From positions 128,586 through 192,585 of the forward strand of contig JAKLIG010000001.1 in NCBI GenBank assembly GCA_022709735.1: a stretch of DNA of 64,000 nucleotides, written 5' to 3'. Shown here one piece after another: positions 1-64,000 of this stretch. The position numbers were made by a program, and so were the translations under genes. A model generated the notes under the pieces. That model was not told the DNA's origin, did not search any database, and was given only the letters and a program-made list of their open reading frames with translations. The DNA comes from Patescibacteria group bacterium (GTDB lineage Bacteria; Patescibacteriota; Minisyncoccia; Moranbacterales; UBA2206). The first letter of the stretch is position 1, and each line of letters starts with the position of its first letter.

Positions 1-327
1 TTGTTCGCCCTTGGAATAATATTCTTCTGTTAATTCCGGCATGGCATTTTGTGCTTCAATTATTTCTTTTTGTTTTTCTTTAATTAATAAACTTATTTGT
101 TCTGGTTTTTGAGCAAAGAATATTTTTTTACCAAATTTTTGCGATTCGATAATTAACCCTGTCGCAATTAAATTATCTAGAAAATCATAAACGGAAGTTC
201 GATTCATTCCAATTTTTTTTGATATCTCTGTTGCGCCAATTCCGCCTGCGGATTCAAGGCATACCCCAAACACATCCTTCTCAGCCGGATGTAAATCGAA
301 TAAATTCAAAATCTTGTCTATTTTCAT
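1..327 (-). CDS. TrmB-like HTH transcriptional regulator (partial, runs off window start)
   Basis: Minus-strand ORF starting ATG at 327-325 (MKIDKILNLFDLHPAEKDVFGVCLESAGGIGATEISKKIGMNRTSVYDFLDNLIATGLI...), open to position 1; N-terminal wHTH pattern typical of TrmB family; not in ORF track because truncated by window edge. Confidence 0.55.
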   Translation of the reverse strand, partial: MKIDKILNLFDLHPAEKDVFGVCLESAGGIGATEISKKIGMNRTSVYDFLDNLIATGLIIESQKFGKKIFFAQKPEQISLLIKEKQKEIIEAQNAMPELTEEYYSKGEQ

Positions 328-412
328 ATTGTTGTGGAAATGTTTCAACAGCATTTACAATACAGATAAAAACCTTTAGTGTCAAGATAAGTAACAAATT
401 AAGAAAAAATAA

Positions 413-1426
413 ATGAAGAAAAAAATTATTGACGCCGGTCTGTTTGTGGGCTTATTAGTAGCTATTGGATTATTGGCTTATTCTTTTGTTTTTTTTCCAA
501 AGCACACGCAACCTGTTTCCATAAAAGAAAATGCGGAAAAAATAAAAATAGGTTATCTGCCAGTTTTGGTTAATTTGCCTTTGTTTGTTGCGATAGAGAA
601 TAAATATTTTGAAAAATATAATTTAGAAGTTGAAGCTATTGAAACTCAATCTCCTAATAATGTAATTGATGGCATAATTTCAGGTAATCTAGACGGTGCT
701 GGCGTTTTGGCTTACCCAGTTCTTTTTACGGCTGAAGAAAAATATCCAAATGAATTTAAAATTTTTGCTTCTGGAGATGAAACGGAAAGTGAATATGTTT
801 CTGCCATAATCACCCCAAAAGATTCTCCTATAAAAAAGCCGGAAGATTTGAAAGGAAAAAAAATCGGAGTTTATACTGGGTTGGTACAGGTAGTATTTTT
901 AAAAGGAATAATCGCCGGCATGGGCATGGATCCTGAAAAAGATATTGAAATTGTACAAATTGAACCCAGGCTACAGCTTCAAGCCCTAGAGTCTGGACAA
1001 TTTGATGCTTTGTCTACAGTTGAACCTTATCAAACTATTGCCAAAGGCCAAAATCTTACAAAAACGATAATCGAAAATCCTCGAGTTAAATATATACAAA
1101 ATCCTTTTCCTTCAGTAGCTACTCCGGTTTCCAGTGAATTTATTAAAAATAATCCTAAAGCAACCAGAGCTTATTTGCTGGCTATTCGTGACGCAATTGA
1201 TTTTATAAAGAACCATCCCGAGGAAGCTAAAGCGTATCTGGCTAAATATACGCCAATAAATGAAGAGGATGCGCAAAAAACAAATATCTTAAAATTTAAC
1301 CAGTTTGGCGAAGAAAATAAGGATGACATACAAAAAAATGCTGATTGGATGTTTGAGCAAAAATTATTAGATAAAAAAATTAATATTCTTGATATGTTTG
1401 GTAATATGGAATTATTGCAACAATAA
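413..1426 (+). CDS. ABC transporter substrate-binding protein, NitT/TauT (NMT1/SsuA-like) family
   Basis: N-terminal TM/signal anchor, periplasmic-binding-protein-like sequence (IKIGYLPVLVNLPLFVAIE...), immediately followed by cognate ATPase and permease. Confidence 0.65.
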   Translation: MKKKIIDAGLFVGLLVAIGLLAYSFVFFPKHTQPVSIKENAEKIKIGYLPVLVNLPLFVAIENKYFEKYNLEVEAIETQSPNNVIDGIISGNLDGAGVLAYPVLFTAEEKYPNEFKIFASGDETESEYVSAIITPKDSPIKKPEDLKGKKIGVYTGLVQVVFLKGIIAGMGMDPEKDIEIVQIEPRLQLQALESGQFDALSTVEPYQTIAKGQNLTKTIIENPRVKYIQNPFPSVATPVSSEFIKNNPKATRAYLLAIRDAIDFIKNHPEEAKAYLAKYTPINEEDAQKTNILKFNQFGEENKDDIQKNADWMFEQKLLDKKINILDMFGNMELLQQ

Positions 1427-1428
1427 AA

Positions 1429-2163
1429 ATGTCTTATATAGAAATAAAAAATATATGGAAATATTTTCAAAACAATGTTATTTTGAAAAAAATTAATTTG
1501 AAAATTGAAAAAGGAACATTTATTTGCATTTTTGGTCCTAATGGTTGCGGAAAAACAACTCTGCTTAACATAATTGCTGGCATATTAATACCTGATGCTG
1601 GATATGTTTCTATTGATGGAAAAAAATCTAATGATAATATTATCGGCTATATTTTCCAGGATTATAGGGAATCGCTTCTCCCGTGGAAAACAAATTTAGA
1701 AAATATCGCTTTCCCTTTGGAACTTAGGGGAATTTCTAAAAAAGAACGAAATACAAAAGTGCGGGATATTGTGAAAAATTTGAATCTTCGGATACCTTTG
1801 GATAGTTATCCTTATCAAAGTAGTGGCGGGGAACAGCAGTTAGTCGCGTTGCTTCGAGAAATAATCGCCGAGCCAAAAGTTATTTTAATGGACGAACCAT
1901 TTTCTTCTTTGCACTGCAAAAGCCGAGATTATTTGAAAATAGAAATTCAAAAAATTTATAAAAAACTGGGCTTGACTATTATTTTTGTATCTCATGAAAT
2001 TACCGAAACAATGCAATTGGCCGATCGCATCATTGTTATGAAAAAATACCCTGGAGAAATAATCAATATACTAAATATAAATTTTCCAAGACCCAGAACA
2101 GAAGAACTAGTCTTTTCAAGCGGATTTTCTGATATTAGAGAAATTTTAAGATCACAAATTTAA
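1429..2163 (+). CDS. ABC transporter ATP-binding protein (NitT/TauT family)
   Basis: Walker A GPNGCGKTT, ABC signature SGGEQQ, Walker B ILMDEPFSSL. Confidence 0.85.
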   Translation: MSYIEIKNIWKYFQNNVILKKINLKIEKGTFICIFGPNGCGKTTLLNIIAGILIPDAGYVSIDGKKSNDNIIGYIFQDYRESLLPWKTNLENIAFPLELRGISKKERNTKVRDIVKNLNLRIPLDSYPYQSSGGEQQLVALLREIIAEPKVILMDEPFSSLHCKSRDYLKIEIQKIYKKLGLTIIFVSHEITETMQLADRIIVMKKYPGEIINILNINFPRPRTEELVFSSGFSDIREILRSQI

Positions 2164-2167
2164 CTAT

Positions 2168-2908
2168 ATGAAATTATTTTACAAAATATCTGTTTTGATA
2201 TTTTTTTTAGCTTTATGGTTTTTTATTAACCAGAATCATTTAATCAAGCCTATATTTTTACCAAAAATAACCGCTGTTTTTTCTTCTTTGCAAGAAATAA
2301 TTTTTTCTGAATATGGATTAAAAAACATTTTTTCAACCTTAGGGCGAGTTTTAATCGGATTTTTTATCGCGCTTAGCTTTTCTGTCCCGCTTGGAATATT
2401 CTTGGGAGTTTTTAAAAAAATTTACGAATCCCTGGAGTGGTTTATTGATTTTTTTCGTTCTATTCCAGTAACTGCAATGTTTCCGCTTTTTTTAATATTT
2501 TTTGGATTTGGCGATGCTTCAAAAATAGCCATGGGTGCTTGGGCTTGTGGATTTATCATTTTAGTAAATACCATTAGCGGAGTTTGGAATTCCAAGCCGA
2601 ATCGAGAAATTATGGCTAAAACTAAAAAGGCCAGTTATTTTCAAATTTTAACCAAGATTACATTCTTTGAAGCTTTACCTTTTATTTTCACGGGCATAAA
2701 AATAGGTGTTTCTTGGAATCTTATCGTTGTAATTGTAGCGGAAATGTTTATTGGCACTCGCTATGGATTAGGTCGTTTAATTTATGATTCAAGTATAACA
2801 CTGGATACGCCGATGGTATTTTCTGGGATAATTATAATCGGTTTGATCGGATATTTTTTAAACCAATTTATTCTTATACTTGAGAGAAAAATTATTCACT
2901 GGCAATAA
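2168..2908 (+). CDS. ABC transporter permease (NitT/TauT family, SsuC-like)
   Basis: Six predicted TM helices, BPD-transporter-like conserved loop, third gene of transporter operon. Confidence 0.75.
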   Translation: MKLFYKISVLIFFLALWFFINQNHLIKPIFLPKITAVFSSLQEIIFSEYGLKNIFSTLGRVLIGFFIALSFSVPLGIFLGVFKKIYESLEWFIDFFRSIPVTAMFPLFLIFFGFGDASKIAMGAWACGFIILVNTISGVWNSKPNREIMAKTKKASYFQILTKITFFEALPFIFTGIKIGVSWNLIVVIVAEMFIGTRYGLGRLIYDSSITLDTPMVFSGIIIIGLIGYFLNQFILILERKIIHWQ

Positions 2909-2914
2909 AATAAA

Positions 2915-2936
2915 AAACCGGCCAAAGGCCGGTTTT
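2915..2936. terminator. Rho-independent, bidirectional terminator between convergent genes
   Basis: aaaaccggcc-aaa-ggccggtttt perfect GC stem flanked by A/T runs. Confidence 0.7.
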
Positions 2937-2955
2937 CAAAACCTAAAAAATTGAA

Positions 2956-3615
2956 TTATTTCTTAAACACCAAAAACTTATATCCCAAGAAATTCCAAAC
3001 TAGTCCAACGATTGAGCCAAAAGCTGCGCCGATGAGTCCCCACTGGTCATAATTCATTCCGGAGAACGGATGGATATATTTGAAAACAAAAGAGGCAACG
3101 GCGACATTGATAATGAATCCAACTATGCTCACAATGAAGAACTGGACGAATTCTGATTTTTTTCCGCCCTTTTCTCCAAAAGTCCAATATTTATTCCAAA
3201 AATAACTATTAATATTAGCGACGGTAAAGGACAAAGCTTTATATAAAGAATATACACTAACAACCAAAACACCAAGGCTTAACAAGATGTCTGTAGAGCT
3301 AATCTCAAAATATTTTTTAAGATAAATTGTCAAAAGAGTGAGCACTCCAAAATCAACCAAAACATTCAAAACTCCGGTGACAACAAATTTCCCGAGTTGC
3401 CAGATGAGCGGAATTTTTTTTCCGATAAGGTGAGCGATGGCAAGTCCAAGCGGAGTGCCAATCAGAAAAAATGGAAGGATAGCCATTTTTAACCGAATAT
3501 AAAGATCCGGTTTAGCGACCGCTAAAACCGGCATAAACATAAGACCGATTAAGAAACCGGATAAAATTCCTAGCCAAAAATCTTTTTTAGGCATCGCTTC
3601 TGAATTTATTTTCAT
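2956..3615 (-). CDS. GtrA-family membrane protein (polysaccharide synthesis associated)
   Basis: Polytopic membrane protein; C-terminal half carries GtrA-type pattern incl. NSYFWNKYWTFG. Confidence 0.55.
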   Translation of the reverse strand: MKINSEAMPKKDFWLGILSGFLIGLMFMPVLAVAKPDLYIRLKMAILPFFLIGTPLGLAIAHLIGKKIPLIWQLGKFVVTGVLNVLVDFGVLTLLTIYLKKYFEISSTDILLSLGVLVVSVYSLYKALSFTVANINSYFWNKYWTFGEKGGKKSEFVQFFIVSIVGFIINVAVASFVFKYIHPFSGMNYDQWGLIGAAFGSIVGLVWNFLGYKFLVFKK

Positions 3616-4319
3616 AAAACTTCCGAATTTTCTGTTGAGTTATTATTCAATTCTTTTTTTAGCTCTTCCAGATCCGGCGTCCATTCGTCAATAATTGTAG
3701 AGTCGTTTGATTTGGCTGGCGCATCTTCTTTCAAAATTTCATCAATATTTTTTCTCTCTCTTGGTAAATGTGATTCCTTTTCTCTTCCTTTTTGCAGCAC
3801 ATTTTCAATTGAACCCCAATCGGAAGAAATATTTTTTGGAATAACTAAAGTGACTTCATCTCCTGGCTCTACTTTGAAATAGGTGATGGAAGCCAAGAGA
3901 ACTTTGTAAGCCTTGCCTTCGGCCGCCACAAAATAGTCGCCTTGGGCGTCAAGGCTGGCAACACCGATAACTCTTTTTCGATCAGTCGGTCCGATTTGTT
4001 TATATATGAAAGACCCGTCAGGAGTGATGGTGAGTTTGAGCATATCTCCTTCAACGAGTTTTGATTTCGAAGCATAGTTGGCCGGCACGGGATATTGCTT
4101 GCCGTCAGTGCCGATCATAATTTGTCCGTCAAAAGTTCCTTCAACAATTCTGCCTTCTTCCAAATCTTCTTCACTTATTTTTTTTCTTCGGCCAACTTTC
4201 TTTTTTCCTTCAAGTTGAAGAAGCATTGACTTGGCGCCTTGCAAAGTTTTTTCCGCCGCATAAATCATCTCGCGAAGCGCTTGAACTTTTTCATTTGTTT
4301 TTTCGTCTTTTTCTTCCAT
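3612..4319 (-). CDS. Hypothetical protein (charged termini, central beta-rich domain)
   Basis: 235-aa ORF translationally coupled (4-nt overlap) to the GtrA gene; no recognisable motif. Confidence 0.4.
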   Translation of the reverse strand: MEEKDEKTNEKVQALREMIYAAEKTLQGAKSMLLQLEGKKKVGRRKKISEEDLEEGRIVEGTFDGQIMIGTDGKQYPVPANYASKSKLVEGDMLKLTITPDGSFIYKQIGPTDRKRVIGVASLDAQGDYFVAAEGKAYKVLLASITYFKVEPGDEVTLVIPKNISSDWGSIENVLQKGREKESHLPRERKNIDEILKEDAPAKSNDSTIIDEWTPDLEELKKELNNNSTENSEVL

Positions 4320-4430
4320 TTTTTCTTTTTATGTTTGTATTACAAAATAATTATACAATTGTATTAGAAGATATGCAAGGCATTGTTTTGCACAGTCAAT
4401 GTTAGAAAACAGAGTTCACCAAAATAAGCC

Positions 4431-5174
4431 TTATTTTTTCATTTTTTTCCATTTACGGCTTTCGAAAAGAGATGAATACAAATCATCTTTCAAATTTATT
4501 CTAAGATTTTTAATTTCTCTTGAAGTCGGATTCCCATTTTTGAATTTTAAAAAAGACACATCTTTAATAATTGCAATTGGAGTTTGTTCATTTCCTTCGC
4601 CCATTACTAATACCGCAGAAGAAGCAAGAGCATCATAAACATTAGCCTTAGTTACATTCAAACGTTTATTAAAAATATCTTTTTTCCCGATATAGTTATT
4701 AAGCGGAGAAAATCCACTGAAAGCAATGGATACCCCAGAGGTTCCCCAGCGAAGCGGAGTTGTTTTACTATCGGTAATTATTATTCCCAATTTTTTTAAT
4801 CTAAATTTTTTCTTTAGATATCTTCTTATTTCATTTGCTGTTTTCTGAGGATTTTTAGGCCAAAGAATAAAATATCCATTTCCATTTGATTCATCAATTC
4901 CAGCGGTGGGGATCAATAAGTTATTTTTAATTGTTATAACTATCCCGTATTTGCTTTTTTTAGAATCGTCCAAAATAAAGTCCGCTTCTTTTTCAATAAG
5001 TTCGTATTTATTAATTTTATCTGATTTAACTATTCTTCTTTCGCAAATAGCGACTATCTTTGAAGTTATAGCAATAATCGACCCCTCTTCAATAAACGAA
5101 ATATATTTGTCTAAAATATCAAACAAATTATCACCCAGAATAATTTTATGAGTTTTTACCGATTTAATTTTCAT
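4431..5174 (-). CDS. Coenzyme F420-0:L-glutamate ligase-like (CofE/FbiB family) protein
   Basis: IIAITSKIVAICERR and PTAGIDESNGNGY motifs characteristic of CofE-type gamma-glutamyl ligases. Confidence 0.6.
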   Translation of the reverse strand: MKIKSVKTHKIILGDNLFDILDKYISFIEEGSIIAITSKIVAICERRIVKSDKINKYELIEKEADFILDDSKKSKYGIVITIKNNLLIPTAGIDESNGNGYFILWPKNPQKTANEIRRYLKKKFRLKKLGIIITDSKTTPLRWGTSGVSIAFSGFSPLNNYIGKKDIFNKRLNVTKANVYDALASSAVLVMGEGNEQTPIAIIKDVSFLKFKNGNPTSREIKNLRINLKDDLYSSLFESRKWKKMKK

Positions 5175-5183
5175 ATTTTTACT

Positions 5184-5819
5184 TTAATTTTTCTTAAGCC
5201 ATTTGACTCCGGCATAAACAACTGGAGTTTCAAAAACGGAAACTAAACATTTTAGTATCCAATAAGGAATTATAAGTCCAAAAAGAAAAACAACATTATT
5301 TGCGAGGGGTTTGTCCAGAGAATAGAAAGCAAATAAATAGAAAATACTGGTATCGAAAAATTGAGCGATAAAATTTGAAACATTGTTTCTTAACCACAAA
5401 GATTTCTCTTTCATCATTTCTCTTATTTTGACGAAAACTAACACATCTAGATATTCCGCAACGAAAAAGGCGATCAAGCTCGATATAGATATTCTAATAG
5501 AAACTCCGAATATATTTTTATAGGCGGATTGATTTTCGGAAAATCTTTGAGAAGGAGGAAGGCTTATTGCTAAAAAAGAAAACAGAATCAAGAAAACAAT
5601 CATAATAAGTCCGGATTTAATTATACTTTTTGTTCTTTCTTTTCCGTATACTTCAGCAATAATATCATTAACAGTAAAAATAAAAGGCATCAAGAATATA
5701 GCAACGCTTGCACTGAATTTTCCTATCAATGGAAAAGTTTTAGCTCCCATTAATTCGGAAACTATTATGCAAAAAATGTAGAGAGAAATTAGAAAGTCAA
5801 GCTTATTTATTTTTAACAT
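5184..5819 (-). CDS. Queuosine-precursor transporter-like membrane protein (YhhQ/VUT family, DUF165)
   Basis: ~210 aa, 6 TM, FTVNDIIAEVYG motif resembling YhhQ family. Confidence 0.5.
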   Translation of the reverse strand: MLKINKLDFLISLYIFCIIVSELMGAKTFPLIGKFSASVAIFLMPFIFTVNDIIAEVYGKERTKSIIKSGLIMIVFLILFSFLAISLPPSQRFSENQSAYKNIFGVSIRISISSLIAFFVAEYLDVLVFVKIREMMKEKSLWLRNNVSNFIAQFFDTSIFYLFAFYSLDKPLANNVVFLFGLIIPYWILKCLVSVFETPVVYAGVKWLKKN

Positions 5820-6065
5820 ATTGTTTTTAAAATTAAAAAATTAGATAAATAAAAATCCGTCGAGCGGATTAACATTTACTAAATAAGCACAAAAATCCAT
5901 TCTCGACAAATTAAGTCAATGGATATATATCGTTAAAACTGGACCAAGTTTTTTTATTTTTTCTCAAAAGCATAGTTAAATTCTATCAAGAGTGGATTTT
6001 TTTGTCAATTTTGACACTTCGGATTTTTAGTGCTAATCTATAAATTAGTTCAAACTTACGAATTA

Positions 6066-6085
6066 CCTGCCTGCCGGCAGGCAGG
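6066..6085. repeat. GC-rich 20-bp perfect palindrome CCTGCCTGCCGGCAGGCAGG (copy 1 of dispersed family)
   Basis: Perfect palindrome in AT-rich spacer upstream of typA, flanked by CGAAT direct repeat; near-identical copies at 30941-30963 and 35617-35634. Confidence 0.8.
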
Positions 6086-6185
6086 CGAATCAACTATTAT
6101 TATACTAATCGTATTGATAAGTATTTTAAGAATACTTTTTTTTATTGGTATATTAGTAATAAATTAGTAATTAGTAGAGAATATT

Positions 6186-7985
6186 ATGGAAATTCGAAAC
6201 ATTGCTATTATCGCGCATGTTGATCATGGCAAAACAACAATTACCGACGCTCTAATGAAACAAACCGGAATGGTGAGTGAAGAAGGAGCGACAATGGACA
6301 CAAACGCCCTCGAAAAAGAGCGCGGTATTACGATTTATGCTAAAAATGCTTGTCTTTTTTATAAAGATACGAAAATCAATATCGTAGACACTCCGGGGCA
6401 TGCTGATTTTGGAAGCGAAGTAGAAAGAGTTTTACGTTCAATTGACAGCGTGCTTTTGGTCGTTGACGCGCAAGAAGGCCCAATGCCACAAACTCGATTT
6501 GTGCTCAAAAAATCACTGGAGCTCGGACTTCGTCCGATTGTAGTAATAAACAAAATAGACAAACCTGCCGCTGATCCAGCCATGGCGCAAGAAAAAGTTT
6601 TTGAATTATTTTTAGATTTGGGCGCCAGCGACGAACAATTGGATTTTGAAACAATTTATACGATTGGAAAACAGGAGATTGCTAAAATGCATTTGGATGA
6701 TGAAAGCCAGAATATGAATCCGCTTTTGGATTTAGTTTTGGAAAAAGTTTCACCGGCTGATGCAAAAAAAGACATTCCTCTTCGCGCCCAGCCTTTCAAT
6801 TTGGGTTATGATAATTTTTTGGGGCGTCTCGCCATTCTTCGAATTTATGAAGGAACAATTAAAAACGGAAGCAATTTGTATCTTAAGAAAATAAATGGTG
6901 AGATAAAAAGTGGAAGGATAACTAAGCTTTTTAGTTTTCACGGAATGGAACGGCGAGAAATTGAAGAATCAATTGCTGGAGACATTGTGATGATGTCTGG
7001 TTTTCCGGATATTGAAATAGGCGATACGATTTGTGAAGATCAAAACCAAGAAATTTTACCGGCCATTTCAATTGATGAGCCGACCATTTCACTTAGATTT
7101 TTGGCGAACGATTCGCCCTTTTCCGGGAAAGACGGAAAATTTGTGACGACCAAACAAATCAGAGAAAGATTGGAAAAAGAATTGGAAATAAATGTTGGGC
7201 TAAAAATTGATTTTACTTCTTCGGAATTTTGGAAAGTTTATGGCCGAGGCGAACTTCACATCGCGATACTTTTGGAAAATATGCGACGCGAAGGTTATGA
7301 AATTCAGGTTTCGCAACCGCAGGTGATTATAAAAGATATTGATGGGATAAAATCAGAACCGTTTGAAGAAGCGACGATTGATGTTCCAACAGAAATGTCC
7401 GGTTCAATTATTGAAACGCTTGGGAAAAGAAAAGGAATTATGGTTGATATGCAGACGCATGGAAATATAACGCGAATGATTTTTGAAATTCCAACGCGCG
7501 GAATTTTGGGATATCGCGGACAATTTGTTATGGATACAAAAGGTCTTGGAATTATGTGTTCGCGCGTGATTGGATTTCGACCATACGCTGGAGAAATTTC
7601 CAAACGCGAAGTTGGTTCAATGATTTCGATGGCTTCCGGAAAAGCACTTGGTTTTTCATTGGCGAATCTTCAACAAAGAGGCACGCTTTATATTGGCCCT
7701 GGAATGGAAATTTATGAAGGCATGGTGATTGGCAATGTATCAAAAGGTGAGGATATGGCAGTCAACCCGACCAAAGGAAAGCAAATGAGTAACATGAGAT
7801 CATCTGGCGCCGATGAAGCGATTCATCTTGTCCCGCCGATGAATTTGAATATTGAACGAGGCTTGGAAATTATGGCGGAAGACGAATATCTTGAAATCAC
7901 TCCGCATTCGGTGCGACTTCGAAAAGAATTTTTGACGGAAGTTGATAGAAATCGCGCGGGGAGGAAAAAAAATAATAATTCTTGA
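6186..7985 (+). CDS. typA: Translational GTPase TypA/BipA
   Basis: AHVDHGKTT G1 motif, DTPGHADF G3, NKIDK G4, full-length 599 aa with EF-G-like C-terminal domains. Confidence 0.95.
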   Translation: MEIRNIAIIAHVDHGKTTITDALMKQTGMVSEEGATMDTNALEKERGITIYAKNACLFYKDTKINIVDTPGHADFGSEVERVLRSIDSVLLVVDAQEGPMPQTRFVLKKSLELGLRPIVVINKIDKPAADPAMAQEKVFELFLDLGASDEQLDFETIYTIGKQEIAKMHLDDESQNMNPLLDLVLEKVSPADAKKDIPLRAQPFNLGYDNFLGRLAILRIYEGTIKNGSNLYLKKINGEIKSGRITKLFSFHGMERREIEESIAGDIVMMSGFPDIEIGDTICEDQNQEILPAISIDEPTISLRFLANDSPFSGKDGKFVTTKQIRERLEKELEINVGLKIDFTSSEFWKVYGRGELHIAILLENMRREGYEIQVSQPQVIIKDIDGIKSEPFEEATIDVPTEMSGSIIETLGKRKGIMVDMQTHGNITRMIFEIPTRGILGYRGQFVMDTKGLGIMCSRVIGFRPYAGEISKREVGSMISMASGKALGFSLANLQQRGTLYIGPGMEIYEGMVIGNVSKGEDMAVNPTKGKQMSNMRSSGADEAIHLVPPMNLNIERGLEIMAEDEYLEITPHSVRLRKEFLTEVDRNRAGRKKNNNS

Positions 7986-8084
7986 CAAATTTTAAAAGCT
8001 ACATAAATATATAATTTATAGTTCTTTTTGATTTAGGAAAAAAGCAAACAACAAACTTTTAAACAAGAAGGAGAAAAGTCGGTT

Positions 8085-8189
8085 ATGGAAAAAAAAATGG
8101 ATATCTTAATGAAGTTTAGCGCCCTTATTTTCTTGGGTGCTATTGTTTTGATTTCTCTCGCTGGCATGTTTAGTAAATTTTACTTCTAA
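8085..8189 (+). CDS. Small hydrophobic peptide (34 aa), un-called micro-ORF
   Basis: AAGGAG Shine-Dalgarno about 10 nt upstream of ATG 8085; MEKKMDILMKFSALIFLGAIVLISLAGMFSKFYF single TM; followed directly by strong terminator. Confidence 0.45.
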   Translation: MEKKMDILMKFSALIFLGAIVLISLAGMFSKFYF

Positions 8190-8206
8190 AGAATATGCCA
8201 GCCGCC

Positions 8207-8247
8207 AAAACTCGTTCAGCAGATATCTGCTGAACGAGTTTTTTTAT
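8207..8247 (+). terminator. Rho-independent terminator
   Basis: aaaactcgttcagcagatatctgctgaacgagttttttt: 13-bp perfect stem plus T-run. Confidence 0.8.
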
Positions 8248-8352
8248 TGGAATGTTTTAACTTTAATACTTGAGGACAGACTGTGCATAACTTTTTAAAA
8301 ACTGCCTAAAATAGGCGGTTTTTTTTGATATTTTTTAAGTGGCAAGAAAGTG

Positions 8353-8381
8353 TTGACCGATGAAGCGTGGTGGAGTAAAAT
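8353..8381 (+). promoter_or_regulatory. Sigma70-like promoter of the mraZ/dcw operon
   Basis: TTGACC -35, exact 17-nt spacer, TAAAAT -10; about 130 nt upstream of mraZ start. Confidence 0.55.
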
Positions 8382-8418
8382 AGATTTGTAGTATATAAAA
8401 GTGGTGAAAAGTGGAGAA

Positions 8419-8506
8419 TTACGAACTACGAAATTAATACGAAAGTACGAAAATACGAAAAGGGATTTTGAAATGTTTCGTATTTCGTTAATTTCGTAGT
8501 TCGTAA
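8419..8506. repeat. 88-bp inverted repeat built from TTACGAACTACGAAATTA/TACGAAA units, candidate mraZ operator
   Basis: Arm 8419-8437 TTACGAACTACGAAATTAA is the exact reverse complement of 8488-8506; inner TACGAAA direct repeats; lies between promoter -10 and mraZ ATG; the 18-mer recurs at 9510 and 24652. Confidence 0.75.
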
Positions 8507-8513
8507 ATAATTT

Positions 8514-8948
8514 ATGTTTATTGGCGAGTATCAACATTCTATTGATCCGAAAAAAAGATTGGCAGTGCCATCGAAGTTTCGAAGTGATTTGAAAAATAAA
8601 GTCGTGGTAACGAAAGGACTGGATAAGTGTCTCATCATCTATCCAATGAAAGTTTGGCAAGAACTGGCAGAAAAACTCGGAACACTTCCGATTGGAGAAT
8701 CCGCCACGCGAAGTTTTGTTCGTTCAATGCTAGCTGGCGCAGTGGATTGCGAGATTGACAAGCAAGGAAGAATTTTGATTCCAGATTTTTTGCGCGAATA
8801 TGCGGCGCTTGGCAAGAATGTCATCATCGCCGGAGTGTATAATCGCTTAGAAATTTGGGACGAAAAGAAATGGAATGGATACAAGAAGAATGCGGAAAAA
8901 AATACGGATGAAATTGCAGAACAACTGGGTAAATTGGGAGTATATTAG
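8514..8948 (+). CDS. mraZ: Transcriptional regulator MraZ
   Basis: MFIGEYQHSIDPKKRLAVPSKFR... two MraZ/SpoVT-AbrB repeats, first gene of dcw cluster. Confidence 0.9.
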   Translation: MFIGEYQHSIDPKKRLAVPSKFRSDLKNKVVVTKGLDKCLIIYPMKVWQELAEKLGTLPIGESATRSFVRSMLAGAVDCEIDKQGRILIPDFLREYAALGKNVIIAGVYNRLEIWDEKKWNGYKKNAEKNTDEIAEQLGKLGVY

Positions 8949-9092
8949 AAAATAATTTTCAATTATCAATTTACAATTTACAATAAATTTTCAATTAAAT
9001 AATTTTCAACATATTGTTTTATTTGAAAATTGATTATTGATTATTGTAAATTGATTGAAAATTGATTATTGTAAATTGAAAATTAAAACCAG
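8949..9092. repeat. AT-rich imperfect inverted repeat built from CAATTTACAAT / TTTTCAATT units
   Basis: Left arm 8955-9005 and right arm 9030-9088 are approximate reverse complements; same motif at 31673-31715 and inside rsmH 9290-9340. Confidence 0.6.
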
Positions 9093-10094
9093 ATGTCTAT
9101 TCACAAGCCAGTATTGCTAAGCGAAACAATAGAAGCATTAAATCTTAAAAAAGGCGATGTTGTGGTAGATGCGACTTTCGGACAAGGAGGACATAGCCGC
9201 GAAGTATTGAAGAGAATAGGAAGTAAAGGAATAATAGTCGGAATTGATACAGACGAGGATGTTATAAAAAATTTCGCGGAATTTCCAATTTCCAAATCTC
9301 AATTTCCAAATAATTTTCAAATTCCAATTTACAAAAAAGAAAATATTTTTTTAGTCAACAGTAATTTTAATAATCTAGAAATAATTTTAAAAATAATCGG
9401 AATAGAAAAAGTTGATGCGATCCTCGCTGATCTTGGCTGGTCAAGTGACCAGCTCAAAGGAAAGGGAATGAGTTTTCAGGAAGATGAAGAGCTGGATATG
9501 CGATTATCTTTACGAACTACGAAATTAACGAACTACGAAAAAATAAACAGTGAAAACCTAAGCGCTAAAGATATTGTAAATAATTATTCAGAAGAAGAAC
9601 TGGGGAGAATTATTAGAAAATATGGCGAAGAAAAATTTTGGAAAAATATTGCGAGAAAAATAGTTGAATATAGAAAAGATAAAAAAATAGAAAAGACTAA
9701 AGAATTGGCGGAAATTATAAAAACTGCCATTCCGGAAAAGTTCAGGCATACCAAACTAAATCCAGCGACGAGAACTTTTCAAGCTTTGCGAATCGAAGTC
9801 AATGAGGAACTAGAAAATCTGGAAAAATTTATTCCGCAAGCAATCAAAGTTTTGAAGCCGAAAGGCAGACTGGCGATAATCGCATTTCATTCGTTAGAAG
9901 ATAGAATTATTAAAGATAAGTTCCGGGAAAATGCAAGGGGATGCATTTGCCCGCCGGATTTTCCGCAGTGTATTTGCGGAAAAAGTCCGAAGGTTTCAAT
10001 CATCACGAGAAAGCCGATCATGGCCAGTGATGCGGAAATCAAAAACAATCCAAGGTCTAGAAGCGCTAAGCTTCGAGTAATTGAGAAAAAATAA
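9093..10094 (+). CDS. rsmH: 16S rRNA (cytosine1402-N4)-methyltransferase RsmH (MraW)
   Basis: DATFGQGGHS SAM motif, LADLGWSSDQL, DMR motif; 333 aa with two extra in-frame segments derived from repeat families. Confidence 0.9.
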   Translation: MSIHKPVLLSETIEALNLKKGDVVVDATFGQGGHSREVLKRIGSKGIIVGIDTDEDVIKNFAEFPISKSQFPNNFQIPIYKKENIFLVNSNFNNLEIILKIIGIEKVDAILADLGWSSDQLKGKGMSFQEDEELDMRLSLRTTKLTNYEKINSENLSAKDIVNNYSEEELGRIIRKYGEEKFWKNIARKIVEYRKDKKIEKTKELAEIIKTAIPEKFRHTKLNPATRTFQALRIEVNEELENLEKFIPQAIKVLKPKGRLAIIAFHSLEDRIIKDKFRENARGCICPPDFPQCICGKSPKVSIITRKPIMASDAEIKNNPRSRSAKLRVIEKK

Positions 10095-10134
10095 AGATAA
10101 ATATACAAATAAATTTCAGGGGGACTGGAATTTA

Positions 10135-10578
10135 ATGTCAAGAGTTTTAACCATCAAAAAAACTGAATTTGGATTTTTTACTTCCAATTTCAGAAGGGGA
10201 AAAACAAAAAGCATATCTCCGAATTGCTCTGTTTTTAGCATGAGAGAATGTTCCAGAACAAAGCGCACTTATGCCAAAAATTTTCGAGGAAGTTTTGATT
10301 TTAATTTTAAAAGCACAATTTTTGTTTTAGCCTCTCTGGTTTTAATGTTAGGAATTTTTTATCTGTATCAAGTGAACGATTTGGCAACCAAGGGATATGA
10401 GATAAAAGAAATGGAAAAACAAATTGCCAATCTTTCACAAATTAATAAAAATAATCGGATCAAGGAAGTGGAGCTTAAGTCAATGTATAATATTGAAAAG
10501 ACGGCAGAAGGTTTGAATCTGGTTAGCTCAAAAGGCATAACTTATCTTAATCTCAATGGTCCGGTAGCAATGAAATAA
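10135..10578 (+). CDS. ftsL: FtsL/DivIC-like cell-division protein (septum formation initiator family)
   Basis: Position between rsmH and ftsI; single TM (TIFVLASLVLMLGIFYLYQV) followed by coiled coil; start moved to ATG 10135 with AGGGGGA SD (track ORF begins at TTG 10081). Confidence 0.5.
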   Translation: MSRVLTIKKTEFGFFTSNFRRGKTKSISPNCSVFSMRECSRTKRTYAKNFRGSFDFNFKSTIFVLASLVLMLGIFYLYQVNDLATKGYEIKEMEKQIANLSQINKNNRIKEVELKSMYNIEKTAEGLNLVSSKGITYLNLNGPVAMK

Positions 10579-10607
10579 ATTCTGCACTAACTTTTCTAAA
10601 TATAGCT

Positions 10608-12467
10608 ATGGCTTCAAAGGATCTAAGAAACAGCCGATGTAAAATAAGCGATTATTCTGAAATTCGAATTTACTTGTTATTTTTCATAATCTTCTTTTTT
10701 TCTTCTCTGATAATTTTTCGGCTGTATAATCTTCAAATATTATCGCGCGATTATTATATATCGCTGGCAGAAGGCCAGCATTCTATTTTTGCCAATTTAA
10801 TCCCAAAACGGGGTGAAATATTTTTGAAAGACAAAGAAGGAGTTTATCCGGTAGCGGTGAATAAAAATACCAAAATGGCTTTTGCTGTTCCACGAGAAAT
10901 AGAAGATTTTCGGAGCACAGCGGAAATTTTAGCGAAAGTGCTTGGCCTCGATGAAGCAGAACTTAAGGATAAATTAGATAATCCCGAGGATATGTACGAA
11001 GTTTTGAAGCATCGCTTGAATGATTATGAAATTTCAGATTTAAATAATTTAAAACTTAAGGGAGTACATTTGTCAGATGAAAGTTTCCGCTATTATCCGG
11101 GAGGAGAATTAGCTTCGCAAGCTTTGGGTTTTGTTGGCTGGAGAGAAAATAGTTTTGGTGGACGCTATGGAATTGAAAATTATTTCGACAAAGAGCTTGG
11201 TGGCCAGGAAGGAAAACTTTTTCAAAACAAAGATAATTCCGGAAAATGGATTCCGACCGGAAAAAAAGAAATAACTTTGGCAAAAGACGGTGATAATTTA
11301 GTTTTGACAATTGATCGAGTCATTCAATATGGAGCAGAAAAAATTCTAAAAAGCGCGGTAAAAAAATTCGAAGCGGACCGAGGAACGATAATTGTGATGG
11401 ATCCGCCGACTGGAAAAATTCTTGCTCTGGCGAGTTATCCATTCTTCGATCCAAATAATTATCAAAGCGAAGATTTGGAAAAATTCAGAAATATTGCAAT
11501 AAGTGATTCCTATGAATGCGGTAGTGTTTTCAAAACCATAACCCTAGCTTCGGCGATAGATGACGGAAAAATTTCTCCTGACACGACTTTCACGGATACC
11601 GGAACAGTAAATGAAGCCGGGTATGCTATAAAAAATTCTGATCTCAAAGCTTATGGCAAGCAAACAATGACGCAAGTTTTGGAAAAATCGCTAAATACCG
11701 GAGCGATATATGCGCAGAAACTTTTAGGCAATAATAATTTTTCTGATTATGTAAAAAGATTCGGTTTTGGCGAAATAACTGGGATTGGGTTGCCTGGGGA
11801 AAGTGCTGGAAACATTTCCAATTTAAAAAATGTAAAAAGTGATATAAATTTTTTCACGGCTTCGTTCGGGCAGGGAATATCCGTCACGCCCATTCAATTA
11901 GTTTCTGCTTACAATGCTATTGCTAGCGGGGGAACGCTTATGAAGCCCCAAATTGTAGAAAAAATTATTCATGCGGATGGAAGCGTGGATGAAATTCAAC
12001 CCGAGGAAGTTAGAAAAGTTATTTCTCAAAGCGCTGTCGGCCAAATTTCTCAAATACTTGAAAGTGTTGTCGTCAATGGGCATGGAAAAAGAGCAGGAGT
12101 TCCTGGATATAAAGTGGGCGGAAAAACTGGAACAGCGCAAATAGCCAGCAGGGAAAAAAAGGGTTATGAAGAGGGAAAAAACATTGGATCATTCGCTGGT
12201 TTTGCTCCTCTGGACAATCCGCAATTTACAATTTTAGTTCGAATGGATAATCCTAAAGCAGTTGAATGGGCGGAATCCAGCGCAGCGCCGACCTTTGGGG
12301 AACTAATGAAATTTTTGCTGGATTATAAAAATATCAAGCCGACAGAAAAATATACAGAAAAAGATTTAAATATTTTTCGACAAACCCATAATTTGAACGA
12401 ATTTTATATAAATAGTGAAAAAGAAGAAAGGGAAAAAGAAAAAAAAGATGAAAGAGCAAAGCCATAA
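10608..12467 (+). CDS. ftsI: Peptidoglycan D,D-transpeptidase FtsI (class B PBP)
   Basis: N-terminal anchor, SXXK (GSVFKT), SXN (KSLNTG), KTGT (GGKTGTAQ) motifs. Confidence 0.9.
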   Translation: MASKDLRNSRCKISDYSEIRIYLLFFIIFFFSSLIIFRLYNLQILSRDYYISLAEGQHSIFANLIPKRGEIFLKDKEGVYPVAVNKNTKMAFAVPREIEDFRSTAEILAKVLGLDEAELKDKLDNPEDMYEVLKHRLNDYEISDLNNLKLKGVHLSDESFRYYPGGELASQALGFVGWRENSFGGRYGIENYFDKELGGQEGKLFQNKDNSGKWIPTGKKEITLAKDGDNLVLTIDRVIQYGAEKILKSAVKKFEADRGTIIVMDPPTGKILALASYPFFDPNNYQSEDLEKFRNIAISDSYECGSVFKTITLASAIDDGKISPDTTFTDTGTVNEAGYAIKNSDLKAYGKQTMTQVLEKSLNTGAIYAQKLLGNNNFSDYVKRFGFGEITGIGLPGESAGNISNLKNVKSDINFFTASFGQGISVTPIQLVSAYNAIASGGTLMKPQIVEKIIHADGSVDEIQPEEVRKVISQSAVGQISQILESVVVNGHGKRAGVPGYKVGGKTGTAQIASREKKGYEEGKNIGSFAGFAPLDNPQFTILVRMDNPKAVEWAESSAAPTFGELMKFLLDYKNIKPTEKYTEKDLNIFRQTHNLNEFYINSEKEEREKEKKDERAKP

Positions 12468-13773
12468 GGCAAAAAAAATTATTTTTCTCGAAAAAACCTT
12501 GAAGTTCATGGCGGTTTTGCTGATCAAAAAATATAAGCCAAAAATTATCGGCATCACCGGATCAGTGGGAAAAACTTCTTCCAAGGAGGCAATCTATGCG
12601 GTTTTATTCAAGCATTTTCGCGTGAGAAAAACTGAAAAAAATTATAACAATGAAATCGGGCTTCCACTTTCTATTATCGGAGCGGAAAGCGGGGGAAAAT
12701 CAGCTTGGAAGTGGATCGGCGTTTTCTTGAAGTGGCTCGGATTTTTGATTTTGCCTTTGAAGTATCCGGAAATTTTGATTTTAGAAATGGGTGCTGACCG
12801 ACCGGGAGACATCAGATATTTAACGAGTTTTATTCGTCCTGAAATAGCTGTGATTACGGAAATTTCCTTGAGTCATTTGGAATATTTTAAGACAGTTGAA
12901 AAAATTGCCGAGGAGAAATGGACGCTCGTGGAAAAACTTGAACCCAAAGGTTTTGCGGCGGTAAATTTGGATAATCAAAAGATAAAAAAACTGAAAGAAC
13001 AAAACAAAAGAGATGACATTAATTTTCTGACTTTTGGATTTTTAGAGAACGCGGATATCCAGGCGACCGATATCTCTTATAATTATTCTAATAGCGAAAG
13101 CAATGGGGGCAGAGAAATAAAGGGCCTTTCTTTCAAGCTAAATTACAAGGGCACAAGCATTCCGGTTCGGCTCAATAATATTTTAGCCGAGCATAATATT
13201 TATGCGGCGCTTTCTGCTGTTGCAATCGGGCTGGTTTTCAAACTTAATCTGGTGGAAATTGCCGAATCTCTTTCAAATTTTTCAATGCCGGCTGGCCGGA
13301 TGAATTTAATTTCCGGGATAAAAAATACTTTTATAATCGACGATACATACAATGCTTCTCCAATCGCAACACTTTCCGCTTTGGAAGTTTTGAAAAATAT
13401 TGAAGCGCCGAGAAAGATTGCGGTGCTTGGAGATATGTTGGAACTTGGAGAAGAAACACAGGTCGAACATCGAAGCGTGGCTAAGAAATTTTTGGAAATT
13501 AAGAATGGAATATTTTTTGCCGTAGGCGAGCGGATGAAATTTGCAACGGAAGAACTCAAAAAACACCGCATTGCCCCGGAAAGAATATTTGAATTTGCTG
13601 ATTCAGTTTCTGCTGGAAGAAAACTTCAGGAAATAATTCAAGAGGGAGATCTAATTTTAATCAAGGGTTCGCAAGGCATGCGAATGGAAAAAATAGTCGA
13701 AGAAATTATGGCGGAACCAGAAATGGCCAGGGAGCTTCTTTGCCGGCAAAGCGAGGCCTGGAAGAAAAATTGA
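12448..13773 (+). CDS. murF: UDP-N-acetylmuramoyl-tripeptide--D-alanyl-D-alanine ligase MurF (short N-terminal domain)
   Basis: GITGSVGKTS P-loop, DDTYNASP (MurF-type DDSYNANP) motif; start overlaps ftsI stop within A-rich tract. Confidence 0.75.
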   Translation: MKEQSHKAKKIIFLEKTLKFMAVLLIKKYKPKIIGITGSVGKTSSKEAIYAVLFKHFRVRKTEKNYNNEIGLPLSIIGAESGGKSAWKWIGVFLKWLGFLILPLKYPEILILEMGADRPGDIRYLTSFIRPEIAVITEISLSHLEYFKTVEKIAEEKWTLVEKLEPKGFAAVNLDNQKIKKLKEQNKRDDINFLTFGFLENADIQATDISYNYSNSESNGGREIKGLSFKLNYKGTSIPVRLNNILAEHNIYAALSAVAIGLVFKLNLVEIAESLSNFSMPAGRMNLISGIKNTFIIDDTYNASPIATLSALEVLKNIEAPRKIAVLGDMLELGEETQVEHRSVAKKFLEIKNGIFFAVGERMKFATEELKKHRIAPERIFEFADSVSAGRKLQEIIQEGDLILIKGSQGMRMEKIVEEIMAEPEMARELLCRQSEAWKKN

Positions 13774-13825
13774 AAATTTTGGCAAGTTTAGATAATCGGA
13801 TTGGTCGGGGGAGGAAATCCGATAT

Positions 13826-13858
13826 GAAAAACTCCGGGATGAAAATCTCGGAGTTTTT
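13826..13858 (+). terminator. Rho-independent terminator after murF
   Basis: aaaaactccg-ggatgaaaatct-cggagttttt stem-loop plus T-run. Confidence 0.65.
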
Positions 13859-13898
13859 AGTTTTTGACCCTAAAACATATTTGGCGTAAAATTGAAAT

Positions 13899-14549
13899 AT
13901 GGCGAAATTCAAAACACATATGGGCTGGGGAGTTTTTGTCGGAGTCGCTCTGGTTGTAGCCGGGTTGATTTATTCTATAATTTCCGGAATAGAATCAGCC
14001 ATCTGGATTTTTTCGGCCGTGCTCTTGGGTTCATTTCTTCCTGATCTTGATTTGGATGGCGGAGTTCCATTTCAAATTCTTTTCGGTCTTCTTGGGGCGG
14101 GATTTGCCGGGTTTATATTTTTTAACTTTTATCAGGAAGGGGAGCGGAGTTTGAAAATATTAATTTTAATTCCGGCGCTGACTTTTGTTGCAGTTCGTTT
14201 TATCGCTGGATATATTTTTGAAAAATTTACTCATCATCGAGGAATGTTCCATTCTATTCCGGCGGCCATTCTTTTTGGGCTTCTTACAATTTGGTTTTCA
14301 CATTTATTCAAAATTATCGAGGGCAAAGAGCTTGTTATTGGGGCATCAGTCGCCATCGGTTATATCGGGCATTTGATTTTAGACGAAATCTATTCCTCCA
14401 CTAATCTCAAGGGCTATTCGCTTCTTCCCAAACAATCTCTTGGAAGCGCGCTCAAATTTTATTCTGATTCTCGACTTTCCACCTTGCTCTTTTATTGTTT
14501 GATTTTTGCTCTCGCGCTCACACTTCCCGAAACGAGAGAATTTTTCTAA
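13899..14549 (+). CDS. Membrane-bound metal-dependent hydrolase (YdjM/DUF457 family)
   Basis: Polytopic; HHRGMFHS and GHLILDE His-rich motifs typical of DUF457. Confidence 0.5.
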   Translation: MAKFKTHMGWGVFVGVALVVAGLIYSIISGIESAIWIFSAVLLGSFLPDLDLDGGVPFQILFGLLGAGFAGFIFFNFYQEGERSLKILILIPALTFVAVRFIAGYIFEKFTHHRGMFHSIPAAILFGLLTIWFSHLFKIIEGKELVIGASVAIGYIGHLILDEIYSSTNLKGYSLLPKQSLGSALKFYSDSRLSTLLFYCLIFALALTLPETREFF

Positions 14550-14582
14550 AAAATGGTATAATATATTCAAATAAATTTATTT

Positions 14583-15095
14583 ATGAAAATATCACTTGAT
14601 ATTGAACTTGAAAAAGCTGTGCGAATTTTGGCAAAATATTTGTTGCCTTCTAAAGAAAATTCTAGGAAGCCAATTTTGATGCATGATTTGCGAGTCGGAA
14701 TGCATTTGTATGAAAATAATTATTCACACGATATTATTCTTGCGGGAGTGTTGCATGATGCTTTAGAATTCAGTGAAATTACAGAGCAAATGATTTCTGA
14801 AGAATTTGGTGAAAATGTTTTGCGTCTTGTAAAAGCGAATTCAAAAGATAGATCAATTGAAAATTCAGATGAGAGAATAGAAGAATTAATTAAAAGATGC
14901 GCTCAAACTGGCGAAGATGCTCTGATAGTGAAAGTAGCGGATACGCTGGATAGTTTCAAATATTATACAAAAACAAATAATCAATCCGAACTTGAATATT
15001 GTCGAAAAACAACCGGGGCGATTTTCAAATATAAGTCGGAAGATTACAAAGATCCGATATTCGAAAAACTTGAGGAGTGGATTAATAAATTATAA
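14583..15095 (+). CDS. HD-domain phosphohydrolase
   Basis: H..H...HD motif region LMHDLRVGMHLY...VLHDALE. Confidence 0.65.
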   Translation: MKISLDIELEKAVRILAKYLLPSKENSRKPILMHDLRVGMHLYENNYSHDIILAGVLHDALEFSEITEQMISEEFGENVLRLVKANSKDRSIENSDERIEELIKRCAQTGEDALIVKVADTLDSFKYYTKTNNQSELEYCRKTTGAIFKYKSEDYKDPIFEKLEEWINKL

Positions 15096-15123
15096 AAATT
15101 TAATTTAATCTAAAAATTATTTT

Positions 15124-15864
15124 ATGCGAAAAGAAGAAGTGAAAAAAATTGTAAAGGATAGTTATACGAAAATTGCCAAAGGAAGCGGTTGCTCCTGTTG
15201 CGGGGCAAAGAAGGAGCAGGAAAGAATTGCTCAGGAAATTGGCTATTCCAAAGAGGATATTGGAAAATTTTCTGAGGCGAACTTAGGATTGGGATGTGGA
15301 AATCCAGTGGCGATGGCAGAAATTAAAGAAGGCGATGTTGTTTTAGATTTGGGATCAGGCGCTGGGTTTGATTGTTTTTTAGCAGTTAGAAGAGTAGGAG
15401 AAATTGGAAAAGTAATTGGAGTAGATATGACAGAGGAAATGTTGAAAAAAGCCAAAACCAATGCTGAAAAATATGGATATAAAAATGTTGAATTTAAACT
15501 GGGTGAGATTGAAAATTTACCGGTGGAAAATAATTCTATAGACATAATAATTAGTAATTGCGTGATTAATTTGTCGCCCGACAAAGACAAAGTTTTTGAG
15601 GAATCTTTTAGGGTTTTGAAAACTGGAGGAAAAATGTTTGTTTCTGATATCGTTTTGCTTCAGGAACTTCCGGAGGAAATCAAAAATAATAAAGATCTTC
15701 TATCTGGTTGTGTGGCTGGCGCACTTTTAAAGGACAATTATATTTCCAAAATGAAAAAAGCTGGTTTTGAAATCGAAGTGCTTTCAGAAGACAAAGATAT
15801 TAGTAAAAAACAATATTCCAATATGCCTCTTGAAAGCTTAAAAATCAAAGCAGTTAAAAAATAA
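15124..15864 (+). CDS. arsM: ArsM-type arsenite S-adenosylmethionine methyltransferase-like protein
   Basis: [14 protein letters not shown] motif; [19 protein letters not shown] and SGCVAGA cysteine motifs matching ArsM catalytic Cys positions; N-terminal CSCCG. Confidence 0.55.
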
Positions 15865-15892
15865 AATTAATAATAATTAAAATAAAAAAATT

Positions 15893-16555
15893 ATGAGAAA
15901 ACTATTTTTGGACATTGAAACGCTTCCGGCGCATGAGGAAAATCACGAAATACTCAAATTTCTTTTTGACAAGAAAAAAGCCAAGAAAAATAAAAAAGAC
16001 GGATGCGAAGATGGCACTGATTTTGAACAATATCTTTTGGGCACTTCTTTTGACGGCGCTTATGGCCGAATTCTTTGTATTGCTTATGCAATTGATGACA
16101 AACCGGTCGAAGTTTTGAATGGCGACGGCGATGAAGCCCAGATGCTCGAAAAATTTTGGGAAATTGTAGATTCAATCAGTAAGCCAGCACAAAATCCGCA
16201 GTGGCCAGATTATGGCGTGCAATTTATCGGGCACAATGTGATGGATTTTGATTTGCGCTTTATTTATCAGCGATCAATTGTCAACAAAGTGAAGCCAGCT
16301 TATGAATTGTCATTTGCGAGGTATAGAAGTTATCCAATTTATGACACGATGAAAGAATGGGTGAAATGGGCGAATAATAATGTTGGATTGGAAACTTTGG
16401 CACTGGCGCTTGGTATTCCAACGCCCAAAGATGGAATTGACGGTTCGCAAGTTTATGATTTTTGGAAAGCTGGAAAAGCTAAAGAAATCTGCGAATATTG
16501 CAAAAGAGATGTCGAATGCACGCGGGAAGTCTACAAAAGAATGACATTTTACTAA
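15893..16555 (+). CDS. PolB-type 3'-5' exonuclease domain protein (RNase H-like fold)
   Basis: LDIETLP exo-I-like motif, GHNVMDFDLRFI exo-II-like, C-terminal YCKRDVE. Confidence 0.5.
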   Translation: MRKLFLDIETLPAHEENHEILKFLFDKKKAKKNKKDGCEDGTDFEQYLLGTSFDGAYGRILCIAYAIDDKPVEVLNGDGDEAQMLEKFWEIVDSISKPAQNPQWPDYGVQFIGHNVMDFDLRFIYQRSIVNKVKPAYELSFARYRSYPIYDTMKEWVKWANNNVGLETLALALGIPTPKDGIDGSQVYDFWKAGKAKEICEYCKRDVECTREVYKRMTFY

Positions 16556-16569
16556 AATAATTTTAATTT

Positions 16570-17172
16570 ATGATTTTCACGCATTGGTTAGTGATTGCTG
16601 GTGTAATAGTTGGTTTTGGAGGCTCCTTTAAATATATTCGTGATACATTGATTGGGGAAACAAAACCTAATCGAGTCTCTTGGCTTATGTGGTCGCTTGC
16701 CCCATTAATTAGTTTGGGGGCAGCTCTATCAAGCGGTGGCGATTTTTGGGCAAACATTCGCGTTTTTACTGCCGGATTTATTCCGCTTATAATTTTTATT
16801 ATATCTTTTGTTAATCCCAAGAGTTATTGGAAAATAACATTTTTTGATTTAGTATGTGGCGCTTGTTCTGCTGTAGCAATTATTATTTGGCTAGTTATTG
16901 ATTCTCCTCGGCTAGCAATTATTTTAGCACTTTTGGGCGATGGATTTGCTGCTTTTCCAACTATAATAAAGGCATGGAAATTTCCAGAAACTGAAACCGG
17001 GCTGACTTTCATAGCAGGGATAATAAGTGTTTTGCTTATACTTCCATCTATTCCGGTTTGGAATATTGAAAATTCTGCTTTTCAAATTTATCTTTTAATT
17101 GCAAATTTTTCTATAGCCATATCAATATATCGTAAAAAAATATTTGGATATTTTTTAGCAGATAAGTGTTAA
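16570..17172 (+). CDS. Polytopic membrane protein, unknown function
   Basis: 200 aa, 5-6 predicted TM helices. Confidence 0.5.
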   Translation: MIFTHWLVIAGVIVGFGGSFKYIRDTLIGETKPNRVSWLMWSLAPLISLGAALSSGGDFWANIRVFTAGFIPLIIFIISFVNPKSYWKITFFDLVCGACSAVAIIIWLVIDSPRLAIILALLGDGFAAFPTIIKAWKFPETETGLTFIAGIISVLLILPSIPVWNIENSAFQIYLLIANFSIAISIYRKKIFGYFLADKC

Positions 17173-17174
17173 TT

Positions 17175-17423
17175 ATGTATTATCTCTATATTCTCAAATG
17201 CGCTGACAAAACTTTATATACCGGAATTACTACGGACTTAGAAAGAAGAATTGTCGAACATAACAACACGAAACTTGGCGCAAAATATACCGCTTTTCGC
17301 CGACCAGTAAAATTGGTTTACTGCAAAAAATTCAAAAGTCGGTCGCTAGCTTCCAAAGAAGAAGCTAAAATTAAAAAATTGAGAAGAATTCAAAAGTTAG
17401 AATTAATTAAAAAAGCTAAATAA
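17175..17423 (+). CDS. GIY-YIG nuclease family protein (UPF0213/YhbQ-like)
   Basis: YYLYILKCADKTLYTGITTDLERRIVEHN GIY-YIG motif; ATG at 17175 chosen (track ORF starts at GTG 17166). Confidence 0.8.
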   Translation: MYYLYILKCADKTLYTGITTDLERRIVEHNNTKLGAKYTAFRRPVKLVYCKKFKSRSLASKEEAKIKKLRRIQKLELIKKAK

Positions 17424-17428
17424 AAAAT

Positions 17429-17824
17429 ATGAAAGCATATAATTGGTATTCGCAATTAATCAAACCGACCTGGTCTCCGCCAGCCTGGGTTTTTGGACCA
17501 GTCTGGACTTTTCTCTATGCGTTAATTGCCATTTCATTCGGAAAAGTATTGTGGATGTTTTTGAAAAAACAAATTCCTTTTTTGGTAATTTTGCCATTTA
17601 TTCTAAATCTTATTTTTAATTTTTCTTTTACTCCAATCCAATTTGGTTTGAAAAATAATCTTTTGGCAGCAGCAGATATTTTGCTAGTTCTTGGAACGCT
17701 TATTTGGGCGATGATTGCGATTTATCCTCATGCGCGTTGGATAACTTACATCCAAATTCCATATCTTCTTTGGGTAACATTCGCAACAGTTTTGCAACTT
17801 ACTATTACATATTTAAATAAGTAA
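17429..17824 (+). CDS. tspO: TspO/MBR family tryptophan-rich sensory protein
   Basis: LIKPTWSPPAWVFGPVWTFLY matches TspO consensus; 131 aa, multiple TM. Confidence 0.7.
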   Translation: MKAYNWYSQLIKPTWSPPAWVFGPVWTFLYALIAISFGKVLWMFLKKQIPFLVILPFILNLIFNFSFTPIQFGLKNNLLAAADILLVLGTLIWAMIAIYPHARWITYIQIPYLLWVTFATVLQLTITYLNK

Positions 17825-17965
17825 TTTTATTATGAAAAATTACGCTAAAGTCGGAGGAAAGAATGGGAAGCCGGCTTATCGGACGCCATCAAGTTTTTGT
17901 TATAAAAAAATTTAAAAATAAATAAAATAAAGCGCAAAATCAAATAATTATTAATTTTTAAAGTT

Positions 17966-18421
17966 ATGAATGAAGTAGAAATTTTTAATCATCTTTTTGA
18001 AATAGCAAAAAAATCGCATGATCCGCGCGGAGTAGTATCAGCATGTCTGATTAATGGGGATGAAATTATTACTTCATCGGCCAGCGCTGATGATGGAAAG
18101 CTTCATGCTGAAGAAATTGTTATTGAAAAAGGCAAAGAGGATATAACTAATTCGACAGTATTATATTCCACGCTTGAACCATGTAGCCAGAGAAAAAACA
18201 AAGAAATTATTGATTGTACGACAGTAATAATAAATAGCGGAATAAAGAATGTGATATTCGGGGCAAAAGATCCAGAACATAGTAGCAAAACGCATAAAAG
18301 ATTGGGAGAAAAAGGAATTTCGATTAGACAAACAACCAATCCGGATATTATAAAAAAATGCGCGCAAATTTTTAACGGCACAGTTTTAGAAAAAGATGTT
18401 AAATTAAAACCAGAAGATTAA
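17966..18421 (+). CDS. CMP/dCMP-type zinc deaminase domain protein
   Basis: HAEE ... LEPCSQR...C zinc-ligand pattern. Confidence 0.45.
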   Translation: MNEVEIFNHLFEIAKKSHDPRGVVSACLINGDEIITSSASADDGKLHAEEIVIEKGKEDITNSTVLYSTLEPCSQRKNKEIIDCTTVIINSGIKNVIFGAKDPEHSSKTHKRLGEKGISIRQTTNPDIIKKCAQIFNGTVLEKDVKLKPED

Positions 18422-18433
18422 TTGTAAAATAAC

Positions 18434-18465
18434 ATTCTCATATTCTGCAGAATGTCAGAATATTA
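18434..18465. repeat. Composite palindrome, ATTCTGCAGAAT core with flanking ATTCT/AGAAT half-sites (copy 1)
   Basis: cattctcatattctgcagaatgtcagaatatt; related copies at 21669-21694 and 22032-22071. Confidence 0.75.
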
Positions 18466-18477
18466 TTTTAAAATACT

Positions 18478-18582
18478 ATGAAAATTTTAATTGCGTTTTA
18501 TTCAAGAACCGAGACGACCAAGAAAGTCGGCGAGATGATTGCGGAAAAGTTTAAGGACGCAATTATTCCCCAACCTGCTTAA
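18478..18582 (+). pseudogene. Flavodoxin N-terminal fragment (34 codons) followed by terminator
   Basis: MKILIAFYSRTETTKKVGEMIAEKF matches flavodoxin/WrbA N-terminus but stops after 34 aa; hairpin aacctgc-ttaatt-gcaggtttttt at 18568-18596. Confidence 0.4.
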
Positions 18583-18645
18583 TTTGCAGGTTTTTTAAAA
18601 TTGTGGTGTAATAAAATAAGTAAAAAATTAAAATAAAAACCTGCT

Positions 18646-18993
18646 TTGGGCAAAAGTTTTTTGTTTATAAAATTTTTGCAGGAAGTTGGGGAGAAAAAAG
18701 GTATGTGTTCATATATAAATTGTTTTAGCGATTTATCAGCGCTAGTGTTTTTTTTGATTATTACTTTTATTATAGCAATGTTTGTTTTTTTTAAGTTTAA
18801 AAATTTGATTTTATCAATAACTTGCGCTTCCATAATAGTTAATTTATTTTTTATTCTTTTAACTCTTTCCAGATCGCTTATTTTTTTTGAATATCATGTT
18901 GAATGGTTTCAATACTTTTCTCTTATTTTTTGGCCAATAATAAATATTTATCTAATTATTAAATATTTCAAAAACAAAAATGAAAAACAATAA
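18646..18993 (+). CDS. Small membrane protein (3 TM), hypothetical
   Basis: 115-aa ORF overlapping start of downstream large gene; hydrophobic; competes with antisense ORF 18579-18833. Confidence 0.3.
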   Translation: MGKSFLFIKFLQEVGEKKGMCSYINCFSDLSALVFFLIITFIIAMFVFFKFKNLILSITCASIIVNLFFILLTLSRSLIFFEYHVEWFQYFSLIFWPIINIYLIIKYFKNKNEKQ

Positions 18994-21610
18994 AATAACG
19001 CTAGTTATATTTCTATCAATTCTAATTTCCCTAGCGCCTATCCCGCTAAAAAATTCATTAGTTTTTTCCGAAGAAAATTATACTGAAATAAGCGAAAACA
19101 TAGAAATCGTCGAATTAATGGAAATTCCTGTTGGAACAACTACGGTTATAAAAAAAGGTATAACTGTTTCCATGAATAATGCTTCAATCAAGATCGAAGG
19201 AAATTTAATTGTAAAAGGAACGCTAAATGATTTGGTAAAAATAAAAAAAACTGGTAATGATCCTTTTCACTTTATAGTTATGCCAGGCGGAAATTTAGAA
19301 ATGTCCAATGTGGAAGTGGACGGGGGCGGATCAGCTGTTTATCCTTGTGATGAAGAAAATCCGGAAATGGAAGCTATGCGGGGAGCAGTGGATGTGGTTG
19401 GGGGAAAATTCACCGGTCAAAATGTAAATTTTCATGATAATGTCGTTGCTGTTTCAATAGCAGGCAATGGTTCGTCAGTCAAGGTTAATCGTTCCAAATT
19501 TTTGAATAATTTTCAATATGAAGTTTTCCAAAGTGGCAATCCTAGTTTAGCCGATTTTCGTTATAATTGGTGGGGCAATCCAAATGGTCCAATTCAAAAT
19601 TGCGAGATATATAATGCTTGCTGGCCTATTTCTGGAAACGTCGATTCTTCTAGCTGGCTTTTGGAGCCGGACTTTAGGGACCCGGTGATTATTGTGCCGG
19701 GAATTTTGGGATCATGGAAAATAACCGATGGCGGGAAATGGAAACTTGATCCTATCTTCAAAACCTATGATACTTTGTATAAAACTTTCAAAGAAAATGG
19801 ATATGAAGAAGGCAAAGATTTATTTGCTTTTCCGTATCAATGGCGCGATAGTAATGTCAATAATGCTGTTTTGTTAAAACAAAAAATTCAAGAAATAAAA
19901 ACAGCAAATAATTGGCCAAAAGTTGACATCGTAGCTCATTCAATGGGTGGGCTTTTGACAAGAGAATATATTGAATCAGAAAATTATCAAGACGATGTCG
20001 ACCAGCTAGTTTTACTTGGAACTCCCAACGCTGGAGCGCCTGAAGATTATTTAATGTGGGAAGGAGGAAAAAATCCTCCTTCTAGTTCAGCTATAGCAGA
20101 TTTATTCTTTAAGCTTATTTTTAAGCAAGAAGCTAAAGAGGCGGGTTTTAGTAGTATTTTTGAGTATTTGCATAAACAGCCGATAAAATCTGTTCAAGAA
20201 CTTCTTCCTAATTATGATTATTTATATGATATTGAATCGAAAAAAATGCGATCATACGCGAATAATGAACATTATCCCAAAAATATTTTTTTAGATAAGT
20301 TGAATCTTATCGAGAATGCCAGAAAAATGAATTCAGTAATAGTGACGAACATCACAGGAAAGTTGTCGGAAAATAAGACAATAAAAAAAATTAAAGTTGA
20401 AAAACCTTCGGTTGATGAAAATTCCCTTTGGGCGCATGGATATCCTAAAGGTTTTGATTCGCTTTCCGGAGATCACGGTTTAGAATATGGAGCGGGGGAT
20501 GGTACTGTTCCAAAAGAGTCATCGGAGAATATTCTTTCAGATGAACAAATAGAAACAAACTTTGCTCATTCTGATCTACCAGGAAAAACAGCGAAAACTG
20601 TTTTCAAAGAATTGACTGGAAATTCTGTTCAAGAAGAAGTTCCTTTTATTGGAACATATGAAATTCTTATTCTTTCTGCTTTCTCTCCCATCGATATTCA
20701 AATAATTTCTCCTTCCGGAAAAAAGGTTGGGAAAAATTTTGAAACAGGAGGAATATACGATGAAATTGACGGCGCTTATTATACCGGATTTGATACAGAC
20801 AATGAATTTTTGACTATTCCTAATCCGGAAGACGGAGAATATAAAATTCTAACGGAAGGGACGGGGGATGGCGAATATAAAATTGAAGCGACGAAAATTT
20901 CCGAAGATGAAAATAATCCGGAAAATGTTGCGGAATCAATAGTTAGCATGACCGGAACAGCCGAAGATGGAGTGCAAGAAGAAAAAACCGTAGAAGTTTC
21001 CGGTAATGAAGTAACGAGTGGCGGAGATCAATATATTGTGGGACCTAAGATCAATATTGTTTCTCCAAAAGAAAAAATATATTTAAATAACCAAATAATG
21101 AGAATACTATATTTCATAGAAGGTGATATATTTTTAACAAGTAAAGTAGAAAAAAAATTATATTATGATGGAAAAGAACTTAAAGATTCCAAAATAAATT
21201 TATATCTTGAGTCTATTGGCGAACATGTTGTGAAAATTACGGCCAAAGACGAAGCGCAAAATTTATCCGAAAAAGAAGTGAGATTTCAGCTCACAACCGA
21301 CATCGATACATTTATTAAGAATCTAGATTATTATCAAAAGAATAATCTAATCAAGAATTATCCTGGGAAAATGGCGATAAAAAAACCGCTTAATGAAATA
21401 AAAAATGATTTCAGAAAGATAGAATCGATAAAAAAGAAGAAAAAGTTAAGCGCGGGAGAAAAAGAAATGCTGATTGGCGTTGTAAAAGAATCAATTAATT
21501 CCAAAATCGATCTTCTCATTGAATATGTTGAAAAAAATGAAAATCACGCCATTTCAAAAAAGGGACAAATTTTGTTTATTGAACTTCTAAATGAAATCCG
21601 ACCGGAATAG
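18980..21610 (+). CDS. Secreted multidomain alpha/beta-hydrolase (lipase/LCAT/PGAP1-like) with N-terminal parallel beta-helix region
   Basis: N-terminal signal/anchor; repetitive beta-helix-like segment; DPVIIVPGILGSW ... AHSMGG nucleophile elbow; C-terminal beta-sandwich-like region. Confidence 0.5.
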   Translation: MKNNKITLVIFLSILISLAPIPLKNSLVFSEENYTEISENIEIVELMEIPVGTTTVIKKGITVSMNNASIKIEGNLIVKGTLNDLVKIKKTGNDPFHFIVMPGGNLEMSNVEVDGGGSAVYPCDEENPEMEAMRGAVDVVGGKFTGQNVNFHDNVVAVSIAGNGSSVKVNRSKFLNNFQYEVFQSGNPSLADFRYNWWGNPNGPIQNCEIYNACWPISGNVDSSSWLLEPDFRDPVIIVPGILGSWKITDGGKWKLDPIFKTYDTLYKTFKENGYEEGKDLFAFPYQWRDSNVNNAVLLKQKIQEIKTANNWPKVDIVAHSMGGLLTREYIESENYQDDVDQLVLLGTPNAGAPEDYLMWEGGKNPPSSSAIADLFFKLIFKQEAKEAGFSSIFEYLHKQPIKSVQELLPNYDYLYDIESKKMRSYANNEHYPKNIFLDKLNLIENARKMNSVIVTNITGKLSENKTIKKIKVEKPSVDENSLWAHGYPKGFDSLSGDHGLEYGAGDGTVPKESSENILSDEQIETNFAHSDLPGKTAKTVFKELTGNSVQEEVPFIGTYEILILSAFSPIDIQIISPSGKKVGKNFETGGIYDEIDGAYYTGFDTDNEFLTIPNPEDGEYKILTEGTGDGEYKIEATKISEDENNPENVAESIVSMTGTAEDGVQEEKTVEVSGNEVTSGGDQYIVGPKINIVSPKEKIYLNNQIMRILYFIEGDIFLTSKVEKKLYYDGKELKDSKINLYLESIGEHVVKITAKDEAQNLSEKEVRFQLTTDIDTFIKNLDYYQKNNLIKNYPGKMAIKKPLNEIKNDFRKIESIKKKKKLSAGEKEMLIGVVKESINSKIDLLIEYVEKNENHAISKKGQILFIELLNEIRPE

Positions 21611-21668
21611 ATACTAGCGTTATATCGATAAATGTTATCTTCACAATTAAAATTTATTATATGCAACG

Positions 21669-21694
21669 TTCTCATATTCTGCAGAATATGAGAA
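21669..21694. repeat. 26-bp perfect palindrome TTCTCATATTCTGCAGAATATGAGAA (copy 2)
   Basis: Perfect palindrome 55 bp after hydrolase stop and about 50 bp before ArsR-like gene start. Confidence 0.8.
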
Positions 21695-21744
21695 TATTAC
21701 TATGTTGAATATTTAAATTATTAATAAAAATAAATTACAAAAAA

Positions 21745-22044
21745 ATGCTTGCTAAAAAACGCAAATTTCAAAAAAATGTCAAAACCCCAAAACAAATGGA
21801 GCGACATTTGAAAGGCGTGGCTAACCATAGGCGGATTGAAATACTTTTTCTAATTGCTAGAGAAGAAGGAATCACATTAGATGGTATTTGCGAAGATTTA
21901 AGCTGTAATGTTAAAACTATTTCTGAACATACTAAAAAATTAGTTCAGGCGGGATTGGTAAATAAAAACTACAAAGGTAGGGAAGTGAAGCATTCTCTTT
22001 CTCCATACGGCAAACGCTTTCTAAAATTCATACAAACATTCTGA
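21745..22044 (+). CDS. ArsR/SmtB-family winged-helix transcriptional regulator
   Basis: HRRIEILFLI ... TISEHTKKLVQAGLV HTH pattern; 99 aa. Confidence 0.6.
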   Translation: MLAKKRKFQKNVKTPKQMERHLKGVANHRRIEILFLIAREEGITLDGICEDLSCNVKTISEHTKKLVQAGLVNKNYKGREVKHSLSPYGKRFLKFIQTF

Positions 22045-22071
22045 CATTCTGCAGAATATCAGAATGTTTGT
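22032..22071. repeat. 40-bp near-perfect palindrome ACAAACATTCTGACATTCTGCAGAATATCAGAATGTTTGT (copy 3) overlapping regulator stop codon
   Basis: 13-bp perfect outer arms plus ATTCTGCAGAAT core. Confidence 0.8.
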
Positions 22072-22186
22072 ATATTTAAATTATTGTTTAAATCTTTAAA
22101 TGAATAATAGAATTGTTATTTTATAAAAGTGGTTTTTTGGGAAAATATCGGGTATAATATGGTTAATAAATATAACACTTAAATTT

Positions 22187-22492
22187 ATGCGAAAAAAACT
22201 TATAATCCAAAGCCTTCTATTGTCCTTGGGAGAAATAATTTATCTTTTGTTTTTATCTTTGCTTATGAGCAATGACAAATTTTTTGCAAATGAACATAAC
22301 TCCATGATTTCTTTTATCGTTGTTCTTTTGCTTTTTGTTTTTTCAGCAGCGGTAAGTGGAGCATTTGTATTGGGAAAGCCAGCCATGCTATTTTTGGAAG
22401 GCAAGAAAAAAGAAGCGATGGAACTTTTTAGCTACATTCTTGGCTGGATGCTGATATTTCTAGTTGTTTTATTTCTTACATTTGCATTTTAA
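22187..22492 (+). CDS. Small membrane protein (3 TM), hypothetical
   Basis: 101 aa, hydrophobic; TATAAT-like box at about 22155. Confidence 0.4.
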   Translation: MRKKLIIQSLLLSLGEIIYLLFLSLLMSNDKFFANEHNSMISFIVVLLLFVFSAAVSGAFVLGKPAMLFLEGKKKEAMELFSYILGWMLIFLVVLFLTFAF

Positions 22493-22514
22493 TAATTTTT
22501 TAACCTAAAAAACT

Positions 22515-22865
22515 ATGTCAAAGGAAATTGTGAAAGACAAAAATTTAATCGCTTTTTGCGGACTGTATTGTGGAGCGTGCAAGCGATATCTCGCCGAAAA
22601 ATGCCCAGGATGCCAAAAAAACGAGAAAGCTAGCTGGTGCGGAATACGAAAATGTTGCATGGCGAATAATTATTCCAATTGCGCAGCTTGCCGAAAATTC
22701 CAAGATGTCAATGAGTGCAAAGATTTCAACAATTTTTTCTCCAAACTTTTCGGTTTCATTTTCCGATCAAACAGAAAAGCTTGTATTTGCAGAATAAAAG
22801 AAGTTGGCGAAGAAAAATTTGCTTCGGAGATGGCGGAAAAAAAGACACATTCGATAAAAAGATAA
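22515..22865 (+). CDS. Cys-rich DUF3795-like protein
   Basis: CGLYCGACKRY...CPGCQ...CGIRKCC...CAAC cysteine spacing typical of DUF3795. Confidence 0.5.
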   Translation: MSKEIVKDKNLIAFCGLYCGACKRYLAEKCPGCQKNEKASWCGIRKCCMANNYSNCAACRKFQDVNECKDFNNFFSKLFGFIFRSNRKACICRIKEVGEEKFASEMAEKKTHSIKR

Positions 22866-22885
22866 TTAATAAATTTTTAAATACT

Positions 22886-23530
22886 ATGCTTAAAAAAACA
22901 TTATTAATGACAGTTGTTATTTTTGCGGTTGTGGCGCTCTCCGGTTGTGGCGCAAGAAACGGAGATGGTGATGCGTCAAAAGCAGATAATAAAACAGCCA
23001 GCAATGTAAGTGGTCCGTGCAAAGAAGAAAAAGTGGAAATTCCAAATTATGGCGACAAAGGCAAAAGACTCAAAAATTGTTTTGTAGAATATCCTGGCGA
23101 ACCATCGCGCCAAGACAAAAGTTATTATATTGTTGAAGATATTTGCGGGCAGTTCACCAAGGAGTTTGTGGAAAATGCGTTGGGTCAAAAAATAATAAAA
23201 ACCGAACCGCCAAAAATTGCCAGTCTGTACAATTGCACCTATTATCTTGATGAAAAGGAATACCTGCTTTTTAACCTCGAATATCTTAAGATTGAAAATC
23301 AAAAAAAGTTTTATGAGGAATTTGGAGACAAAATAGAAAAGAGTCCAGAAATCCCGATGGAAAATTTAGTCTTGTATAAAGGACCAAAAGCAGTAAATGG
23401 CACAGTTTATTTGGTTTTGGGTCCGGAAAAATTTATCTCCATTACTCCAAGTTCGATGAATGTTGCAGAAAAGGTAAATTTAATTGGTGCTGCTGCTAAA
23501 ATCGGAGAAGCGATAAAGAAATATAAATAA
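22886..23530 (+). CDS. Lipoprotein, unknown function
   Basis: Signal peptide MLKKTLLMTVVIFAVVALSGC with lipobox; start moved to ATG 22886 (track ORF 22715 has implausible N-terminal extension overlapping DUF3795 gene). Confidence 0.5.
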   Translation: MLKKTLLMTVVIFAVVALSGCGARNGDGDASKADNKTASNVSGPCKEEKVEIPNYGDKGKRLKNCFVEYPGEPSRQDKSYYIVEDICGQFTKEFVENALGQKIIKTEPPKIASLYNCTYYLDEKEYLLFNLEYLKIENQKKFYEEFGDKIEKSPEIPMENLVLYKGPKAVNGTVYLVLGPEKFISITPSSMNVAEKVNLIGAAAKIGEAIKKYK

Positions 23531-23559
23531 AAATTAGCTTATTTCAGCGTTTTTACCTT

Positions 23560-23579
23560 CGCATCAAAATTTTGATGCG
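23560..23579 (+). terminator. Palindromic hairpin CGCATCAAAATTTTGATGCG (terminator-like)
   Basis: 20-bp perfect palindrome 30 bp after lipoprotein stop, followed by gggtttacttttt. Confidence 0.5.
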
Positions 23580-23697
23580 GGGGTTTACTTTTTGCCCTCT
23601 TGATACTATACTGATATCAGCAAGTTATCGAAAATATTGTCCTTTGAAACGAATACTTTTAGGAAGCTCAAAAAACTACACTAAGGAGGTGAATAAT

Positions 23698-23928
23698 ATG
23701 GGCGATAACTATTGGATCGCTACAGACCAGATTAAGAAAAGGTTGGGAGGAAAAAATCCGAAGTGTCCCACATGCGGAGGGGAAATGTTTCCACAAGATG
23801 ACCACGGTAGATTCACTTGCTTTAGCTGTCCTGGGCGGCCAGATACCAATCTGGCAAGTTTTTCCAGATTATCATTAAAAAAAGGAAAGTTGGGAATTCA
23901 AAAACCAGGAGAAACGGAAAAACCGTGA
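23698..23928 (+). CDS. Small zinc-ribbon protein (76 aa)
   Basis: Strong SD AAGGAGGTG 8 nt before ATG 23698; CPTCGG...CFSCPG two Cys pairs; locally elevated GC. Confidence 0.5.
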   Translation: MGDNYWIATDQIKKRLGGKNPKCPTCGGEMFPQDDHGRFTCFSCPGRPDTNLASFSRLSLKKGKLGIQKPGETEKP

Positions 23929-24046
23929 CTATTGCAAATAAACAATTGATAACGGGAAAGAGTATATAAATACTACTTTCCCACTTCCTAAAAGCATTTG
24001 TTTTGCTGGTTTATTAGTCAGCAAATTAACTATTTAAGTAAAACCT

Positions 24047-24649
24047 ATGTCAGAAATATTAGAAAGTCTTTTTGGTTCCAAAGAACGCGCTCGGCTTTTG
24101 CGCTTTTTTCTGCAAAATCCAGAACCGATTTTCAGTTTTTCCGAAATCGTCAAAAAAAATATGCTTAAATCCGGCAAAGCCAGAAATGAGCTGGCCAATT
24201 TAGCCAAGATAAGATTTGTTCTTAGAAGAACCAAAGGCGGAAAAACTTTTTATCAGCTGAACCAAGATTTCAATTTTTATCCGGAACTAAAAAATTTAAT
24301 TGCTAAATCGAATGTTTATCCGCAATGCCAAAGTCTTTCAAAAGTCGGAAAAATCGGAAACATCAAACTCGCTGTGATTAGCGGAGTGTTTATCAATTAT
24401 GCTAAAAGCAAAGCGGATATGATAATTGTTGGAGACGCAGTGAGCAAGGCCAAGCTCAAAAATCTTATGAGCGGATTGGAAGCGGAAATCGGAAAAGAAA
24501 TAAATTTTATGCTTATGACGATGGATGAATTCAAATACCGCCTCAATATGCTGGATAAATTTATTTTGGAATTTTTGGAAGGTCCACACGAGGAAGTGAT
24601 TAATAAAATTCAGGGACTGAAAAGATTTATCGCGCAGAGAAAATTGTAA
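24047..24649 (+). CDS. Hypothetical protein with N-terminal winged-helix-like region
   Basis: ERARLLRFFLQNPEPIFSFSEIVKK resembles wHTH; remainder unrecognised. Confidence 0.35.
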   Translation: MSEILESLFGSKERARLLRFFLQNPEPIFSFSEIVKKNMLKSGKARNELANLAKIRFVLRRTKGGKTFYQLNQDFNFYPELKNLIAKSNVYPQCQSLSKVGKIGNIKLAVISGVFINYAKSKADMIIVGDAVSKAKLKNLMSGLEAEIGKEINFMLMTMDEFKYRLNMLDKFILEFLEGPHEEVINKIQGLKRFIAQRKL

Positions 24650-24651
24650 AT

Positions 24652-24669
24652 TTACGAACTACGAAATTA
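24652..24669. repeat. TTACGAACTACGAAATTA 18-mer (copy 3 of mraZ-operator-like repeat) plus TACGAAA unit
   Basis: Exact 18-mer shared with 8420-8437 and 9510-9527, in spacer before rmuC. Confidence 0.8.
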
Positions 24670-24695
24670 GCGAAATACGAAATTTGTAAAAAAAC

Positions 24696-25784
24696 ATGCT
24701 TTATACACTTTTAACTATACTAATTTTAATAATTGCAGTTTTGCTGTTTTTTGTTTTTGATATGCGCAAAAAAATGGATGGAAGCAAAGAAAATGAAAAA
24801 TCAGTGGCGATTTTGGAGCGTTTGTCTATGATGGCTGAACAAAATCGCGATCTTCGCCGGACGATAGATTCCAAGCTTTCTGAAACTCATCGCGCGACCC
24901 AAGAACAATTGGGCCAATCAATGAGAGTGGCGCAGGGGATTGCCAATCAGTCGGTCAAATCAATTTCTGATATAACTGAAAAACTCACTAAGCTTGAAGA
25001 AACAAACAAGCAGGTGGTCAATTTTTCGGCGCAACTTCAAAATTTGCAGGATATTTTGAAAAATCCAAAGCAAAGGGGAGTGCTGGGCGAATATTTTTTG
25101 GAAGAAACTTTGAAAAATGTTTTGCCGCCAAATTCATACCAAATGCAATATGCTTTCAAGGACGGTTCGATTGTGGACGCGGTGGTTTTTGTTAAAAAGA
25201 AAATTATTCCGGTTGATTCCAAATTTTCCTTGGAAAATTATGAAAAAATTATAAACTGCAAAGACATTATAGAAAAAGAAAAACTAGAAAAACTTTTCAA
25301 GCAAGATTTGAAAAATAGAATTGACGAAACTTCAAAATATATCAAGCCGGAAGAAGACACGATGGATTTTGCTTTTATGTTTATTCCATCCGAAGCGATT
25401 TATTATGATCTTCTGATAAACAAAATTGGAGCAGTGCAAGTTAATACGCGCGATCTCATTGAATATGCTTTTCGCGACAAAAAAGTCATCATTGTTTCCC
25501 CAACCTCATTTTTAGCTTATCTTCAAACTGTGCTTCAGGGGCTTCGGGCGCTTCAGATCGAAGAAAGCGCCAAGCAGATTCGAACTAATGTTGAAAAACT
25601 AGGAAAACACCTGATTTCTTATGAAGAATTTTTGAAAAAAATGGGCAATAGTTTGGGAACAACTGTGAGTCATTTCAATTCAGCTCACAAGGAATTTGAA
25701 AAAATCGACAAAGATATTGCGAGAATCACGGAAGGAGAAAAAAATATCGAGCCGTTAGTTTTGGAAAAGCCTAAAGAGGAGTAA
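24696..25784 (+). CDS. rmuC: DNA recombination protein RmuC
   Basis: N-terminal TM plus coiled coil, GEYFLEETLKNVLP and FAFMFIPSEAIYYDLL RmuC-type motifs. Confidence 0.7.
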   Translation: MLYTLLTILILIIAVLLFFVFDMRKKMDGSKENEKSVAILERLSMMAEQNRDLRRTIDSKLSETHRATQEQLGQSMRVAQGIANQSVKSISDITEKLTKLEETNKQVVNFSAQLQNLQDILKNPKQRGVLGEYFLEETLKNVLPPNSYQMQYAFKDGSIVDAVVFVKKKIIPVDSKFSLENYEKIINCKDIIEKEKLEKLFKQDLKNRIDETSKYIKPEEDTMDFAFMFIPSEAIYYDLLINKIGAVQVNTRDLIEYAFRDKKVIIVSPTSFLAYLQTVLQGLRALQIEESAKQIRTNVEKLGKHLISYEEFLKKMGNSLGTTVSHFNSAHKEFEKIDKDIARITEGEKNIEPLVLEKPKEE

Positions 25785-25803
25785 GAATTAGGAATTATGC
25801 AGT

Positions 25804-26220
25804 ATGAATTATGAAATGCAAAAAGAAAATGATACCGGCAAGAAAGGCTTGATTTCTAGATTCAAGCTTTTTTTCAATAATGATTTTTTCAAAAATCATA
25901 TCATTCTTTGGCTTTTGGTTTTCAACTTTCTGGCTAATTTGGCAAACTGGTTGGTCTTGGCGATTTTCATAAACAAATCCGAAGGGGATATAATCTTGCA
26001 TTATAATGTATATTTCGGTGTGGATAATTTTGGAAATTGGAAACAGGTTTTTTTGATGCCGGCTATCGGCCTGTTTTTGTTTCTAGTTAATTTTCAGCTG
26101 TCATTTTTTTTCTATAAGAATAAAGAAAGAATCGCGAGCTATACTTTGCTTCTGGCATCACTCATGGCTCAACTAAGCTTGATAATTGCCGCAGTTAGTG
26201 TTATACTAATAAACTATTAA
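25804..26220 (+). CDS. Membrane protein (4 TM), hypothetical
   Basis: 138 aa hydrophobic ORF preceding GT2 gene. Confidence 0.4.
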   Translation: MNYEMQKENDTGKKGLISRFKLFFNNDFFKNHIILWLLVFNFLANLANWLVLAIFINKSEGDIILHYNVYFGVDNFGNWKQVFLMPAIGLFLFLVNFQLSFFFYKNKERIASYTLLLASLMAQLSLIIAAVSVILINY

Positions 26221-26224
26221 TATT

Positions 26225-27916
26225 ATGTTTACATTTCCCGATCCTAAAACTAAAAATCCCAAGGAGCGACGAATCCAACGAATACTCGAGGTTATTCCGG
26301 GAATTTTGACTTGGACAACGCTTATTGGTATGTTTGTTTTCTCTTTTTTGCTTCCAATTTATGTGGCTATTTTTATCATTGTTTTTGATATCTATTGGAT
26401 TTATCGAACTATTTTTATCGCCTATTATTCCGTAGAGGGATATCGAAAACTCAAAAAAGGCAAAGAAATAAACTGGTGGGATAGATGCCAAAACATTATG
26501 GATCCTGGAAAATACGCTGAAATTATAAAGGAACGCATTTTAAATATGGAAAAAGGCTTGGAAGAAAGTGCTGAACTGCCGAGAAAAGAAAGAAAAATTT
26601 TGGAAAGAGAAATTGACCGATGCAAAGAATATCTCGAAGAAGTGAATGAAATTTCAAAAGTAAAAGAACAAATTTTAGATTGGCGGGAAATTGTTCATGT
26701 GATTATGCTTCCAACAGCTAATGAACCGGCGGAAGTTATCGAGCCAGCTATTCAAGCGATAGCTGATTCTAATTTTCCCAATCAGCAGTTTATTATTCTT
26801 TTGGCGACAGAAGAGCGGGAACCTGAAGCACAGAGACTTCAAAAAGTTAATTATCTCAAAAATAAATTTCAGGGAGTTTTCCGCGATTTTATTGTGACTA
26901 CGCATATAGTGAAAGATGATGAAATGAAAGCCAAGGGATCAAATGCTACTTTTGCGGCAAATTTTTTGGCAAAATATCTAGAAGAAAAAAATATTGATTT
27001 TAAAAAAGTTATTTTTTCTAATTTTGACTGCGACAGCGTAGCTCATAAGGAATATTTTGCCGCGCTCACTTATGAATACATAATTGATCCAAAAAGATTG
27101 CAGAGAAGCTATCAGCCTCTCCCGATGTATCATAATAATTTGTGGGATACTAATGCATTTGTCCGAGTGATTGTTACCGGTTCAAGCTTCTGGCATATTT
27201 TTCAAAGCACCAGAACGGAAGGCATGGTAACTTTCTCTTCTCATAGCGAACCATTTGATACGCTTTATCGAGTAAATTTTTGGCCGATAAATATGATCAG
27301 CGAAGACTCGATTATATATTGGAAATGCTACACGTATTATAACGGCGATTATAAAGTCAAACCGATTTATCTGCCAATTTCACTAGACGCAGTTTTGGCG
27401 GAAACTTATTGGAAGACGATCAAAAATCAATATAAACAAAAAAGACGCTGGGCTTATGGAATCGAAAACTTTCCAATTATTATGAGAGCGATTGGTCCAA
27501 ATAAAAAAATAAGTCCATTGAAAAAATTCAAAGTAGCTTTTGAAATGCTCGAAGGCCATCATAGCTGGGCGACGGCCAGTATGATTTTGGCAGTTTTAGG
27601 GTGGTTACCACTTATTTTTGGAGGCGATAGTTTCAATCAATCAGTTCTAGCGCACAATTTGCCCTATATAACGCGTTTTCTTATGACCTTGGCTATGTTT
27701 GGCCTTGTTATTTCAATGTCCTTGAGTTTTCTTTTGATGCCACCTCGTCCAAAAAAATATTCCAAATGGAGGAACTTTTATATGTTGATTCAATGGGTTT
27801 TAGTGCCAATCATCGCACCTTTTCTTGGATCTTTGCCATCTATTGATTCACAGACAAGAATTTTATTTGGAAAATATTTCGGAGAATTTTGGGTAACGGA
27901 AAAAATGAGAAAATAA
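26225..27916 (+). CDS. Membrane glycosyltransferase family 2, processive (cellulose/chitin-synthase-like)
   Basis: N- and C-terminal TM bundles, central GT-A domain with NFDCD (DXD) and QKRRWAYG (QxxRW) motifs. Confidence 0.55.
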   Translation: MFTFPDPKTKNPKERRIQRILEVIPGILTWTTLIGMFVFSFLLPIYVAIFIIVFDIYWIYRTIFIAYYSVEGYRKLKKGKEINWWDRCQNIMDPGKYAEIIKERILNMEKGLEESAELPRKERKILEREIDRCKEYLEEVNEISKVKEQILDWREIVHVIMLPTANEPAEVIEPAIQAIADSNFPNQQFIILLATEEREPEAQRLQKVNYLKNKFQGVFRDFIVTTHIVKDDEMKAKGSNATFAANFLAKYLEEKNIDFKKVIFSNFDCDSVAHKEYFAALTYEYIIDPKRLQRSYQPLPMYHNNLWDTNAFVRVIVTGSSFWHIFQSTRTEGMVTFSSHSEPFDTLYRVNFWPINMISEDSIIYWKCYTYYNGDYKVKPIYLPISLDAVLAETYWKTIKNQYKQKRRWAYGIENFPIIMRAIGPNKKISPLKKFKVAFEMLEGHHSWATASMILAVLGWLPLIFGGDSFNQSVLAHNLPYITRFLMTLAMFGLVISMSLSFLLMPPRPKKYSKWRNFYMLIQWVLVPIIAPFLGSLPSIDSQTRILFGKYFGEFWVTEKMRK

Positions 27917-27920
27917 AAAT

Positions 27921-28955
27921 ATGAAATACTTGATGCCATTTCTGATTTCTTTTTCCCTTACGGCGATTTTGATTTATGTAATTATTTCGCTTACCAAAAA
28001 AATAAAATGGTTAGGCCGGGAAAATTTCCGCCATATCCACAAAAATAATATCTCAAGGCTCGGCGGATTAGCGATGGTGATTGTTTTTAATCTCGCAATT
28101 TTAATAAACAAAGATTTATTTCTAAATTCCCAGTTTTATGGCTTTTTGATTGGAAACATCATTCTTCTTTTGGTTTGTTTTTTGGATGATCTCAAAGAAA
28201 TTCGCTGGAAAATCCAGCTTTTTACACAAATTGCAACTTCAGTTTTTGTGTTTATTATGGGGATTAGAATCTATTATATAACTAATCCGCTAAACGGGGG
28301 GATTATAAAACTAGATTCTGGAATTGGAGTGATTTTTTCTGTCGCGCTGGTTATCTTCTGGCTTATTTTAGTGATGAATTCGATTAATTGGGCAGATGGA
28401 ATTGACGGACTTTCTGGTGGAATTTCTTTTATAACAGTGGCAACAATATTTTTCTTAAGCTTCCATTCGGAAGTCAATCAACCACCGATTGCTATAGCCT
28501 GTGCAATTTTAATGGGAACTATTCTAGGATTTTTAACTTTCAATTTTTATCCATCAAAAATTCTTGCTGGCACGACCGGCGCTATGTTTATGGGTTTTTC
28601 CTTGGCAGTGCTCGCGATTTTTGCCGGTACAAAAATCGCAACTTCTCTTTTGGTTTTAGCTGTTCCAGTTATCGATTCGCTCTGGGTAGTCGGCGAAAGA
28701 ATTAGGAATAAAAAATCCGTGTTTGTTCCAGATCGGAACCACTTGCATTATAAACTGATGGAATTAGGCTGGTCGCAAAGAAAAATAGTGCTGGTTTATT
28801 GGGTATTCACTGCCGTTGTCGCCACCGTTGCTCTGAATACTCGAATGATCGGGAAGGGAATTACTCTTTTCCTAGTGGCAATCATCATGATAGTGGCGAC
28901 ATTAGCGATAAATAAAAAAATTTCTGATTTAAATAAAAATAAAAAATTAGCTTGA
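27921..28955 (+). CDS. Undecaprenyl-phosphate N-acetylhexosamine-1-phosphate transferase, WecA/TagO-like (GT4/MraY superfamily)
   Basis: NSINWADGIDGLSGG and PDRNHLHYKL motifs (WecA/TagO-type rather than MraY PIHHHxE). Confidence 0.6.
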   Translation: MKYLMPFLISFSLTAILIYVIISLTKKIKWLGRENFRHIHKNNISRLGGLAMVIVFNLAILINKDLFLNSQFYGFLIGNIILLLVCFLDDLKEIRWKIQLFTQIATSVFVFIMGIRIYYITNPLNGGIIKLDSGIGVIFSVALVIFWLILVMNSINWADGIDGLSGGISFITVATIFFLSFHSEVNQPPIAIACAILMGTILGFLTFNFYPSKILAGTTGAMFMGFSLAVLAIFAGTKIATSLLVLAVPVIDSLWVVGERIRNKKSVFVPDRNHLHYKLMELGWSQRKIVLVYWVFTAVVATVALNTRMIGKGITLFLVAIIMIVATLAINKKISDLNKNKKLA

Positions 28956-29395
28956 AATCAAAAAATATTGCAAAAATTATTTCAATAGTTTTTTTTGGAG
29001 CATCTCTGATTCTGGCTGGGCTTTGGTATTATAATTTGAAAAATTACAAAACAGTTGAAATTGGCGGACAAAAATTTTTTGTGAAATTAGTCCAAACGCC
29101 GAAAGAAAAAGCGCTAGGGTTGAGTTGGCGAAGTGATATCAAAGAAAATGAAGGCATGCTTTTTAGCTTTGAGAAAAGCGGGGAGTATTCTTTTTGGATG
29201 AAAGGGATGAAATTTGATTTGGATATCCTTTGGATAGAAGAGGGGAAAATAGCTTATATTGCTAAAAATATAGCGTATAATTCCTTGGAAACAATTGATC
29301 CTAAAATAAAGGCTGATAAAGTTTTGGAAATCAAAGCCGGTATGGCGGATAAATTCGGCTTCAAAATAGGGGACAGTGTGAAAATTTTCTATTAA
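28952..29395 (+). CDS. DUF192 (COG1430) protein
   Basis: ALGLSWRSDIKENEGMLFSF...FWMKGMKFDLDILWI matches DUF192 pattern. Confidence 0.6.
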   Translation: MKSKNIAKIISIVFFGASLILAGLWYYNLKNYKTVEIGGQKFFVKLVQTPKEKALGLSWRSDIKENEGMLFSFEKSGEYSFWMKGMKFDLDILWIEEGKIAYIAKNIAYNSLETIDPKIKADKVLEIKAGMADKFGFKIGDSVKIFY

Positions 29396-29414
29396 AACTT
29401 CTAGCTCATGAAAC

Positions 29415-29448
29415 AAAAATCCTCCCTGCCTAAGCGGGGAGGATTTTT
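29415..29448. terminator. Bidirectional rho-independent terminator
   Basis: aaaaatcctccc-tgcctaagc-gggaggattttt between convergent genes. Confidence 0.75.
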
Positions 29449-29516
29449 GTTATTTTGAAAGTAATAATATACTTATCTCAAAAAAGAACAAAGTGATTAT
29501 GGATTAGGGAATTTCA

Positions 29517-30110
29517 TCATGACAACGACGGTACTCTGACGGCATACTTATGCAGATTTTTCAGCTGATTATCATTAAGATTTTTGGATTTTGAAATCCC
29601 ATCTCTGATTAAATCCTTGGAAAATTCTATTGATGTGCCTACTAAAACTTTGCCCTTGTGTCCTGCATTCTTTCGCAAATAATCTTCGATATAAATCTTA
29701 TGTTCTGCGGTGAGTGCTGAATCAGGGTTTTTTTCTAGAAAATCAGCTAGCGCCTTTCTTGCTAATGTTGTCTGGCTGTCGCCTTTTCCAGCTGCTTCGA
29801 CAAAGGAGTTTTCTGTTTCTTGGCTAGTCGCGATTGAAGATGTTTTTTCTTCACTGGATTTATTTTCAGAAATGGCATTTGATCCATTTTTTTCAGAAGA
29901 AACGCCTTCTTCGCTTATAGCTATATTAGACTCGCTTGATCGTGGGGATTCCGTTCGCTTTGAGTATGAATATATTCCTCCAGCAATCAAAATTACAATA
30001 AGAATGCTCACGATTATCCGCATGTTGTCTTCTAACCATTCCTTAATCTTGCCTTGAGTAGTTGACTCTTGATCTAAATCTTTTTCTTCTACTTCTTGAT
30101 TTTGTTCCAT
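29517..30110 (-). CDS. Membrane-anchored Ser/Glu-rich protein, hypothetical
   Basis: Single TM (IIVSILIVILIAGGIYSY) then low-complexity acidic/Ser region. Confidence 0.4.
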   Translation of the reverse strand: MEQNQEVEEKDLDQESTTQGKIKEWLEDNMRIIVSILIVILIAGGIYSYSKRTESPRSSESNIAISEEGVSSEKNGSNAISENKSSEEKTSSIATSQETENSFVEAAGKGDSQTTLARKALADFLEKNPDSALTAEHKIYIEDYLRKNAGHKGKVLVGTSIEFSKDLIRDGISKSKNLNDNQLKNLHKYAVRVPSLS

Positions 30111-30614
30111 ATTTTCACCTTCCTTTCTATTATTAATATTTATTGTTTTTAACGTGCTTTCGTTGAAGCTTTCTGTATATTAAATTCTAGCGAAAGCCCG
30201 AGGAAGCGTCAACTAGACAGAGGGGCTTATTTAGGGCATAATAAAGGTTTTTTTAGTTTTAAAATTAATTCGCTTATTTTATAAATTGTTTATAATTTGT
30301 CATTTAGTGCTAAAATAATTTTTAATTTTTGAATTTTTAATTTTATAAATAAATTTAAATCTTTTAATGTTTTAAAATTATAATTTTAAGCATTATTTAA
30401 AAATTATAAAATTATAAAATTGAAAATTTTCGCCTGTGGATAACTTTTTGCTATTGCAAATAAAAATAATTCATTGTATAATTACATCAAGAGAATTATT
30501 TTTATTCGATAACGTTCGAAAAAATAATTTTTTGAAAACAAAAAGGTCGAAAACAAAAATTATAAATTATTATAAATTCAAAAAATAAAAATAGAAAGGA
30601 AGGTGACTTTTAAA

Positions 30615-30677
30615 ATGGCAAAGAAAAAAAAGGTTGCAAAAAAGAAAAAGGCTGCAAAGAAGAAGAAGAAGAAATAG
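30615..30677 (+). CDS. Tiny lysine-rich peptide MAKKKKVAKKKKAAKKKKKK (20 aa), un-called micro-ORF
   Basis: AAGGAAGGTGA SD about 10 nt upstream of ATG 30615, TAG stop 30675-30677, perfect terminator 75 bp downstream. Confidence 0.3.
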   Translation: MAKKKKVAKKKKAAKKKKKK

Positions 30678-30750
30678 TCTTTTCTAAATAATGACCCGAT
30701 TTGTTCGGGTTTGATTTGTTCCTTAACGCTTAAGTGTTATCAACAAAAAC

Positions 30751-30776
30751 AAAAAACCGCGAAATCGCGGTTTTTT
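30751..30776. terminator. Bidirectional rho-independent terminator
   Basis: aaaaaaccgcg-aaat-cgcggtttttt perfect stem; 24 bp beyond prmC stop on the other strand. Confidence 0.8.
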
Positions 30777-30799
30777 GCTGTATAAAAGGCAATTTTTCA

Positions 30800-31672
30800 T
30801 TAGATTTCAAAGGAAGCAACGCGCCATTTTCCGGCTAAATCTTTTTGAAATTCAACTTTTGCTTTAGGAAAATATTTTTTGATTAATTTTGAAATTTTTT
30901 GTTTTTGTTCGGGACTAATTTCCAAGATAGCTTTTAGCTTACCTGCCTCGCCGGCAGGCGGGTAGCTTTTAGCTTCTAACTTTTTAATCTGTCGGAATAA
31001 TTTTTCATAGTGGTTTAGTCCATCAATTCCGGAAAGCAAAGCTGATTTTGGTTCAAAGTTTTTAACATCGGGAGAAGTTTTGGAATAAATTATTTCAGAG
31101 AGATAAGGAAGATTGGCGACGATAATTAGTTTGTTAGCTTTTAGCTTTTGGCTTTTAGTAAAAAAATAATTCAATAAATCAGATTGAATAAATTTAATTT
31201 TTTTATCAACTTTATTTTTTTTCGCATTATATTCGGCAACACACAATGCTTTTTTAGAAATATCAATTCCAATAAATTTATTTCTAGTTTTTAAATTTTT
31301 TGCCAAGCTAATTATTATATTTCCGCTACCCGTCCCTAAGTCTATTATTGTGCTGTTTTTTGGGCTTATTTTAAGGACTTCTTCAACTAAATGTTCTGTT
31401 TCTGGTCGAGGGATAAGAACATGCTTGTTCACCTTAAAATCAAGGCCATAAAACTCTTTTTGGCCCAAAATATAGGCAATCGGCTCGTGTTTTAGCCGTC
31501 TTTTTACATACTTCTTAATTCTTTCTTCTTGCTTCTTATTCAAATTGTATTCCGGATGCGCCAAAATAAACTCACGAGACTTTTTTAGGGCGTGAGCGAT
31601 AATTAATTCAAGATCTAAACTATCTAATTTTGAAGAATATTTATTGAAATAATCTTTTATTATCACAACCAA
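30800..31672 (-). CDS. prmC: Release factor glutamine methyltransferase PrmC (HemK)
   Basis: DLGTGSGNIIISLAK SAM motif, VANLPYL (NPPY-type) motif; downstream of prfA. Confidence 0.8.
   Translation of the reverse strand: MVVIIKDYFNKYSSKLDSLDLELIIAHALKKSREFILAHPEYNLNKKQEERIKKYVKRRLKHEPIAYILGQKEFYGLDFKVNKHVLIPRPETEHLVEEVLKISPKNSTIIDLGTGSGNIIISLAKNLKTRNKFIGIDISKKALCVAEYNAKKNKVDKKIKFIQSDLLNYFFTKSQKLKANKLIIVANLPYLSEIIYSKTSPDVKNFEPKSALLSGIDGLNHYEKLFRQIKKLEAKSYPPAGEAGKLKAILEISPEQKQKISKLIKKYFPKAKVEFQKDLAGKWRVASFEI
30929..30975. repeat. GC-rich palindrome ACCTGCCTCGCCGGCAGGCGGGT flanked by 12-bp direct repeat AGCTTTTAGCTT, inside prmC reading frame
   Basis: Palindrome 30941-30963; direct repeats 30929-30940 and 30964-30975; encodes PPAGEAG on minus strand. 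Confidence 0.8.
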
Positions 31673-31715
31673 TTTACAATTTTCAATTTACAATTATTTG
31701 ATCATTGAAAATTAA
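31673..31715. repeat. AT-rich CAATTTACAAT repeat cluster in prfA-prmC spacer
   Basis: caatttacaattttcaatttacaatt... shares units with 8949-9092. Confidence 0.6.
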
Positions 31716-32780
31716 TTATTTTCCTAGCTTCCGTTTAATGTCTTCTTCCTGAAGCGCGGAAATTAGTTCATCTATATTTCCTTCCAAAATATTTTTGATA
31801 TTGCTCCAGCTTTGTTTGATTCGGTGATCAGTGATTCGATCTTGCGGAAAATTGTAGGTTCTGATTTTTTCACTTCGGTCTCCGGTACCGATTTGTGATT
31901 TTCGCGCGTCGCTTGATTCTTTGGCTTTTTTGTCTTCTTCCATTTGCAAAAGTCGGGAACGAAGAACTTTCATGGCCTTATCCTTGTTTTTGAGTTGGGA
32001 TTTTTCGTCTTGGCAGGAAACAATGAGGCCAGTTGGAATGTGCGTAATTCGAACGGCAGATTTAGTTGTGTTTACTGATTGTCCGCCAGGGCCCGATGAG
32101 CAAAAAGTGTCGATTCTTAGGTCTTTTTCTTCGATTTTAAGCTCAACTTCTTGGGCTTCTGGTAGAACGGCCACGGTAGCTGTTGAAGTGTGCACCCGAC
32201 CGTTTTTTTCAGTTTCGGGAATTCTCTGCACGCGATGAACGCCGGATTCATATTTCATTTTTCCATATACATTCGAACCATTAATTTCAAAAACTACTTC
32301 TTTGTATCCGCCAATTCCAATGACATTAGAATTCAAAAAAACTGTTTGCCAGCGATTTTTTTCAGCATAACGCGAATACATTCGAAAAAGAACACCAGCG
32401 AAAAGTGCCGACTCGTCTCCACCAGCGCCAGCGCGAATTTCTACGATGACATTTTTTTCATCATTAGGATCTTTGGGCAAAAGTGCTTTTTCCAATTTTT
32501 TTTCAAAAATTTCTTTTTTTTGAGATAACGAAATATTTTCTTCCATTGCCATTTGTTTCATTTCGGCGTCTTCGGTTGAAGAATTTATAATTCCGGCATT
32601 TTCCTCCATGGCTTTTTCTAATTTTTCCAGCTCGGTTATATTTTCCATAACATCAGAGAGTTCGGCTTGTCTTTTTCCAAGTCGCGCCATTTTTTGGGCA
32701 TCATTAAAAACCTCGGGGCTGTTAAGCTCGGTTGAAATTTCGTTATATTCCTTTTTAATCTTCTCAATTTGGTCTTTCAT
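31716..32780 (-). CDS. prfA: Peptide chain release factor 1
   Basis: [19 protein letters not shown] motif; full-length. Confidence 0.9.
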
Positions 32781-32866
32781 ACCAAGTTATTACAATATTT
32801 ATTCCTAGCTTATTTTGTGCTATATTTAGTATATCATATAAGAAGTTTAATAAGAAAACAAGGATT

Positions 32867-33805
32867 ATGCAAAAGATTCTAATAATAGGTTCCAAGGGAA
32901 TGCTGGGACAAGAGCTGGTTAAAACTTTTAAAAAAGACGGCGATTATAAAGTAATTGCTTGGGATAGGGAAGATATTGATATCACACGCGAAAAAGAAGT
33001 TTCTAAAAAAATCGGCTTTACTAAGCCGAATGTTATCATAAATGCGGCGGCTTATAATGCAGTGGATAAATGCGAGTCTGATAAAAAGGAATATAAATTA
33101 GCTTTGGATATAAATGGCAAGGCACCAGGATATTTGGCGGCGTCAGCGAAAAAAAACAAAGCTATTCTGGTTCATTATTCTACTAATTATGTTTTTAATG
33201 GCGAACCGGAAATTCCAGAGCCCGCAGGTTGCTCTCATTCCTGTGCTTCTTGTTCGCTTCACCAAGGATTTCAACCGGAGATCGGTTTTAATGAAGATGC
33301 TAAAACTAGCCCGATTAATAATTATGGAAAATCTAAATTATTAGGAGAAAAGGAAGTAGAAAAAAATATAAAAAAATATTATATTATACGCACATCGTGG
33401 CTTTTTGGAAAACCGGCTATCTCGAAGGATGCTAAAAGAAGTTTTTTTGATATAATGTTGGAAGTTGGTAAAAATCCGCCAGCTGACGGAAAAGAAGTAA
33501 AAGCAGTAGAGGATGAAAATGCTTGTTTCACTTATGCGCCGGATTTAGCCAAAAAAACCAAGGAAATTGTTGATGCCAAGAAGCCTTTTGGGATTTATCA
33601 CATTGTGAATAGCGGTCCTTGCACATGGTATGAAGCTGTCGTAGAATTATATAAGCAGGCTAAGATTAAAACTAAAGTTATTCCGGTTGAAGGAAGCGAA
33701 TTTCCTCGTCCAGCCAAACGGCCGTTTTATTCGGTTTTGGTTAATACTAAGCTTAATCCGATGAGAAGCTGGAAAGAAGCGTTGAAAGAATATTTAAAGA
33801 AGTGA
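32867..33805 (+). CDS. rmlD: dTDP-4-dehydrorhamnose reductase RmlD with 23-aa Cys-rich insertion
   Basis: MQKILIIGSKGMLGQEL Rossmann start, STNYVF...NYGKSK catalytic YxxxK; extra PEIPEPAGCSHSCASCSLHQGFQ segment. Confidence 0.75.
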   Translation: MQKILIIGSKGMLGQELVKTFKKDGDYKVIAWDREDIDITREKEVSKKIGFTKPNVIINAAAYNAVDKCESDKKEYKLALDINGKAPGYLAASAKKNKAILVHYSTNYVFNGEPEIPEPAGCSHSCASCSLHQGFQPEIGFNEDAKTSPINNYGKSKLLGEKEVEKNIKKYYIIRTSWLFGKPAISKDAKRSFFDIMLEVGKNPPADGKEVKAVEDENACFTYAPDLAKKTKEIVDAKKPFGIYHIVNSGPCTWYEAVVELYKQAKIKTKVIPVEGSEFPRPAKRPFYSVLVNTKLNPMRSWKEALKEYLKK

Positions 33806-33826
33806 TCTTGGTTATAAAAACTAATA

Positions 33827-34279
33827 TTGCATAAAGCTATGTCAGAAAATTTAATGCCGATATTGGATAAAAAAGTAGCATCAGAAGAAATAAACAAAAA
33901 AACAGGATTAACAAAAAAAGAGAAAGAGCATAAAATAGAACTTCTTGATGAGATAATAAAAAAACAAAAGAGGGAATTTTGTGATAATATAATAAATAAT
34001 CCACAAAAAGGCGATGTCATAATTGAAAATCCCGGAACGGAAAGAGAAAAAAAATATGAAATAATTTCTGTTACTAATTGGTCAATAAATAGTTGGGGAA
34101 ATTGGCGTGCTCCAGGAAACGCTAGAATAGACATAGTCAAATTTTGTTATACATTTCATGGGCAAAGTGTTAATTATGAACGGCCACTAGAAATTTTTTC
34201 CGAGAGCATTAAATTTGTTGTTTCGCACGAAGATATTGTTGAGTTTTTACGAAAATCTGAAGATGTATTTTATCGCTAG
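33827..34279 (+). CDS. Hypothetical protein
   Basis: 150-aa ORF (alternative ATG 33839); no recognisable motif. Confidence 0.35.
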   Translation: MHKAMSENLMPILDKKVASEEINKKTGLTKKEKEHKIELLDEIIKKQKREFCDNIINNPQKGDVIIENPGTEREKKYEIISVTNWSINSWGNWRAPGNARIDIVKFCYTFHGQSVNYERPLEIFSESIKFVVSHEDIVEFLRKSEDVFYR

Positions 34280-34315
34280 ATACTATAAAAAATTAATCAA
34301 TGCTAATGAATTAAT

Positions 34316-35560
34316 ATGAAAAATTTAAAAAACCAGGACAAAGAAGTTTATAAGGCGACTTTGGGAGAATTAAAACGTCAGCAGGAAGGAATGGAGCTTA
34401 TTGCATCGGAAAATTATGTTTCCGAAGCTGTTTTGGAAGCGCTAGGGTCGGTTTTTACTAATAAATATAGCGAAGGTTATCCAGGGCATCGTTATTATGG
34501 TGGACAAACCTATACGGATGTAGTGGAAAGTCTAGCAATTTCACGCGCGAAAAAACTTTTTGGCGCGGAGCATGTCAATGTCCAACCGCTTTCCGGCGCA
34601 CCAGCTAATATGATTGCTTATAGCGCAGTTCTCAAGCCTGGTGACAAAGTTTTGGGCATGGATTTGGCGCATGGTGGGCATTTGACTCATGGTCATCCAG
34701 TGACACTATCTGCCAAGATTTATAATTTCATCCGCTATAAAACTGAAAAAAACGGCAAAATTGATTATAAAAAATTGGAAGAAATGGCAAAACGCGAGAA
34801 ACCACAAATGATTCTGGCCGGATTTTCTGCCTATACAAGACAGTTGGATTATAAAAAATTTGCCGATATTGCTAAAAAAGTCGGGGCAATCACAATGATT
34901 GACATTGCCCACATTGCCGGACTTATTGCAGGAAAAGCTCTGCCAAATCCAGTGCCATATTTTGATATTGTGACGACAACGACGCACAAAACTCTTCGCG
35001 GGCCTCGTGGAGGAATGATTATGTGCAAGCAAAAATATGCTAAGGCGATTGATAAGGCAACCTTTCCAGGTTTTCAGGGTGGACCGCATGAAAACAATAT
35101 TGCCGCTAAAGCCGTGGCTTTCGGCGAAGCTTTGAAGCCATCTTTCAAAAAATATGCCACACAAATAATCAAAAATGCCAAAGTGCTGGAACAAGAACTT
35201 CGAAAATATGGATTTAAGCTTTGTTTTGGTGGAACGGATAATCATATGGTGCTAGTTGATGTTTGGGGTTCAAAAAATGTTAGCGGAAAAGAAGCGCAAG
35301 AAGCGCTGGATGAAATCGGAATTTCGCTAAACAAAAATATGATTCCGAATGATACAAGAAATCCAATGGATCCAAGTGGAATTAGAATTGGAGTTCCAGC
35401 CATTACTTCTCGCGGAATGAAAGAGAAAGAAATAAAAATTATTTCTAAGTGGATAAATGACGCAATTAAAAATAAGGATAATAAAAAAGAATTAGAGAAA
35501 TTGCATAAAGAGGTAATAACGCTATGTAAGAAATTTCCGTTATATAAGAATATTAAATAA
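34316..35560 (+). CDS. glyA: Serine hydroxymethyltransferase
   Basis: TTTTHKTLRGPRGG PLP-lysine region; full-length 414 aa. Confidence 0.95.
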   Translation: MKNLKNQDKEVYKATLGELKRQQEGMELIASENYVSEAVLEALGSVFTNKYSEGYPGHRYYGGQTYTDVVESLAISRAKKLFGAEHVNVQPLSGAPANMIAYSAVLKPGDKVLGMDLAHGGHLTHGHPVTLSAKIYNFIRYKTEKNGKIDYKKLEEMAKREKPQMILAGFSAYTRQLDYKKFADIAKKVGAITMIDIAHIAGLIAGKALPNPVPYFDIVTTTTHKTLRGPRGGMIMCKQKYAKAIDKATFPGFQGGPHENNIAAKAVAFGEALKPSFKKYATQIIKNAKVLEQELRKYGFKLCFGGTDNHMVLVDVWGSKNVSGKEAQEALDEIGISLNKNMIPNDTRNPMDPSGIRIGVPAITSRGMKEKEIKIISKWINDAIKNKDNKKELEKLHKEVITLCKKFPLYKNIK

Positions 35561-35606
35561 TTTTTTAATGTCATTCCGAACTTGATCCGGAATCTATATA
35601 AATTAG

Positions 35607-35648
35607 ATCCTGAAACCTGCCTGCCGGCAGGCACGGCAAGTTCAGGAT
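35607..35648. repeat. GC-rich palindrome CCTGCCTGCCGGCAGGCA (copy 3) nested in ATCCTGAAA/TTCAGGAT inverted repeat
   Basis: Between glyA stop and RmlA-like start; preceded by a second hairpin attccgaacttgatccggaat. Confidence 0.8.
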
Positions 35649-35663
35649 GAAAAAAATAATAAT

Positions 35664-36485
35664 ATGAAGGGGATTATTCTCTCGGGTGGGACAGCCACAA
35701 GACTGTTTCCGCTCACAGCAACAACTTCAAAGCAACTTCTTCCGGTTTATGACCGGCAAATGATTTTTTATCCGCTTAACACGCTAATTAAGGCTGGAAT
35801 AAGGGATATTTTGATAATTGTGGCGCCGGAACATTCCGGTCAATATTTGAATCTTTTAGGTTCAATTTTCAAAAATCATGGTGTTAACATTTACTTTGAA
35901 GTCCAAAAAACGCCTCGCGGTCTTGCCGATGCTTTCATCATGGGAGAAAATTTTATCAATAAAGATAATGTCGCTATGATTTTAGGCGACAATATTTTTG
36001 AAGACGATTTAAATGAAAGTATTAGCAATTTTTCAAAAGGCGGAATGGTTTTTGCCAAAGAAGTTCCGGATCCGGAAAGATTTGGAGTGGTAGATTTTGA
36101 TGAGTCGGGAAAAGCTTTGACTATTGAAGAAAAACCAAAAAATCCTAAAAGCAACTATGCTGTAACCGGACTTTATGTTTATGATAACCGCGTAGTTGAA
36201 ATTGCCAAAAACCTAAAACCTTCTGTTCGGGGAGAAATTGAAATCACTGATATAAATAATGAATATTTGAAACTAGGCGAATTGATCGTGAATAAAATAA
36301 ATGGCGTTTGGCTTGATGCCGGAACGCACGACGCACTTCTGGAAGCTAGCAATATTGTTAAGGAAAAAGGAATTTCTCAAAATTTCCATCCTATAATTAA
36401 TGAAGCGATTGAAGAATTTGATCTGCGATTGAAAAATCTAGCCAAAGCGACCTTGGAAGCACATAATTTAATTTTACGAAAATAA
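35664..36485 (+). CDS. rmlA: Glucose-1-phosphate thymidylyltransferase-like nucleotidyltransferase (RmlA family)
   Basis: MKGIILSGGTATRLFPLT...KQLLPVYDRQMIFYPL matches RmlA N-terminus; shorter C-terminus. Confidence 0.65.
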   Translation: MKGIILSGGTATRLFPLTATTSKQLLPVYDRQMIFYPLNTLIKAGIRDILIIVAPEHSGQYLNLLGSIFKNHGVNIYFEVQKTPRGLADAFIMGENFINKDNVAMILGDNIFEDDLNESISNFSKGGMVFAKEVPDPERFGVVDFDESGKALTIEEKPKNPKSNYAVTGLYVYDNRVVEIAKNLKPSVRGEIEITDINNEYLKLGELIVNKINGVWLDAGTHDALLEASNIVKEKGISQNFHPIINEAIEEFDLRLKNLAKATLEAHNLILRK

Positions 36486-37969
36486 TGGATACAAAACCAA
36501 AAATTCATCTTGATTCTTTTGAGGAATATCGAATTTCTATTCTAAGACACATAGAATGGATGCTTAAGCATTATTATAAAAATGTTAAAAATATAACAAT
36601 AAAAGACATAAAAAAAGACGAACAAGAAATAAATGCTTATGATAATTTTGACTATCTGGAGCCGATAAGTTCCGAAAGGATAATTATTTTGGATGATGAC
36701 AAAATGAGTTCTGCTATGGCCGAAAAAGCAATACTAGATGGAAAATTTCTTTGGGAACATACGGCAGCTGGCGAAGCAACTCGGTTGGGCCTAGGAACAA
36801 AATATCTCCTAAATCTCAATCAGTTTACATTGAAAGAAGTGATTTATCATATGCGTCAGGAAGCGATTAGGGAGTTAGAGAAAAAGAATTTAAACAGCAA
36901 AGAACTTCTTGAGGGAAAAAGAAAAATTAATAAGGAAATAAATGAAAAAAATATTTTGGAAATTGCCGGTCAAGATCCTAGAAAATCAATGAATTTATCA
37001 TTGGGCAACCGACATATGATACAAATGGCTTATGATGTTTGTCAAATTGCTAAAAGAAATAATAAAAATCCCAAAAAAATATTGGAGAAGCAGAGTGTTA
37101 TCATGATTCTCAACGAACAAACAGCCGAGGAAATATTAGAAGAGTTTAAGAAATTTAATTTTTTTGGGCTGAAACCTAAGAATGTATACTTTATGATTCA
37201 GAGAAGTTTTCATGGAATTTATATAAAAGAAGGCAGTTTATACTATGATCAAACGACAGAAAGAAATAAGCGATTGCATAATCATGGGCAAATGGTTATG
37301 CAAAAAATTCATGACAATGTTATTTTTCGAGTCGATCAAAAAAATACCAGCAAGAGAGAATTTGTATCAAATGGTGAATTTGAGAAACTCTTAGCTTTTC
37401 ACGACGATATGCTTTCTTACAATGTTGAAGATTTAGGATATCTGACTTGTTCAATTGATTTGCCTAGCCTTTCTTTGGCGCTTGATTTGGGTAAAAAGGG
37501 ATATAATATGGTCATGGAAATTGTTGCTCAAAATCAAATAAAGCCACAAAAGGGTGGAGCTTGTTTTTTTGATAAAAAAGCCAAAAGAGTAGTTATGATT
37601 GAGACCAACCAACTGAAAAATATAAAAAATGAAGATATAAAACATCTTAACAAAAATTTTAATCATTATCCAAATCCTGTTGAATCTTTTAGAGTTCTCA
37701 AAGAAAAAGGTTTGCCAATCTCTTTTGAAGTAAAAAGCGCTTATAACCAAAGCGGTGATAAACAGGATTATATTTATGCTAATCCAGTTCAGGGCAACAT
37801 CAATTTTTTAGTCAAAACTGCTTATGTTATGAGAAAAAATTTAAAACCAATTTATAGCTGGAAATCGCCGGCAACTACTTCACTAGCTATTAGAGCTGTT
37901 TTTGAGCAGGATGCTCAACCTGGTTTTCTCGAATTTGTTAAAAAAATTAAGAAAGGGAAAATTTGTTAA
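36485..37969 (+). CDS. Putative UTP-sugar-1-phosphate uridylyltransferase-like protein (UDPGP family?)
   Basis: AAGEATRLGLGTKY resembles G(G/Q)GTRLG pyrophosphorylase loop; KPQKGGACFFD; weak. Confidence 0.35.
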   Translation: MDTKPKIHLDSFEEYRISILRHIEWMLKHYYKNVKNITIKDIKKDEQEINAYDNFDYLEPISSERIIILDDDKMSSAMAEKAILDGKFLWEHTAAGEATRLGLGTKYLLNLNQFTLKEVIYHMRQEAIRELEKKNLNSKELLEGKRKINKEINEKNILEIAGQDPRKSMNLSLGNRHMIQMAYDVCQIAKRNNKNPKKILEKQSVIMILNEQTAEEILEEFKKFNFFGLKPKNVYFMIQRSFHGIYIKEGSLYYDQTTERNKRLHNHGQMVMQKIHDNVIFRVDQKNTSKREFVSNGEFEKLLAFHDDMLSYNVEDLGYLTCSIDLPSLSLALDLGKKGYNMVMEIVAQNQIKPQKGGACFFDKKAKRVVMIETNQLKNIKNEDIKHLNKNFNHYPNPVESFRVLKEKGLPISFEVKSAYNQSGDKQDYIYANPVQGNINFLVKTAYVMRKNLKPIYSWKSPATTSLAIRAVFEQDAQPGFLEFVKKIKKGKIC

Positions 37970-37970
37970 C

Positions 37971-39089
37971 ATGAAAATTGCTATTCAGGCGGCGGATTTG
38001 GATTGGTCGCGAATTGATGGAACAAGAGTTTATATTCTGAATCTCTTGAAATATTTTGGGAAGATTGATCCAGAAAGCCAGTTTCTAATTTACCATAAGA
38101 AAAATTTCAATCCGGAGCTTACCCCGCCGGATTTTTCAAATTACAAAGTTCTAGAAAAACCATTCCCGCTTTTCTGGACGCAAATCAAATTGTGCTACAG
38201 TCTTTTTCGGGAAAAACCGGATGCGCTTTGGATGCCGATGCACAACATCCCAATTTTTAGAAACAAAAAGGTAAAAACAACAGTCACTATCCATGACTTG
38301 GCTTTCAAATATTTTCCTGATCATTTTAGAAAGTTCGATTTAATTAAACTCAATCTCTTAGCCTCTTGGGCGATAAGAAAAAGCGACAAAATAATTGCGA
38401 TTTCTGAGGCATCAAAAAAAGATATTTTGAAATTTTATCCGGAAATTCAAGAAGATAAAATCAAAGTTATTTATCATGGCTTTGACAAGGAAATTTTTGA
38501 ACGCGAGAGGGATTTAGAAAAAGAACAAGAAATAAAAAATAAATTTAACATTCAAGGCAGATATATTTTGTATGTCGGCGCGCTTCAACCTAGGAAAAAT
38601 TTGAAAACATTAATAAGTGCGTTCGGAGAGCTTAAAAAAGAAGAAGAGTATAAAAATGTAAAACTGGTTTTGGCCGGAGAAAAAGCTTGGCTTTGGAAAG
38701 AAATTTTTGAACAGATAAAAAATAGCCCGGTTGCTTCAGAGATTATTACTCCGGGGAAAATAAAATTTTCTGATCTCGGGCATCTGATGCGTGGAGCGGA
38801 AATTTTCTGTTTCCCGTCGCTTTATGAGGGCTTTGGCATTCCGGTTCTCGAAGCCTTTATTTCAAAAGTTCCAGTAATTTGCGCTAGAAATTCTTCGCTT
38901 CCGGAAGTGGCGGGAGAAGCGGCGCTCTATTTTGAACCGAAAAATCAAATTGAATTAGCTCAACAAATAAAAAAAGTTCTGGATGATTCAGAACTTCGAA
39001 ATAGTTTGATTGCGAAAGGCTTGGAGCAAGCGAAAAAGTTTTCTTGGGAAAAGTGCGCGCGAGAAACCCTAGATTATATCAAAAGCTGA
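37971..39089 (+). CDS. Glycosyltransferase family 4 (GT-B, group 1)
   Basis: EGFGIPVLEAFISKVPVICARNSSLPEVAG; start moved to ATG 37971. Confidence 0.8.
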   Translation: MKIAIQAADLDWSRIDGTRVYILNLLKYFGKIDPESQFLIYHKKNFNPELTPPDFSNYKVLEKPFPLFWTQIKLCYSLFREKPDALWMPMHNIPIFRNKKVKTTVTIHDLAFKYFPDHFRKFDLIKLNLLASWAIRKSDKIIAISEASKKDILKFYPEIQEDKIKVIYHGFDKEIFERERDLEKEQEIKNKFNIQGRYILYVGALQPRKNLKTLISAFGELKKEEEYKNVKLVLAGEKAWLWKEIFEQIKNSPVASEIITPGKIKFSDLGHLMRGAEIFCFPSLYEGFGIPVLEAFISKVPVICARNSSLPEVAGEAALYFEPKNQIELAQQIKKVLDDSELRNSLIAKGLEQAKKFSWEKCARETLDYIKS

Positions 39090-39506
39090 TTATTGGTTAT
39101 TTGAAGAATTAATTGTTTGATGAAATAGAAAAAATAAAACAATTAAAGCAAAGACGGAGATGGGAATCAAAAGAAACATTCCTAAATCTCTGAAAGAATT
39201 CACAATCAAGGCGGTAGAGATAATAAACAAAAATATTACTTTTTTGTTCCAAATTTTATCGCTATTTTCAAGGGCGGGCAAGATATCAGACGAATTTATT
39301 TTGCCCAAATAACTTATCAGCAAAAGAAGAACAAAAAGAGCAATTATAATTTTTGCCAGAAAAAAACTGCTGAAAAAAAAGTTTGGCATTATAACTTGGA
39401 TAACGGTTAGCCCCAGGATAGCCAAAAGCCACAAGATCAAAATTTCATAAAGCAATTTATATGACAGCAACCCAAGCTGTTTTTTAGTTCGTTGTTCCAT
39501 AGCCAT
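39090..39506 (-). CDS. Small membrane protein (4 TM), hypothetical
   Basis: Last gene of five-gene minus-strand operon. Confidence 0.4.
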   Translation of the reverse strand: MAMEQRTKKQLGLLSYKLLYEILILWLLAILGLTVIQVIMPNFFFSSFFLAKIIIALFVLLLLISYLGKINSSDILPALENSDKIWNKKVIFLFIISTALIVNSFRDLGMFLLIPISVFALIVLFFLFHQTINSSNNQ

Positions 39507-40794
39507 AATTTGTTAGAAATCTTTGTTTAATAATCGAAAGCGTATCGCGCAAATTGAGCCAATTTATTTTTTTGGAAAAAACAGCGCGAGTAGCAGAAAT
39601 TTCCAAATCAGGAGAGGATTGGATTTTAAATTGATAATCTTTTCCTGGGGCTTGGCCTAAATTTTCGATGAATGACTTGCAACCATAGGAATTGAATGGC
39701 CATAATTTTTTCTGAAGCGCGCAAGCAGTTTGAAATTCCAAACTTTTTTCCTGGGCAATAATTGGTTTTCTTTTTGAATAAATTTTCAAGATATTTTCTC
39801 CTCTTATTTCTTTTTTGCTTTGTCCGAAAATCAGATAATATTTATTTGAATCCTGGGCAAAAAATACTGTTCCGGATGGATGAGGGCGACTTATTGAGAA
39901 TACTTTATCGCGCTGATATAGGCCGATCTCTTCTTCATTAGCAGGAATAATATCTTCCCAATTATAACCCAGGGCTAGAAAAGTTTCTGGATTGTTAAAG
40001 GGAACGACTTTTTCATCAATAACTAAAAATACTCCAATATCAAAAGAAAGAAGCGTTCCATTGGCAAATCCAATCGGGTTGTCTTGATTGACGGTATATT
40101 TTTTCAAAAATTCTTCATCTTTGGTTAGCGCTTGGCTTTTTTCAAAATATGAGAGAAAAGCTTTTTCACTCACAAACGGATGAAGAATATCAGAAGAAAG
40201 TTTATAATAAGTATTGTCAATCAAAAACAGAGAATCGCTTGGATATTTTTCCGCACTAATTATATCTTCGCCCTTTTCGGAATATTCGATTTCTTCAGTC
40301 GTGGCATCTTGGAAATTTTCTTCGGTATAACCTAGCGCGCTTATAATTTTAGCTCCCGCAAATTTTCGAATTTTCCCATCTGATACTAGAAAAAAATTTT
40401 TGGAATTTTTGAGCAAACTTCCGTTTGGAAAACTAGCTGGACTTTCATCTTCCGGATAAGAAAAAGCGCTATAGGTTTTTCGAATAGCTATTTGTTTTTG
40501 GGATAAATCAGACTGATTTTTTTTAGTGATTATTTGAAAATCAATAATAGAAAAATTTTCTTTTGTATAAGCGCTAAAAAGACTTTCATCGGAAGAAGTA
40601 TTTTCATAACCCAACGGATTTTCTTTGACGCGCTGGCCATTTAAGTTAATAGAAAAATCTAAGGAAGGAAAGAGTGTGCGGTTTAGAAAAAATATGGCAG
40701 AAAAAATAAAAATAATATAAACAAGAATTCGCCCGACAAGATAAATTTTTTGCCAAGCTGGTTCCAGCTTTATGTTTTTTGTAAAATCAAGCAT
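39484..40794 (-). CDS. Membrane-anchored extracytoplasmic protein, hypothetical
   Basis: N-terminal TM then 400-aa soluble region; overlaps neighbours. Confidence 0.4.
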   Translation of the reverse strand: MLDFTKNIKLEPAWQKIYLVGRILVYIIFIFSAIFFLNRTLFPSLDFSINLNGQRVKENPLGYENTSSDESLFSAYTKENFSIIDFQIITKKNQSDLSQKQIAIRKTYSAFSYPEDESPASFPNGSLLKNSKNFFLVSDGKIRKFAGAKIISALGYTEENFQDATTEEIEYSEKGEDIISAEKYPSDSLFLIDNTYYKLSSDILHPFVSEKAFLSYFEKSQALTKDEEFLKKYTVNQDNPIGFANGTLLSFDIGVFLVIDEKVVPFNNPETFLALGYNWEDIIPANEEEIGLYQRDKVFSISRPHPSGTVFFAQDSNKYYLIFGQSKKEIRGENILKIYSKRKPIIAQEKSLEFQTACALQKKLWPFNSYGCKSFIENLGQAPGKDYQFKIQSSPDLEISATRAVFSKKINWLNLRDTLSIIKQRFLTNYGYGTTN

Positions 40795-42533
40795 TATTTT
40801 AATAGATAAATTTTGCCCAAAACTAATTGATTCTCAACTTTAGGTAAGTTTTTGCTGGCAAAATTTTTCAATATATTATTTTCTATAGAATAATCTTTAA
40901 CTGGAATTAATCTTTCCATAATACCGTTTTTCGAATAAAATTCCAAATTGTCATTGGGGATGATGAAATAAACCCCAGTAAATTTTTCAAGATCAATTTT
41001 TTCTAAATCTTTTGGATTGAAAAAATAAACTGCTTGTTTTTTGTAGATAAAATTTAGAGGACCACTCATCATCGACCAATTGTCGCCAGTTGCTTTTTGA
41101 TCAACAAGGACGAGATCGGTTTCTTTGAAATTATCACTGATTTTTCCAATTTGTGAAAGCAGATTTTTATTTGGAATAAAACCTAGAAAAAAACAAAGCA
41201 GGCCCAAATTTACAATTATTAGCAGAGCATAAAAAAAGCGGGAAAATATTTTTTTGGAAAAATAATTTTCTAAAAAAATTACGGAATAGAGGATGCTGAT
41301 TGGAATTACAGCAAACATAAAGCGACGGAGCATCCAAGGGTGGTCGCTGGAAATGTTGGGGAAAATAACATAAATGAAAGCGGGCAAAACAACAAGATAG
41401 GGGATGAGCAATTCGATTTTTTTCTGGCGGAGAGCAAAGAAAAATCCAGCCAGTCCCAAGAGAAAAAAAGTCAATAGCCCATAAAGATAAAAAATACCTA
41501 AAACTTTCCAAGCTGAAAAAATATCAGATGAGAAAGAAATTTTTTCTCCTGAATTAATAAAAGGTTTCAAAACAGCCTTAGCTAGGAATGTGAAAAATTG
41601 CCAGTCGATAAAAATGTTTGCAATATATAAGGCAAAAATTCCAAAAATCAAAAAAATTATTTTTTTATCTAAAACTTTTCTGATTTCTGGCTGTTTTTTA
41701 AATTTCCAAAAAAGTAAAAGCATCGTCATTGCTAAAAAAGCCAGACCTTCAATGCGAGTAAAAATAAGCAATCCAAAAGCTGAAACAAAAACGATAAAAT
41801 AAAGTTTTTTTGGATCATCCCAAAAGACAGCGAAAAAATAAAGACCCAGCCAAACCAGCGCCAGCGCCAAATTTTCGCTCAAGGTGAACTTAAAAAACCA
41901 AAAGGAGGTAAAGGCAGTAGCGGTCAAAAGCCAGGCTAGCCAGGCGGAAAATGAAGTTAAAAAACGCTTAGCTAAAAGATAAAAAGCGCAAGAAAAAAGA
42001 AAAAAGGAAGCTCCATTAGCGATTATTAGCCCAGAAAGCCCAAAAAGAGCGAAAAAAGTAGCTAGCCAAGCGATATAGCCAAGTGGAAATTGGGTTATCA
42101 AGTTGCCTTCCTCGGTATAGCTAAAACCGGGAAAATTCAAAGCTTGGCCAGGGCCGTAAAGTTTGAAAAATTCTTTTTCGGCCGGAAAGGAAAAAGTCAG
42201 CTGATGATTTTGGGAAAGTCGGATAGCGGCCTCACTTAGTGATCCTTGATCACGGCCGGAAAAAATGGTTGGGCTGGAAAAGAAGGAGAAAATTCCGATT
42301 AAAATTAAAGCGGAAGCTATAAAAAATATTTCGTTTTTTGAAATTTTAATTTTTCCAAAATTTTTCCAAAGCAAATAAGCAAAAAATAAAACAGCAAAAA
42401 AAATGTAGGTCAAGAGAATAACTTTATAAAAAAAGCCAAGAAGAGTTAAAATTAAAGAGAGCCAAGCAAAACCTAAAAACAAAAGAATAAAGATGGAAAG
42501 CAGTTCTTTTTTAGAAAGGAAATTTTTAAACAT
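40794..42533 (-). CDS. Polytopic membrane protein, possible GT-C glycosyltransferase
   Basis: at least 12 TM, first extracytoplasmic loop FSGRDQGSLSEAA; paralogous arrangement to 43233-44738. Confidence 0.35.
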   Translation of the reverse strand: MFKNFLSKKELLSIFILLFLGFAWLSLILTLLGFFYKVILLTYIFFAVLFFAYLLWKNFGKIKISKNEIFFIASALILIGIFSFFSSPTIFSGRDQGSLSEAAIRLSQNHQLTFSFPAEKEFFKLYGPGQALNFPGFSYTEEGNLITQFPLGYIAWLATFFALFGLSGLIIANGASFFLFSCAFYLLAKRFLTSFSAWLAWLLTATAFTSFWFFKFTLSENLALALVWLGLYFFAVFWDDPKKLYFIVFVSAFGLLIFTRIEGLAFLAMTMLLLFWKFKKQPEIRKVLDKKIIFLIFGIFALYIANIFIDWQFFTFLAKAVLKPFINSGEKISFSSDIFSAWKVLGIFYLYGLLTFFLLGLAGFFFALRQKKIELLIPYLVVLPAFIYVIFPNISSDHPWMLRRFMFAVIPISILYSVIFLENYFSKKIFSRFFYALLIIVNLGLLCFFLGFIPNKNLLSQIGKISDNFKETDLVLVDQKATGDNWSMMSGPLNFIYKKQAVYFFNPKDLEKIDLEKFTGVYFIIPNDNLEFYSKNGIMERLIPVKDYSIENNILKNFASKNLPKVENQLVLGKIYLLK

Positions 42534-42606
42534 AATTAATTATAGTATAAGGTTATTTTCTGCTTTTGACAAAGTATTTTAAAAGTCTCAAGTCCTAAAT
42601 AAAAAA

Positions 42607-43236
42607 TTAAAATATAATCAGTATAACTACCAAAAAAATTGAAAGAATAATAAAGCTAATAAAAATAGCCCAAAGGTAATAATGCTTGAAAAACCAAGGC
42701 TTATATTGGGAAATTCGTTGATTGAGTTCGTAAAAATTTTCTAAAATGCTGGTATTTTTATATCCCGGTCGCATAGTTAATTGATCATTCAGTGTGTAAA
42801 CCTGAAGATTTTTAGCATTTGTTTCTTGGGGTTTATATTCTAAAATAAGACAGTATTTCTTGCCTTTCGAATCAGCTATTTTTGAAAATTTAAGTCTATA
42901 GAGATCTTTTCTCCCTAAATAAGAAAATTCAGCCGAACCTTCCCTCTCAATTTCAGTGCAGTTTTCTTGCGCCAACTTAAATTTGACTGCTTTCGGATTT
43001 CCAAGTTTTTTTCCTCCACCAAGCAAAATTTCAATTTCGGCCAAATTGGAGCGAGTAGAAATAAATTTACTTGAAAATGGTTGCTGGGGCGAAATTTTTA
43101 TATCAGAATTTTTTTCAAGGCTGTCTTCAAAAAAAATCAATTCTTTTTCAAAGCGAACGAAGATAAAAAATAAGAAAACCGCTAAAGCTATCAGCAATAG
43201 TAATTTTCCAGAAAATTTTGATGCAAAAAATTTCAT
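42607..43236 (-). CDS. Bitopic membrane protein, hypothetical
   Basis: N- and C-terminal TM with 150-aa intervening domain. Confidence 0.35.
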   Translation of the reverse strand: MKFFASKFSGKLLLLIALAVFLFFIFVRFEKELIFFEDSLEKNSDIKISPQQPFSSKFISTRSNLAEIEILLGGGKKLGNPKAVKFKLAQENCTEIEREGSAEFSYLGRKDLYRLKFSKIADSKGKKYCLILEYKPQETNAKNLQVYTLNDQLTMRPGYKNTSILENFYELNQRISQYKPWFFKHYYLWAIFISFIILSIFLVVILIIF

Positions 43237-44738
43237 AGATAAAAATCCAAAATTATAAAATTAAACAAATAATGCATAAAAAATACGAACATCAAAACTA
43301 GTCCGACGGACAAAACAAAGTCAAAATGTATTTCTTTTTTAATTGCTTTCAAAATCATTCCAAGGCCGACAAAAACAAGGGAGATGTGCAGAGCTAAATT
43401 TGGAAAAAAATAACGGCCGGGAGTCTGTAGTTCTAACTCTCCGAATTTGGCAAAGTATTTCCAATCGGCCGCTCGAATGCCAGCTTGAAGAGCGATAAGC
43501 ATCAGGATGAAAAACAAAACATATTTTTTTTCCGGCAAAAATTCAGGTCTTTTTTTGGAAAAAATGAAAATAAAAAGCCCGATAATGGAAATAAACTGAA
43601 TACTCCAGATTATATTAAGCAAATAATTGGAAGTCCAGCTTTTAATAGGAAATTCTCCCCAATAAGTTTTTGAAGATAGAGTCAATAAGCCCGGTTCAAT
43701 ATTTTTCATAAAATATTGAGTAAAACTAGAAATAATTTCATTGAAATTTCCCGCCAATGGCAAATATTTCTGAAAAATTAACAAAATACAAATAGGGGAA
43801 ATTGCCAAAAGAAAATACAGCCAATACTTTTTTGAATAATTTTCAAAAAATCTTTTTTTATAAAAAAGAAGGAAAGGGATTATAAAAATAAAAACGGCTA
43901 AAAGAATAAACGCGGTTCCCTTGGTCCAGATTCCTAAAAAAATAGCCAAAAGCATTAAGGATAAATTTTTCCAATTTAACCCATTTTTGATAAATAACAC
44001 CGCACCCAGGGTAAAAAGAGCGAAAAAAAGAATTAGAAAAGCATCATAATTTATATAAGCGTAATAAAAAGAAAATCGGGGCTGAAAAGATATAATTGCA
44101 GTAAGAAGAAAGCTATGTTTTTGGGAAAAACCGGAATTTTTCAAAATTAAGTAAAAAATAAAAATAACGATTGTTCCAAGCAGGGCAGAAAAAACTCTAA
44201 GCGCATAAAACCTAATCAGGATGCTTTCTTTTCCGAGTAATTTTTCAATTTCGGCGGTCAACTTATGATAAAAGCTTCTTCCGGAAGAAGCCATATTAAC
44301 AGGATAGTCAGTATTATATTGCTTCCATGGCCGGCTGTTTATTTCGGTTTCATTTTTTCCTGCAAAGCCTTCGCCGAAAAGATTATTTTTATAAAGATCG
44401 CATTTATCTTCTCCGCCTACACAACGGATTTTTTCGGCAGTTTTTTTAATCTCCTCTGTATAGTTGAAACGTTGGACCAAATCTCCGTTTTTGATTTCTT
44501 TCTTTTCATTTTTTGGCCAATTTTTTTCTTCTGGTTCGGCTAGATATTGAATGGTATTGTAATGGCGGGCTTCATCATAGCCATTGAAAATTGGGAGAAC
44601 AGCGATAAGCGCCAATTCCTTAAGAAGAAAAATCAGTAAAATCAAAGCCAGGATGAAGCCTGGTTTTTTGCAAAAATTCTTAATTTTTTGAAAACTTGAC
44701 ATATAATCTATTATAATATTTAAAATCCTTTTTGCCAA
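43233..44738 (-). CDS. ArnT/PMT-like GT-C membrane glycosyltransferase (GT83/GT39-like)
   Basis: First loop NGYDEARHYN matches DE(A/T)RY motif of ArnT/PMT enzymes; at least 11 TM. Confidence 0.5.
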   Translation of the reverse strand: MAKRILNIIIDYMSSFQKIKNFCKKPGFILALILLIFLLKELALIAVLPIFNGYDEARHYNTIQYLAEPEEKNWPKNEKKEIKNGDLVQRFNYTEEIKKTAEKIRCVGGEDKCDLYKNNLFGEGFAGKNETEINSRPWKQYNTDYPVNMASSGRSFYHKLTAEIEKLLGKESILIRFYALRVFSALLGTIVIFIFYLILKNSGFSQKHSFLLTAIISFQPRFSFYYAYINYDAFLILFFALFTLGAVLFIKNGLNWKNLSLMLLAIFLGIWTKGTAFILLAVFIFIIPFLLFYKKRFFENYSKKYWLYFLLAISPICILLIFQKYLPLAGNFNEIISSFTQYFMKNIEPGLLTLSSKTYWGEFPIKSWTSNYLLNIIWSIQFISIIGLFIFIFSKKRPEFLPEKKYVLFFILMLIALQAGIRAADWKYFAKFGELELQTPGRYFFPNLALHISLVFVGLGMILKAIKKEIHFDFVLSVGLVLMFVFFMHYLFNFIILDFYL

Positions 44739-44798
44739 TATCTAATATTTAAGTTAAAATAAAATAGCGCGTAATTTTTTAAATTAGTAAAAAAATAA

Positions 44799-46190
44799 AT
44801 GAAAAATTTTTTTAACAGAAGAATGGTGATAATAATCGGACTCATTCTAATTTTGGCAGCGGGGGGTTTTTATTTGTTTAATTTTGCCAAAAATAACAAG
44901 CAGAGCATCGCAATAAAGTCCTTGTCGGCGATTAATAAATTTTCAGGCCTTCTGCCGATTACGGATGATGAGAAAAAAGAATTGGATGTGATGAACACGC
45001 TAGTGGAAAAATTTACTCAAAAGGACGGAGTGACCAGAACTTTTCTATTGCTTCTTCAAAATAATATGGAGCTTCGCCCCGGAGGAGGTTTTTTGGGCCA
45101 ATATGCCATTTTAAAAGTTAAGGATGGGGAAGTTCTTTCAACTTTTTTTGAAGATGCTAATCTTTTGGATCAAAGAATAACTGCTAAAGTTGCCCCGCCT
45201 TTTCCTTTTACTAAGATGATGCAACTTAAGAAATGGAAATTTCGAGATTCAAATTTTTCGCCTGATTTTCCTATGAATGTTGATAAGGCTAAATATTTTT
45301 ATCGATTAGCCGGAGGGAACAGTAATTTTGACGGAGTGATTGCTGTTAATGCCAATGTTTTTAATGATATCTTGGAACTTACTGGTCCGATAACTGTTCC
45401 GGGTTATAATGTTTCTTTCAATAGCAAAGACGGCGCGCTGAAACTTGAAGAATATGTGGAAAAATATTACATTATGAATCCGGAAGTGGATACGCAAAAC
45501 CGAAAAATGATTATGAAAAAAATGGCGCCCCTTCTGGTTGAAAAACTTTTCAGTCTTGGAAATGTCACCAAGATAGCGGATTTAGTCCACAAAGAATTTG
45601 AAAACAGAAATATAATGGTTAATTTTAAAGATCCGGAACTGCAAAAAGCGATTGAAAGTGTTTATTGGGATGGTAAAGTAGCTAAGGATTGGGGTTCGGA
45701 TTATTTGATGATGGTAGATGCGAATATGGGAGCGCTGAAAACTGACTATTATATGAAGCGCCAAGTGGCTTATGATATAGATTTAACTGCGGAAAGGCCG
45801 ACTGTAACGCTAAATATTATATATAAAAATACGGCGACATTTGGAGATTGGCGAACAAGCGATTATCATTCCTATCTTAGAGTTTATGTTCCGAAAGGAT
45901 CAACTTTCTTGGAAAGCAAAATGGTGAGCTTGGCTAATCGAGGAGAGGAATTTGAAAAAACATATTTCGGTTTTATCTGCCATGTGCTTATCGGCCGGGA
46001 AACAAATGCAATGATAAAATATCAGCTACCGGACGGTTTCGATGTCAATAATTACCGGCTTTTGATTCAGAAACAATCCGGCGTGGAAAACATTCCAGTC
46101 AAAGTTCATCTCAAAAATAGCAAGGGGGAATATGATCAAGAACAAACGATGGATAAGGATTTGAAATTTGAATTTCAAAATGCGGATTAA
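44799..46190 (+). CDS. Membrane-anchored DUF4012-like protein
   Basis: N-terminal TM; LLLLQNNMELRPGGGFLGQYAIL resembles DUF4012 signature (from memory). Confidence 0.35.
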   Translation: MKNFFNRRMVIIIGLILILAAGGFYLFNFAKNNKQSIAIKSLSAINKFSGLLPITDDEKKELDVMNTLVEKFTQKDGVTRTFLLLLQNNMELRPGGGFLGQYAILKVKDGEVLSTFFEDANLLDQRITAKVAPPFPFTKMMQLKKWKFRDSNFSPDFPMNVDKAKYFYRLAGGNSNFDGVIAVNANVFNDILELTGPITVPGYNVSFNSKDGALKLEEYVEKYYIMNPEVDTQNRKMIMKKMAPLLVEKLFSLGNVTKIADLVHKEFENRNIMVNFKDPELQKAIESVYWDGKVAKDWGSDYLMMVDANMGALKTDYYMKRQVAYDIDLTAERPTVTLNIIYKNTATFGDWRTSDYHSYLRVYVPKGSTFLESKMVSLANRGEEFEKTYFGFICHVLIGRETNAMIKYQLPDGFDVNNYRLLIQKQSGVENIPVKVHLKNSKGEYDQEQTMDKDLKFEFQNAD

Positions 46191-46205
46191 CCATAGGCGT
46201 GAAAT

Positions 46206-47381
46206 ATGAAGTCTATTTTGATAAAATTGAATAAGGTGATCCGGATGATTCAAAAAAGCGGATTTAGAATCGGTGGAAAAATAGCTGTGGGATATTTAAC
46301 AATTTATCTCAAATCTTTTTTTGTTCCAGCCAGGGACATTTTATTTATTGCTGGCGGAGTAGGTGACAAGGCGCATTATCGAGCTTTTGGCATAGCGGAA
46401 GAATTGAAGGCACATGGGCTTGGCTGTTCTGCAACCAACCAAAATAATCCCAGACTTTTTAAATTTGCTGATAAAACGAAAATCTTTATATTCAGTAAGA
46501 CAACTTACACCCCCAAAATCGCCAAATTTATTTCGGAAATAAAAAAACAAAAAAAAGAAATAATTTTTGATACGGATGATTTAGATTTTGATCCGAAATA
46601 TTTATCGCATATGGATTATTTTTCAAAGATAACAGCGACAGAGAAAAAAGAATACGAAAACGGAATTGGCGCAGAAATTTTGAATGATCCGTATGTTAAA
46701 ACATGCACAACAACAGTTTCCTATTTGGCGGAAAAGTTGAAGGAAAAAAATAAGCGCGTGATAATTGTGCCGAATAAAATTTCCAATCATGAGTTGGAAA
46801 TTGCCGATAAAATCTTGGAAAAAAGAAAAAAATCGGATGAATTTTTGCGGATTGGATATTTTAGCGGAACATATTCGCATAATAAGGATTTTGCTACGAT
46901 TGCAAATGCTCTTGTTGAGATACTTCGAAAATATAAAAATGTAAAACTAGTTTTAGCCGGGCTTTTAGATGCGGAAGAAAAATTAAATGAGTTTGGGGAT
47001 CGGATCGAAATTTTACCAAGAGTTCCGCGCGACGAATACTACACTAATATTTATAAATGTGATATTAATCTAGCACCACTGGAAATTGGCAATCCATTTT
47101 GCGAATCTCGGTCAGCGCTTAAGTTTATTGAAACAGGAATTCTAGCTATTCCAACAGTAGCAGTAAAAAATCAAACATATCGTGAAACGATTAGCGATGG
47201 AGTAGATGGATTTTTGGCGGGCGATACTGATGAATGGGTGGGGAAAATAAGTCAGTTAATTGAAAACGAAAATTTGCGAAACGAAATGGGCAAAAAAGCG
47301 CGCGAAAAAGTCTTACTTGATTATACTAATAAAAACAGCCATAATGAAGAATATTATAATTACCTAAAATCTAAATTATGA
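46206..47381 (+). CDS. Glycosyltransferase family 4 (GT-B)
   Basis: C-terminal LAPLEIGNPFCESRSALKFIETGILAIPTVAV...DGVDGFL pattern. Confidence 0.55.
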   Translation: MKSILIKLNKVIRMIQKSGFRIGGKIAVGYLTIYLKSFFVPARDILFIAGGVGDKAHYRAFGIAEELKAHGLGCSATNQNNPRLFKFADKTKIFIFSKTTYTPKIAKFISEIKKQKKEIIFDTDDLDFDPKYLSHMDYFSKITATEKKEYENGIGAEILNDPYVKTCTTTVSYLAEKLKEKNKRVIIVPNKISNHELEIADKILEKRKKSDEFLRIGYFSGTYSHNKDFATIANALVEILRKYKNVKLVLAGLLDAEEKLNEFGDRIEILPRVPRDEYYTNIYKCDINLAPLEIGNPFCESRSALKFIETGILAIPTVAVKNQTYRETISDGVDGFLAGDTDEWVGKISQLIENENLRNEMGKKAREKVLLDYTNKNSHNEEYYNYLKSKL

Positions 47382-48331
47382 AAATTCTAATCACGGGAGG
47401 AGCGGGGTTCATCGGTAGCGCTTGCGCCAAAAAATTGATGGATAGGGGAGATAAAATTATTATAATCGATAATTTTAATGATTATTATGATCCGAGTTTG
47501 AAAGAAGCGAGAATCAAGAAATTCCTAAAAGGATATAAATTCAAATTATATAGAGGCGACATCAGAGATGAAAAATTAGTGGAGAAAATATTTAAGACAG
47601 AAAAAATAGACAAAGTAATTCATTTGGCGGCGATGGCAGGAGTGCGTTACGCTATAAAATATCCAAAACTTTATTTTGATGTGAATGTGATGGGGAGTAT
47701 TAACCTCTTGGAGTCTGCCGTTAAATATAAAGTTAAAAACTTTGTTTTCGCTTCATCCTCGTCAGTTTATGGTAATAATAAGAAAATGCCTTTTTCGGAA
47801 AGTGATCCGGTGGATACGCCAATTTCACCTTATGCTGCTTCCAAAAAAGCCGATGAACTTATTGCTCATGTTTATGCCCATCTTTATGGTCTAAAAATAA
47901 CCGCCCTTCGTTTTTTTACAGTTTATGGCCCTTGGGGCAGGCCGGATATGGCGCTTTTCAAATTTACCAAAAATATTTTAGCCGGAAAACAAATTGAAGT
48001 TTACAACTATGGAAAGATGAGTCGAAATTTCACTTATGTTGATGATATAGTTTCTGGTGTAATCACAATTTTGGATGCCAATTTAAATTTTGGAATTATG
48101 AACATCGGTGGTGATCGGGAAGAACAGCTTACGCGTTACATTGAGGTTTTAGAAAATTGTCTTGGAAAAATTGCAAAGAAAAAAATGATGCCAATGCAAC
48201 CAGGTGATGTCCCTTCAACTGTTGCAGATATTAGAAAACTTAAAAAGCTCGGTTGGAAACCAGAGACGAGAATTGAAAAAGGAATTGCAAATTTTGTGGA
48301 GTGGTATAAGGAATACTACAAAGTAAAGTAA
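47378..48331 (+). CDS. NAD-dependent nucleotide-sugar epimerase/dehydratase (SDR, UDP-glucuronate/glucose 4-epimerase-like)
   Basis: MKILITGGAGFIGS, YAASKKADE (YxxxK). Confidence 0.8.
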   Translation: MKILITGGAGFIGSACAKKLMDRGDKIIIIDNFNDYYDPSLKEARIKKFLKGYKFKLYRGDIRDEKLVEKIFKTEKIDKVIHLAAMAGVRYAIKYPKLYFDVNVMGSINLLESAVKYKVKNFVFASSSSVYGNNKKMPFSESDPVDTPISPYAASKKADELIAHVYAHLYGLKITALRFFTVYGPWGRPDMALFKFTKNILAGKQIEVYNYGKMSRNFTYVDDIVSGVITILDANLNFGIMNIGGDREEQLTRYIEVLENCLGKIAKKKMMPMQPGDVPSTVADIRKLKKLGWKPETRIEKGIANFVEWYKEYYKVK

Positions 48332-48355
48332 TTTAATTAAATTTATATAAAATCA

Positions 48356-49522
48356 ATGAAAAAAAACATTAGACTCATCACTTCAGAATCCGTGACTGAA
48401 GGTCATCCAGACAAAGTTTGCGACCAAATTAGCGATGGAATTTATGATGAAATGCTCAAAGTTGATCCAATGAGTCGTAGCGCGGTGGAATGTTTTTGCA
48501 CGACCGGAATGGTTATGGTTGGCGGGGAAGTGACAACCAAGGCCTATGTGAATGTGGACAAAGTTGTTCGCGATGTTCTTCGTGGCATTGGCTATGATAA
48601 GCAAGAATATGGCTTCTGCTGTGATGATGTGGGAGTTTTGGTATCTATTCACGAACAAAGCCCGGACATCGCCCAGGGCGTAAATGAAGGCGAAGGAGAG
48701 CATAAGGAACTGGGAGCAGGCGACCAAGGACTTATGTTTGGCTATGCAACAGATGAAACAAAAGAATTGATGCCTCTGCCGATTCTCTTGGCCCATAAAC
48801 TAACAGAACGCTTGGCAGCGGTCAGAAAGAATAAAACCCTGCCTTATCTTCGTCCGGATGGGAAGAGTCAGGTAACAATTGAATATGAAAACGGAATTGC
48901 CAAACGAGCGGAAACGGTGGTTATTGCCGCTCATCACAGCAAGGATGTTTCTATTAAAAAGTTACGAGATGATATTAGAAAGAAAGTTATTGAACCAATA
49001 GTTGGAAAATATTTGGACAGTAAAACTAAATTTTATATTAATGCGACTGGAAAATTTATTTTTGGTGGGCCACCAGCTGACACCGGGCTTACGGGAAGAA
49101 AAATTATTGTTGATACTTATGGCGGAGCCGTACCTCATGGAGGCGGTGCCTTTTCAGGAAAAGATTTGACCAAAGTTGATCGAAGCGGAGCTTATATGGC
49201 ACGCTACACCGCAAAAAATGTAGTTGCCGCCGGACTTGCTTCTCGCTGTCAAATTCAAGTCGCTTATGCAATCGGTGTTGCCGAACCAGTCGGAATTTAT
49301 GTGGACACTTTTGGCACAAACAAAATTTCCGAAGAAGAAATATTGAAACTTATCAAAAAATATTTTGATTTTCGGCCGAAAAGTATTATTGAAAAACTAA
49401 ATTTGCGTCGTCCAATCTACAAAAAAACTGCAGCGTACGGACATTTTGGAAGGCAAGACAAGGATTTTACTTGGGAAAAAACGGATCTGGCGGAAAAATT
49501 GAGAAAGGAAGCAAAGAAATAG
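48356..49522 (+). CDS. metK: S-adenosylmethionine synthetase
   Basis: [21 protein letters not shown] motifs; full-length 388 aa. Confidence 0.95.
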
Positions 49523-49560
49523 AATTTAAGAATTTTGAAAAATTAAAGAAATTTTGCTAA

Positions 49561-50988
49561 ATGAAAACTAGAATAATAAAAGGAATAACATGGAATGTGT
49601 TTCAACTTTTTGCTGATCAAGGATTTAGTATGCTGGTCAAGATTATTCTCGCTAGACTTTTATTGCCAGAACATTTTGGAATAATTGGAATGGCCATTAT
49701 ATTTTCGGGTTTTTTTAGCGCGATTAGCGATGCTGGGCTTGGGGCTGCTTTGATTAGATTTAAAAAAGAAAAACTGGAAGACATTCATTATCAAACAGTT
49801 TTTTGGTCTAGCCTTGTTTTTAGCGGGCTACTTTATTTTATCTTGATATTTGGGATAACTCCTTTTGCAGTTTGGTTTTACAAGGAAGCTATTCTAAGTA
49901 TAATTCTTCCAGTTATTGGTATTTCTCTGATATTAAATTCATTTAATATTATACCAAAAATAATACTTTCCAGAGAGCTAAATTTCAAATCACTTAGTAT
50001 CGTTAGTATAACTTCAAATTTATTTGGAGGAATCATTGCGATTATTTTAGCTTTTTTAGGTGCAGGCGTTTGGAGTATTATTTTACAAGGTTTAATTTCT
50101 GGATTTATTTCAATTCCTATTTTTTGGTATTTTATTGATTGGAAACCGAAATTTAATTTTTCAAAAGAAGCCCTGAAAGATATCCTAGGATTTGGATTAT
50201 ATGAAACAGGGCTAAATATGCTTGGTTATTTTACTAGAAATATAGACTATTTGATTGTGGGAAAATTGCTTGGCGCTTCACTTCTTGGAATATATACAAT
50301 GGCTTTTACGATAACCGATATATTTAGACAGCAAATCATGGGAATTTTAAATAAAATAATGTTTCCAGTTTATGGAATAATGCAAGATGATTTTTCTAAA
50401 ATTAAAAAATATTATTTGAAAGTTATAAAGTTCAACACAATTTTTTTGTTGCCATTTTTGTTGCCATTGATAATTTGCACAAAGCCGTTGATCCTTATTA
50501 TTTTTGGTGAAAAATGGATTTTGGCAGAATTCCCAATTCAAGCTATGGCGGTAGCTTCAATTATTCATGGTATTTCCGGTACGACTGATTCCGTATTTAA
50601 AGGAATTGGCAAAGTCAATATAACATTTAAGATATCTTTGATTAAAATATTTATTATTACCATTCCTTCATTTGTAGTCCTAATTTATTTTTTTGGAATA
50701 AATGGTGCGGCAATAGCTGTTATTGCTCATAAATCAATAGGAAGAATTATACATCAATATTATATGAAAAAGATTATTTGTGTTTCAGAATTAGATATAC
50801 TGAATGTTTTAAAAGAACCATTTTTTGCCTCCATAATTCCTATTATTTTGTTAGTATTAATTTCTAGCTATGTTGATATATATGCATGGGAATATTATAT
50901 AATCGGCATAGCAGTTAGCATTGTGATTTACATGCTTAGTATTTATTTTATGATGAAAAGTGAAATAGGGGAAATATTTAAAAGATAA
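49561..50988 (+). CDS. Polysaccharide flippase (Wzx-like, MOP superfamily)
   Basis: 475 aa, 12-14 TM, N-terminal NVFQLFADQGFSMLVKIILARLL typical of Wzx/RfbX. Confidence 0.65.
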   Translation: MKTRIIKGITWNVFQLFADQGFSMLVKIILARLLLPEHFGIIGMAIIFSGFFSAISDAGLGAALIRFKKEKLEDIHYQTVFWSSLVFSGLLYFILIFGITPFAVWFYKEAILSIILPVIGISLILNSFNIIPKIILSRELNFKSLSIVSITSNLFGGIIAIILAFLGAGVWSIILQGLISGFISIPIFWYFIDWKPKFNFSKEALKDILGFGLYETGLNMLGYFTRNIDYLIVGKLLGASLLGIYTMAFTITDIFRQQIMGILNKIMFPVYGIMQDDFSKIKKYYLKVIKFNTIFLLPFLLPLIICTKPLILIIFGEKWILAEFPIQAMAVASIIHGISGTTDSVFKGIGKVNITFKISLIKIFIITIPSFVVLIYFFGINGAAIAVIAHKSIGRIIHQYYMKKIICVSELDILNVLKEPFFASIIPIILLVLISSYVDIYAWEYYIIGIAVSIVIYMLSIYFMMKSEIGEIFKR

Positions 50989-51000
50989 TTTATAAAAAAA

Positions 51001-51423
51001 ATGAGTAAGAAAAAAATTATCGGTTACACTACGGGAGTTTTTGATCTATTTCATATAGGTCACCTTAATATTCTTAAAAAGGCAAAAAGCAAGTGCGATA
51101 TATTAGTTGTCGGTGTTACCACAGATGAATTAGCTGAAAAATTAAAAGGTAAAAAACCGGTAATTTCTTTTAGAGATAGAATAGAAATTGTAAAAAATAT
51201 AAAATTTGTAGACAAGGTAGTGCCTGAAACTTACGATGACAAAATAAAAGCCTGTAAAAAGTTGAAATTCGATGTAATTTTCAAAGGAAACGATTGGAAG
51301 GGTTCGGAAAAATGGCAAAAATTGGAGGATGAATTTTTAAAATTAGGCGTAAAAGTTATTTATTTTCAATATACCAAAACTACAAGTTCAACCAAAATAA
51401 GCAGGATCTTGGATTTTATGTAG
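51001..51423 (+). CDS. tagD: Glycerol-3-phosphate cytidylyltransferase (TagD-like)
   Basis: GYTTGVFDLFHIGHLNIL HxGH motif, 140 aa. Confidence 0.8.
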   Translation: MSKKKIIGYTTGVFDLFHIGHLNILKKAKSKCDILVVGVTTDELAEKLKGKKPVISFRDRIEIVKNIKFVDKVVPETYDDKIKACKKLKFDVIFKGNDWKGSEKWQKLEDEFLKLGVKVIYFQYTKTTSSTKISRILDFM

Positions 51424-51444
51424 CAGTTATTTTTTCTGAAAAGA

Positions 51445-52194
51445 ATGATTATATCTCACAAATACAAATTTATTTTTGTGAAAACAGCCAAAACTGCCGG
51501 TACAAGTATCGAGATTTTTTTAGATAGATATTGTGACTCAGGAGACGTTTTTACGCCCTTTTCTCGGCAAGAGCTAAATCATCAACCAAGAAATTATGAA
51601 GGTTATTTCAACCCAATTCCTGAAATTTATAAAAATCTAAATATTTTTGATTCCACAAATAATCAAAATATCTGGAGAACTTTCCATGAGTTGTATAATA
51701 AAAATAAATTCCATTGTCATATTCCTGCTTGGCTTATAAGAGCAAGGACACCGAAGAATATTTGGAATAACTATTATAAATTTTGTGTGGAGCGAAACCC
51801 ATGGGAGAAAATAATTTCTGGCTGGCATTGGTATAATAAAAAATATAAAAGCCCAATAGGCTTAGATGAGTATATTGATTTTTGCGAAAAAAGAGTCAAA
51901 CAAAAAATTCGCGGTGTTGGTGTTTGCCCGTATAATTTTTTAAACTATACTGATCCAATCACCGAAAATATTTTAGTTGATAAAATAATTCGCTATGAAA
52001 ATTTAGAAGAAGAATTTTTTTCTACATTAAAAATGCTTGACATGAAAACTGATGGGAAGTTGAATGTGTTTGCTAAGTTCAATGTTGGCGCAAAAGTTTC
52101 GTATGGTAATTTTTATAATGTAAATCAGAGAAAGCGAATAGAAAAAATTTTTAACAAGGAAATTAACCTACGCGGATATAAATTTTATGAATAA
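51445..52194 (+). CDS. Sulfotransferase family protein (Sulfotransfer_2-like)
   Basis: FVKTAKTAGTSI resembles 5'-PSB (h)PKTGGTS motif. Confidence 0.4.
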   Translation: MIISHKYKFIFVKTAKTAGTSIEIFLDRYCDSGDVFTPFSRQELNHQPRNYEGYFNPIPEIYKNLNIFDSTNNQNIWRTFHELYNKNKFHCHIPAWLIRARTPKNIWNNYYKFCVERNPWEKIISGWHWYNKKYKSPIGLDEYIDFCEKRVKQKIRGVGVCPYNFLNYTDPITENILVDKIIRYENLEEEFFSTLKMLDMKTDGKLNVFAKFNVGAKVSYGNFYNVNQRKRIEKIFNKEINLRGYKFYE

Positions 52195-53341
52195 GGGAAA
52201 AGAGAGGATCGTTTTATTTGGAAGTAGCAATGGCAAATACTATTCCGATAATAGTATGTTTGTTTTTGAATGGATTTTAAAAAATCGCAATGATATAAAA
52301 CCAGTTTGGCTGACAAGGAATCGGGCAGTGTTTGACAAGCTAAGAAAAGAGAAAAAACCAGTAGCATTAATTAACAGCATAAAAGGAGTGGTATTATTAT
52401 TTAAGGCAAGCGTAGGATTATTCACTAACAGCTTGCGAGACTTAGCAATAAATCCTTTTTTAATGCCTAAATTTTTGAATTTAATCGCTTTAAGGCATGG
52501 AAAATCAGTTAAAAAAGTGCGTTTTGCAATAGAGGGGAGCAAAATATTAAAAAAGGAAAAAGGGGAGAGGGAAAAAGAAAATTATCACATAAAATATGCA
52601 ATTTCAACATCCGAATTTATATCTGACATTCAAGAGCAGTGCCTTTTAATTGGAAGGGAAAAACATATTGTCACTGGCTATCCAAGAAACGATGAATTAT
52701 TCAATCCTTCCGAAGAGAATAAAAATAAATGGAAAAAATTTACAGAAAGCGTAAGATTTAACAAGGCAATTCTTTATGGTCCTAGTTGGCGCCATGGCAG
52801 AGAGGCTACGCGATTTTTCCCTTTTAATGATTTTGATAAAAATGAGCTGAAAAATTTTTTAGAATCAAAAAAAATTATTCTACTTTTGAGACCACATAAA
52901 AACGATTTGCTAAGATATAATTCATTATCAAAATTTTTGAAAGAACTTGCAAGCAGTTCTGAAAATATAAAATTCGTATCTCATGATATTTTTCCTGATG
53001 TAAATTCGATACTTCCTTTTATTGATGTGCTAATATCGGACTATTCTGCGCTTTATCATGATTTTCTTCTGCTCGATCGTCCTTTAATGTTTGTTCCTTA
53101 TGATTTTGATGATTATAACAAGCAAAATGGTTTTTTATACGATTATTATGAAAATCTCCCAGGTCCAGCTCTGAAAAATTTTAAAGATTTTTGCAATAAT
53201 ATCGAAGCTATATCTAGAGGGATTGATGAATATATTGATAAGCGAAGGAAGCTTTGCGACAGAGTGCATTTTTATAAAGACAGTAAGTCTTGCGAAAGAG
53301 TTAGTAAATTGATAGACCGTATTTTAGATGAAAATAAATAA
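52187..53341 (+). CDS. tagF: CDP-glycerol glycerophosphotransferase (TagF/TagB family)
   Basis: ILYGPSWRHG, LRPHKND, DVLISDYSALYHDFLLLDRPLMFVPYDFDDY match TagF C-terminal catalytic domain. Confidence 0.7.
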   Translation: MNKGKERIVLFGSSNGKYYSDNSMFVFEWILKNRNDIKPVWLTRNRAVFDKLRKEKKPVALINSIKGVVLLFKASVGLFTNSLRDLAINPFLMPKFLNLIALRHGKSVKKVRFAIEGSKILKKEKGEREKENYHIKYAISTSEFISDIQEQCLLIGREKHIVTGYPRNDELFNPSEENKNKWKKFTESVRFNKAILYGPSWRHGREATRFFPFNDFDKNELKNFLESKKIILLLRPHKNDLLRYNSLSKFLKELASSSENIKFVSHDIFPDVNSILPFIDVLISDYSALYHDFLLLDRPLMFVPYDFDDYNKQNGFLYDYYENLPGPALKNFKDFCNNIEAISRGIDEYIDKRRKLCDRVHFYKDSKSCERVSKLIDRILDENK

Positions 53342-53345
53342 GGCC

Positions 53346-55301
53346 ATGAGTATTAATTTGAACGATGTTTTAACCGATTCCGCTGAAAAGGCGCTATTGG
53401 AACAAAAAGAAGATGGCTCAATGCTCTCTGGATACAATGGGCCATATTTCCATCCGGAAACTCCAATTAGAAATACCTCGCATTGGCTGGTATCTTTTTT
53501 AAAAGCATATAATATTACAGGTGAAGAAAAATATTTAAAAGCTTCAGAAAGATGCATAAATTATCTTGTTGAAAATAAGCCAGAATTCAATTATTGTCAG
53601 CGCACATTCAAAGGGAAAGATAAATGTAATGGATTAATTGGACCAGCATGGGTAATGGAAGCTTTCTTAATTGCATCAAAAGAAATAAATCGAAGAGATT
53701 TATCTGATTTGGCTTCAGATATTTTTTGTTTGCATGAATTTGATGAAAAATTGGGACTTTGGCACAGAAGAGAAATCGACGGAGAAATATTGTCTATAGA
53801 TTGGACATTTAATCATCAACTATGGTTTGCGGCAATTGGCAGTATGTTTGATAAAAAATTATATCCCAAGATACACAATCAAATCAAAATATTTATTGAA
53901 AAACTTCCAGTTAATTTTGGTATTTATAAAAGTGGTCTAATCTGGCATCCTGTTTCTAAAATTCCGCTTAAAATAGAAAGTTTTGAAAGATTTTTAGAGT
54001 TATTTAAAAATTTGATTATTAATAAAGAAAAAAATATTAATAAAGCTATAGGCTATCACCAATTTAATTTATACGCCTTTGCAATTTTAAAAGAAAATTA
54101 TCCCAATCTTTCTTTTTGGCAGTCAAAAAAATTTCAAAAAGCTTTGAAATTTATTGAAAGTGAAGAATATGAGAAAGGGCTGATAAACAATAAATTTGGT
54201 TTTGATTATAATGTGGCAGGAATTGAAATGGCGCATACGCTGAAGGTTTTCAAGAAAAATAGCGAAGAATTGCAAAAATATTGGCTGAAAAAACAATTTC
54301 AAAGAAATTATGATTTTGAAAAAAAAATGTTATGCAAAAATACAGATGATCCGGAAACACTCTCCGCGCGAATTTATGAAGCGACTAGACTCGATAGTAT
54401 AGTTCTAAACATAATAACAGAAAAGCCATTTGTTTCAGTTATTGTTCCGGTTTATAATGATCTTGAAAGAATTAAAGTATGTATTGAATGTTTATTGAAT
54501 CAATCTTATCCCAAAGATAAATACGAGATAATTATTATAGACAATAATTCTTCTGATAGTACCCCAGAAATTATAAAAAAGTATCCAGTTAAATTACTTT
54601 TTGAAAAAGAAATCCAAAGCTCTTATGCGGCAAGAAATAGGGGAATAAGAGAATCTAAGGGAGAAATAATAATCTTTACTGATTCTGATTGCCAACCTGC
54701 TGAAAATTGGATTGAAAATGGAATTGCAACATTATATTCAGAGAAAGCAGATTTAATTGCTGGAAAAGTTTCCTTTATATTCTCTGATAAAAATGATATT
54801 TTCGAAATTTGTGATTCATTGGAACATATGCAACAGGAATATTCTGTGAAATTTGGCGGCTCTGCTGCTACTGCTAACTTATTTAGCAAAAGAAATATTT
54901 TTAATGAAATAGGATTTTTCCCAGACAATGTGAAATCAGGAGGTGATGGAATCTGGACATATAATGCGTCAGCAAAGGGATTTAAACTTATATATTGCCA
55001 AAACGCTGAAGTATTTCATCCGACAAGAAAGAAGGATGATATTTTGAAAAAAAAATTACGAATAGGTTATGGCAGCATATCTGCCTCGATAAATAAAAAA
55101 AGGAGCTTGCTAGGTATTATTTTTATATTAATAAGAGACTTTATTCCTCCAATAAGAATTAAACTTGATAAAATTAATACCAAAAAAACAGCCAGTCTTT
55201 TATTAAAAATATATCTTGTTAAGTGGCTGTGTAGCTTGTATTTTAATTTTGGTAAGCTATTATATATAAAAGATACAATCTTTCAAAAAATAAAAAGATA
55301 A
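53346..55301 (+). CDS. Two-domain protein: N-terminal unknown domain (about 350 aa) fused to glycosyltransferase family 2
   Basis: C-terminal VSVIVPVYNDLERIKVCIECLLNQSYPKDKYEIIIIDNNSSDST...FTDSDC GT2 signature; ATG 53346 chosen (53328 overlaps tagF). Confidence 0.65.
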   Translation: MSINLNDVLTDSAEKALLEQKEDGSMLSGYNGPYFHPETPIRNTSHWLVSFLKAYNITGEEKYLKASERCINYLVENKPEFNYCQRTFKGKDKCNGLIGPAWVMEAFLIASKEINRRDLSDLASDIFCLHEFDEKLGLWHRREIDGEILSIDWTFNHQLWFAAIGSMFDKKLYPKIHNQIKIFIEKLPVNFGIYKSGLIWHPVSKIPLKIESFERFLELFKNLIINKEKNINKAIGYHQFNLYAFAILKENYPNLSFWQSKKFQKALKFIESEEYEKGLINNKFGFDYNVAGIEMAHTLKVFKKNSEELQKYWLKKQFQRNYDFEKKMLCKNTDDPETLSARIYEATRLDSIVLNIITEKPFVSVIVPVYNDLERIKVCIECLLNQSYPKDKYEIIIIDNNSSDSTPEIIKKYPVKLLFEKEIQSSYAARNRGIRESKGEIIIFTDSDCQPAENWIENGIATLYSEKADLIAGKVSFIFSDKNDIFEICDSLEHMQQEYSVKFGGSAATANLFSKRNIFNEIGFFPDNVKSGGDGIWTYNASAKGFKLIYCQNAEVFHPTRKKDDILKKKLRIGYGSISASINKKRSLLGIIFILIRDFIPPIRIKLDKINTKKTASLLLKIYLVKWLCSLYFNFGKLLYIKDTIFQKIKR

Positions 55302-55303
55302 TT

Positions 55304-56257
55304 ATGAGAATTTCAATAGTAACACCCGTTTATAATGCGGGAAAATATGTTGAGGAAGCAGTGAAATCTGCATTGGCTCAAGAAGAAGTTGCGGAAGTCA
55401 TTTTAGTAGAAGATGGGTCTTTGGATGGATCTTTAGAAGTTTGCAAAAAATTGGCGGACAAATACGAAAAAGTATTTTTATACCAGCATCCGAACGGAGA
55501 AAACAGGGGAGCGGGAGAAACTAGAAATCTAGCAATAGAAAAATCAACCTGTGAATTCGTAGCCTTTTTGGATGCGGATGATTTTTATTTGTTAGGAAGA
55601 TTTAAGAATGCGAAAAAAATATTTGAAGCTCGACCGGAAGTTGATGGAGTATATGAAGCAATTGGCACGAAATTTGATAACAGTGAAATAGAAGAAAAAT
55701 GGAAGAAAAATAGATGGGATCTTATTCTGACATTAAAACAGAAAGTTAAACCAGAAAAACTATTTGAATTTTTAGTTTTGGCAAAACAAGGAATTTTTTC
55801 TATAGATGGGCTGGTCGTTAAGAAAGAAGCTTTGAAAAAAATAGGCTTATTTAACACGAAACTACGCATATCTCAGGATACTCATATGTATTTGAAACTA
55901 GCTGCTATCTGCACATTAGTCCCAGGGGATATAAAAAATCCTGTTTCGATGAGGAGAATTCATGCGGGCAATAGAATTACAAAAGTTGATAAAAATGAGC
56001 TTTATAGATATCATCATGATCTTTGGAAATCATTGCATGAATGGTCAAGAAACACGCAAATGAATTTTTCTAAAAAAGTGATAATAGAGTATATGAATTT
56101 TTACTACGAAATATTGATAAGAGAGAAAAAAAATTTAAATAATATAAATTATAATATTTTATTGTCTTTGTTAAAATATTCGATTAAAAAGCCTTTTTCG
56201 CATACTTTAATGTTAATGGAAAAATTTCTTTTCTATCTATTTAAAAGCATTATATAA
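55304..56257 (+). CDS. Glycosyltransferase family 2
   Basis: MRISIVTPVYNAGKYVEEAVKSALAQ...VILVEDGSLDGS...FLDADD. Confidence 0.8.
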   Translation: MRISIVTPVYNAGKYVEEAVKSALAQEEVAEVILVEDGSLDGSLEVCKKLADKYEKVFLYQHPNGENRGAGETRNLAIEKSTCEFVAFLDADDFYLLGRFKNAKKIFEARPEVDGVYEAIGTKFDNSEIEEKWKKNRWDLILTLKQKVKPEKLFEFLVLAKQGIFSIDGLVVKKEALKKIGLFNTKLRISQDTHMYLKLAAICTLVPGDIKNPVSMRRIHAGNRITKVDKNELYRYHHDLWKSLHEWSRNTQMNFSKKVIIEYMNFYYEILIREKKNLNNINYNILLSLLKYSIKKPFSHTLMLMEKFLFYLFKSII

Positions 56258-56259
56258 TT

Positions 56260-58512
56260 CTAATTCCTATTACATTTCAAAAGAATAGTACTTGAAAATA
56301 TTTTTTCACTCATGCAGCTTTCATTTATTGTAGAGCTGATCTGAATTTTGTCATTCTTCGCTAAGAGATAAAAATTATTCAGAGATCTCTTTTCTGATTT
56401 ACTAACATCCTCTTGTCTTAGAAGTCTTTTATTATTATTAGTGTAAAACCATAAATTGTGTCGAGCTGATCCAAAAAGAGAATCATTAATAATTATTGTT
56501 GTATCATTTTTAATATTGTTATTGATATAATGAGCAACATTAAGAGCTTCTTCTATTTTTCTATCTTCTATCACTAAGGCTAATTTTTTTGTGTCATCCT
56601 TTATTAGACAATATCTGAAGGTGTTAATAATATTTTGATTATTATTCAGAAAAAATAAAGATGGAATAATAAAGAAAAATAAAAGAAAGGATGTATTTAT
56701 TGGATTATTTTGACTATTTATTTTGAATTTATTTTTGCGAAATAATAAGACAATGAAAATAGTTAAGGAAACAGAAGCCACTATAATTAAAAGTGAATTA
56801 ACTTTTTCAATATAATAAATATAGGGATTAGTTAGTATTATATAATTATTTAAAATAAAGACTATTTTTCCAGCTAAATAAATTCGAATCGGCTTGATCA
56901 GAAAGAAAGAGAGTGAACCGATTGATAATAAATAATTTATTTTTATTTTATTGATAATATTTAAAAAAATTTCATAATTAAAGGCAATAAAAATAGTAGC
57001 AAAAGGAACAAGCATAAGCATATACTTATAACTCATACTAAGAACATAAGCATATAGATGGGGATTGAGAAAAAAAGGATCGGAAAATACTAGAAAAAAT
57101 AAAAAGATAAAAAATAAATTTAGTTTGGAAAAAGTATCATTTTTTATTTTTTTAACCAGTAATAATATAAGGATTATTAAAAATTGCCAAAAAGTTAAAC
57201 CAAAAACTTGTAAATTTGTAAATATTTGAAGTTTATTACTTATTAATATGTGGAAATGATCAATATGCACCTCTTTTTTTATAGTTTCATCCTGCTTCTG
57301 GGTAACTATTGTTTCCTTTTCTTCCATAATTGTCCTAGTTGATTCTTGGGGATCACTTGTTTCTTTCGCCTGGTTATTTATTTTATTTAACCGATTAGCA
57401 AATTCATTGGATTCAAAAGTTTTTTGTTGATTTTCGATTGAAATAAATTTTTTGAAAAATATAAATTTTTTATATTGCATAACTTCATCGCCGCTAAAAA
57501 TAGCAAATGCAAATAAGATTAATAGCAATATTGATATTTTTTTCTTCGGATTTGATTTGAAAAATAAGAGATTTAAAAAGAAAAGTAATCCAGATAGTAC
57601 TAGTCCGCTATAATTTATATAGCTTATCAGGCCACACAATAAGCCTAAAATAATAGCGTAAAACCAACTTCTATTCTCATTTAATTTATGTAATATAAAA
57701 AAAGATAATAACGATAAGTAGGCTATTATTATTTCCTTATAATCAAAATAAGACAAGGATGTAAAAAAATAACACGATAACAAAAAAGTTAGACCAATTA
57801 AGACATTATTTTTTTTAAATCTCGATATTATATAAATGACCAAAAAAAGCAAAAGTATAAAATAATAAGGATATATGAATTCAATGACTGAAAAAGTAGG
57901 GTTGTTTGGCGAATCACTTCTGTAAAAAAATGAATAAAAAATGGGGAGTGCTGGACGGATCCCGCTGTTCATAAGGTATTCTTTTTCTGGTCCATAAAGA
58001 GGATTGTTTTTATTGAAGTTAGAAAAAGGTTCTTGCGTTGTCAGTCTATCTAAATTCCTATCCTGGCTGTAAACAAACCCCTGTCTCAAATACTCGAATG
58101 CATCACTGCGAGTATTGTGATAAAAAATAGTTCTAGTTAAGGTAAAAACCGTCATGAACAAAACAAAAAAAAGCAGGATTTTTTTATTAAGGTTGCAAGA
58201 TATAAAAATTTTTAAAAAATTAGGGATAGGAATTGTTTTAACTTCGCTTGCGAATTGTATGAATTGTTTTTTCAAAGATAGTGCGATTATAAAAAATATC
58301 AAATAAATTATAATGGCATAAAATCCCCATTCTTTTTTGGGAAAGAATAAATAAAGATAATAAAGAAAAAGGGATATCAGAAGAGGGGATATCCCATAGC
58401 CCAAAAGAAAGGATAATTTATTGTCCAGTGTTTCTTTAGCTAAGCGTTTCATAAAAACACTTAATATGAAACCTGCAATTATATAAACAAATATAAAATT
58501 TACAATATCCAT
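56260..58512 (-). CDS. Large polytopic membrane protein (at least 14 TM), possible polymerase/GT-C-like
   Basis: 750 aa dominated by TM helices with one 90-aa charged loop. Confidence 0.35.
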   Translation of the reverse strand: MDIVNFIFVYIIAGFILSVFMKRLAKETLDNKLSFLLGYGISPLLISLFLYYLYLFFPKKEWGFYAIIIYLIFFIIALSLKKQFIQFASEVKTIPIPNFLKIFISCNLNKKILLFFVLFMTVFTLTRTIFYHNTRSDAFEYLRQGFVYSQDRNLDRLTTQEPFSNFNKNNPLYGPEKEYLMNSGIRPALPIFYSFFYRSDSPNNPTFSVIEFIYPYYFILLLFLVIYIISRFKKNNVLIGLTFLLSCYFFTSLSYFDYKEIIIAYLSLLSFFILHKLNENRSWFYAIILGLLCGLISYINYSGLVLSGLLFFLNLLFFKSNPKKKISILLLILFAFAIFSGDEVMQYKKFIFFKKFISIENQQKTFESNEFANRLNKINNQAKETSDPQESTRTIMEEKETIVTQKQDETIKKEVHIDHFHILISNKLQIFTNLQVFGLTFWQFLIILILLLVKKIKNDTFSKLNLFFIFLFFLVFSDPFFLNPHLYAYVLSMSYKYMLMLVPFATIFIAFNYEIFLNIINKIKINYLLSIGSLSFFLIKPIRIYLAGKIVFILNNYIILTNPYIYYIEKVNSLLIIVASVSLTIFIVLLFRKNKFKINSQNNPINTSFLLFFFIIPSLFFLNNNQNIINTFRYCLIKDDTKKLALVIEDRKIEEALNVAHYINNNIKNDTTIIINDSLFGSARHNLWFYTNNNKRLLRQEDVSKSEKRSLNNFYLLAKNDKIQISSTINESCMSEKIFSSTILLKCNRN

Positions 58513-58760
58513 ATATTGATTATGTCCTAAGAAATTTAATGATTAATTATAGTATATCAAAAATATCATAATTTGAAAATAAGTAGAAAATAGAGATAAA
58601 TCACAGTTCGCCAAGATGTATTGATATTTTTGCAAAATTTAGCTATAATTATGGTTATGGACAGGGTTTAATTTCAGATAACTTGGTTATGATTTCAAAA
58701 ATAAGAAACGGATTTATTAATATTCTAGAAATACTACACTTGCGTATTTTTGGACATAAA

Positions 58761-60011
58761 ATGAGCTACGAAATGAAAAAATTCATAGGTCATCTCCCTT
58801 GGTCTTTTTTGGGACTGTTCTTTAGCTCCTTAATACTTTTTTCTGTGAACATACTGGCAGGAAGAATTTTGGGTCCTGAAAGTTATGGAAAGTATAATCT
58901 AGTCTTGGTTGTGGCAAGTATTATGGCCATACCAATCCTTTTGGGGCTGGATATAACTTCAATTAAGTATATATCCAATGCCAAAAATCAATTAGATAAA
59001 AATAAATATCTTTCAAATTCTTTCCGGATAGCAGTATTTTCCAGTTTCACAGTTTTTGTTTTAGTGGCAACCTTTTACTTGAAAATTTCTGAAATTTTCG
59101 GAGTGTCGATTGAGATTGTATTTGTTGCGTTAATTTTTTCTATCCTGCTTAGTTTTAAAAATTTATTGGACAGCTTCATCAAAAGTTTTCATTTTTTTAG
59201 ATTTCAAGCAATAGTTAGAATAGTTGAAAGTAGTGTCGTTATTTTTTTATTTTTTTATTTTTTCTACTTTTTGAAAAAAAATGAGTATGAATTTTATCTC
59301 ATTTCTTCGATTTCCGGAGCGGCTGTTCTCTGTGGTGTTTATCTTTTTAGAATTAGAAAAAATATTATTGGTTGGGACAAAGAAAAAGTCGAGGAGATAT
59401 TTCATTATTCAAAAACAACTATCATTTTGGCTTGCATATTGATGATTATGAATTCCATGGACAAGATCTTTATTGGAAAATTTCTCGGTGTTCATTTACT
59501 TGGAATTTATAGCGCTTATTTTACTGTTTCTATGATTTTTATCAGTCAAGTAGTTTTGATGCTAGGCAATGTTTTTTTTCCGATGATCAGCAGTGCTGAA
59601 AATAAATACGCGGTTGTTAAAAAAATTGATAGGTTGGGAATTATTTTTTTTATTCCTGGGACTCTGGTTATAGCGACTTGTGCATTCTTAATGTTAAAAT
59701 TATACGGCAAAGAATTTCAATTAAACCAGTGGTATATTATTTGGTTTTCGGCGCTTTCTTTTTTGCAGATTCCGAGCGATTTTTATAGAAATGTGATATC
59801 TTCGGAAAATAGGCTATATGCCAAGATGAAAAAAGCTTTTTTTGTAATTCCAATAATTTTCTTTAGTTTATATTATTTGGTATTATCATCGAATGCTACA
59901 AGAAATTTTTTTAATGCAATACTAATCTACTCCATTTATGTGTTGTCTTATTTATTTATTACTCGATTTATTTGCAGGGATATTATAAGTTATAATAATT
60001 TAAAACAATGA
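58761..60011 (+). CDS. Polysaccharide flippase (Wzx-like, MOP superfamily), second copy
   Basis: 12 TM; ILAGRILGPESYGKYNLVLVVASI typical Wzx N-terminus; start at ATG 58761 preferred over TTG 58683. Confidence 0.55.
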   Translation: MSYEMKKFIGHLPWSFLGLFFSSLILFSVNILAGRILGPESYGKYNLVLVVASIMAIPILLGLDITSIKYISNAKNQLDKNKYLSNSFRIAVFSSFTVFVLVATFYLKISEIFGVSIEIVFVALIFSILLSFKNLLDSFIKSFHFFRFQAIVRIVESSVVIFLFFYFFYFLKKNEYEFYLISSISGAAVLCGVYLFRIRKNIIGWDKEKVEEIFHYSKTTIILACILMIMNSMDKIFIGKFLGVHLLGIYSAYFTVSMIFISQVVLMLGNVFFPMISSAENKYAVVKKIDRLGIIFFIPGTLVIATCAFLMLKLYGKEFQLNQWYIIWFSALSFLQIPSDFYRNVISSENRLYAKMKKAFFVIPIIFFSLYYLVLSSNATRNFFNAILIYSIYVLSYLFITRFICRDIISYNNLKQ

Positions 60012-60688
60012 AAATTAATTTAATTTTAGAAAAAATTAATCCAATTCGAATGTTATTCAAAAATCCGAAAACTTTGATTTTTGATTGCGGGCAACTAAAA
60101 AGCGCTATAAAAGGAACGCCGGTTGATTGCGACGGAAATAAAATTCCCTGGTATACATATCCGGCCATTGAATTTTTAGGCCAGCTTGATTTTTCGGACA
60201 AATCAGTATTCGAATATGGTTCCGGAAACTCTTCTTTTTTTTGGGCAAAAAGAGCGAAAGAATTAATTTCTGTGGACGACGATGAAAAATGGCATAAGCT
60301 GGTATCAAAAGAAATATTATTAAATCAAAAAATTGTTTTACTTAAAAATAGAGAAGAATATTCAAATTTTATAAAAAGCACCAATAAAAAATTTGATATT
60401 ATAATAATTGATGCAAAATATCGTATGGATTGCGCAAAATCAGCCAAAGACTCATTGAATAGCGGAGGCATGATAATCTTAGACAATTCGGACTGGTATC
60501 CTGATGTTGCAAAATATATTAGAGAGCAAAATTTTATACAAGTAGATTTTGCCGGATTCGGACCGATTAACAGTTATACTTGGGTGACATCGATTTTTTT
60601 CAGCAGGGAATATAATTTCAAACCAATTAACAAACAACCGCAATATTGTATTGGCGGAATAAAACAATATGCTAAAAACCAAGATTAA
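60008..60688 (+). CDS. Class I SAM-dependent methyltransferase-like protein
   Basis: VFEYGSGNSSFFWAKRAKELISVDDD Gly-rich motif I and acidic motif II. Confidence 0.45.
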   Translation: MKINLILEKINPIRMLFKNPKTLIFDCGQLKSAIKGTPVDCDGNKIPWYTYPAIEFLGQLDFSDKSVFEYGSGNSSFFWAKRAKELISVDDDEKWHKLVSKEILLNQKIVLLKNREEYSNFIKSTNKKFDIIIIDAKYRMDCAKSAKDSLNSGGMIILDNSDWYPDVAKYIREQNFIQVDFAGFGPINSYTWVTSIFFSREYNFKPINKQPQYCIGGIKQYAKNQD

Positions 60689-61403
60689 AAAACTTCTTTC
60701 AAAATCTATCATTATAAATAAAATTTACCAATTACTATTGGAAAAATTTGATGGATATTATGTGAAATCCTACTCACAGGAAGGAGAAGATATGATTCTT
60801 AGAAGATTATTCGAAGATACCAAGAAAGGATTCTATGTCGATATTGGAGCACATCATCCGCAGAGATTTTCTAATACGCAATATTTTTATAAAATGGGAT
60901 GGACTGGTATAAATGTAGATGCTATGCCTGGAAGCATGAAAAAATTTGAAAAATTGAGGCCGAGAGATATAAATTTAGAAATGGCGGTAAGTGATGCAAA
61001 TGAACATATGACGTACTATGCTTTTAATGATTCAGCGCTTAATACTTTTTCAGATGAATTATCAGAAATCTATAAAAAAGATTACAAAATAATTTTTAAA
61101 AAAGATATAGAAACTTTTCCTTTATCGGAAATTCTTGAAAAATATTTACCAAAAAATAAAGAAATAGATTTTCTTTCTATTGATGTTGAAAACCTGGAAT
61201 TAAATGTGCTCAAGTCTAATGATTGGAGCAAATATATGCCAAAATTCATATTAGTTGAGATGCTGAATGATAGAATTGATTCATTGCAGGATAATAAGAT
61301 ATACAATTTTCTTGTAAACAAAAATTATAGATTAATTTCAAAAACATTAAATACTGCAATATTTAGAATAAACACGCAGAGTAATGATATATGTGTGGAA
61401 TAG
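60669..61403 (+). CDS. FkbM-family methyltransferase
   Basis: GFYVDIGAHHPQRFSNT...FLSIDVENLELNVL FkbM pattern. Confidence 0.7.
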   Translation: MLKTKIKKLLSKSIIINKIYQLLLEKFDGYYVKSYSQEGEDMILRRLFEDTKKGFYVDIGAHHPQRFSNTQYFYKMGWTGINVDAMPGSMKKFEKLRPRDINLEMAVSDANEHMTYYAFNDSALNTFSDELSEIYKKDYKIIFKKDIETFPLSEILEKYLPKNKEIDFLSIDVENLELNVLKSNDWSKYMPKFILVEMLNDRIDSLQDNKIYNFLVNKNYRLISKTLNTAIFRINTQSNDICVE

Positions 61404-63304
61404 CGGGCATTTACAATTTTAACAAAAAATCTGTCTTAGAAGAAGAAATTAACATCTTAACTGATGCAGTTTTTCATCGGGGACCTGATGGAAAAGGAAT
61501 TTGGTTTAATGATGACAAGGCCTTGGCTTTAGGCCATAGGAGGCTTTCTATCCTCGATCTTAGCGAAAAGGGAAAACAGCCAATGTCATATAATAAGGGA
61601 AGATATAGAATAACATATAACGGAGAAATCTATAATTTTTTAGAAGTAAAATCAGAATTAGAAAAAAAAAGCTATTTATTTATTTCTGACTCTGACACCG
61701 AAGTCATCCTGGCGGCTTATCAAGAATGGGGAGAAAAAATGCTCCATAAATTTAATGGCATGTGGGCATTTGCTATTTATGATTCTCTTGAAAAAAAATT
61801 ATTTTTATCTCGTGATAGATTCGGCATAAAACCGCTTTATTATTATAAGGGCAAAGATAAGTTTATTTTTTCTTCCGAAGTTCAGGCTATTCACAAAATT
61901 TTAGGCGATAAGCATCCGCTAAATGAAAAAGTAATAAAGGATATATCATCGGGAAGCTTTCTGAATCATGGGACAAATGAAACATATTTGGAAAATGTTT
62001 TTTCTTTGCCGGGAGGGTATAATTTATTATTAGATCAAAAAGGAAAAACAAATATCAAGGAGTGGTATGTTTTAAATAAAATTGATGTTCCAGAAAAATT
62101 TGAAGATCAAGCAAAAAAACTGAAAGAATTGCTTTATGATTCTTGCACATTAAGGCTTAGGAGCGATGTTTTGATTGGAACTTGTCTTTCGGGTGGAATA
62201 GACAGCGGGGGGATAACAGCTATAATTAATTCATTTGAGCCGGAAAAAGATAGTCGTTTTTCAAAATATACTCATCGTGGATTTTGTGCTTCTTTTCCAG
62301 ATACTCCGCTTGATGAAAGAAAGTCAGCAGAATTATTGGCTGAAAAATTAGGTTCTAAATTGGATATTGTGGAAATATTACCACCAAGCAAGGAAGATTT
62401 AGAAATGGCTATGGAGCAATGCGATGGTCCAATGCATGCGCTGGCATTTTTTCCGATTTGGAATCTTTATAAATATATCAAAAATCAAGGAATTACAGTA
62501 ACATTAGATGGTCAAGGCCCTGATGAAATGTTAGGGGGATATCGTCCTATTCTAGAGGCATTAGAATCTGCGATTGAGTTTAAAAATTCTAGATGGTTTT
62601 GGGATATTTATAAAACATATTCTGCTCAGGGAGAAACGCCTCAATTTAGCTCAAAATGGTATGCAAGAAAAGTTTTAATAGTTGTAATTTTTAAAAAAAT
62701 TATTATTTATATCACAAATATATTTTCATGGCTCGGATTTTCAAAAATGAAAAATGATTTGAGCAAACTTTTAGGAGAAAATAAAAAAAATATAAATTTT
62801 TCAAAAAAATCCACTGGCTTTAATGATCTATTGGACGAAAGTTTATTTGAACAATTTTTTCAATCACCATTGCCGGGAATATTAAATCAGTATGACCGAT
62901 GTTCCATGGCGCATGGAGTAGAATGTCGCATGCCATATATGGATTATAGGATAGTTGAATTTGTTTTCTCTCTTCCACCAGAGTCAAAAGTTGGAGGAGG
63001 ATACACAAAAAGAGTTCTACGAGAAGCGCTGAAAGAAATATTGCCGGATGAAACAAGGCTTAATAAATTAAAGCTAGGATTTAATGCACCTATTGTTGAT
63101 TGGTTTAGGGGACCGCTTAAAGAATTTATGATCGAGCAGATGGATACGCAGGAATTTGTAAATTCAAAATATTTTGACGGGGAAAAGATGAAAAATGATT
63201 TTGAAATATTTTTAAGAAATCCAAAACCAAGCTGGGATGATGCGTGGAAATTTTGGCCACCAGTTCATTTGACTTGGTGGATGAATCATAATAATATTAA
63301 ATAA
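61391..63304 (+). CDS. asnB: Asparagine synthetase (glutamine-hydrolysing) family amidotransferase
   Basis: MCGIAGIY N-terminal nucleophile, SGGIDSG PP-loop. Confidence 0.85.
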   Translation: MCGIAGIYNFNKKSVLEEEINILTDAVFHRGPDGKGIWFNDDKALALGHRRLSILDLSEKGKQPMSYNKGRYRITYNGEIYNFLEVKSELEKKSYLFISDSDTEVILAAYQEWGEKMLHKFNGMWAFAIYDSLEKKLFLSRDRFGIKPLYYYKGKDKFIFSSEVQAIHKILGDKHPLNEKVIKDISSGSFLNHGTNETYLENVFSLPGGYNLLLDQKGKTNIKEWYVLNKIDVPEKFEDQAKKLKELLYDSCTLRLRSDVLIGTCLSGGIDSGGITAIINSFEPEKDSRFSKYTHRGFCASFPDTPLDERKSAELLAEKLGSKLDIVEILPPSKEDLEMAMEQCDGPMHALAFFPIWNLYKYIKNQGITVTLDGQGPDEMLGGYRPILEALESAIEFKNSRWFWDIYKTYSAQGETPQFSSKWYARKVLIVVIFKKIIIYITNIFSWLGFSKMKNDLSKLLGENKKNINFSKKSTGFNDLLDESLFEQFFQSPLPGILNQYDRCSMAHGVECRMPYMDYRIVEFVFSLPPESKVGGGYTKRVLREALKEILPDETRLNKLKLGFNAPIVDWFRGPLKEFMIEQMDTQEFVNSKYFDGEKMKNDFEIFLRNPKPSWDDAWKFWPPVHLTWWMNHNNIK

Positions 63305-63306
63305 TT

Positions 63307-64000
63307 ATGCTGGCACCAATCGTTCTATTTGTTTATAACCGTCCATGGCACACCAGAAAAACACTGGAAAGTCTTGAAACAAATGCTCTAGCAAAAGAGT
63401 CAGAACTTTTTATTTTTGCTGATGGGCCAAAAGAAAACGCATCTCAAGAGCAACTAAAAAAAATAACGGAGACGCGAAAAATAATCCGAGAAAAAAACTG
63501 GTGCAATAATGTCACTATTGTCGAGAAGGATGCAAATATGGGCCTGGCCAATTCTGTGATAGCTGGAGTGACTGAAATTGTGAATAAATTTGGGAAAGTA
63601 ATAGTCCTAGAAGATGATTTGCTGATATCAAAGAATTTTTTGAGATATATGAACGATGCTCTTGATAGATATGAAAATGAAGAAAAAGTCATGCAAATTT
63701 CAGGCTACATGTTCCCAACAAAAATTTTGACAAAAAATGATGCATTCTTTTTGCCCTTTACAACCTCATGGGGCTGGGGGACATGGAAAAGAGCTTGGGA
63801 TTGTTTTGATCCGGAAATGAAAGGTTTGGAAACTATTAAAAATAATGAAAATCTACAAAAAAAATTTGATTTAAATGACTCCTATCCTTATTACAAGATG
63901 CTTTTAAATCAAAAGTCTAATCAGATTGATTCATGGGCAATCAGATTTTATCTAAGTGTTTTTTTGAAAGATGGCTTGACACTCTATCCTAAAAAAACAT
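63307..64000 (+). CDS. GT-A fold glycosyltransferase (family-2-like), partial, runs off window end
   Basis: ATG 63307; PIVLFVYNRPWHTRKTLESL...FIFADGP...VLEDDL (DXD); open to position 64000. Confidence 0.5.
   Translation, partial: MLAPIVLFVYNRPWHTRKTLESLETNALAKESELFIFADGPKENASQEQLKKITETRKIIREKNWCNNVTIVEKDANMGLANSVIAGVTEIVNKFGKVIVLEDDLLISKNFLRYMNDALDRYENEEKVMQISGYMFPTKILTKNDAFFLPFTTSWGWGTWKRAWDCFDPEMKGLETIKNNENLQKKFDLNDSYPYYKMLLNQKSNQIDSWAIRFYLSVFLKDGLTLYPKKT

Follow-up and report, generated by a model that had tools for sequence, protein, structure and literature searches.

The window, by which we mean the whole stretch of 64 kb analysed here, has a GC content of 33% and contains three copies of a GC-rich 20-bp palindrome, CCTGCCTGCCGGCAGGCAGG, which we named P (Table 1). 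This corresponds to a density of about one copy per 20 kb. The three near-identical palindromes had been described in the first-pass annotation and are indeed present, with coordinates that were off by 1-2 nt at most. Dinucleotide-preserving shuffles of the window gave 0.00 matches to P at ≤3 mismatches versus three observed, which bears out the claim of a recurrence far beyond chance and rules out chance or base composition as the origin of the copies. Moreover, the sequences on either side of each copy are unrelated among the three, so that the copies are not pieces of one longer duplicated segment and can be regarded as independent palindromes, as had been proposed.

Table 1. Palindrome copies, hairpins and genes of the window discussed in the text.
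Feature	Position	Strand	Description
Vut_1-type gene	5184-5819	-	
Palindrome copy 1	6066-6085	.	perfect 20-mer CCTGCCTGCCGGCAGGCAGG, solo copy
typA	6186-7985		
Single-domain GIY-YIG nuclease gene	17175-17423	+	82 aa, PF01541 at 1e-16
prmC	30800-31672	-	
Tandem 7-nt array hosting copy 2	30928-30975	-	coding strand TAGAAGC TAAAAGC TAC^AAGC TAAAAGC
Palindrome copy 2	30942-30962	.	21-nt variant CCTGCCTCGCCGGCAGGCGGG (+ strand), inside prmC
Second SRM-like hairpin	35570-35594	+	GTCATTCCGAACTTGATCCGGAATC, inverted relative to the host hairpin of copy 3
Host hairpin of copy 3	35605-35650	-	TCATCCTGAACTTG[insert]TTTCAGGATCT
Palindrome copy 3	35616-35635	.	CCTGCCTGCCGGCAGGCACG, one mismatch, glyA-rmlA spacer

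Copy 1 lies in the spacer between the divergent Vut_1-type and typA genes, with divergent promoter-like sites on both sides, and breaks a perfect TTACGAA heptamer dimer (TTACGAA TTA^CGAA). Its RNA folds at -16.2 kcal/mol into an 8-bp stem with a CCGG loop. Copy 2 differs from the 20-mer by one additional C and one A>G and forms an in-frame 7-codon insert in prmC, which adds the peptide PPAGEAG in a hypervariable loop; the same 21-mer variant recurs in the metagenome locus L163. Around the insertion point AGCT..AGCT could pair as a 4-bp mini-stem, and the 13-bp direct repeat TAGCTTTTAGCTT flanks the copy on either side. This repeat is due to an older 7-nt tandem array, which is present in empty-site orthologues too. 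Copy 3 is enclosed by an outer stem (GATCCTGAAAC/GTTCAGGATGA) and interrupts an SRM-like hairpin in its loop, the nested structure folding at -36.7 kcal/mol on the minus strand. The host hairpin fits the GTCAT-stem-loop-stem-ATCT grammar of Ssn-related motifs, with a T in place of the 5' G, and the second SRM-like hairpin has GTCATTCC...GGAATC in common with Neisseria NTS/dRS3. The strict SRM pattern, HGTCWYN(0-2)YYVSBRHN(0-5)WNVSBRGN(0-2)RNCYNB (PMC11893778), has no match in the window, and the host hairpin of copy 3 fails it too. Furthermore, an Rfam scan of the whole window returned zero families at gathering score.

Spread of the palindrome and its sites of insertion

The exact 20-mer is present in at least 120 species genomes, among them members of Patescibacteria, Bacteroidota (with cultured isolates), Omnitrophota, PVC (Planctomycetota included), Nitrospirota and other phyla, and cultured carriers are found in Winogradskyella, Flagellimonas, Longitalea, Flavivirga, Aquiflexum, Aestuariivivens, and Agriterribacter; Winogradskyella echinorum KCTC 22026 and Ekhidna lutea are examples. 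Exact P also occurs in 35 viral-contig stretches; the plasmids of PLSDB and the phages of INPHARED gave just chance-level partial matches. The sequence around the copies is unrelated from genome to genome. A sequencing adaptor or assembly artefact was rejected on account of the variants, the in-frame 21-mers, the cultured isolates and the unique surrounding sequence. A search of the literature for the P sequence or its peptides found no match, and P is absent from a survey of REP sequences (PMC3733652).

In the flanks of 125 copies the sole preference, a weak one, is for A at position -1 and for T at position +1, and a bias towards T is absent. Only 25% of the copies are located inside ORFs compared to 66% of random positions, which represents a depletion, and those in coding sequence are found in both orientations. 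Altogether the settings comprise coding sequence, tRNA fragments, and spacers of divergent or convergent genes, which share no relation to promoters. This weighs on the idea that P is a double-stranded site, either the operator of a dimeric protein, the target of a restriction-modification system with GCCGGC at its centre, or a signal for DNA uptake. The perfect 20-bp dyad has the usual size for a dimeric DNA-binding protein, and GCCGGC is a known restriction site. However, the frequent variants of P change exactly this core (GTCGGC, ACCGGC, GCCGAC), and the window shows no avoidance or other enrichment of GCCGGC, its 11 sites versus 5.4 expected not representing a strong enrichment and 3/11 being the palindromes themselves. 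The copy density is far under that of uptake sequences, and identity across phyla argues against a signal for species recognition. The restriction site and the uptake sequence had both been among the functions initially considered for the palindrome; the former does not agree with the altered cores, the latter is unlikely at the density and spread observed, and we give a double-stranded site of any kind hardly any credence.

P is a discrete unit of 20 bp, or of 21 bp in frame in genes, which is inserted without target duplication. Filled sites are longer than empty ones by exactly 20 bp, or by 21 bp in coding sequence, as can be seen in the prmC orthologues P0011 and P0004, in which the site is empty (AGC TAC|AAG CTA) and exactly 21 bp shorter than the filled one. 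At 37/40 junctions in tRNA fragments, the tRNA numbering runs on from one side of P to the other with no base duplicated or lost, and clean insertions can be read directly in the loci L037, L106, L118, and L030. What would mark a MITE of a DDE insertion sequence, terminal inverted repeats together with a target-site duplication of fixed length, does not apply to P, as a duplication is absent from these junctions and from prmC. The 7-bp repeats that flank P at a few loci are part of pre-existing heptamer arrays; a 7-bp target-site duplication that leaves such arrays behind was rejected as well, since the junctions are clean and sites lacking P have the arrays too. The first-pass annotation had also suggested a REP/RPE-like miniature palindromic element, which alone among the functions it proposed gains support, namely from the discrete 20/21-bp insertion, its presence or absence in prmC, the clean tRNA junctions, the in-frame copies and the dispersal of P.

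Furthermore, P favours the loops of existing stem-loops, i.e. the D, anticodon and T loops of tRNAs, SRM-like hairpins and its own centre, and it is also found in 7-nt tandem arrays. Within tRNA fragments it is positioned at 10-23 (D arm), 32/39 (anticodon arm), and 51-70 (T arm), and the position varies inside one tRNA type (14, 15, 22, and 23 in tRNA-Leu, 10-39 in tRNA-Arg). Inverted repeats of ≥8 bp flank 5.7% of the P sites versus 0.6% of the control positions, and in the loci L179 and L228 one P is nested within another. The 7-nt arrays and SRM-like hairpins that host P include ones in essential genes such as prmC and rsmH. An intron-like role of P in functional tRNAs was mostly rejected, as ARAGORN and direct reading revealed duplicated fragments beside intact genes; the tRNA-Met of locus L148, which carries P in its variable loop, may be an exception.

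GIY-YIG nuclease genes and split tRNA genes

A GIY-YIG profile was built from three palindrome-adjacent ORFs, a search of metagenomes with it yielded 493 relatives, and the best 80 of these 493 loci were examined. The query proteins had been picked for their adjacency to P, which biases the first members but not the other ~77 loci at 40-57% identity. P or a variant of it (≤3 edits) is located ≤200 bp from the ORF in 62 of the 80 best loci. In 42 of these 62, P lies in a 5' tRNA fragment upstream of the ORF and an intact tRNA follows downstream, and nine show the mirror arrangement. ORF and tRNA are co-oriented in all linked loci, with P on the side opposite the tRNA. A recognizable P is missing from 17-18 of the 80 loci, some of which bear other GC hairpins (L160, L039), and the strict SRM pattern is found within 300 bp of the ORF in 0/80. 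The ORFs beside P encode 78-101 aa with PF01541 as the sole Pfam match, and the solved structures closest to the clade are the UPF0213 proteins 1YWL (E 7.5e-12) and 1ZG2 (3.5e-10), followed by SLX1. The clade has more than 7,500 relatives, the named ones coming from WWE3, Omnitrophota, Bacteroidota, and Nitrospirota, a range which matches that of P. IMG/VR contains a single close match to the clade, and therefore phage carriage is not the obvious vector of the nuclease. The gene recurrently found beside P encodes a GIY-YIG protein, and inspection by eye together with the GIY-YIG profile gave no other recurrent candidate enzyme. A literature search for GIY-YIG, tRNA and palindrome together retrieved nothing relevant.

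The window itself encodes a small single-domain GIY-YIG protein, which scores 53 bits against the profile of the palindrome-linked proteins and has neither a tRNA nor a palindrome beside its gene. It is a relative of the palindrome-linked clade and a candidate for a trans-acting partner. On the same contig, 2.3 kb left of the window, there is an element consisting of tRNA-Gln, a GIY-YIG gene and an orphan tRNA fragment, which carries no P. A second sample contains a contig identical to the source contig, so that strain polymorphism is not available there.

When the association is counted from the palindrome, 15/125 copies are found ≤300 bp from a tRNA (random 3%) and 4/125 ≤300 bp from an ORF of the clade (random 0.8%), and ~88% of the genomic copies, judged over 8 kb of sequence, have GIY-YIG genes nowhere near them. 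The geometry of the linked loci can be read in the sense that P is a protective (immunity) insertion, or a scar left by repair, where GIY-YIG homing endonucleases cut tRNA genes. P would disrupt this site in the leftover fragment and be co-converted with the gene, the solo copies being secondary. The distance between P and the ORF boundary is 6-35 nt within the host sequence of the tRNA fragments, in the hsdS-like gene of L060, where there is no tRNA, P is located 21 nt upstream of the GIY-YIG domain, and the unit ORF-tRNA5'-P is repeated in tandem in L225, L171, L212, and L176. This resembles GIY-YIG homing enzymes that cut away from their insertion site, such as I-TevI and SegB, which cleave at a short distance from the insertion site of their own gene. 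However, the intact neighbouring tRNA leaves the putative cleavage site whole, which would make the immunity incomplete, and the positions of P scatter within one tRNA type (tRNA-Leu, tRNA-Arg). Neither a scar nor a blocker needs a single exact sequence across phyla, ~88% of the copies are remote from tRNA and nuclease genes alike, and those of the window reside in heptamer arrays and an SRM-like hairpin instead of nuclease target genes. Hence, we consider a scar or immunity insertion to be quite unlikely.

The co-orientation of ORF and tRNA opposite P would also suit a hairpin that acts at the RNA level as terminator or mRNA-end protector and caps the nuclease mRNA at the 5' end when upstream or at the 3' end when downstream, the other end being set by tRNA processing. 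The RNA stem of about -16 kcal/mol is strong, and REPs are known to stabilise mRNAs. Terminator and RNA stabiliser had been proposed in the first-pass annotation, too, but there is no T-tract after P, neither of the intergenic window copies scores as a terminator, copy 1 is located between divergent promoters, and coding sequences harbor P in both orientations. Moreover, a generic stabiliser does not need an invariant sequence over phyla at 33-59% GC. We regard a function of this kind as very improbable.

The exact 20-mer is found at 35 loci, the GIY-YIG ORFs of which share a median of 51% amino acid and 59% nucleotide identity at a locus GC of 33-59%. That exact P is kept while the nuclease diverges to this extent implies a sequence-specific reader. 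The same observation stands against P being an independent selfish palindrome comparable to the mitochondrial GC clusters, which would be moved by some other activity or by hairpin template switching and be linked to GIY-YIG genes only indirectly. Such an element would pile up in dispensable, hairpin-rich DNA like orphan tRNA fragments and module-rich spacers; the majority of copies are solo, the depletion in ORFs is as expected for insertions under selective filtering, P occurs in viral contigs where the GIY-YIG clade is almost never found, and other GC hairpins take equivalent positions in some loci. Yet, the proportion of GIY-YIG loci with P is far above a passive build-up in a fragment of 20-50 nt, unless the local insertion rate is very high, and inspection by eye and with the GIY-YIG profile gave no other enzyme that recurs. 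We therefore regard an independent palindrome as unlikely, though less so than a scar.

Interpretation and comparison with known hairpin systems

With slightly more confidence than doubt, we take P to be the REP/NTS-like hairpin partner of a clade of Ssn-like single-domain GIY-YIG nucleases, the window representing a genome region with three solo copies. P would then be a non-coding and non-autonomous hairpin cassette of the REP/NTS type, and its partner a large clade of nucleases of ~80-95 aa with Ssn-like architecture, whose genes have an intact tRNA on one side and a duplicated part of it on the other. By analogy with SsnA/NTS, the nuclease may read P as a folded single-stranded hairpin, for which both sequence and structure matter. 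Cuts in loops, followed by repair and ligation by the host, could then spread P to new loops and occasionally lead to its precise loss. The copies of the window would have been seeded as solo P, two in heptamer arrays and one in an SRM-like hairpin, and the prmC copy may persist due to its 21-nt version in a tolerant surface loop. It counts against this explanation that GIY-YIG enzymes are hydrolytic and thus perform no strand transfer by themselves. The lack of the strict SRM pattern around the genes, the distance of most genomic copies from GIY-YIG genes, the loci with no recognizable P, and the missing P at the tRNA-Gln element and at the GIY-YIG gene of the window weigh in the same direction. 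Moreover, the link between P and GIY-YIG genes could reflect a shared taste of two independent elements for tRNA-derived hairpins.

The Ssn nucleases are single-domain GIY-YIG proteins of 94 aa, which bind a specific repeated hairpin solely as ssDNA, cut beside it and tolerate loop extensions, and their genes are flanked by hairpins of which hundreds of dispersed copies exist (Chenal et al., 2025, Nat Commun 16:2388; PMC11893778). Similar to Ssn/SRM, P is a short hairpin repeat (20-30 nt) paired with a single-domain GIY-YIG gene of ~80-95 aa and is found both beside that gene and dispersed in the genome, with three copies in the 64 kb studied here. Both are conserved in sequence and not in structure alone, as the exact 20-mer beside 51%-identical ORFs demonstrates for P, and both systems span phyla. 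In addition, copy 3 is enclosed by a hairpin of NTS grammar (GTCATYC..stem..loop..stem..GRATCT). Unlike NTS/SRM, P lacks a GTCAT-type 5' tag and, as a perfect dyad, has no orientation. Furthermore, it flanks just one end of the gene, where it occupies an orphan tRNA fragment, and the P-linked genes sit within tRNA genes that are split or duplicated, a setting of which the Ssn study makes no mention (PMC11893778). The P-linked clade can be called similar to the Ssn family (cd10448) by its architecture, and the nearest solved structures are UPF0213 proteins, not a demonstrated Ssn. The cross-phylum identity of P, the link to GIY-YIG and split tRNA genes and the SRM/NTS-like nature of the outer stem of copy 3 go beyond what the first-pass annotation had covered.

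P also resembles the REP/REPIN sequences and their RAYT proteins in being a short GC-rich hairpin (REP 20-40 nt) without target-site duplication, which is dispersed and at times located in genes, and for both the presumed agent of mobilisation in trans is the product of a single-copy nuclease gene that the hairpins flank. However, neither a GTAG nor a CGTC tag is present in the flanks of the 125 copies, and P does not vary from phylum to phylum and is usually low-copy, in contrast to the genus-specific REP families. The RAYT proteins are IS200/IS605-like HUH enzymes, while the proposed partner of P is a GIY-YIG nuclease that forms no covalent intermediate. Rickettsia palindromic elements (RPEs) and the QMITEs of Coxiella are palindromic selfish DNA of AT-rich reduced genomes that is found in frame in essential genes. 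P adds a peptide to a tolerant loop of an essential protein in the same way, but in contrast to RPEs, which are lineage-specific and 100-150 bp long, it has 20-21 bp, encodes seven residues and is common to several phyla. Short, almost pure-GC palindromes in AT-rich genomes are further known as the GC clusters of yeast mitochondria and the PstI palindromes of Neurospora, which flank tRNA genes. As in these, some copies of P are optional in a coding gene, some lie by tRNA genes, and mobility is deduced from presence and absence; the mitochondrial palindromes differ in being organellar, species-specific and often accompanied by short target duplications. We know of no GIY-YIG partner shown for them. 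SegB of phage T4, finally, is a free-standing GIY-YIG homing endonuclease that acts in a tRNA gene cluster (PMC2330249), and it shares with the P-linked genes the location among or beside tRNA genes and the selfish behaviour. Unlike the clade described here, SegB has several domains, cuts dsDNA and leaves behind neither a palindrome cassette nor a duplicated tRNA fragment.

More speculatively, P might be the smallest mobile DNA unit so far, put into ssDNA loops by ~80-aa GIY-YIG ssDNA nucleases without target duplication and with the option of precise loss, and kept as one invariant sequence in at least eight phyla. The nuclease genes would then form an undescribed class of selfish elements that split tRNA genes, rebuild an intact copy and mark the leftover with P, and the host arrays and hairpins would be parts of one nested "hairpin ecosystem". 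We consider this extended version tentative and rather doubtful.

That a 20-bp sequence remains identical across phyla and viral contigs, beside a gene whose identity has fallen to 50%, speaks for a very conserved molecular reader. Should the GIY-YIG proteins cleave at P in its ssDNA form, the Ssn toolbox for cutting ssDNA at specific sites would gain a new and well-defined specificity, and this would also give access to the way in which hairpin repeats spread through genomes. Reduced CPR genomes tolerate such selfish hairpins within essential genes. For annotation, the split-tRNA architecture is a recognizable signature which could help to flag pseudo-tRNA fragments, spurious "PACRQAG/LPAGRQ" ORFs and, in uncultured bacteria, inserts of seven residues within conserved proteins.

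The palindrome and the prmC site

The GC-rich palindrome P (20 bp, or 21 bp when in frame) is real and of interest well beyond that of a local repeat. The window has a GC content of 33%, and the almost pure-GC dyad is present three times (copies 1-3, see table), whereas dinucleotide-preserving shuffles of the window predict no match at up to three mismatches. The sequences surrounding the copies are unrelated to each other. The RNA of each copy is predicted to fold into a CCGG loop on an 8-bp stem (about -16 kcal/mol); an Rfam search of the whole window gave no match, and no tRNA genes are located within it. Copy 1 occupies the spacer that separates typA from a minus-strand gene, with divergent promoter-like sites on either side and no T-run at its 3' side, and removal of its 20-mer leaves TTACGAA TTACGAA, a perfect heptamer dimer. 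A function of P as stabiliser of RNA ends is poorly supported, as is one as operator, restriction site or uptake site. The glyA-rmlA spacer contains copy 3, enclosed on the minus strand by the loop of TCATCCTGAACTTG^TTTCAGGATCT, and a second hairpin, GTCATTCCGAACTTGATCCGGAATC, adjoins it. Both outer hairpins share a grammar with NTS (CGTCATTCCCGCGMAVGCGGGAATCYRG; Chenal et al., 2025, PMC11893778) and Ssn-related motifs, and the strict SRM search pattern of the same authors was found in neither of them.

Copy 2 is located inside the minus-strand prmC, where it keeps the frame and encodes the central part of ..AKSY-PPAGEAG-KLKAILEIS... PrmC homologues were aligned at 55-70% identity, and the DNA was compared for three of them (P0003, P0004, P0011). 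On the coding strand, the site reads AGC TAC / CCG CCT GCC GGC GAG GCA GGT / AAG CTA in the window and AGC TAC / CTG CCT CGT CGG CAG GCG GGC / AAG CTA in P0003, whereas it is empty in P0011 and P0004 (AGC TAC / AAG CTA). Filled and empty sites thus differ by exactly 21 bp and show no duplication of the target. The 21-mer of P0003 is the opposite-strand reading of that in the window with one mismatch. Among the 120 closest homologues of PrmC, at least eight contain palindrome-derived peptides (LPRRQAG, LPAGRL, ACLSGRQV, ACLPKRQV, PACPVGRL, LPACRQAW, and PACRRGR elsewhere in PrmC). The 13-bp "direct repeat" flanking copy 2 comes from a tandem array of 7-nt units (TAAAAGC), which is found at empty sites as well. 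P is a discrete 20/21-bp cassette with clean insertions, and the first-pass annotation, which had considered a miniature palindromic element, was correct in kind.

Coordinates of the palindrome copies, nuclease genes and repeats (L numbers, retrieved loci)
Feature	Sequence source	Position	Strand	Sequence or remark
P copy 1, perfect 20-mer	window	6066-6085		CCTGCCTGCCGGCAGGCAGG
P copy 2, 21 nt	window	30942-30962		CCTGCCTCGCCGGCAGGCGGG
P copy 3	window	35616-35635		CCTGCCTGCCGGCAGGCACG
Relative of the GIY-YIG clade	window	17175-17423		82 aa
tRNA-Gln element	L239, same contig	6930-7419	minus	2.3 kb to the left of the window start
GIY-YIG domain in host gene	L060	3760-4260
tRNA-Met with P	L148	about 2240-2330
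7-nt arrays	window	8419-8506, 8954-9088, 9280-9335, 9511-9539, 24653-24683, 25785-25815, 30963-30984, 31134-31158, 31509-31538, 31670-31695
36-bp palindrome	window	8207-8242		AAAACTCGTTCAGCAGATATCTGCTGAACGAGTTTT
AAAGTGG repeats	window	8397-8418
mraZ	window	8520-8949
AT-rich palindrome, two copies	window	18421-18474, 22030-22073		ACATTCTSAYATTCTG/CAGAATRTSAGAATGT
NTS-like hairpins	L101	481-508, 943-970, 1396-1423		CGTCATTCCCGCGWAAGCGGGAAYCTAT

Occurrence across phyla and in split tRNA genes

The exact 20-mer is present in at least 120 stretches of a one-genome-per-species collection, where less than one match in 596 Gb is expected by chance (our arithmetic, even base composition assumed). Among the matches listed, assigned by record title, are Bacteroidota (about 38 loci, cultured isolates included), Patescibacteria (about 36), MAGs labelled Gamma- or Deltaproteobacteria/Bdellovibrionales (18, label quality uncertain), Omnitrophota (10), Planctomycetota/PVC/Verrucomicrobia (8), Nitrospirota (3) and single cases of Chloroflexi, Elusimicrobia and Ignavibacteria. 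Cultured carriers, all in Bacteroidota, include Winogradskyella echinorum, Flagellimonas yonaguniensis, Longitalea luteola, Flavivirga, Aquiflexum lacus, Aestuariivivens sediminis and Agriterribacter humi. IMG/VR holds the 20-mer in 35 stretches, with one contig carrying at least six copies within 29.5 kb; in PLSDB plasmids and GenBank phages it is not above chance. No mention of the sequence was found in the searchable literature. Recurrent variants include CCTGCCTACCGGCAGGCAGG, CCTGCCTGTCGGCAGACAGG, the 16-mer CCTGCCGGCAGGCAGG and CCCGCCTGCCGGCGAGGCAGG, the prmC 21-mer of the window, which is found in L163; versions in L179 and L228 carry an extra insert at the centre, and different GC hairpins occupy the equivalent position in L160 and L039.

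P is linked to a clade of GIY-YIG nucleases that resides in split tRNA genes. According to ARAGORN and direct reading, several copies within tRNA-like sequence lie in duplicated tRNA fragments, in the order 5' fragment with P in the D-loop, ORF of about 80 aa, intact tRNA (L037 with tRNA-Lys, L106 with tRNA-Gly, L118 and L155); in L030 the fragment contains P and the ORF is absent. The ORFs beside P are single-domain GIY-YIG proteins, with PF01541 as the only Pfam match. When an alignment of three of them (A2) was scanned as a profile against a metagenome collection, 493 of 600 candidate stretches encoded relatives, and the best 80 of these were analysed. P or a variant of up to three edits lies within 200 bp of the ORF in 62 of these 80 loci, and a tRNA or P adjoins it in 79. 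In 42 loci the upstream 5' fragment bears P and the downstream tRNA is intact and co-oriented, and nine loci are mirrored, the intact tRNA and then the ORF preceding a 3' fragment whose T arm carries P. Leu and Arg tRNAs predominate, and those for Phe, Lys, Gly, Thr, Asn, Met, Gln, Tyr, Cys and Glu are represented as well. Among 125 genomic copies, 15 have a tRNA within 300 bp (3% expected) and four a GIY-YIG ORF within the same distance (0.8% expected), and therefore about 88% are solo. A rival reading, that P is a blocker or scar where a homing endonuclease cleaves, is unlikely. No tRNA is involved in L060 (Thermodesulfobacteriota MAG), where P lies 21 nt upstream of an in-frame GIY-YIG domain inside a host gene and shifts the reading from the host frame to that of the nuclease; from its motifs, we take this gene to be hsdS-like, a type I restriction specificity subunit. 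In the IMG/VR contigs L148 and L125, an otherwise complete tRNA-Met has P in the variable loop and could fold as a tRNA plus extra arm, so that tRNA-borne P is not necessarily always in a dead fragment.

P prefers loops. Insertion points in tRNA fragments fall at 10-23, 32/39 and 51-70, which places them in the D, anticodon and T arms, and tRNA coordinates are contiguous across P in 37 of the 40 cases with both flanks alignable to an intact copy; therefore, zero bases are gained or lost. Across loci the flanks are unconserved, A at -1 and T at +1 being only slightly favoured. Inverted repeats of at least 8 bp flank 5.7% of the sites (0.6% of control positions), direct repeats of at least 6 bp 7.3% (0.9%), and period-7 tandem arrays occur at 5.5% (0.5%). 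Open frames are depleted, holding 25% of the copies versus 66% of random positions in the same loci, and several clearly real genes carry P in frame, among them genes whose proteins resemble FtsK and ScpB by eye. Another rival, an independent selfish palindrome simply piling up in dispensable hairpins, is unlikely.

Other GC palindromes recur near P, TCCGCCAGCTGGCGGA in three loci (L011, L016 and one more) and CCGAACGGGTACGTTCGG in two; in L039, CCCGCCCG..CGGGCGGG encloses CCGAACGGGTACGTTCGG within the D-loop of a tRNA-Val fragment adjoined by a decayed GIY-YIG ORF. This suggests additional cassette families of the same kind.

Conservation and probable kinship with hairpin-nuclease partnerships

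The sequence of P is strongly conserved across phyla. The exact 20-mer is present in 35 GIY-YIG loci with GC contents from 33 to 59%, whose ORFs have a median identity of 51% (amino acids) and 59% (nucleotides). A neutral passenger would not keep 20 of 20 positions over such nuclease divergence. P is either specifically read or replenished again and again from a source that is itself conserved. The clade is large, as relatives (E <=1e-8) make up more than 7,500 of 8,000 candidates, its named members belonging to WWE3, Omnitrophota, Chitinophagales, Flavobacteriaceae, Cytophagales (with the cultured Ekhidna lutea) and Nitrospirota, and its phyletic range matches that of P; in IMG/VR it is almost absent. 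Ssn proteins, single-domain GIY-YIG ssDNA nucleases, recognise a specific repeated hairpin solely as ssDNA, cut alongside and tolerate loop extensions, and their hairpins flank the ssn genes and recur dispersed in hundreds of copies (PMC11893778). We infer that P is the cognate hairpin of the clade found here. A nuclease acting on single-stranded loops could account for both spread and precise loss of P; since such a nuclease is hydrolytic, we suggest that insertion might proceed by host ligation, with the ends held by the host stem. The strict SRM pattern was found around the GIY-YIG genes in none of the 80 loci and the closest solved structures are UPF0213 proteins, therefore we do not assign the clade to Ssn proper; on present evidence, it would resemble Ssn in its working. 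The system is best classed among the hairpin-repeat/nuclease partnerships, like NTS-Ssn and REP with its transposase RAYT. In the searchable literature, we found no account of this combination of the 20-mer invariant across phyla, the clean loop insertion, the in-frame 21-mers in essential genes and the home in GIY-YIG-split tRNA genes.

The source contig itself encodes at least two relatives. The gene in the window (53 bits against the A2 profile) is free-standing, tight between two membrane-protein genes with no tRNA, P or hairpin adjoining, and may be a copy that was domesticated or acts in trans. The second element, between dnaX and dnaA, is made up of tRNA-Gln and a 94-aa GIY-YIG ORF (67 bits), together with an orphan 3' fragment of tRNA-Gln that has ATA in place of the T-loop TTCGAAT; P is absent from it despite the split-tRNA architecture. 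The contig is identical in a second sample, which thus shows no polymorphism.

Heptamer arrays and other repeats

A second class of dispersed modules consists of short tandem arrays of 7-nt units (TACGAAN, AATTTAC, TTGAAAA, AATTTCC, TTAGCTT and others), located in spacers and also in frame within essential genes. In rsmH they encode EFPISKSQFPNNFQIPIYKK and LRTTKLTNYEK, and prmC has them in several variable loops; the same PrmC loop is heptamer-encoded in all 120 closest homologues, with differing array families. Two of the three window palindromes are located in heptamer arrays. The two spacer copies of an AT-rich palindrome, about 3.6 kb apart, look like operator sites of one dimeric regulator. 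Directly upstream of mraZ, AAAGTGG is repeated at a 10-nt period, resembling the MraZ operator repeats of Mollicutes, and is followed by TACGAA heptamer arrays as an inverted pair at 8419-8506. The perfect 36-bp palindrome, with a T-run after it and behind a small ORF, looks like an ordinary bidirectional terminator. In L101 (Candidatus Shapirobacteria), canonical NTS-like hairpins are in frame at the starts of three consecutive prepilin-like genes and encode the leader ..SRFHGNDG/FTLxEL.. immediately before the prepilin cleavage motif, and a copy of P with AATTACG heptamers on either side lies 400 bp from them.

Follow-up and report, generated by a model that had tools for sequence, protein, structure and literature searches.

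A TACGAAA inverted repeat in the mraZ leader is probably one copy of a dispersed hairpin-forming family of Candidatus Moranbacteria, lying between a candidate GTGG operator and the start codon

In the 64-kb stretch of DNA analysed here (the window), an 88-bp inverted repeat of TACGAAA units lies between the mraZ promoter and the mraZ start codon, and its position raises the question of whether it is the operator through which MraZ controls its own gene or a repeat that came to rest there. A preliminary description of the sequence had left both readings standing, either an MraZ box with a small regulon or a mobile mini-repeat that had landed in the operator region. The flanking genes were identified by Pfam as encoding TypA, MraZ, RsmH/MraW, a PBP, and RmuC.

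The outer arms of the repeat, TTACGAACTACGAAATTAA (8419–8437) and TTAATTTCGTAGTTCGTAA (8488–8506), were 19 nt long, 100% complementary, and separated by 50 nt, and the inner arms added another 83% complementarity. Repeat analysis bore out the exact reverse-complement arms of the preliminary description, and the TACGAA[A/C] units, which started at 8420, 8427, 8438, 8446, and 8454, had spacings of 7, 11, 8, and 8 nt, in agreement with the 7–11 nt it had given for the inner TACGAAA repeats. The element was composed of three parts on the forward strand: arm A (8419–8461; family profile positions 1–43), with one TACGAAC and four TACGAAA units; the loop GGGATTTTGAAATG (8462–8475), which was copy-specific and common only to the orthologous copy of L071; and arm B′, TTTCGTATTTCGTTAATTTCGTAGTTCGTAA, with a conserved AT tail (8476–8508), which was the best-conserved part of the family with more than 90% per column. 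The mraZ gene (8514–8948, forward strand; Pfam PF02381, E = 2.5e-38) encoded a protein 81–94% identical to Moranbacteria MraZ proteins, and 7 nt lay between the end of the element at 8506 and the ATG at 8514.

The 18-mer TTACGAACTACGAAATTA was found exactly at 8419 (+), 8489 (−), 9510 (+), and 24652 (+) of the window, and a copy with three mismatches was found at 9526. Five matches in 64 kb compared with 0.14 expected, and this number was reached in 0 of 100 shuffles. The recurrence of the 18-mer in rsmH and before rmuC, as well as the second motif copy that followed it in rsmH, had been noticed in the preliminary description and proved correct, the recurrence being far above chance. Clusters of ACGAA were confined to three loci of the window, namely the mraZ leader, rsmH, and the region upstream of rmuC. 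The rsmH copy was an arm only, 36 nt long (9510–9545, forward strand), which added 12 codons in frame, LRTTKLTNYEKI, after the DMR motif; neither the closest RsmH (L071/L086, 68% identity) nor any other RsmH protein in the alignment had this insertion. The copy before rmuC was a solo B′ arm, or half element (24652–24684, reverse strand; nhmmer, profile positions 54–86), located between an ORF at 24047–24649 and rmuC at 24696–25784.

Two arrays of other units were also present near mraZ. A sister hairpin with CAATTTA/CAATTTT units against TAAATTG/AAAATTG units (8953–9085, not assigned to a strand) had an architecture like that of the TACGAAA element and filled the mraZ–rsmH spacer, which was 144 nt in the window versus 1–3 nt in L160 and L164. 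Its 43-nt arms of tandem 7-nt units were 81% complementary, with a folding energy of −32.9 kcal/mol (z = −4.4). An AATTTCC array at 9283–9335 formed a second in-frame insertion in rsmH.

Upstream of the repeat, the sigma70-type mraZ/dcw promoter TTGACC-17-TAAAAT (8353–8381, forward strand) noted in the preliminary description was upheld, with 10 of 12 consensus positions, and it was kept in all relatives examined. Two elements of GTGG type accompanied this promoter. The first, GTGGTGGAG (8367–8375, forward strand), abutted the −10 hexamer and is a candidate MraZ box by its resemblance to the published box consensus; a GTGG[A/G]G box stood directly 5′ of TAAAAT in every relative compared. The second, AAAAGTGGTG AAAAGTGGAG (8397–8416, forward strand), contained two GTGG boxes with a 10-nt period in the form AAAGTGG-N3-AAAGTGG, a direct repeat that was also scored as a tandem repeat of period 10. 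The spaced motif AGTGG-N5-AGTGG had a single occurrence in the 64-kb window, where 0.01 was expected. The preliminary description had overlooked these GTGG boxes directly adjoining the TACGAAA repeat.

The published MraZ box is GTG(G/T) repeated at a 10-nt period (PMC12957436; bioRxiv 10.1101/2022.02.09.479790). If an MraZ operator is taken to comprise three or four direct GTG(G/T) boxes, 6 nt apart, at the dcw promoter, the 8397–8416 sequence fits this definition. Residues Asp11, Lys13, Arg15, Asp82, and Arg86 of MraZ contact the boxes in the cryo-EM structure, and all five were kept in the MraZ of the window (MFIGEYQHSIDPKKR...EIDKQGR). Judged from these sequences, the GTGG pair at 8397–8416 is most likely the core of the MraZ operator in these bacteria.

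The mraZ leaders of relatives were compared by using the upstream DNA of six Moranbacteria MraZ proteins (81–94% identity) and of the syntenic relative L071, which was ~84% identical to the window. An RsmH-based scan of metagenome contigs gave one close relative only, which was identical to L071. The promoter, the GTGG[A/G]G box directly 5′ of the −10 hexamer, and the AAAGTGG-N3-AAAGTGG pair were common to all relatives, and the pair was conserved with or without the TACGAAA element, while the sequence 3′ of the pair varied. In the window and L071, the space from the boxes to the ATG was filled by the TACGAAA element. It was empty in L164/L165 (...GTGGTGAA TTATT ATG), in L162/L163 (...GTGGATT ATG), and in L051 (...GTGGGGAAT ATG). 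The same space held a diverged TACGAAT-type insert in L158/L159, an unrelated palindrome of ~165 nt in L155–L157, and ~40 nt of other sequence in L160/L161. Within the dcw operon, copies were located in the leader and inside rsmH in the window, in the leader and at the rsmH–ftsL junction in L071, and only at the rsmH–ftsL junction in L051; no TACGAAA copy was detectable in the dcw operon of L157 and L160–L165. Several database MraZ entries were called at 148–167 amino acids instead of 144, for which the repeats are a possible cause only.

The boxes were kept and the repeat was variable among relatives; therefore, the GTGG boxes were taken as the conserved operator and the TACGAAA repeat as an insertion. 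The preliminary description had proposed, as one of its two readings, that the repeat was the MraZ autoregulatory operator and had regarded related mraZ upstream regions devoid of TACGAAA repeats as evidence against this. When the comparison was made, several relatives were devoid of them (L162–L165 and L051), and the slot contained unrelated sequence in L155–L157 and L160–L161, which refuted the proposal on its own terms. The copy probably entered the mraZ 5′ leader in the ancestor common to the window and L071, leaving both the operator and the ATG intact, and MraZ autoregulation would act through the GTGG boxes with no involvement of the TACGAAA element.

The distribution of the repeat was followed by an exact 18-mer scan of a collection with one genome per species, all other than the genome of the window. 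The 18-mer was found at 85 loci, of which ~70 belonged to at least 16 Candidatus Moranbacteria/Moraniibacteriota/Parcubacteria assemblies, including two assemblies with 19–22 exact matches each; 15 single matches in unrelated phyla were close to the chance expectation. A family profile was built from ten full copies, and an nhmmer search of ~650 kb of fetched DNA gave 109 distinct copies, 67 of them full length. The element was ~86–120 bp in size, with arms of 7–8-nt TACGAAA units around a variable loop and near-invariant termini, TTACGAAC...GTTCGTAAAT. The family consensus was TTACGAA[C/A]TACGAAAT[T/A]AATAC[T/G]AAATACGAAAGTACGAAAA, the variable loop, and GTTTCGTATTTCG[T/C]TAATTTCGTAGTTCGTAA followed by AT. 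Of 55 copies, 51 had A at position +1 of the 3′ flank and 43 had T at position +2. Besides long forms of ~105 nt, the variants included solo arms and copies interrupted by a nested GC-rich palindrome. More than 60 full copies were alike in their exact 18–19-nt termini, arm order, and asymmetric internal bulge, and the termini were identical between species of 35% and 44% GC. Viral contigs contained one bare 18-mer without the element. No Rfam 15 family matched at the gathering score, the top hits being plant miRNA-precursor hairpins at 26 bits versus at least 80.

The preliminary description had named many copies scattered without relation to promoters as the outcome that would favour a selfish repeat over an MraZ box. 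The genome-wide 18-mer search gave many such copies, and the idea of a small MraZ regulon gave way to ~100 scattered copies unrelated to promoters, which were located within operons, within coding sequence, and beside a tRNA. The 88-bp inverted repeat is thus probably one copy of a lineage-specific, interspersed, hairpin-forming family of Candidatus Moranbacteria, placed between the GTGG operator and the ATG. The alternative of a mobile mini-repeat in the operator region was supported as regards the nature of the element, an interspersed repeat lying between the operator and the start codon.

Most copies were intergenic, and 8 of 110 candidates were within ORFs. The densest loci, with 8 copies in 8 kb, were the ribosomal-protein spc/alpha operons. 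The junctions filled were rplX–rplE, rplF–rplR, rplR–rpsE, rpsE–rplO, secY–adk, adk–map, rpsM–rpsK, and rpsD–rpoA, and copies between ribosomal-protein cistrons were found in L045, L079, and L073. These copies started a few nucleotides past one stop codon and ended 0–11 nt 5′ of the next start codon. Both adk and rplX of L045 ran into the element, in which a TAA served as their stop codon. The end of the element near a start codon carried little weight, since the spacers were only ~10–20 nt and any intergenic insert adjoins an ATG, and this closeness was downgraded as evidence of function. The rplX–rplE junction was filled in L045, empty in L003, and reduced to a TTCGTAA remnant in L079.

The number of units varied between orthologous copies. 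In-frame arm fragments were present in rsmH, in a FemAB-like gene (L004), and in an ORF of ~1000 amino acids (L026), always in the single stop-free frame LRTTKLTKYE; the full-length element had stop codons in every frame. The nested GC-rich palindrome sat precisely at the step between TA and CG of the units, an indication that this second element, at least, is mobile at the DNA level.

The element of the mraZ leader had strong potential to form a hairpin. As RNA with its flanks it gave −37.7 kcal/mol (z = −5.8 versus shuffled sequences), and as DNA −27.3 kcal/mol (z = −7.9). In a sister variant at the rpsH–rplF junction of L045, the units of one arm were all TACAAAA and those of the other all TTTTGTA, with −31.7 kcal/mol (z = −6.9); the pairing was therefore preserved despite the change of unit on both arms. 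Covariation was not found within the family, and it was uninformative because the stems were invariant. In the sense orientation, one stem position was a G·U pair in 19 of 28 copies. On either strand, the left flank was rich in T and the right flank in A, which is the reverse of the layout of an intrinsic terminator; a terminator scan made calls at 8207–8242 and 8297–8323 and none at the element, which had no U-tract. No promoter was found inside the element of the mraZ leader by a promoter scan, and a few copies of the family had TGnTATAAT 3–4 nt upstream of the element. A −10 box that would make the hairpin the 5′ end of the mRNA was considered, and the TAnnnT frequency of 33% against a whole-sequence background of 13% was unconvincing for AT-rich spacers.

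The genome is essentially Shine–Dalgarno-less. Only 3 of 58 genes had a core Shine–Dalgarno sequence at −18 to −4, a smaller share than the 8.9% of the random background, and the leaders were A/U-rich. A split Shine–Dalgarno, with GGAG at 8413–8416 brought to the AUG by the hairpin, was rejected for this poverty and for the identity of the GGAG with the second MraZ box. A Shine–Dalgarno in the loop with a mini-ORF (8473–8499, MFRISLIS*) as a device of translational coupling was likewise rejected, because Shine–Dalgarno plus NTG occurred in 5 of 32 start-abutting copies versus 7 of 32 other copies (p = 0.75).

From these features, the element would be transcribed within the mraZ mRNA and fold on itself into a long hairpin, which, with its A-rich flank and no U-tract, should let transcription pass. 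Initiation would proceed from a short A/U-rich leader without a Shine–Dalgarno, and the hairpin would leave a 7-nt AU tail and the AUG unpaired. In a Shine–Dalgarno-less genome, a self-folding insert before the ATG is therefore probably tolerated, and the copy may be nearly neutral for mraZ expression. The same tolerance would allow palindromic inserts to persist before start codons, between ribosomal-protein cistrons, and inside essential operons.

The conservation of the arms bears on whether the family is a passenger. When the window was compared with L071, the element was identical at 86 of 89 positions (96.6%), whereas the 150 nt upstream were 75.8% identical, the promoter–operator region 79.7%, and the mraZ coding sequence 84.6%, with 66.2% at third codon positions (Fisher p = 9e-6 and 5e-9). 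In 10 orthologous pairs from different genomes, arm A was 93.5% and arm B′ 96.8% identical, compared with 80.2% for the flanks and 81.6% for the loops; the loops drifted at the rate of the flanks while the arms were held constant. That the arms are better conserved than their neighbours is left unexplained if the family is read as purely passive or selfish. Sequence-specific selection, through recognition by a protein or RNase, and gene conversion among copies both predict this pattern.

It is accordingly worth weighing whether the host uses the element as a site of double-stranded RNA processing or stability in leaders and between cistrons, comparable to the RNase III sites of phage T7 or to Correia elements, or as an array for a TACGAAA-binding protein, with the mraZ copy modulating dcw mRNA level or translation. 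Besides the arm conservation, the identical termini across species of different GC content, the G·U pair in sense copies, and the retention of copies at the same ribosomal-protein operon junctions in two genomes speak for such a use. Among 67 full copies, 48 lay between co-directional genes, and 33 of these ran from A to B′ with transcription and 15 opposite to it, a bias that hints at some RNA-level selection. However, both orientations were found, covariation was lacking within the invariant stems, Rfam gave no match, and presence was polymorphic at housekeeping sites among close relatives. Solo arms, fragments in coding sequence, changes of unit number, and units split by the palindrome all survived, and gene conversion among ~50 copies could yield the same conservation. 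A host-used module is unlikely on this balance. The broader proposal that the hairpins are domesticated, sequence-constrained RNA (or DNA) modules that Shine–Dalgarno-less Moranbacteria employ in leaders and at intercistronic junctions, among them most ribosomal-protein operon junctions and the dcw leader, and that RNase III or a specialised protein recognises for mRNA processing, stability, or cistron-specific expression, is unlikely as well. If it were true, conserved arms beside loops free to drift would be the mark of that recognition.

A second alternative dispenses with transposition, short seeds in AT-rich spacers having expanded in situ into the elements through slippage of 7–8-nt units and palindromes formed by template switching, with convergent expansion and recombination accounting for their similarity. 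Unrelated units with one architecture (TACGAAA, TACAAAA, TACGAAT, CAATTTA, and AATTTCC) and the polymorphic unit number are consistent with such growth, as are the (G)TTCGTAA remnants kept at two "empty" sites. The exact termini, arm order, and asymmetric bulge shared by more than 60 full copies in at least 16 assemblies are not, and neither are the truly empty mraZ sites without a seed and the 36-nt rsmH block, which was present all at once in comparison with the closest relative. Growth in place is improbable.

Signs of a transposition machinery were sought around the copies. No transposase-like, multi-copy, or bracketed ORF was found near copies in the 85 8-kb loci carrying the 18-mer, and the fetched loci showed no gene for a RAYT (Y1 transposase). 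The flanks had the form T...AT and would be compatible with a duplicated TA, T[TA]CGAAC...GTTCG[TA]A; the filled/empty pairs yielded no clean target duplication. The finding of neither a transposase nor a clean target-site duplication is in keeping with growth in place. For a dispersed, interspersed family, spread could have occurred through the action of an enzyme on the conserved arms, in the manner of MITEs and REPINs, by recombination between copies, or by both.

That the TACGAAA array is itself the MraZ autoregulatory operator, with the rsmH and rmuC copies as a small regulon, is almost certainly wrong: the array does lie between the promoter and the ATG, is made of short repeats, and contains an 18-mer recurring far over chance, but it is missing in L162–L165 and L051 and replaced by other inserts in L155–L161 with the GTGG boxes kept in all, the published boxes are direct GTG(G/T) repeats of 10-nt period whose contacting residues Lys13, Arg15, and Arg86 are retained in this MraZ, the TACGAAA units stand in inverted arrays with 7–11-nt spacing, and the ~109 copies include some inside ribosomal-protein operons and coding sequences.

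Read as a member of a dispersed family, the repeat corrects a plausible mis-annotation as the MraZ operator. With a proposed GTGG operator as in Bacillus and Mycoplasma, the conserved design of MraZ boxes would hold in the Candidate Phyla Radiation as well. The common view of Patescibacteria genomes, at ~1 Mb, is that they are streamlined and contain little mobile DNA, yet they carry hairpin repeats at high density, some copies of which have inserted in frame into essential genes or have in turn been invaded by a second, nested palindrome. Arms better conserved than nearby coding DNA point to either strong concerted evolution or an unrecognised control of expression in organisms not yet cultured. 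Furthermore, such hairpin repeats may break MAG assemblies and mislead gene callers.

Compared with known systems, the TACGAAA element differed from the MraZ operator in its unit, its inverted layout, and its spacing of 7, 8, and 11 nt. The box layout of that operator, its conservation upstream of mraZ, and its uniqueness to the dcw promoter were all absent from the element, which was neither conserved upstream of mraZ nor unique. Integron attC arrays were also considered and rejected, since the dense loci were spc/alpha ribosomal-protein operons rather than cassettes, and the termini TTACGAAC/GTTCGTAA did not fit the attC R″/R′ cores (RYYYAAC/GTTRRRY). The RNase III hairpins of phage T7 early mRNA are irregular, 60–90 nt long, and have an internal bulge, and they lie between cistrons before the next start codon. 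Their likeness to the TACGAAA elements is one of layout only, and the TACGAAA elements occurred in both orientations and as fragments.

Closer parallels were found among dispersed palindromic repeats. The Correia elements (CREE) of Neisseria are likewise non-coding, ~100–150 bp long, and bounded by terminal inverted repeats, with many dispersed copies. They often lie beside or inside transcription units as co-transcribed hairpins and show presence/absence polymorphism between strains; what the TACGAAA elements showed was the potential to fold. Correia elements are also characterised by a TA duplication, an IHF site, promoter parts, and RNase III cleavage. Their sequence is unrelated, and the TACGAAA arms differ in being arrays of 7–8-nt units with no promoter found inside.

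The REP/BIME sequences and REPINs of Proteobacteria resemble the TACGAAA family in occurring as palindromic singlets and inverted, hairpin-forming doublets within operons, without a terminator tail, and in being highly uniform within a genome; they are mostly extragenic and free of target duplication. The singlets, inverted hairpin doublets, and mostly extragenic location that define them were all found in the TACGAAA family. However, its units are AT-rich tandem octamers whereas REPs are GC-rich, and some TACGAAA copies lie in coding sequence. The Rickettsia palindromic elements (RPE) are similarly a palindromic family of a reduced genome that can make in-frame peptide additions, as the TACGAAA arm fragments do in rsmH, L004, and L026. 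RPEs are in frame and translated as whole elements, whereas only arm fragments of the TACGAAA family are in frame and most copies are intergenic.

Several features of a MITE were observed, namely a size of 86–120 bp, no ORF, exact 19-nt terminal inverted repeats, 67 full copies, and occurrence in at least 16 assemblies. The TACGAAA family has no sequence in common with the Correia, REP/REPIN, or RPE families, and a full-text literature search on repeats or MITEs of Moranbacteria and Patescibacteria gave nothing relevant and no repeat of the TACGAAA kind. The family is therefore apparently a previously undescribed one that belongs with repeats of the MITE/REP/Correia/RPE kind.

The stretch between the GTGG-box operator and the mraZ start codon, which is occupied in the window by the TACGAAA element (positions 8419–8506), seems to be an insertion hot spot for hairpin-forming elements. 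The MraZ proteins closest to that of the window (92–94%) were found in loci L155–L157, and these relatives carried a different palindromic insert (ATCCCGCAcAAAATT...AATTTTTGCGGGAT) in the same slot, within the roughly 165 nt that precede the mraZ ATG. The L157 copy of this insert contained a nested GC hairpin. Several MraZ entries in the Moranbacteria match list were 148–167 residues long instead of 144, which suggests that gene callers stretch the mraZ reading frame into whichever insert occupies the leader.

The 144-nt spacer between mraZ and rsmH was filled by a second hairpin element (window positions 8953–9085), while the corresponding spacer was merely 1–3 nt in the relatives L160 and L164. 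This element shared the architecture of the TACGAAA element and was built from other 7-nt units, CAATTTA/CAATTTT on one side versus TAAATTG/AAAATTG on the other, with a folding energy of −32.9 kcal/mol (z = −4.4). Words related to it were also observed at window positions 31671–31694, in L017, and in L071, a syntenic relative. Within rsmH, an AATTTCC-type tandem array (positions 9283–9335) encoded FPISKSQFPNNFQIPI in frame. The array, absent from the closest relative, was a second in-frame insertion in rsmH.

A sister element of the TACGAAA family was located at the rpsH–rplF junction of the ribosomal-protein operon locus L045 (positions 1679–1802). One arm consisted entirely of TACAAAA units and the opposite arm entirely of TTTTGTA units, and the unit change was therefore compensated. 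The folding energy of this sister element was −31.7 kcal/mol (z = −6.9), and TACAAAA tandems were present in nine loci. In L045, the adk (positions 6035–6053) and rplX (about 300–330) genes ran into an arm of the TACGAAA element and terminated at a TAA inside it; the insertion therefore replaced their original C-terminal codons. Solo arms were found at L016 7761–7795 and L033 1895–1929, immediately adjoining the apparent 5′ end of a tRNA gene (GCCGATGTGGTGAAATTGG...GGTTCAAGTCCCACCATCGGCACCA).

The TACGAAA elements themselves contained a nested GC-rich palindrome of 42–44 nt (CCCGCCTCGCGTCGAC...GTCGAGGCGGG), always positioned at the TA|CG step of the unit, in L002 (e.g., 6842–6885), L006, L007, L020, L038, L052, L076, L084, and L085. 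The palindrome was also free-standing in L026, L033, and L047, and its arm gave 31 matches in 17 loci.

Elsewhere in the window, two perfect palindromes without a loop, at 21663–21700 (19-nt arms) and 22026–22077 (26-nt arms), shared the core ATTCTGCAGAAT and were placed upstream of small ORFs; they resemble operators. Gene leaders were A/U-rich, and a core Shine–Dalgarno motif preceded 3 of the 58 gene starts in the whole window, below the random background of 8.9%. The genome is essentially without Shine–Dalgarno sequences.

Matches to the 18-mer, the exact terminal word of the TACGAAA element, in the unrelated phyla of Chitinophaga (L028), Chitinophagales (L040), Fibrobacter (L035), and Calothrix (L042) apparently arose by chance. 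All four were situated inside tandem arrays of similar 7–8-nt units (TTACGAA, TTACGAG, and TTATGAA), and unit arrays of this kind may extend beyond Moranbacteria.

Follow-up and report, generated by a model that had tools for sequence, protein, structure and literature searches.

Comparative evidence for an ArsR-type protein and its putative palindromic operators across Patescibacteria

Three long palindromes in a 64-kb stretch of Patescibacteria DNA (the window) are probably cognate operators of the 99-residue winged-helix protein encoded among them, and would belong to an ancient, autoregulated regulator-site system found across the phylum. The case is built on computed properties: the sites and their conservation, a two-way association between protein and sites, a fixed geometry and protein-DNA covariation. 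We found no description of such a regulator and palindrome system in the searchable literature.

Results

Three composite palindromes in the window

The composite ATTCT-N3-ATTCT-GC-AGAAT-N3-AGAAT occurs exactly three times in 64 kb, each time inside the same 3.6 kb (P ~0.009 for three randomly placed sites), and never in shuffled sequence, which confirms the palindromes and composite architecture described in an earlier note on this DNA (Table 1). Sites 1 and 3 match without mismatch and site 2 with one, a G instead of the first A. When the centre was unconstrained and as many as five mismatches were tolerated, these three remained the only real sites; the next-best candidates carry at least five mismatches, the level reached in shuffles. 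The ATTCTGCAGAAT 12-mer is likewise present three times (at 18442, 21676 and 22046), compared with a mean of 0.47 in shuffled windows, at least three copies being reached in 2 of 100 shuffles.

Table 1. Features of the window
Feature	Position	Strand	Description
Methyltransf_31 protein (ArsM-like)	15124-15864		Pfam
Site 1	18426..18469, core 18434-18461	.	ATTCTCAT ATTCT GC AGAAT GTCAGAAT
Flavodoxin-like remnant, 34 aa	18478..18582	+	First gene downstream of site 1
876-aa LCAT/lipase-type alpha/beta hydrolase	18980..21610	+	Pfam; neighbour, not conserved part
Site 2, regulator's candidate upstream operator	21668..21695	.	GTTCTCAT ATTCT GC AGAAT ATGAGAAT
99-aa winged-helix protein, ArsR/SmtB-HlyU type	21745..22044	+	Pfam HTH_5, homologues, AlphaFold
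Site 3	22030..22073, core 22038-22065	.	44-bp palindrome, one mismatch
101-aa membrane protein, candidate target of site 3	22187..22492	+	Co-directional with regulator

Each site follows a gene end. Site 1 takes up a short intergenic gap, 13 nt past the stop of a deaminase gene and 16 nt ahead of the start codon of the flavodoxin-like remnant, a position typical of the extra copies seen in other genomes. It forms an imperfect palindrome at 18421-18474 (86% complementary) and unites the two spacer types that sites 2 and 3 carry separately; the string quoted for it earlier is present, starting at 18433 rather than 18434. Site 2 contains the perfect 26-bp palindrome claimed for 21669-21694, and ends 49 nt ahead of the regulator ATG. 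Site 3 overlaps the regulator stop as had been noted, extends beyond the 40 bp (22032-22071) then assigned to it, and holds the last two codons of the gene together with its stop (ACA TTC TGA, stop at 22042-22044).

A motif family of the phylum

The element, with consensus (AACATTCT)2-NN-(AGAATGTT)2, is present in more than 120 Patescibacteria contigs. Across this family the motif reads ATTCT-N3-ATTCT-NN-AGAAT-N3-AGAAT, where the central dinucleotide is free; the pentamers are invariant, 20 base positions are sequence-conserved phylum-wide, and the consensus flanks are A-rich and T-rich (aAAACA...TGTTTt). The 12-2-12-like geometry proposed earlier is correct with a 2-nt free centre, but the ATTCTGCAGAAT core is not the general motif: it is the form that a 13-2-13 site takes in one lineage, the central CTGCAG being restricted to one regulator subtype. 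Sites occur about once per 14 kb even near regulators, at variable distances from start codons (0 to >100 nt), and no fixed -10 position relative to them was found among the motif loci. Some loci carry gene-site-gene-site arrays (L094, L114 and L115). Self-complementarity runs past the conserved core into non-conserved flanks, giving palindromes of up to 52 bp, and double-sided changes numbered 354, compared with 198 in shuffles. This flank complementarity suggests that a hairpin or cruciform is additionally selected, or else that a copying mechanism is at work.

Association of the regulator gene with its sites

Of 120 loci of 8 kb anchored on the motif, 41 encode a homologue of the 99-aa protein (65-83% identical); chance would put a 300-bp gene, present once per ~1-Mb genome, in <1% of them. 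Nearly all of these homologues are flanked by sites on both sides. The converse comparison used 80 loci collected by protein similarity alone. An upstream site was present in 67 of 75 (89%), as it was in most motif-anchored regulator loci; a 3' site on or just past the stop codon in 67 of 77 (87%); and both sites in 59 of 72 (82%). In most genomes the 3' site lies over ..ACA TTC TAA/TGA, at offset -3 from the last sense codon. Upstream operators are often a symmetric weaker variant (ATTCC...GGAAT), the consensus being commoner among 3' sites, a difference that fits tuned autoregulation. Judged from these sequences, what is conserved as a unit is limited to the regulator gene with site 2 on one side and site 3 on the other. 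The two-way evidence, together with the covariation described below, strongly supports the earlier proposal that the palindromes are operators of the adjacent ArsR-type protein, with a broader reach than the note gave it.

A winged-helix protein that covaries with its sites

The protein scores 35.2 bits against Pfam HTH_5 (cut-off 22), in keeping with its earlier description as ArsR-like. Its AlphaFold model (pLDDT 89.9) has MarR, ArsR, HlyU, CadC and SmtB as structural neighbours, and the best sequence match among solved structures is HlyU (3jth, E = 7.5e-4); by Pfam and predicted fold, the protein is of the ArsR/SmtB-MarR winged-helix class. Its gene is single-copy in the window, and 1419 homologues share 65-83% identity. 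The recognition helix (N55-x-K-T-I-S-E-H-T-K-K65-L) and the wing (G78-R-x-V-x-H-x-L-S-P-Y-G) are invariant across 47-120 homologues, which agrees with the invariant DNA pentamers.

Where sequence does vary, protein and site vary together. Regulators with R65 have sites centred on TG/CA, TA or CG (95 sites) and never on GC; those with K, S or A at this position have GC centres (104 sites), a covariation that shared ancestry of the loci could inflate. The window regulator, with K65, fits the GC-centred sites flanking its gene. Spacer triplets are tracked by Q61/E61 variants and by wing variants. On one 557-kb contig, two paralogues 29 kb apart each have their own site variant on both sides: P0018 (K65) with two copies of ..ATTCTGCAGAAA.. 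and P0025 (R65) with two of ATTCCGACATTCTTGAGAATGTCGGAAT. Such covariation of specificity argues that the protein reads the sites.

Neighbouring genes and intragenic copies

The earlier assignments of the hydrolase (LCAT/lipase-type), the methyltransferase (Methyltransf_31) and the 34-aa flavodoxin-like remnant hold, but their grouping does not. The hydrolase, previously placed in one unit with the remnant, a membrane protein and the regulator, is not a conserved neighbour (elsewhere, L120 shows just a 95-aa match to the hydrolase core, and L077 has a homologue lying ~4 kb away from a site), and a canonical intrinsic terminator after the remnant, at 18572-18596, splits site 1 from the hydrolase operon. 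No homologue of the remnant was found in the other loci, so that its position alone would place it in the regulon. Downstream of the regulator, the 101-aa membrane gene begins 122 nt past the site-3 core and 114 nt past the extended palindrome; a 43%-identical homologue follows the regulator in L157. The gene after the regulator runs in the same direction at 92 of 108 loci (85% vs ~72%), and recurrent neighbours are TspO, a DUF559 nuclease-like protein and SNase. In genomes with just 39-48% identity at the protein level, the same families (PgeF, a 580-aa zinc-ribbon protein and acylphosphatase) have a site just 5' of the start. Unexpectedly, further copies adjoin varied small nucleotide- and DNA-handling genes. 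The genes adjoining sites are functionally heterogeneous and often of accessory type.

About 3-6% of sites lie deep inside genes, with in-frame copies in tsaD, ychF, mnmA and prmC; 16 of 21 intragenic copies share one phase, encoding the peptide HSxILQNxRM. At the tsaD loop shared by several copies, all 20 specified bases are retained despite third-position identity of 25-40% and saturated synonymous sites, which argues for function rather than decay. In homologues that carry the element this loop is longer by 7-12 residues, and decayed versions occur in ~25 of 120 tsaD homologues; in YchF the element substitutes for sequence and leaves the length unchanged. Convergent intergenic regions show no depletion of sites (22 convergent and 13 divergent of 111 sites; background 14% each, from crude gene calls), and this, with the intragenic copies, is not explained by a simple promoter operator.

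Discussion

Alternative explanations

A dispersed self-propagating palindromic repeat of the REP/REPIN or Rickettsia palindromic element (RPE) kind, with the winged-helix gene as an associated factor like RAYT and regulation as a secondary matter, is an unlikely origin of these sites, although several features would suit it. Copies occupy short intergenic gaps whatever the gene orientation and beside heterogeneous genes, recur in one phase within conserved genes, lengthen the tsaD loop and decay there, resemble one another beyond the core within a genome (the L043, L005/L115 and CAZVCF01 loci), and vary in palindrome length with arms complementary in non-conserved sequence. However, no target-site duplication was found at the copies, a search of 2.9 million viral contigs gave 0 matches, none of the window proteins scanned is a transposase or recombinase, and the flanked gene encodes a 90-100-aa DNA-binding domain without a catalytic motif. 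The low copy number (three in 64 kb, and sparse even near regulators) and phylum-wide conservation are unlike fast-evolving REPs, and the constant length of YchF, the intact tsaD copies and the specificity covariation also speak against propagation as the primary role. Very unlikely, in our view, are chromosome-organisation or recombination sites (anchors like parS/matS, or cassette boundaries of the att type), to which the winged-helix protein or else a recombinase would bind. Bacillus subtilis has one parS site inside spo0J, and site 3 similarly lies within the 3' end of the gene for its presumed binding protein; the orientation-independent copies in coding regions, the gene-site arrays, the accessory-type neighbours and the mixed spacers of site 1 are compatible with such a role. 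Yet no integrase or recombinase was recognised among the window proteins scanned, solo in-frame copies are not cassette boundaries, and GC skew rises steadily over most of the window (with a dip only at 2-6 kb) and does not switch at 18-22 kb, so the sites are not at an origin or terminus. Placement immediately 5' of the same families in distant genomes and the preferentially co-directional neighbour both point to transcription.

We give very little credence to ordinary intrinsic (bidirectional) terminators or mRNA-stabilising hairpins. The window sites do all follow gene ends, fold as RNA with -12.5 to -26.8 kcal/mol (z-scores -3.4 to -9.2), show pairing covariation and have A-rich/T-rich consensus flanks, and site 3 is flagged by a simple terminator scan. 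But the stems are AT-rich and most sites are without a run of at least five T, whereas canonical GC-stem and T-run terminators are found elsewhere in the window (that after the remnant and another at 23555-23584). Sites also lie upstream of start codons and between divergent genes, G-U tolerance shows no sense-strand bias (51 vs 60), no Rfam family matches the sites, and the would-be loop nucleotides covary with a protein residue. Twenty positions are sequence-conserved across the phylum, and we know of no structure-only hairpin with base conservation on this scale. The earlier note would have taken copies at many gene ends irrespective of the regulator as the mark of a generic terminator family; copies do occur at many unrelated genes in other genomes, and even within genes, which goes part of the way towards that picture, but they track this regulator family and are not generic terminators. 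Least credible is the note's own model of a metal(loid)-responsive ArsR repressor that controls the remnant, membrane protein and hydrolase and is tied to the ArsM-like methyltransferase. The ArsR Pfam match, ArsR and CadC among the nearest solved structures, the methyltransferase 6 kb upstream, and a site at Methyltransf_31/11 genes in one other sequence (L037 = L069) lean towards it. Against it, Cys49 occurs in just 39% of homologues and Cys54 in 54%, there is neither an alpha-5 His/Asp site nor an alpha-3 CXC, and the NCBIfam metalloregulator model scores 41 bits, below its cut-off of 55; having no recognisable sensor site, the protein is very probably not a metal sensor. No site adjoins the ArsM-like gene in the window, a link to that gene is not supported, and no arsenic-resistance genes were found among the best 25 of 83 start-facing neighbour families or ten individually scanned targets; nor do the neighbourhood of the hydrolase and its separation from site 1 agree with the module.

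A possible mode of action

Each site offers four ATTCT half-sites, arranged as two direct repeats 8 bp apart per arm, and as an operator of the 99-aa protein would probably be occupied by two dimers by analogy with ArsR/SmtB proteins; SmtB has been reported to bind its 12-2-12 operator as two dimers. Physical binding, this stoichiometry, repression rather than activation, and any roadblock action are what we infer from the computed pattern. The upstream site may confer autoregulation through an occupied promoter or -35 region, and the stop-codon site may be the operator of whichever gene follows, as a rule a co-directional one, or may instead stop read-through when protein is bound to it as a roadblock. 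Site 1 would add a further member to the regulon, a flavodoxin-like gene that has since decayed and whose promoter the site would occupy. In paralogous subtypes, recognition-helix residue 65 is matched to the central dinucleotide of their own sites.

Comparison with known systems

The ArsR/SmtB repressors (SmtB, CzrA, CadC and ArsR) share the winged-helix fold and Pfam family of the 99-aa protein, and are likewise small proteins with an operator adjoining their own gene, which implies autoregulation; their 12-2-12 operators are also composite inverted repeats, ~26-28 bp long, in which nested half-sites surround a 2-bp centre. Unlike them, the present family is without conserved metal or metalloid ligands and falls below the metalloregulator cut-off, has a second site on the gene's own stop codon, is near-invariant across a phylum, has sites scattered at unrelated genes and in coding regions, and comprises paralogous subtypes that differ in centre specificity. 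HlyU of Vibrio, a non-metal member of the ArsR family, is similarly without a metal site. It binds an inverted-repeat palindrome able to form a cruciform, and attenuates the cruciform (PMC10325908). The 26-52-bp palindromes with apparently selected self-complementarity may resemble this target; by contrast, HlyU works within a single genus, as an anti-silencer of a few virulence promoters, is about 23-25% identical to the 99-aa protein, and has an H-NS context of which none is known for these sites.

HrcA-CIRCE, LexA boxes and NrdR boxes each pair a near-unchanged inverted repeat with a cognate repressor over large phylogenetic distances, and in HrcA-CIRCE-type systems the repressor's own operon carries the site. 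The same pairing appears here with another protein family, and whereas CIRCE serves a coherent heat-shock regulon, the present sites have heterogeneous neighbours and are in part intragenic. REP/RAYT systems are alike in having short palindromes in intergenic gaps and an associated gene between two copies, and RPEs in their in-frame presence within conserved protein-coding genes; the differences are that the gene flanked here is not an HUH transposase, that copies are few and show no detected target-site duplication, that the element measures ~34 bp rather than the 100-150 bp of RPEs, and that conservation is phylum-wide, not species-specific. In roadblock repression by CcpA at cre sites and by CodY, protein bound to a high-affinity palindromic site, in a coding sequence or between cistrons, blocks the elongating polymerase. 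A comparable effect, which for the present sites is purely one of analogy, would fit the stop-codon site and the copies in tsaD, ychF, mnmA and prmC, although cre boxes are far shorter and less exact.

On the reading we prefer, that of operators and their regulator, a protein and its site have been kept as a pair, with hardly a letter changed, throughout the Patescibacteria (CPR), a very large group of bacteria in which gene regulation is, to our knowledge, essentially unstudied.

Three palindromic sites surround a winged-helix gene

All three palindromes that an earlier note had proposed were recovered, with only small corrections to their coordinates (see the table). The window has three copies of the 12-mer ATTCTGCAGAAT, where shuffles average 0.47, and the composite ATTCT-N3-ATTCTGCAGAAT-N3-AGAAT gives three matches with at most one mismatch, compared with none in 100 shuffles. 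Relaxing the centre and allowing up to five mismatches returns the same three sites only; the next-best candidates lie at shuffle level, and the motif family is thus sharply bimodal in the window. The copies span 3.6 kb around the single-copy gene of a 99-residue winged-helix protein, referred to here as the regulator (P ~0.009 for random placement). A 13-2-13 site of the 12-2-12 type, the predicted operator, precedes the regulator gene, in the window by 49 nt from the ATG.

The sites had also been taken to delimit a unit containing the hydrolase, with a possible connection to the nearby ArsM-like methyltransferase. The unit is not supported: the hydrolase is not a conserved neighbour in other loci; a terminator (18572-18596) stands between site 1 and the hydrolase operon, and no flavodoxin or deaminase homologues were found beside the sites of other loci. 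The motif scan of the window lends no support to the ArsM link. The small accessory genes upstream of site 1 are similar in kind to those adjoining the motif in other genomes. Farther downstream lies the gene for RmuC, which has been connected with recombination at short inverted repeats.

Features of the window and their coordinates
Feature	Coordinates	Description
Unrelated palindrome	8207-8242	perfect 36-bp palindrome AAAACTCGTTCAGCAGATATCTGCTGAACGAGTTTT, sequence unrelated to the ATTCT motif; in a gap, with one ORF ending at 7985 and another starting at 8514
Small accessory genes	13899-18421	upstream of site 1; YdjM, HD_4, PolB-type 3'-5' exonuclease, GIY-YIG, TspO, dCMP/cytidine deaminase
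ArsM-like methyltransferase	15124-15864	among the accessory genes; CC/CVxGA cysteine motifs
Site 1 (core)	18434-18461	occupies the gap between the deaminase gene and a 34-aa flavodoxin-like remnant
Canonical terminator	18572-18596	GC-containing stem and T run, AACCTGC-TTAATTT-GCAGGTT-TTTT
Hydrolase	18980-21610 (+)	876 aa, LCAT/lipase type
Site 2 (core)	21668-21695	contains a perfect 26-mer
Regulator	21745-22044 (+)	99 aa, winged helix
Site 3 (core)	22038-22065	core of a 44-bp palindrome with one mismatch, which covers the last codons and stop (ACA TTC TGA) of the regulator gene
Canonical terminator	23555-23584	GC-containing stem and T run, ACCTTCGCATCAAAATTTTGATGCGGGGGT-TTACTTTTT
200-aa protein	24047-24649	PADLOC PDC-M05A candidate defence family, E = 7.7e-26; weak DUF7342 match
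RmuC	24696-25784	E = 3.7e-51; gene after the 200-aa protein

A conserved regulator with no recognisable metal site

The regulator matches the Pfam model PF01022 HTH_5 (ArsR) with E = 1.2e-8 (35.2 bits; cut-off 22). The MarR, HTH_27 and HTH_24 models also exceed threshold, and we therefore place the protein at the level of the winged-helix clan. Its AlphaFold model (pLDDT 89.9) shows the order a1-a2-a3-aR-wing-a5 expected of the ArsR/SmtB fold, a winged helix with a dimerisation helix at the C terminus (helices 15-23, 25-39, 45-52 and 56-68, strands 72-77 and 80-85, helix 87-98). Foldseek neighbours include ArsR 6j05, HlyU 3jth, CadC 1u2w, SqrR 6o8k and SmtB 1smt as well as MarR proteins, and the nearest solved relatives by sequence are HlyU, the MarR-family regulator 8za5, CadC and ArsR. 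More than 1400 homologues share 65-83% identity, a conservation unusually high for a transcription factor; the invariant residues cluster in the recognition helix (N55, K57, T58, H62) and the wing (G78, H83, L85-G89).

The earlier idea of a link to metals or metalloids is not supported. The NCBIfam metalloregulator model NF033788 gives 41 bits, below its cut-off of 55, and a search of the regulator for the known ligand sets (a3 CXC, a3N, a5 Asp/His cluster) found no a5 His/Asp/Glu cluster and only unconserved cysteines, C49 being present in 39% and C54 in 54% of homologues. Because neither cysteine is conserved, a thiolate or a5 metal site is not a feature of the family. No effector site is recognisable in the regulator.

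Distribution and consensus of the element

Searching one genome per species with the pattern TTCT-N3-ATTCTGCAGAAT-N3-AGAA, which covers CTGCAG-centred copies, located the element in at least 120 contigs. Among the matches listed, nearly all are Patescibacteria/CPR metagenome-assembled genomes (MAGs) of many lineages, with labels that include Saccharibacteria, many Parcubacteria/Paceibacterota groups, Berkelbacteria, Doudnabacteria and Daviesbacteria; a few motif-bearing bins carry non-CPR labels as deposited. The viral contig collection contained no motif matches, and Rfam returned no real match, only sub-threshold look-alikes of miRNA hairpins.

The logo reads aAACATTCT-nAc-ATTCT-GC-AGAAT-gTn-AGAATGTTt, each arm consisting of two 8-bp direct repeats, and 20 positions show phylum-wide sequence conservation. 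In 80 loci collected by protein similarity, the central dinucleotide varies between GC, TG/CA, TA and CG. Since the centre is free in this sample, the true motif is ATTCT-N3-ATTCT-NN-AGAAT-N3-AGAAT, with four pentamers arranged 13-2-13: the nested half-site geometry described previously was right, and the supposed core ATTCTGCAGAAT is just one variant. In individual genomes, one arm at L001:3400-3470 carries four tandem ATCATTCT/AACATTCT repeats resembling iterons, and in CAZVCF01 (L034, L053, L064, L107) the element lies inside a longer genome-specific repeat rich in CATTTTGATTTTTGCATTTTGAATTT. Two contigs assigned to MAGs of different candidate phyla, Paceibacterota and Daviesbacteria (L037 and L069), are identical over a methyltransferase gene and its motif-bearing upstream region, a sign of faulty binning, of contamination or of very recent transfer.

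Regulator and sites occur together and covary

Among the matches listed, a regulator homologue is present in 41 of 120 motif-anchored 8-kb loci, and nearly all of these genes have one site upstream and another on or just past the stop codon. The reverse, unbiased sample consists of 80 metagenome loci picked on protein similarity alone. Of the loci that could be assessed, 67 of 75 have an upstream site, 67 of 77 have a 3' site and 59 of 72 have both.

The centre of the site can be predicted from residue 65, in the recognition helix of the protein. Sites flanking R65 regulators are centred on TG/CA (76), TA (13), CG (5) or AT (1) and never on GC; GC-centred sites flank K65, S65 and A65 regulators in 66, 31 and 7 cases, respectively, with few exceptions. 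The spacer triplets covary with helix position 61 and wing residues. Common ancestry of the loci could inflate these counts, and a control within a single genome was therefore sought. On one 557-kb contig (Ga0265296_1000011, 158-192 kb; loci L203 and L204), two paralogous regulators 29 kb apart are each bracketed by their own operator variant: two CTGCAG-centred sites surround the gene for P0018 (K65), and two identical CTTGAG-centred sites accompany P0025 (R65). The R65 reading frame is three codons longer (ending ..TF RHS), and its stop is the TGA within the operator centre CTTGAG. This control is the strongest evidence that the protein would read the sites as duplex DNA; the covarying bases would fall in the loop of any hairpin. 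Judged from the two-way association and the covariation, the regulator-operator idea of the earlier note is better supported than its author could know, and the sites are probably cognate operators of the adjacent protein.

Self-complementarity and alternative readings

The palindromes extend over 26-52 bp (mode 34), and pairing runs past the conserved core into unconserved flanks. Paired positions amount to 82.2% against 74.9% in shuffles, and double-sided changes number 354 against 198, a value reached in 0 of 500 shuffles. This self-complementarity past the core is unexplained by a plain operator. Tolerance of G-U pairs (51 against 60) shows no sense-strand bias, which argues for a property of the DNA, a symmetric duplex or cruciform, and not for an mRNA hairpin. 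The same absence of bias, together with the covariation of loop positions with the protein, opposes a family of intrinsic terminators, in favour of which the terminator scan flags site 3 only, with a weak tail. The terminator reading was rejected also on account of the conserved sequence, the AT-rich stems without T runs and the divergent and intragenic contexts. Two canonical terminators occur in the window, so this genome uses ordinary terminators beside the ATTCT palindromes. The unrelated palindrome at 8207-8242, with an A-run, stem and T-run, looks like a bidirectional terminator and could be another operator.

Several kinds of mobile or structural element were also weighed. A MITE, which would have terminal inverted repeats and a target-site duplication, was rejected for lack of such a duplication: direct-repeat flanks did not exceed chance at any of the boundaries examined. 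The single nominal excess, at the boundary of the core (27 flanks of 2 nt where 12 were expected), was attributed by eye to self-complementary TA flanks. Nor are the sites likely to be integron attC or other recombination sites, as no recombinase domain was found among the window proteins scanned (13.9-25.8 kb); the window genes scanned include no transposase or recombinase. A density of three copies in 64 kb is far too low for a DNA-uptake sequence, and an RTP-like replication terminator is contradicted by the symmetry of the palindrome and by the lack of a GC-skew switch. An origin in phages or mobile elements was discarded because viral contigs are without matches and PHROGs offers only generic "transcriptional regulator" matches. 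A defence system was discarded as well: PADLOC gives the regulator weak matches to the Csa3/CARF winged-helix domain and the hydrolase none.

Upstream, 3' and additional sites

In both locus samples the upstream site lies 10-100 nt from the start codon. Several genomes have an extended -10-like element 1-20 nt past it, and there the upstream site would cover the -35/spacer region, although CPR promoters are unmapped; there is no clear peak for a fixed -10 position relative to the motif. The sequence TGTnAGAAT itself bears a resemblance to an extended -10 element. Many CPR genes have a TATAAT-like element (often TGnTATAAT) just 6-7 nt before the ATG (for example L065:2335-2375, L114:3402-3440, L106, L082 and L062), which suggests that leaderless or near-leaderless transcripts are widespread in these genomes. 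Upstream sites often show the symmetric weaker variant ATTCC...GGAAT, and the consensus is commoner among 3' sites, a pattern that fits tuned autoregulation.

The gene 3' of the regulator runs in the same direction in 92 of 108 loci (~72% expected), often starting within 10-60 nt. As this neighbour is mostly co-directional, the 3' site probably serves as operator for the following gene or as an inter-cistron roadblock. It must have a further role, since 15% of loci have a convergent neighbour there. Orientation is near background overall (of 111 contexts, 22 are convergent and 13 divergent by crude gene calls), a feature beyond a plain operator.

Extra sites in short intergenic gaps adjoin the same families in distant genomes: PgeF (39% identity), a 580-aa zinc-ribbon protein (42%) and acylphosphatase (48%). 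A coherent function of the regulon was rejected, since the neighbours are heterogeneous and no Pfam family has more than two members among 72 start-facing genes. They lean loosely towards genes that handle nucleotides and DNA (PgeF, NUDIX, deaminase, Nth, ExoVII, SNase, DUF559, ComEC, DinB, His-phosphatase), with TspO in addition.

Intragenic copies

Twenty-one of 352 sites lie deep within open frames, 16 of them in the phase that encodes HSxILQNxRM. At least ten intragenic copies are in recognisable conserved genes, namely those for YchF (twice), TsaD, MnmA, PrmC, an FAD oxidase and glycosyltransferases. The strict peptide pattern is found in 10 of 120 TsaD homologues, two of which have I or T in the last positions; it misses at least two intact-looking loops, HSNILQNVRM (P0199) and HSSVLQNVRM (P0136). 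By eye, about 25 TsaD homologues carry decayed versions of the element, in one variable loop that has a short baseline form. In YchF the element substitutes for existing sequence and the length is unchanged. The tsaD genes of L121 and L122, with the same type of insertion, keep all 20 specified bases at a third-codon identity of 31%, the random level, which indicates that some intragenic copies are kept by selection on the DNA; one of the two has a symmetric CTTAAG centre. In-frame copies kept in tsaD, ychF, mnmA and prmC are a rare phenomenon. The HMEGH-SGGHT loop of TsaD (P0121-P0240) has other recurrent inserts besides HSxILQNxRM, such as RLENNKFQISNIKLP and RRESIKSQVSNDKQIYKLENIKLP, and in CPR tsaD this loop seems to be an insertion hot spot.

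Discussion

In its proposed mode of action the pair resembles an ArsR/SmtB repressor that controls its own gene through a 12-2-12 operator, and sequence and fold place the protein in the same superfamily. It differs from the ArsR/SmtB metalloregulators in lacking the metal site that defines them, and the closest kind of comparison is with non-metal members of the ArsR family like HlyU, a protein that binds to a palindrome able to form a cruciform (PMC10325908). In evolutionary reach the system is comparable to HrcA-CIRCE. Dispersal and the bracketing of a gene by two copies recall REP/RAYT, and in-frame copies in tsaD, ychF, mnmA, prmC and others recall RPE; the features that define REP/RAYT are absent here. 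In REP/RAYT systems, an HUH Y1 transposase (RAYT) lies between REPs, and each genome carries tens to hundreds of these outside genes; here the flanked gene encodes a winged-helix protein, the 64 kb hold three copies, and some copies elsewhere are intragenic. Compared with RPE, the element is only ~34 bp long, YchF keeps its length and the tsaD copies are apparently under purifying selection. A literature search extending to the exact DNA 12-mer and to the peptide ILQNVRM yielded no account of the system; subscription papers were partly covered, and an earlier description is possible.

A much bolder reading, which we regard as improbable, is that regulator and palindrome form a Patescibacteria-wide system in which sites are copied to new places, including in frame into the essential translation genes tsaD, ychF, mnmA and prmC, and are then selected. 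One tiny protein might in that case restrain housekeeping genes through a roadblock or through binding to a cruciform, as a global switch of growth or dormancy in these ultra-small symbionts, with K65/GC and R65/TG paralogues of orthogonal centre specificity serving as separate channels. If true, the pairing of a dispersed palindromic element with a non-enzymatic DNA-binding protein would represent a new class of partnership.

Patescibacteria make up a large share of bacterial diversity, have very few regulators and are mostly uncultivated; to our knowledge, almost nothing is known of their transcriptional control. The in-frame copies bear on how binding sites spread and on regulation by roadblock. 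With a protein-operator pair conserved nearly base for base and a readable code linking residue 65 to the operator centre, a phylum-wide regulon may be definable from sequence, and the pair might supply the genetics of Saccharibacteria, now emerging, with an orthogonal repressor/operator toolkit.
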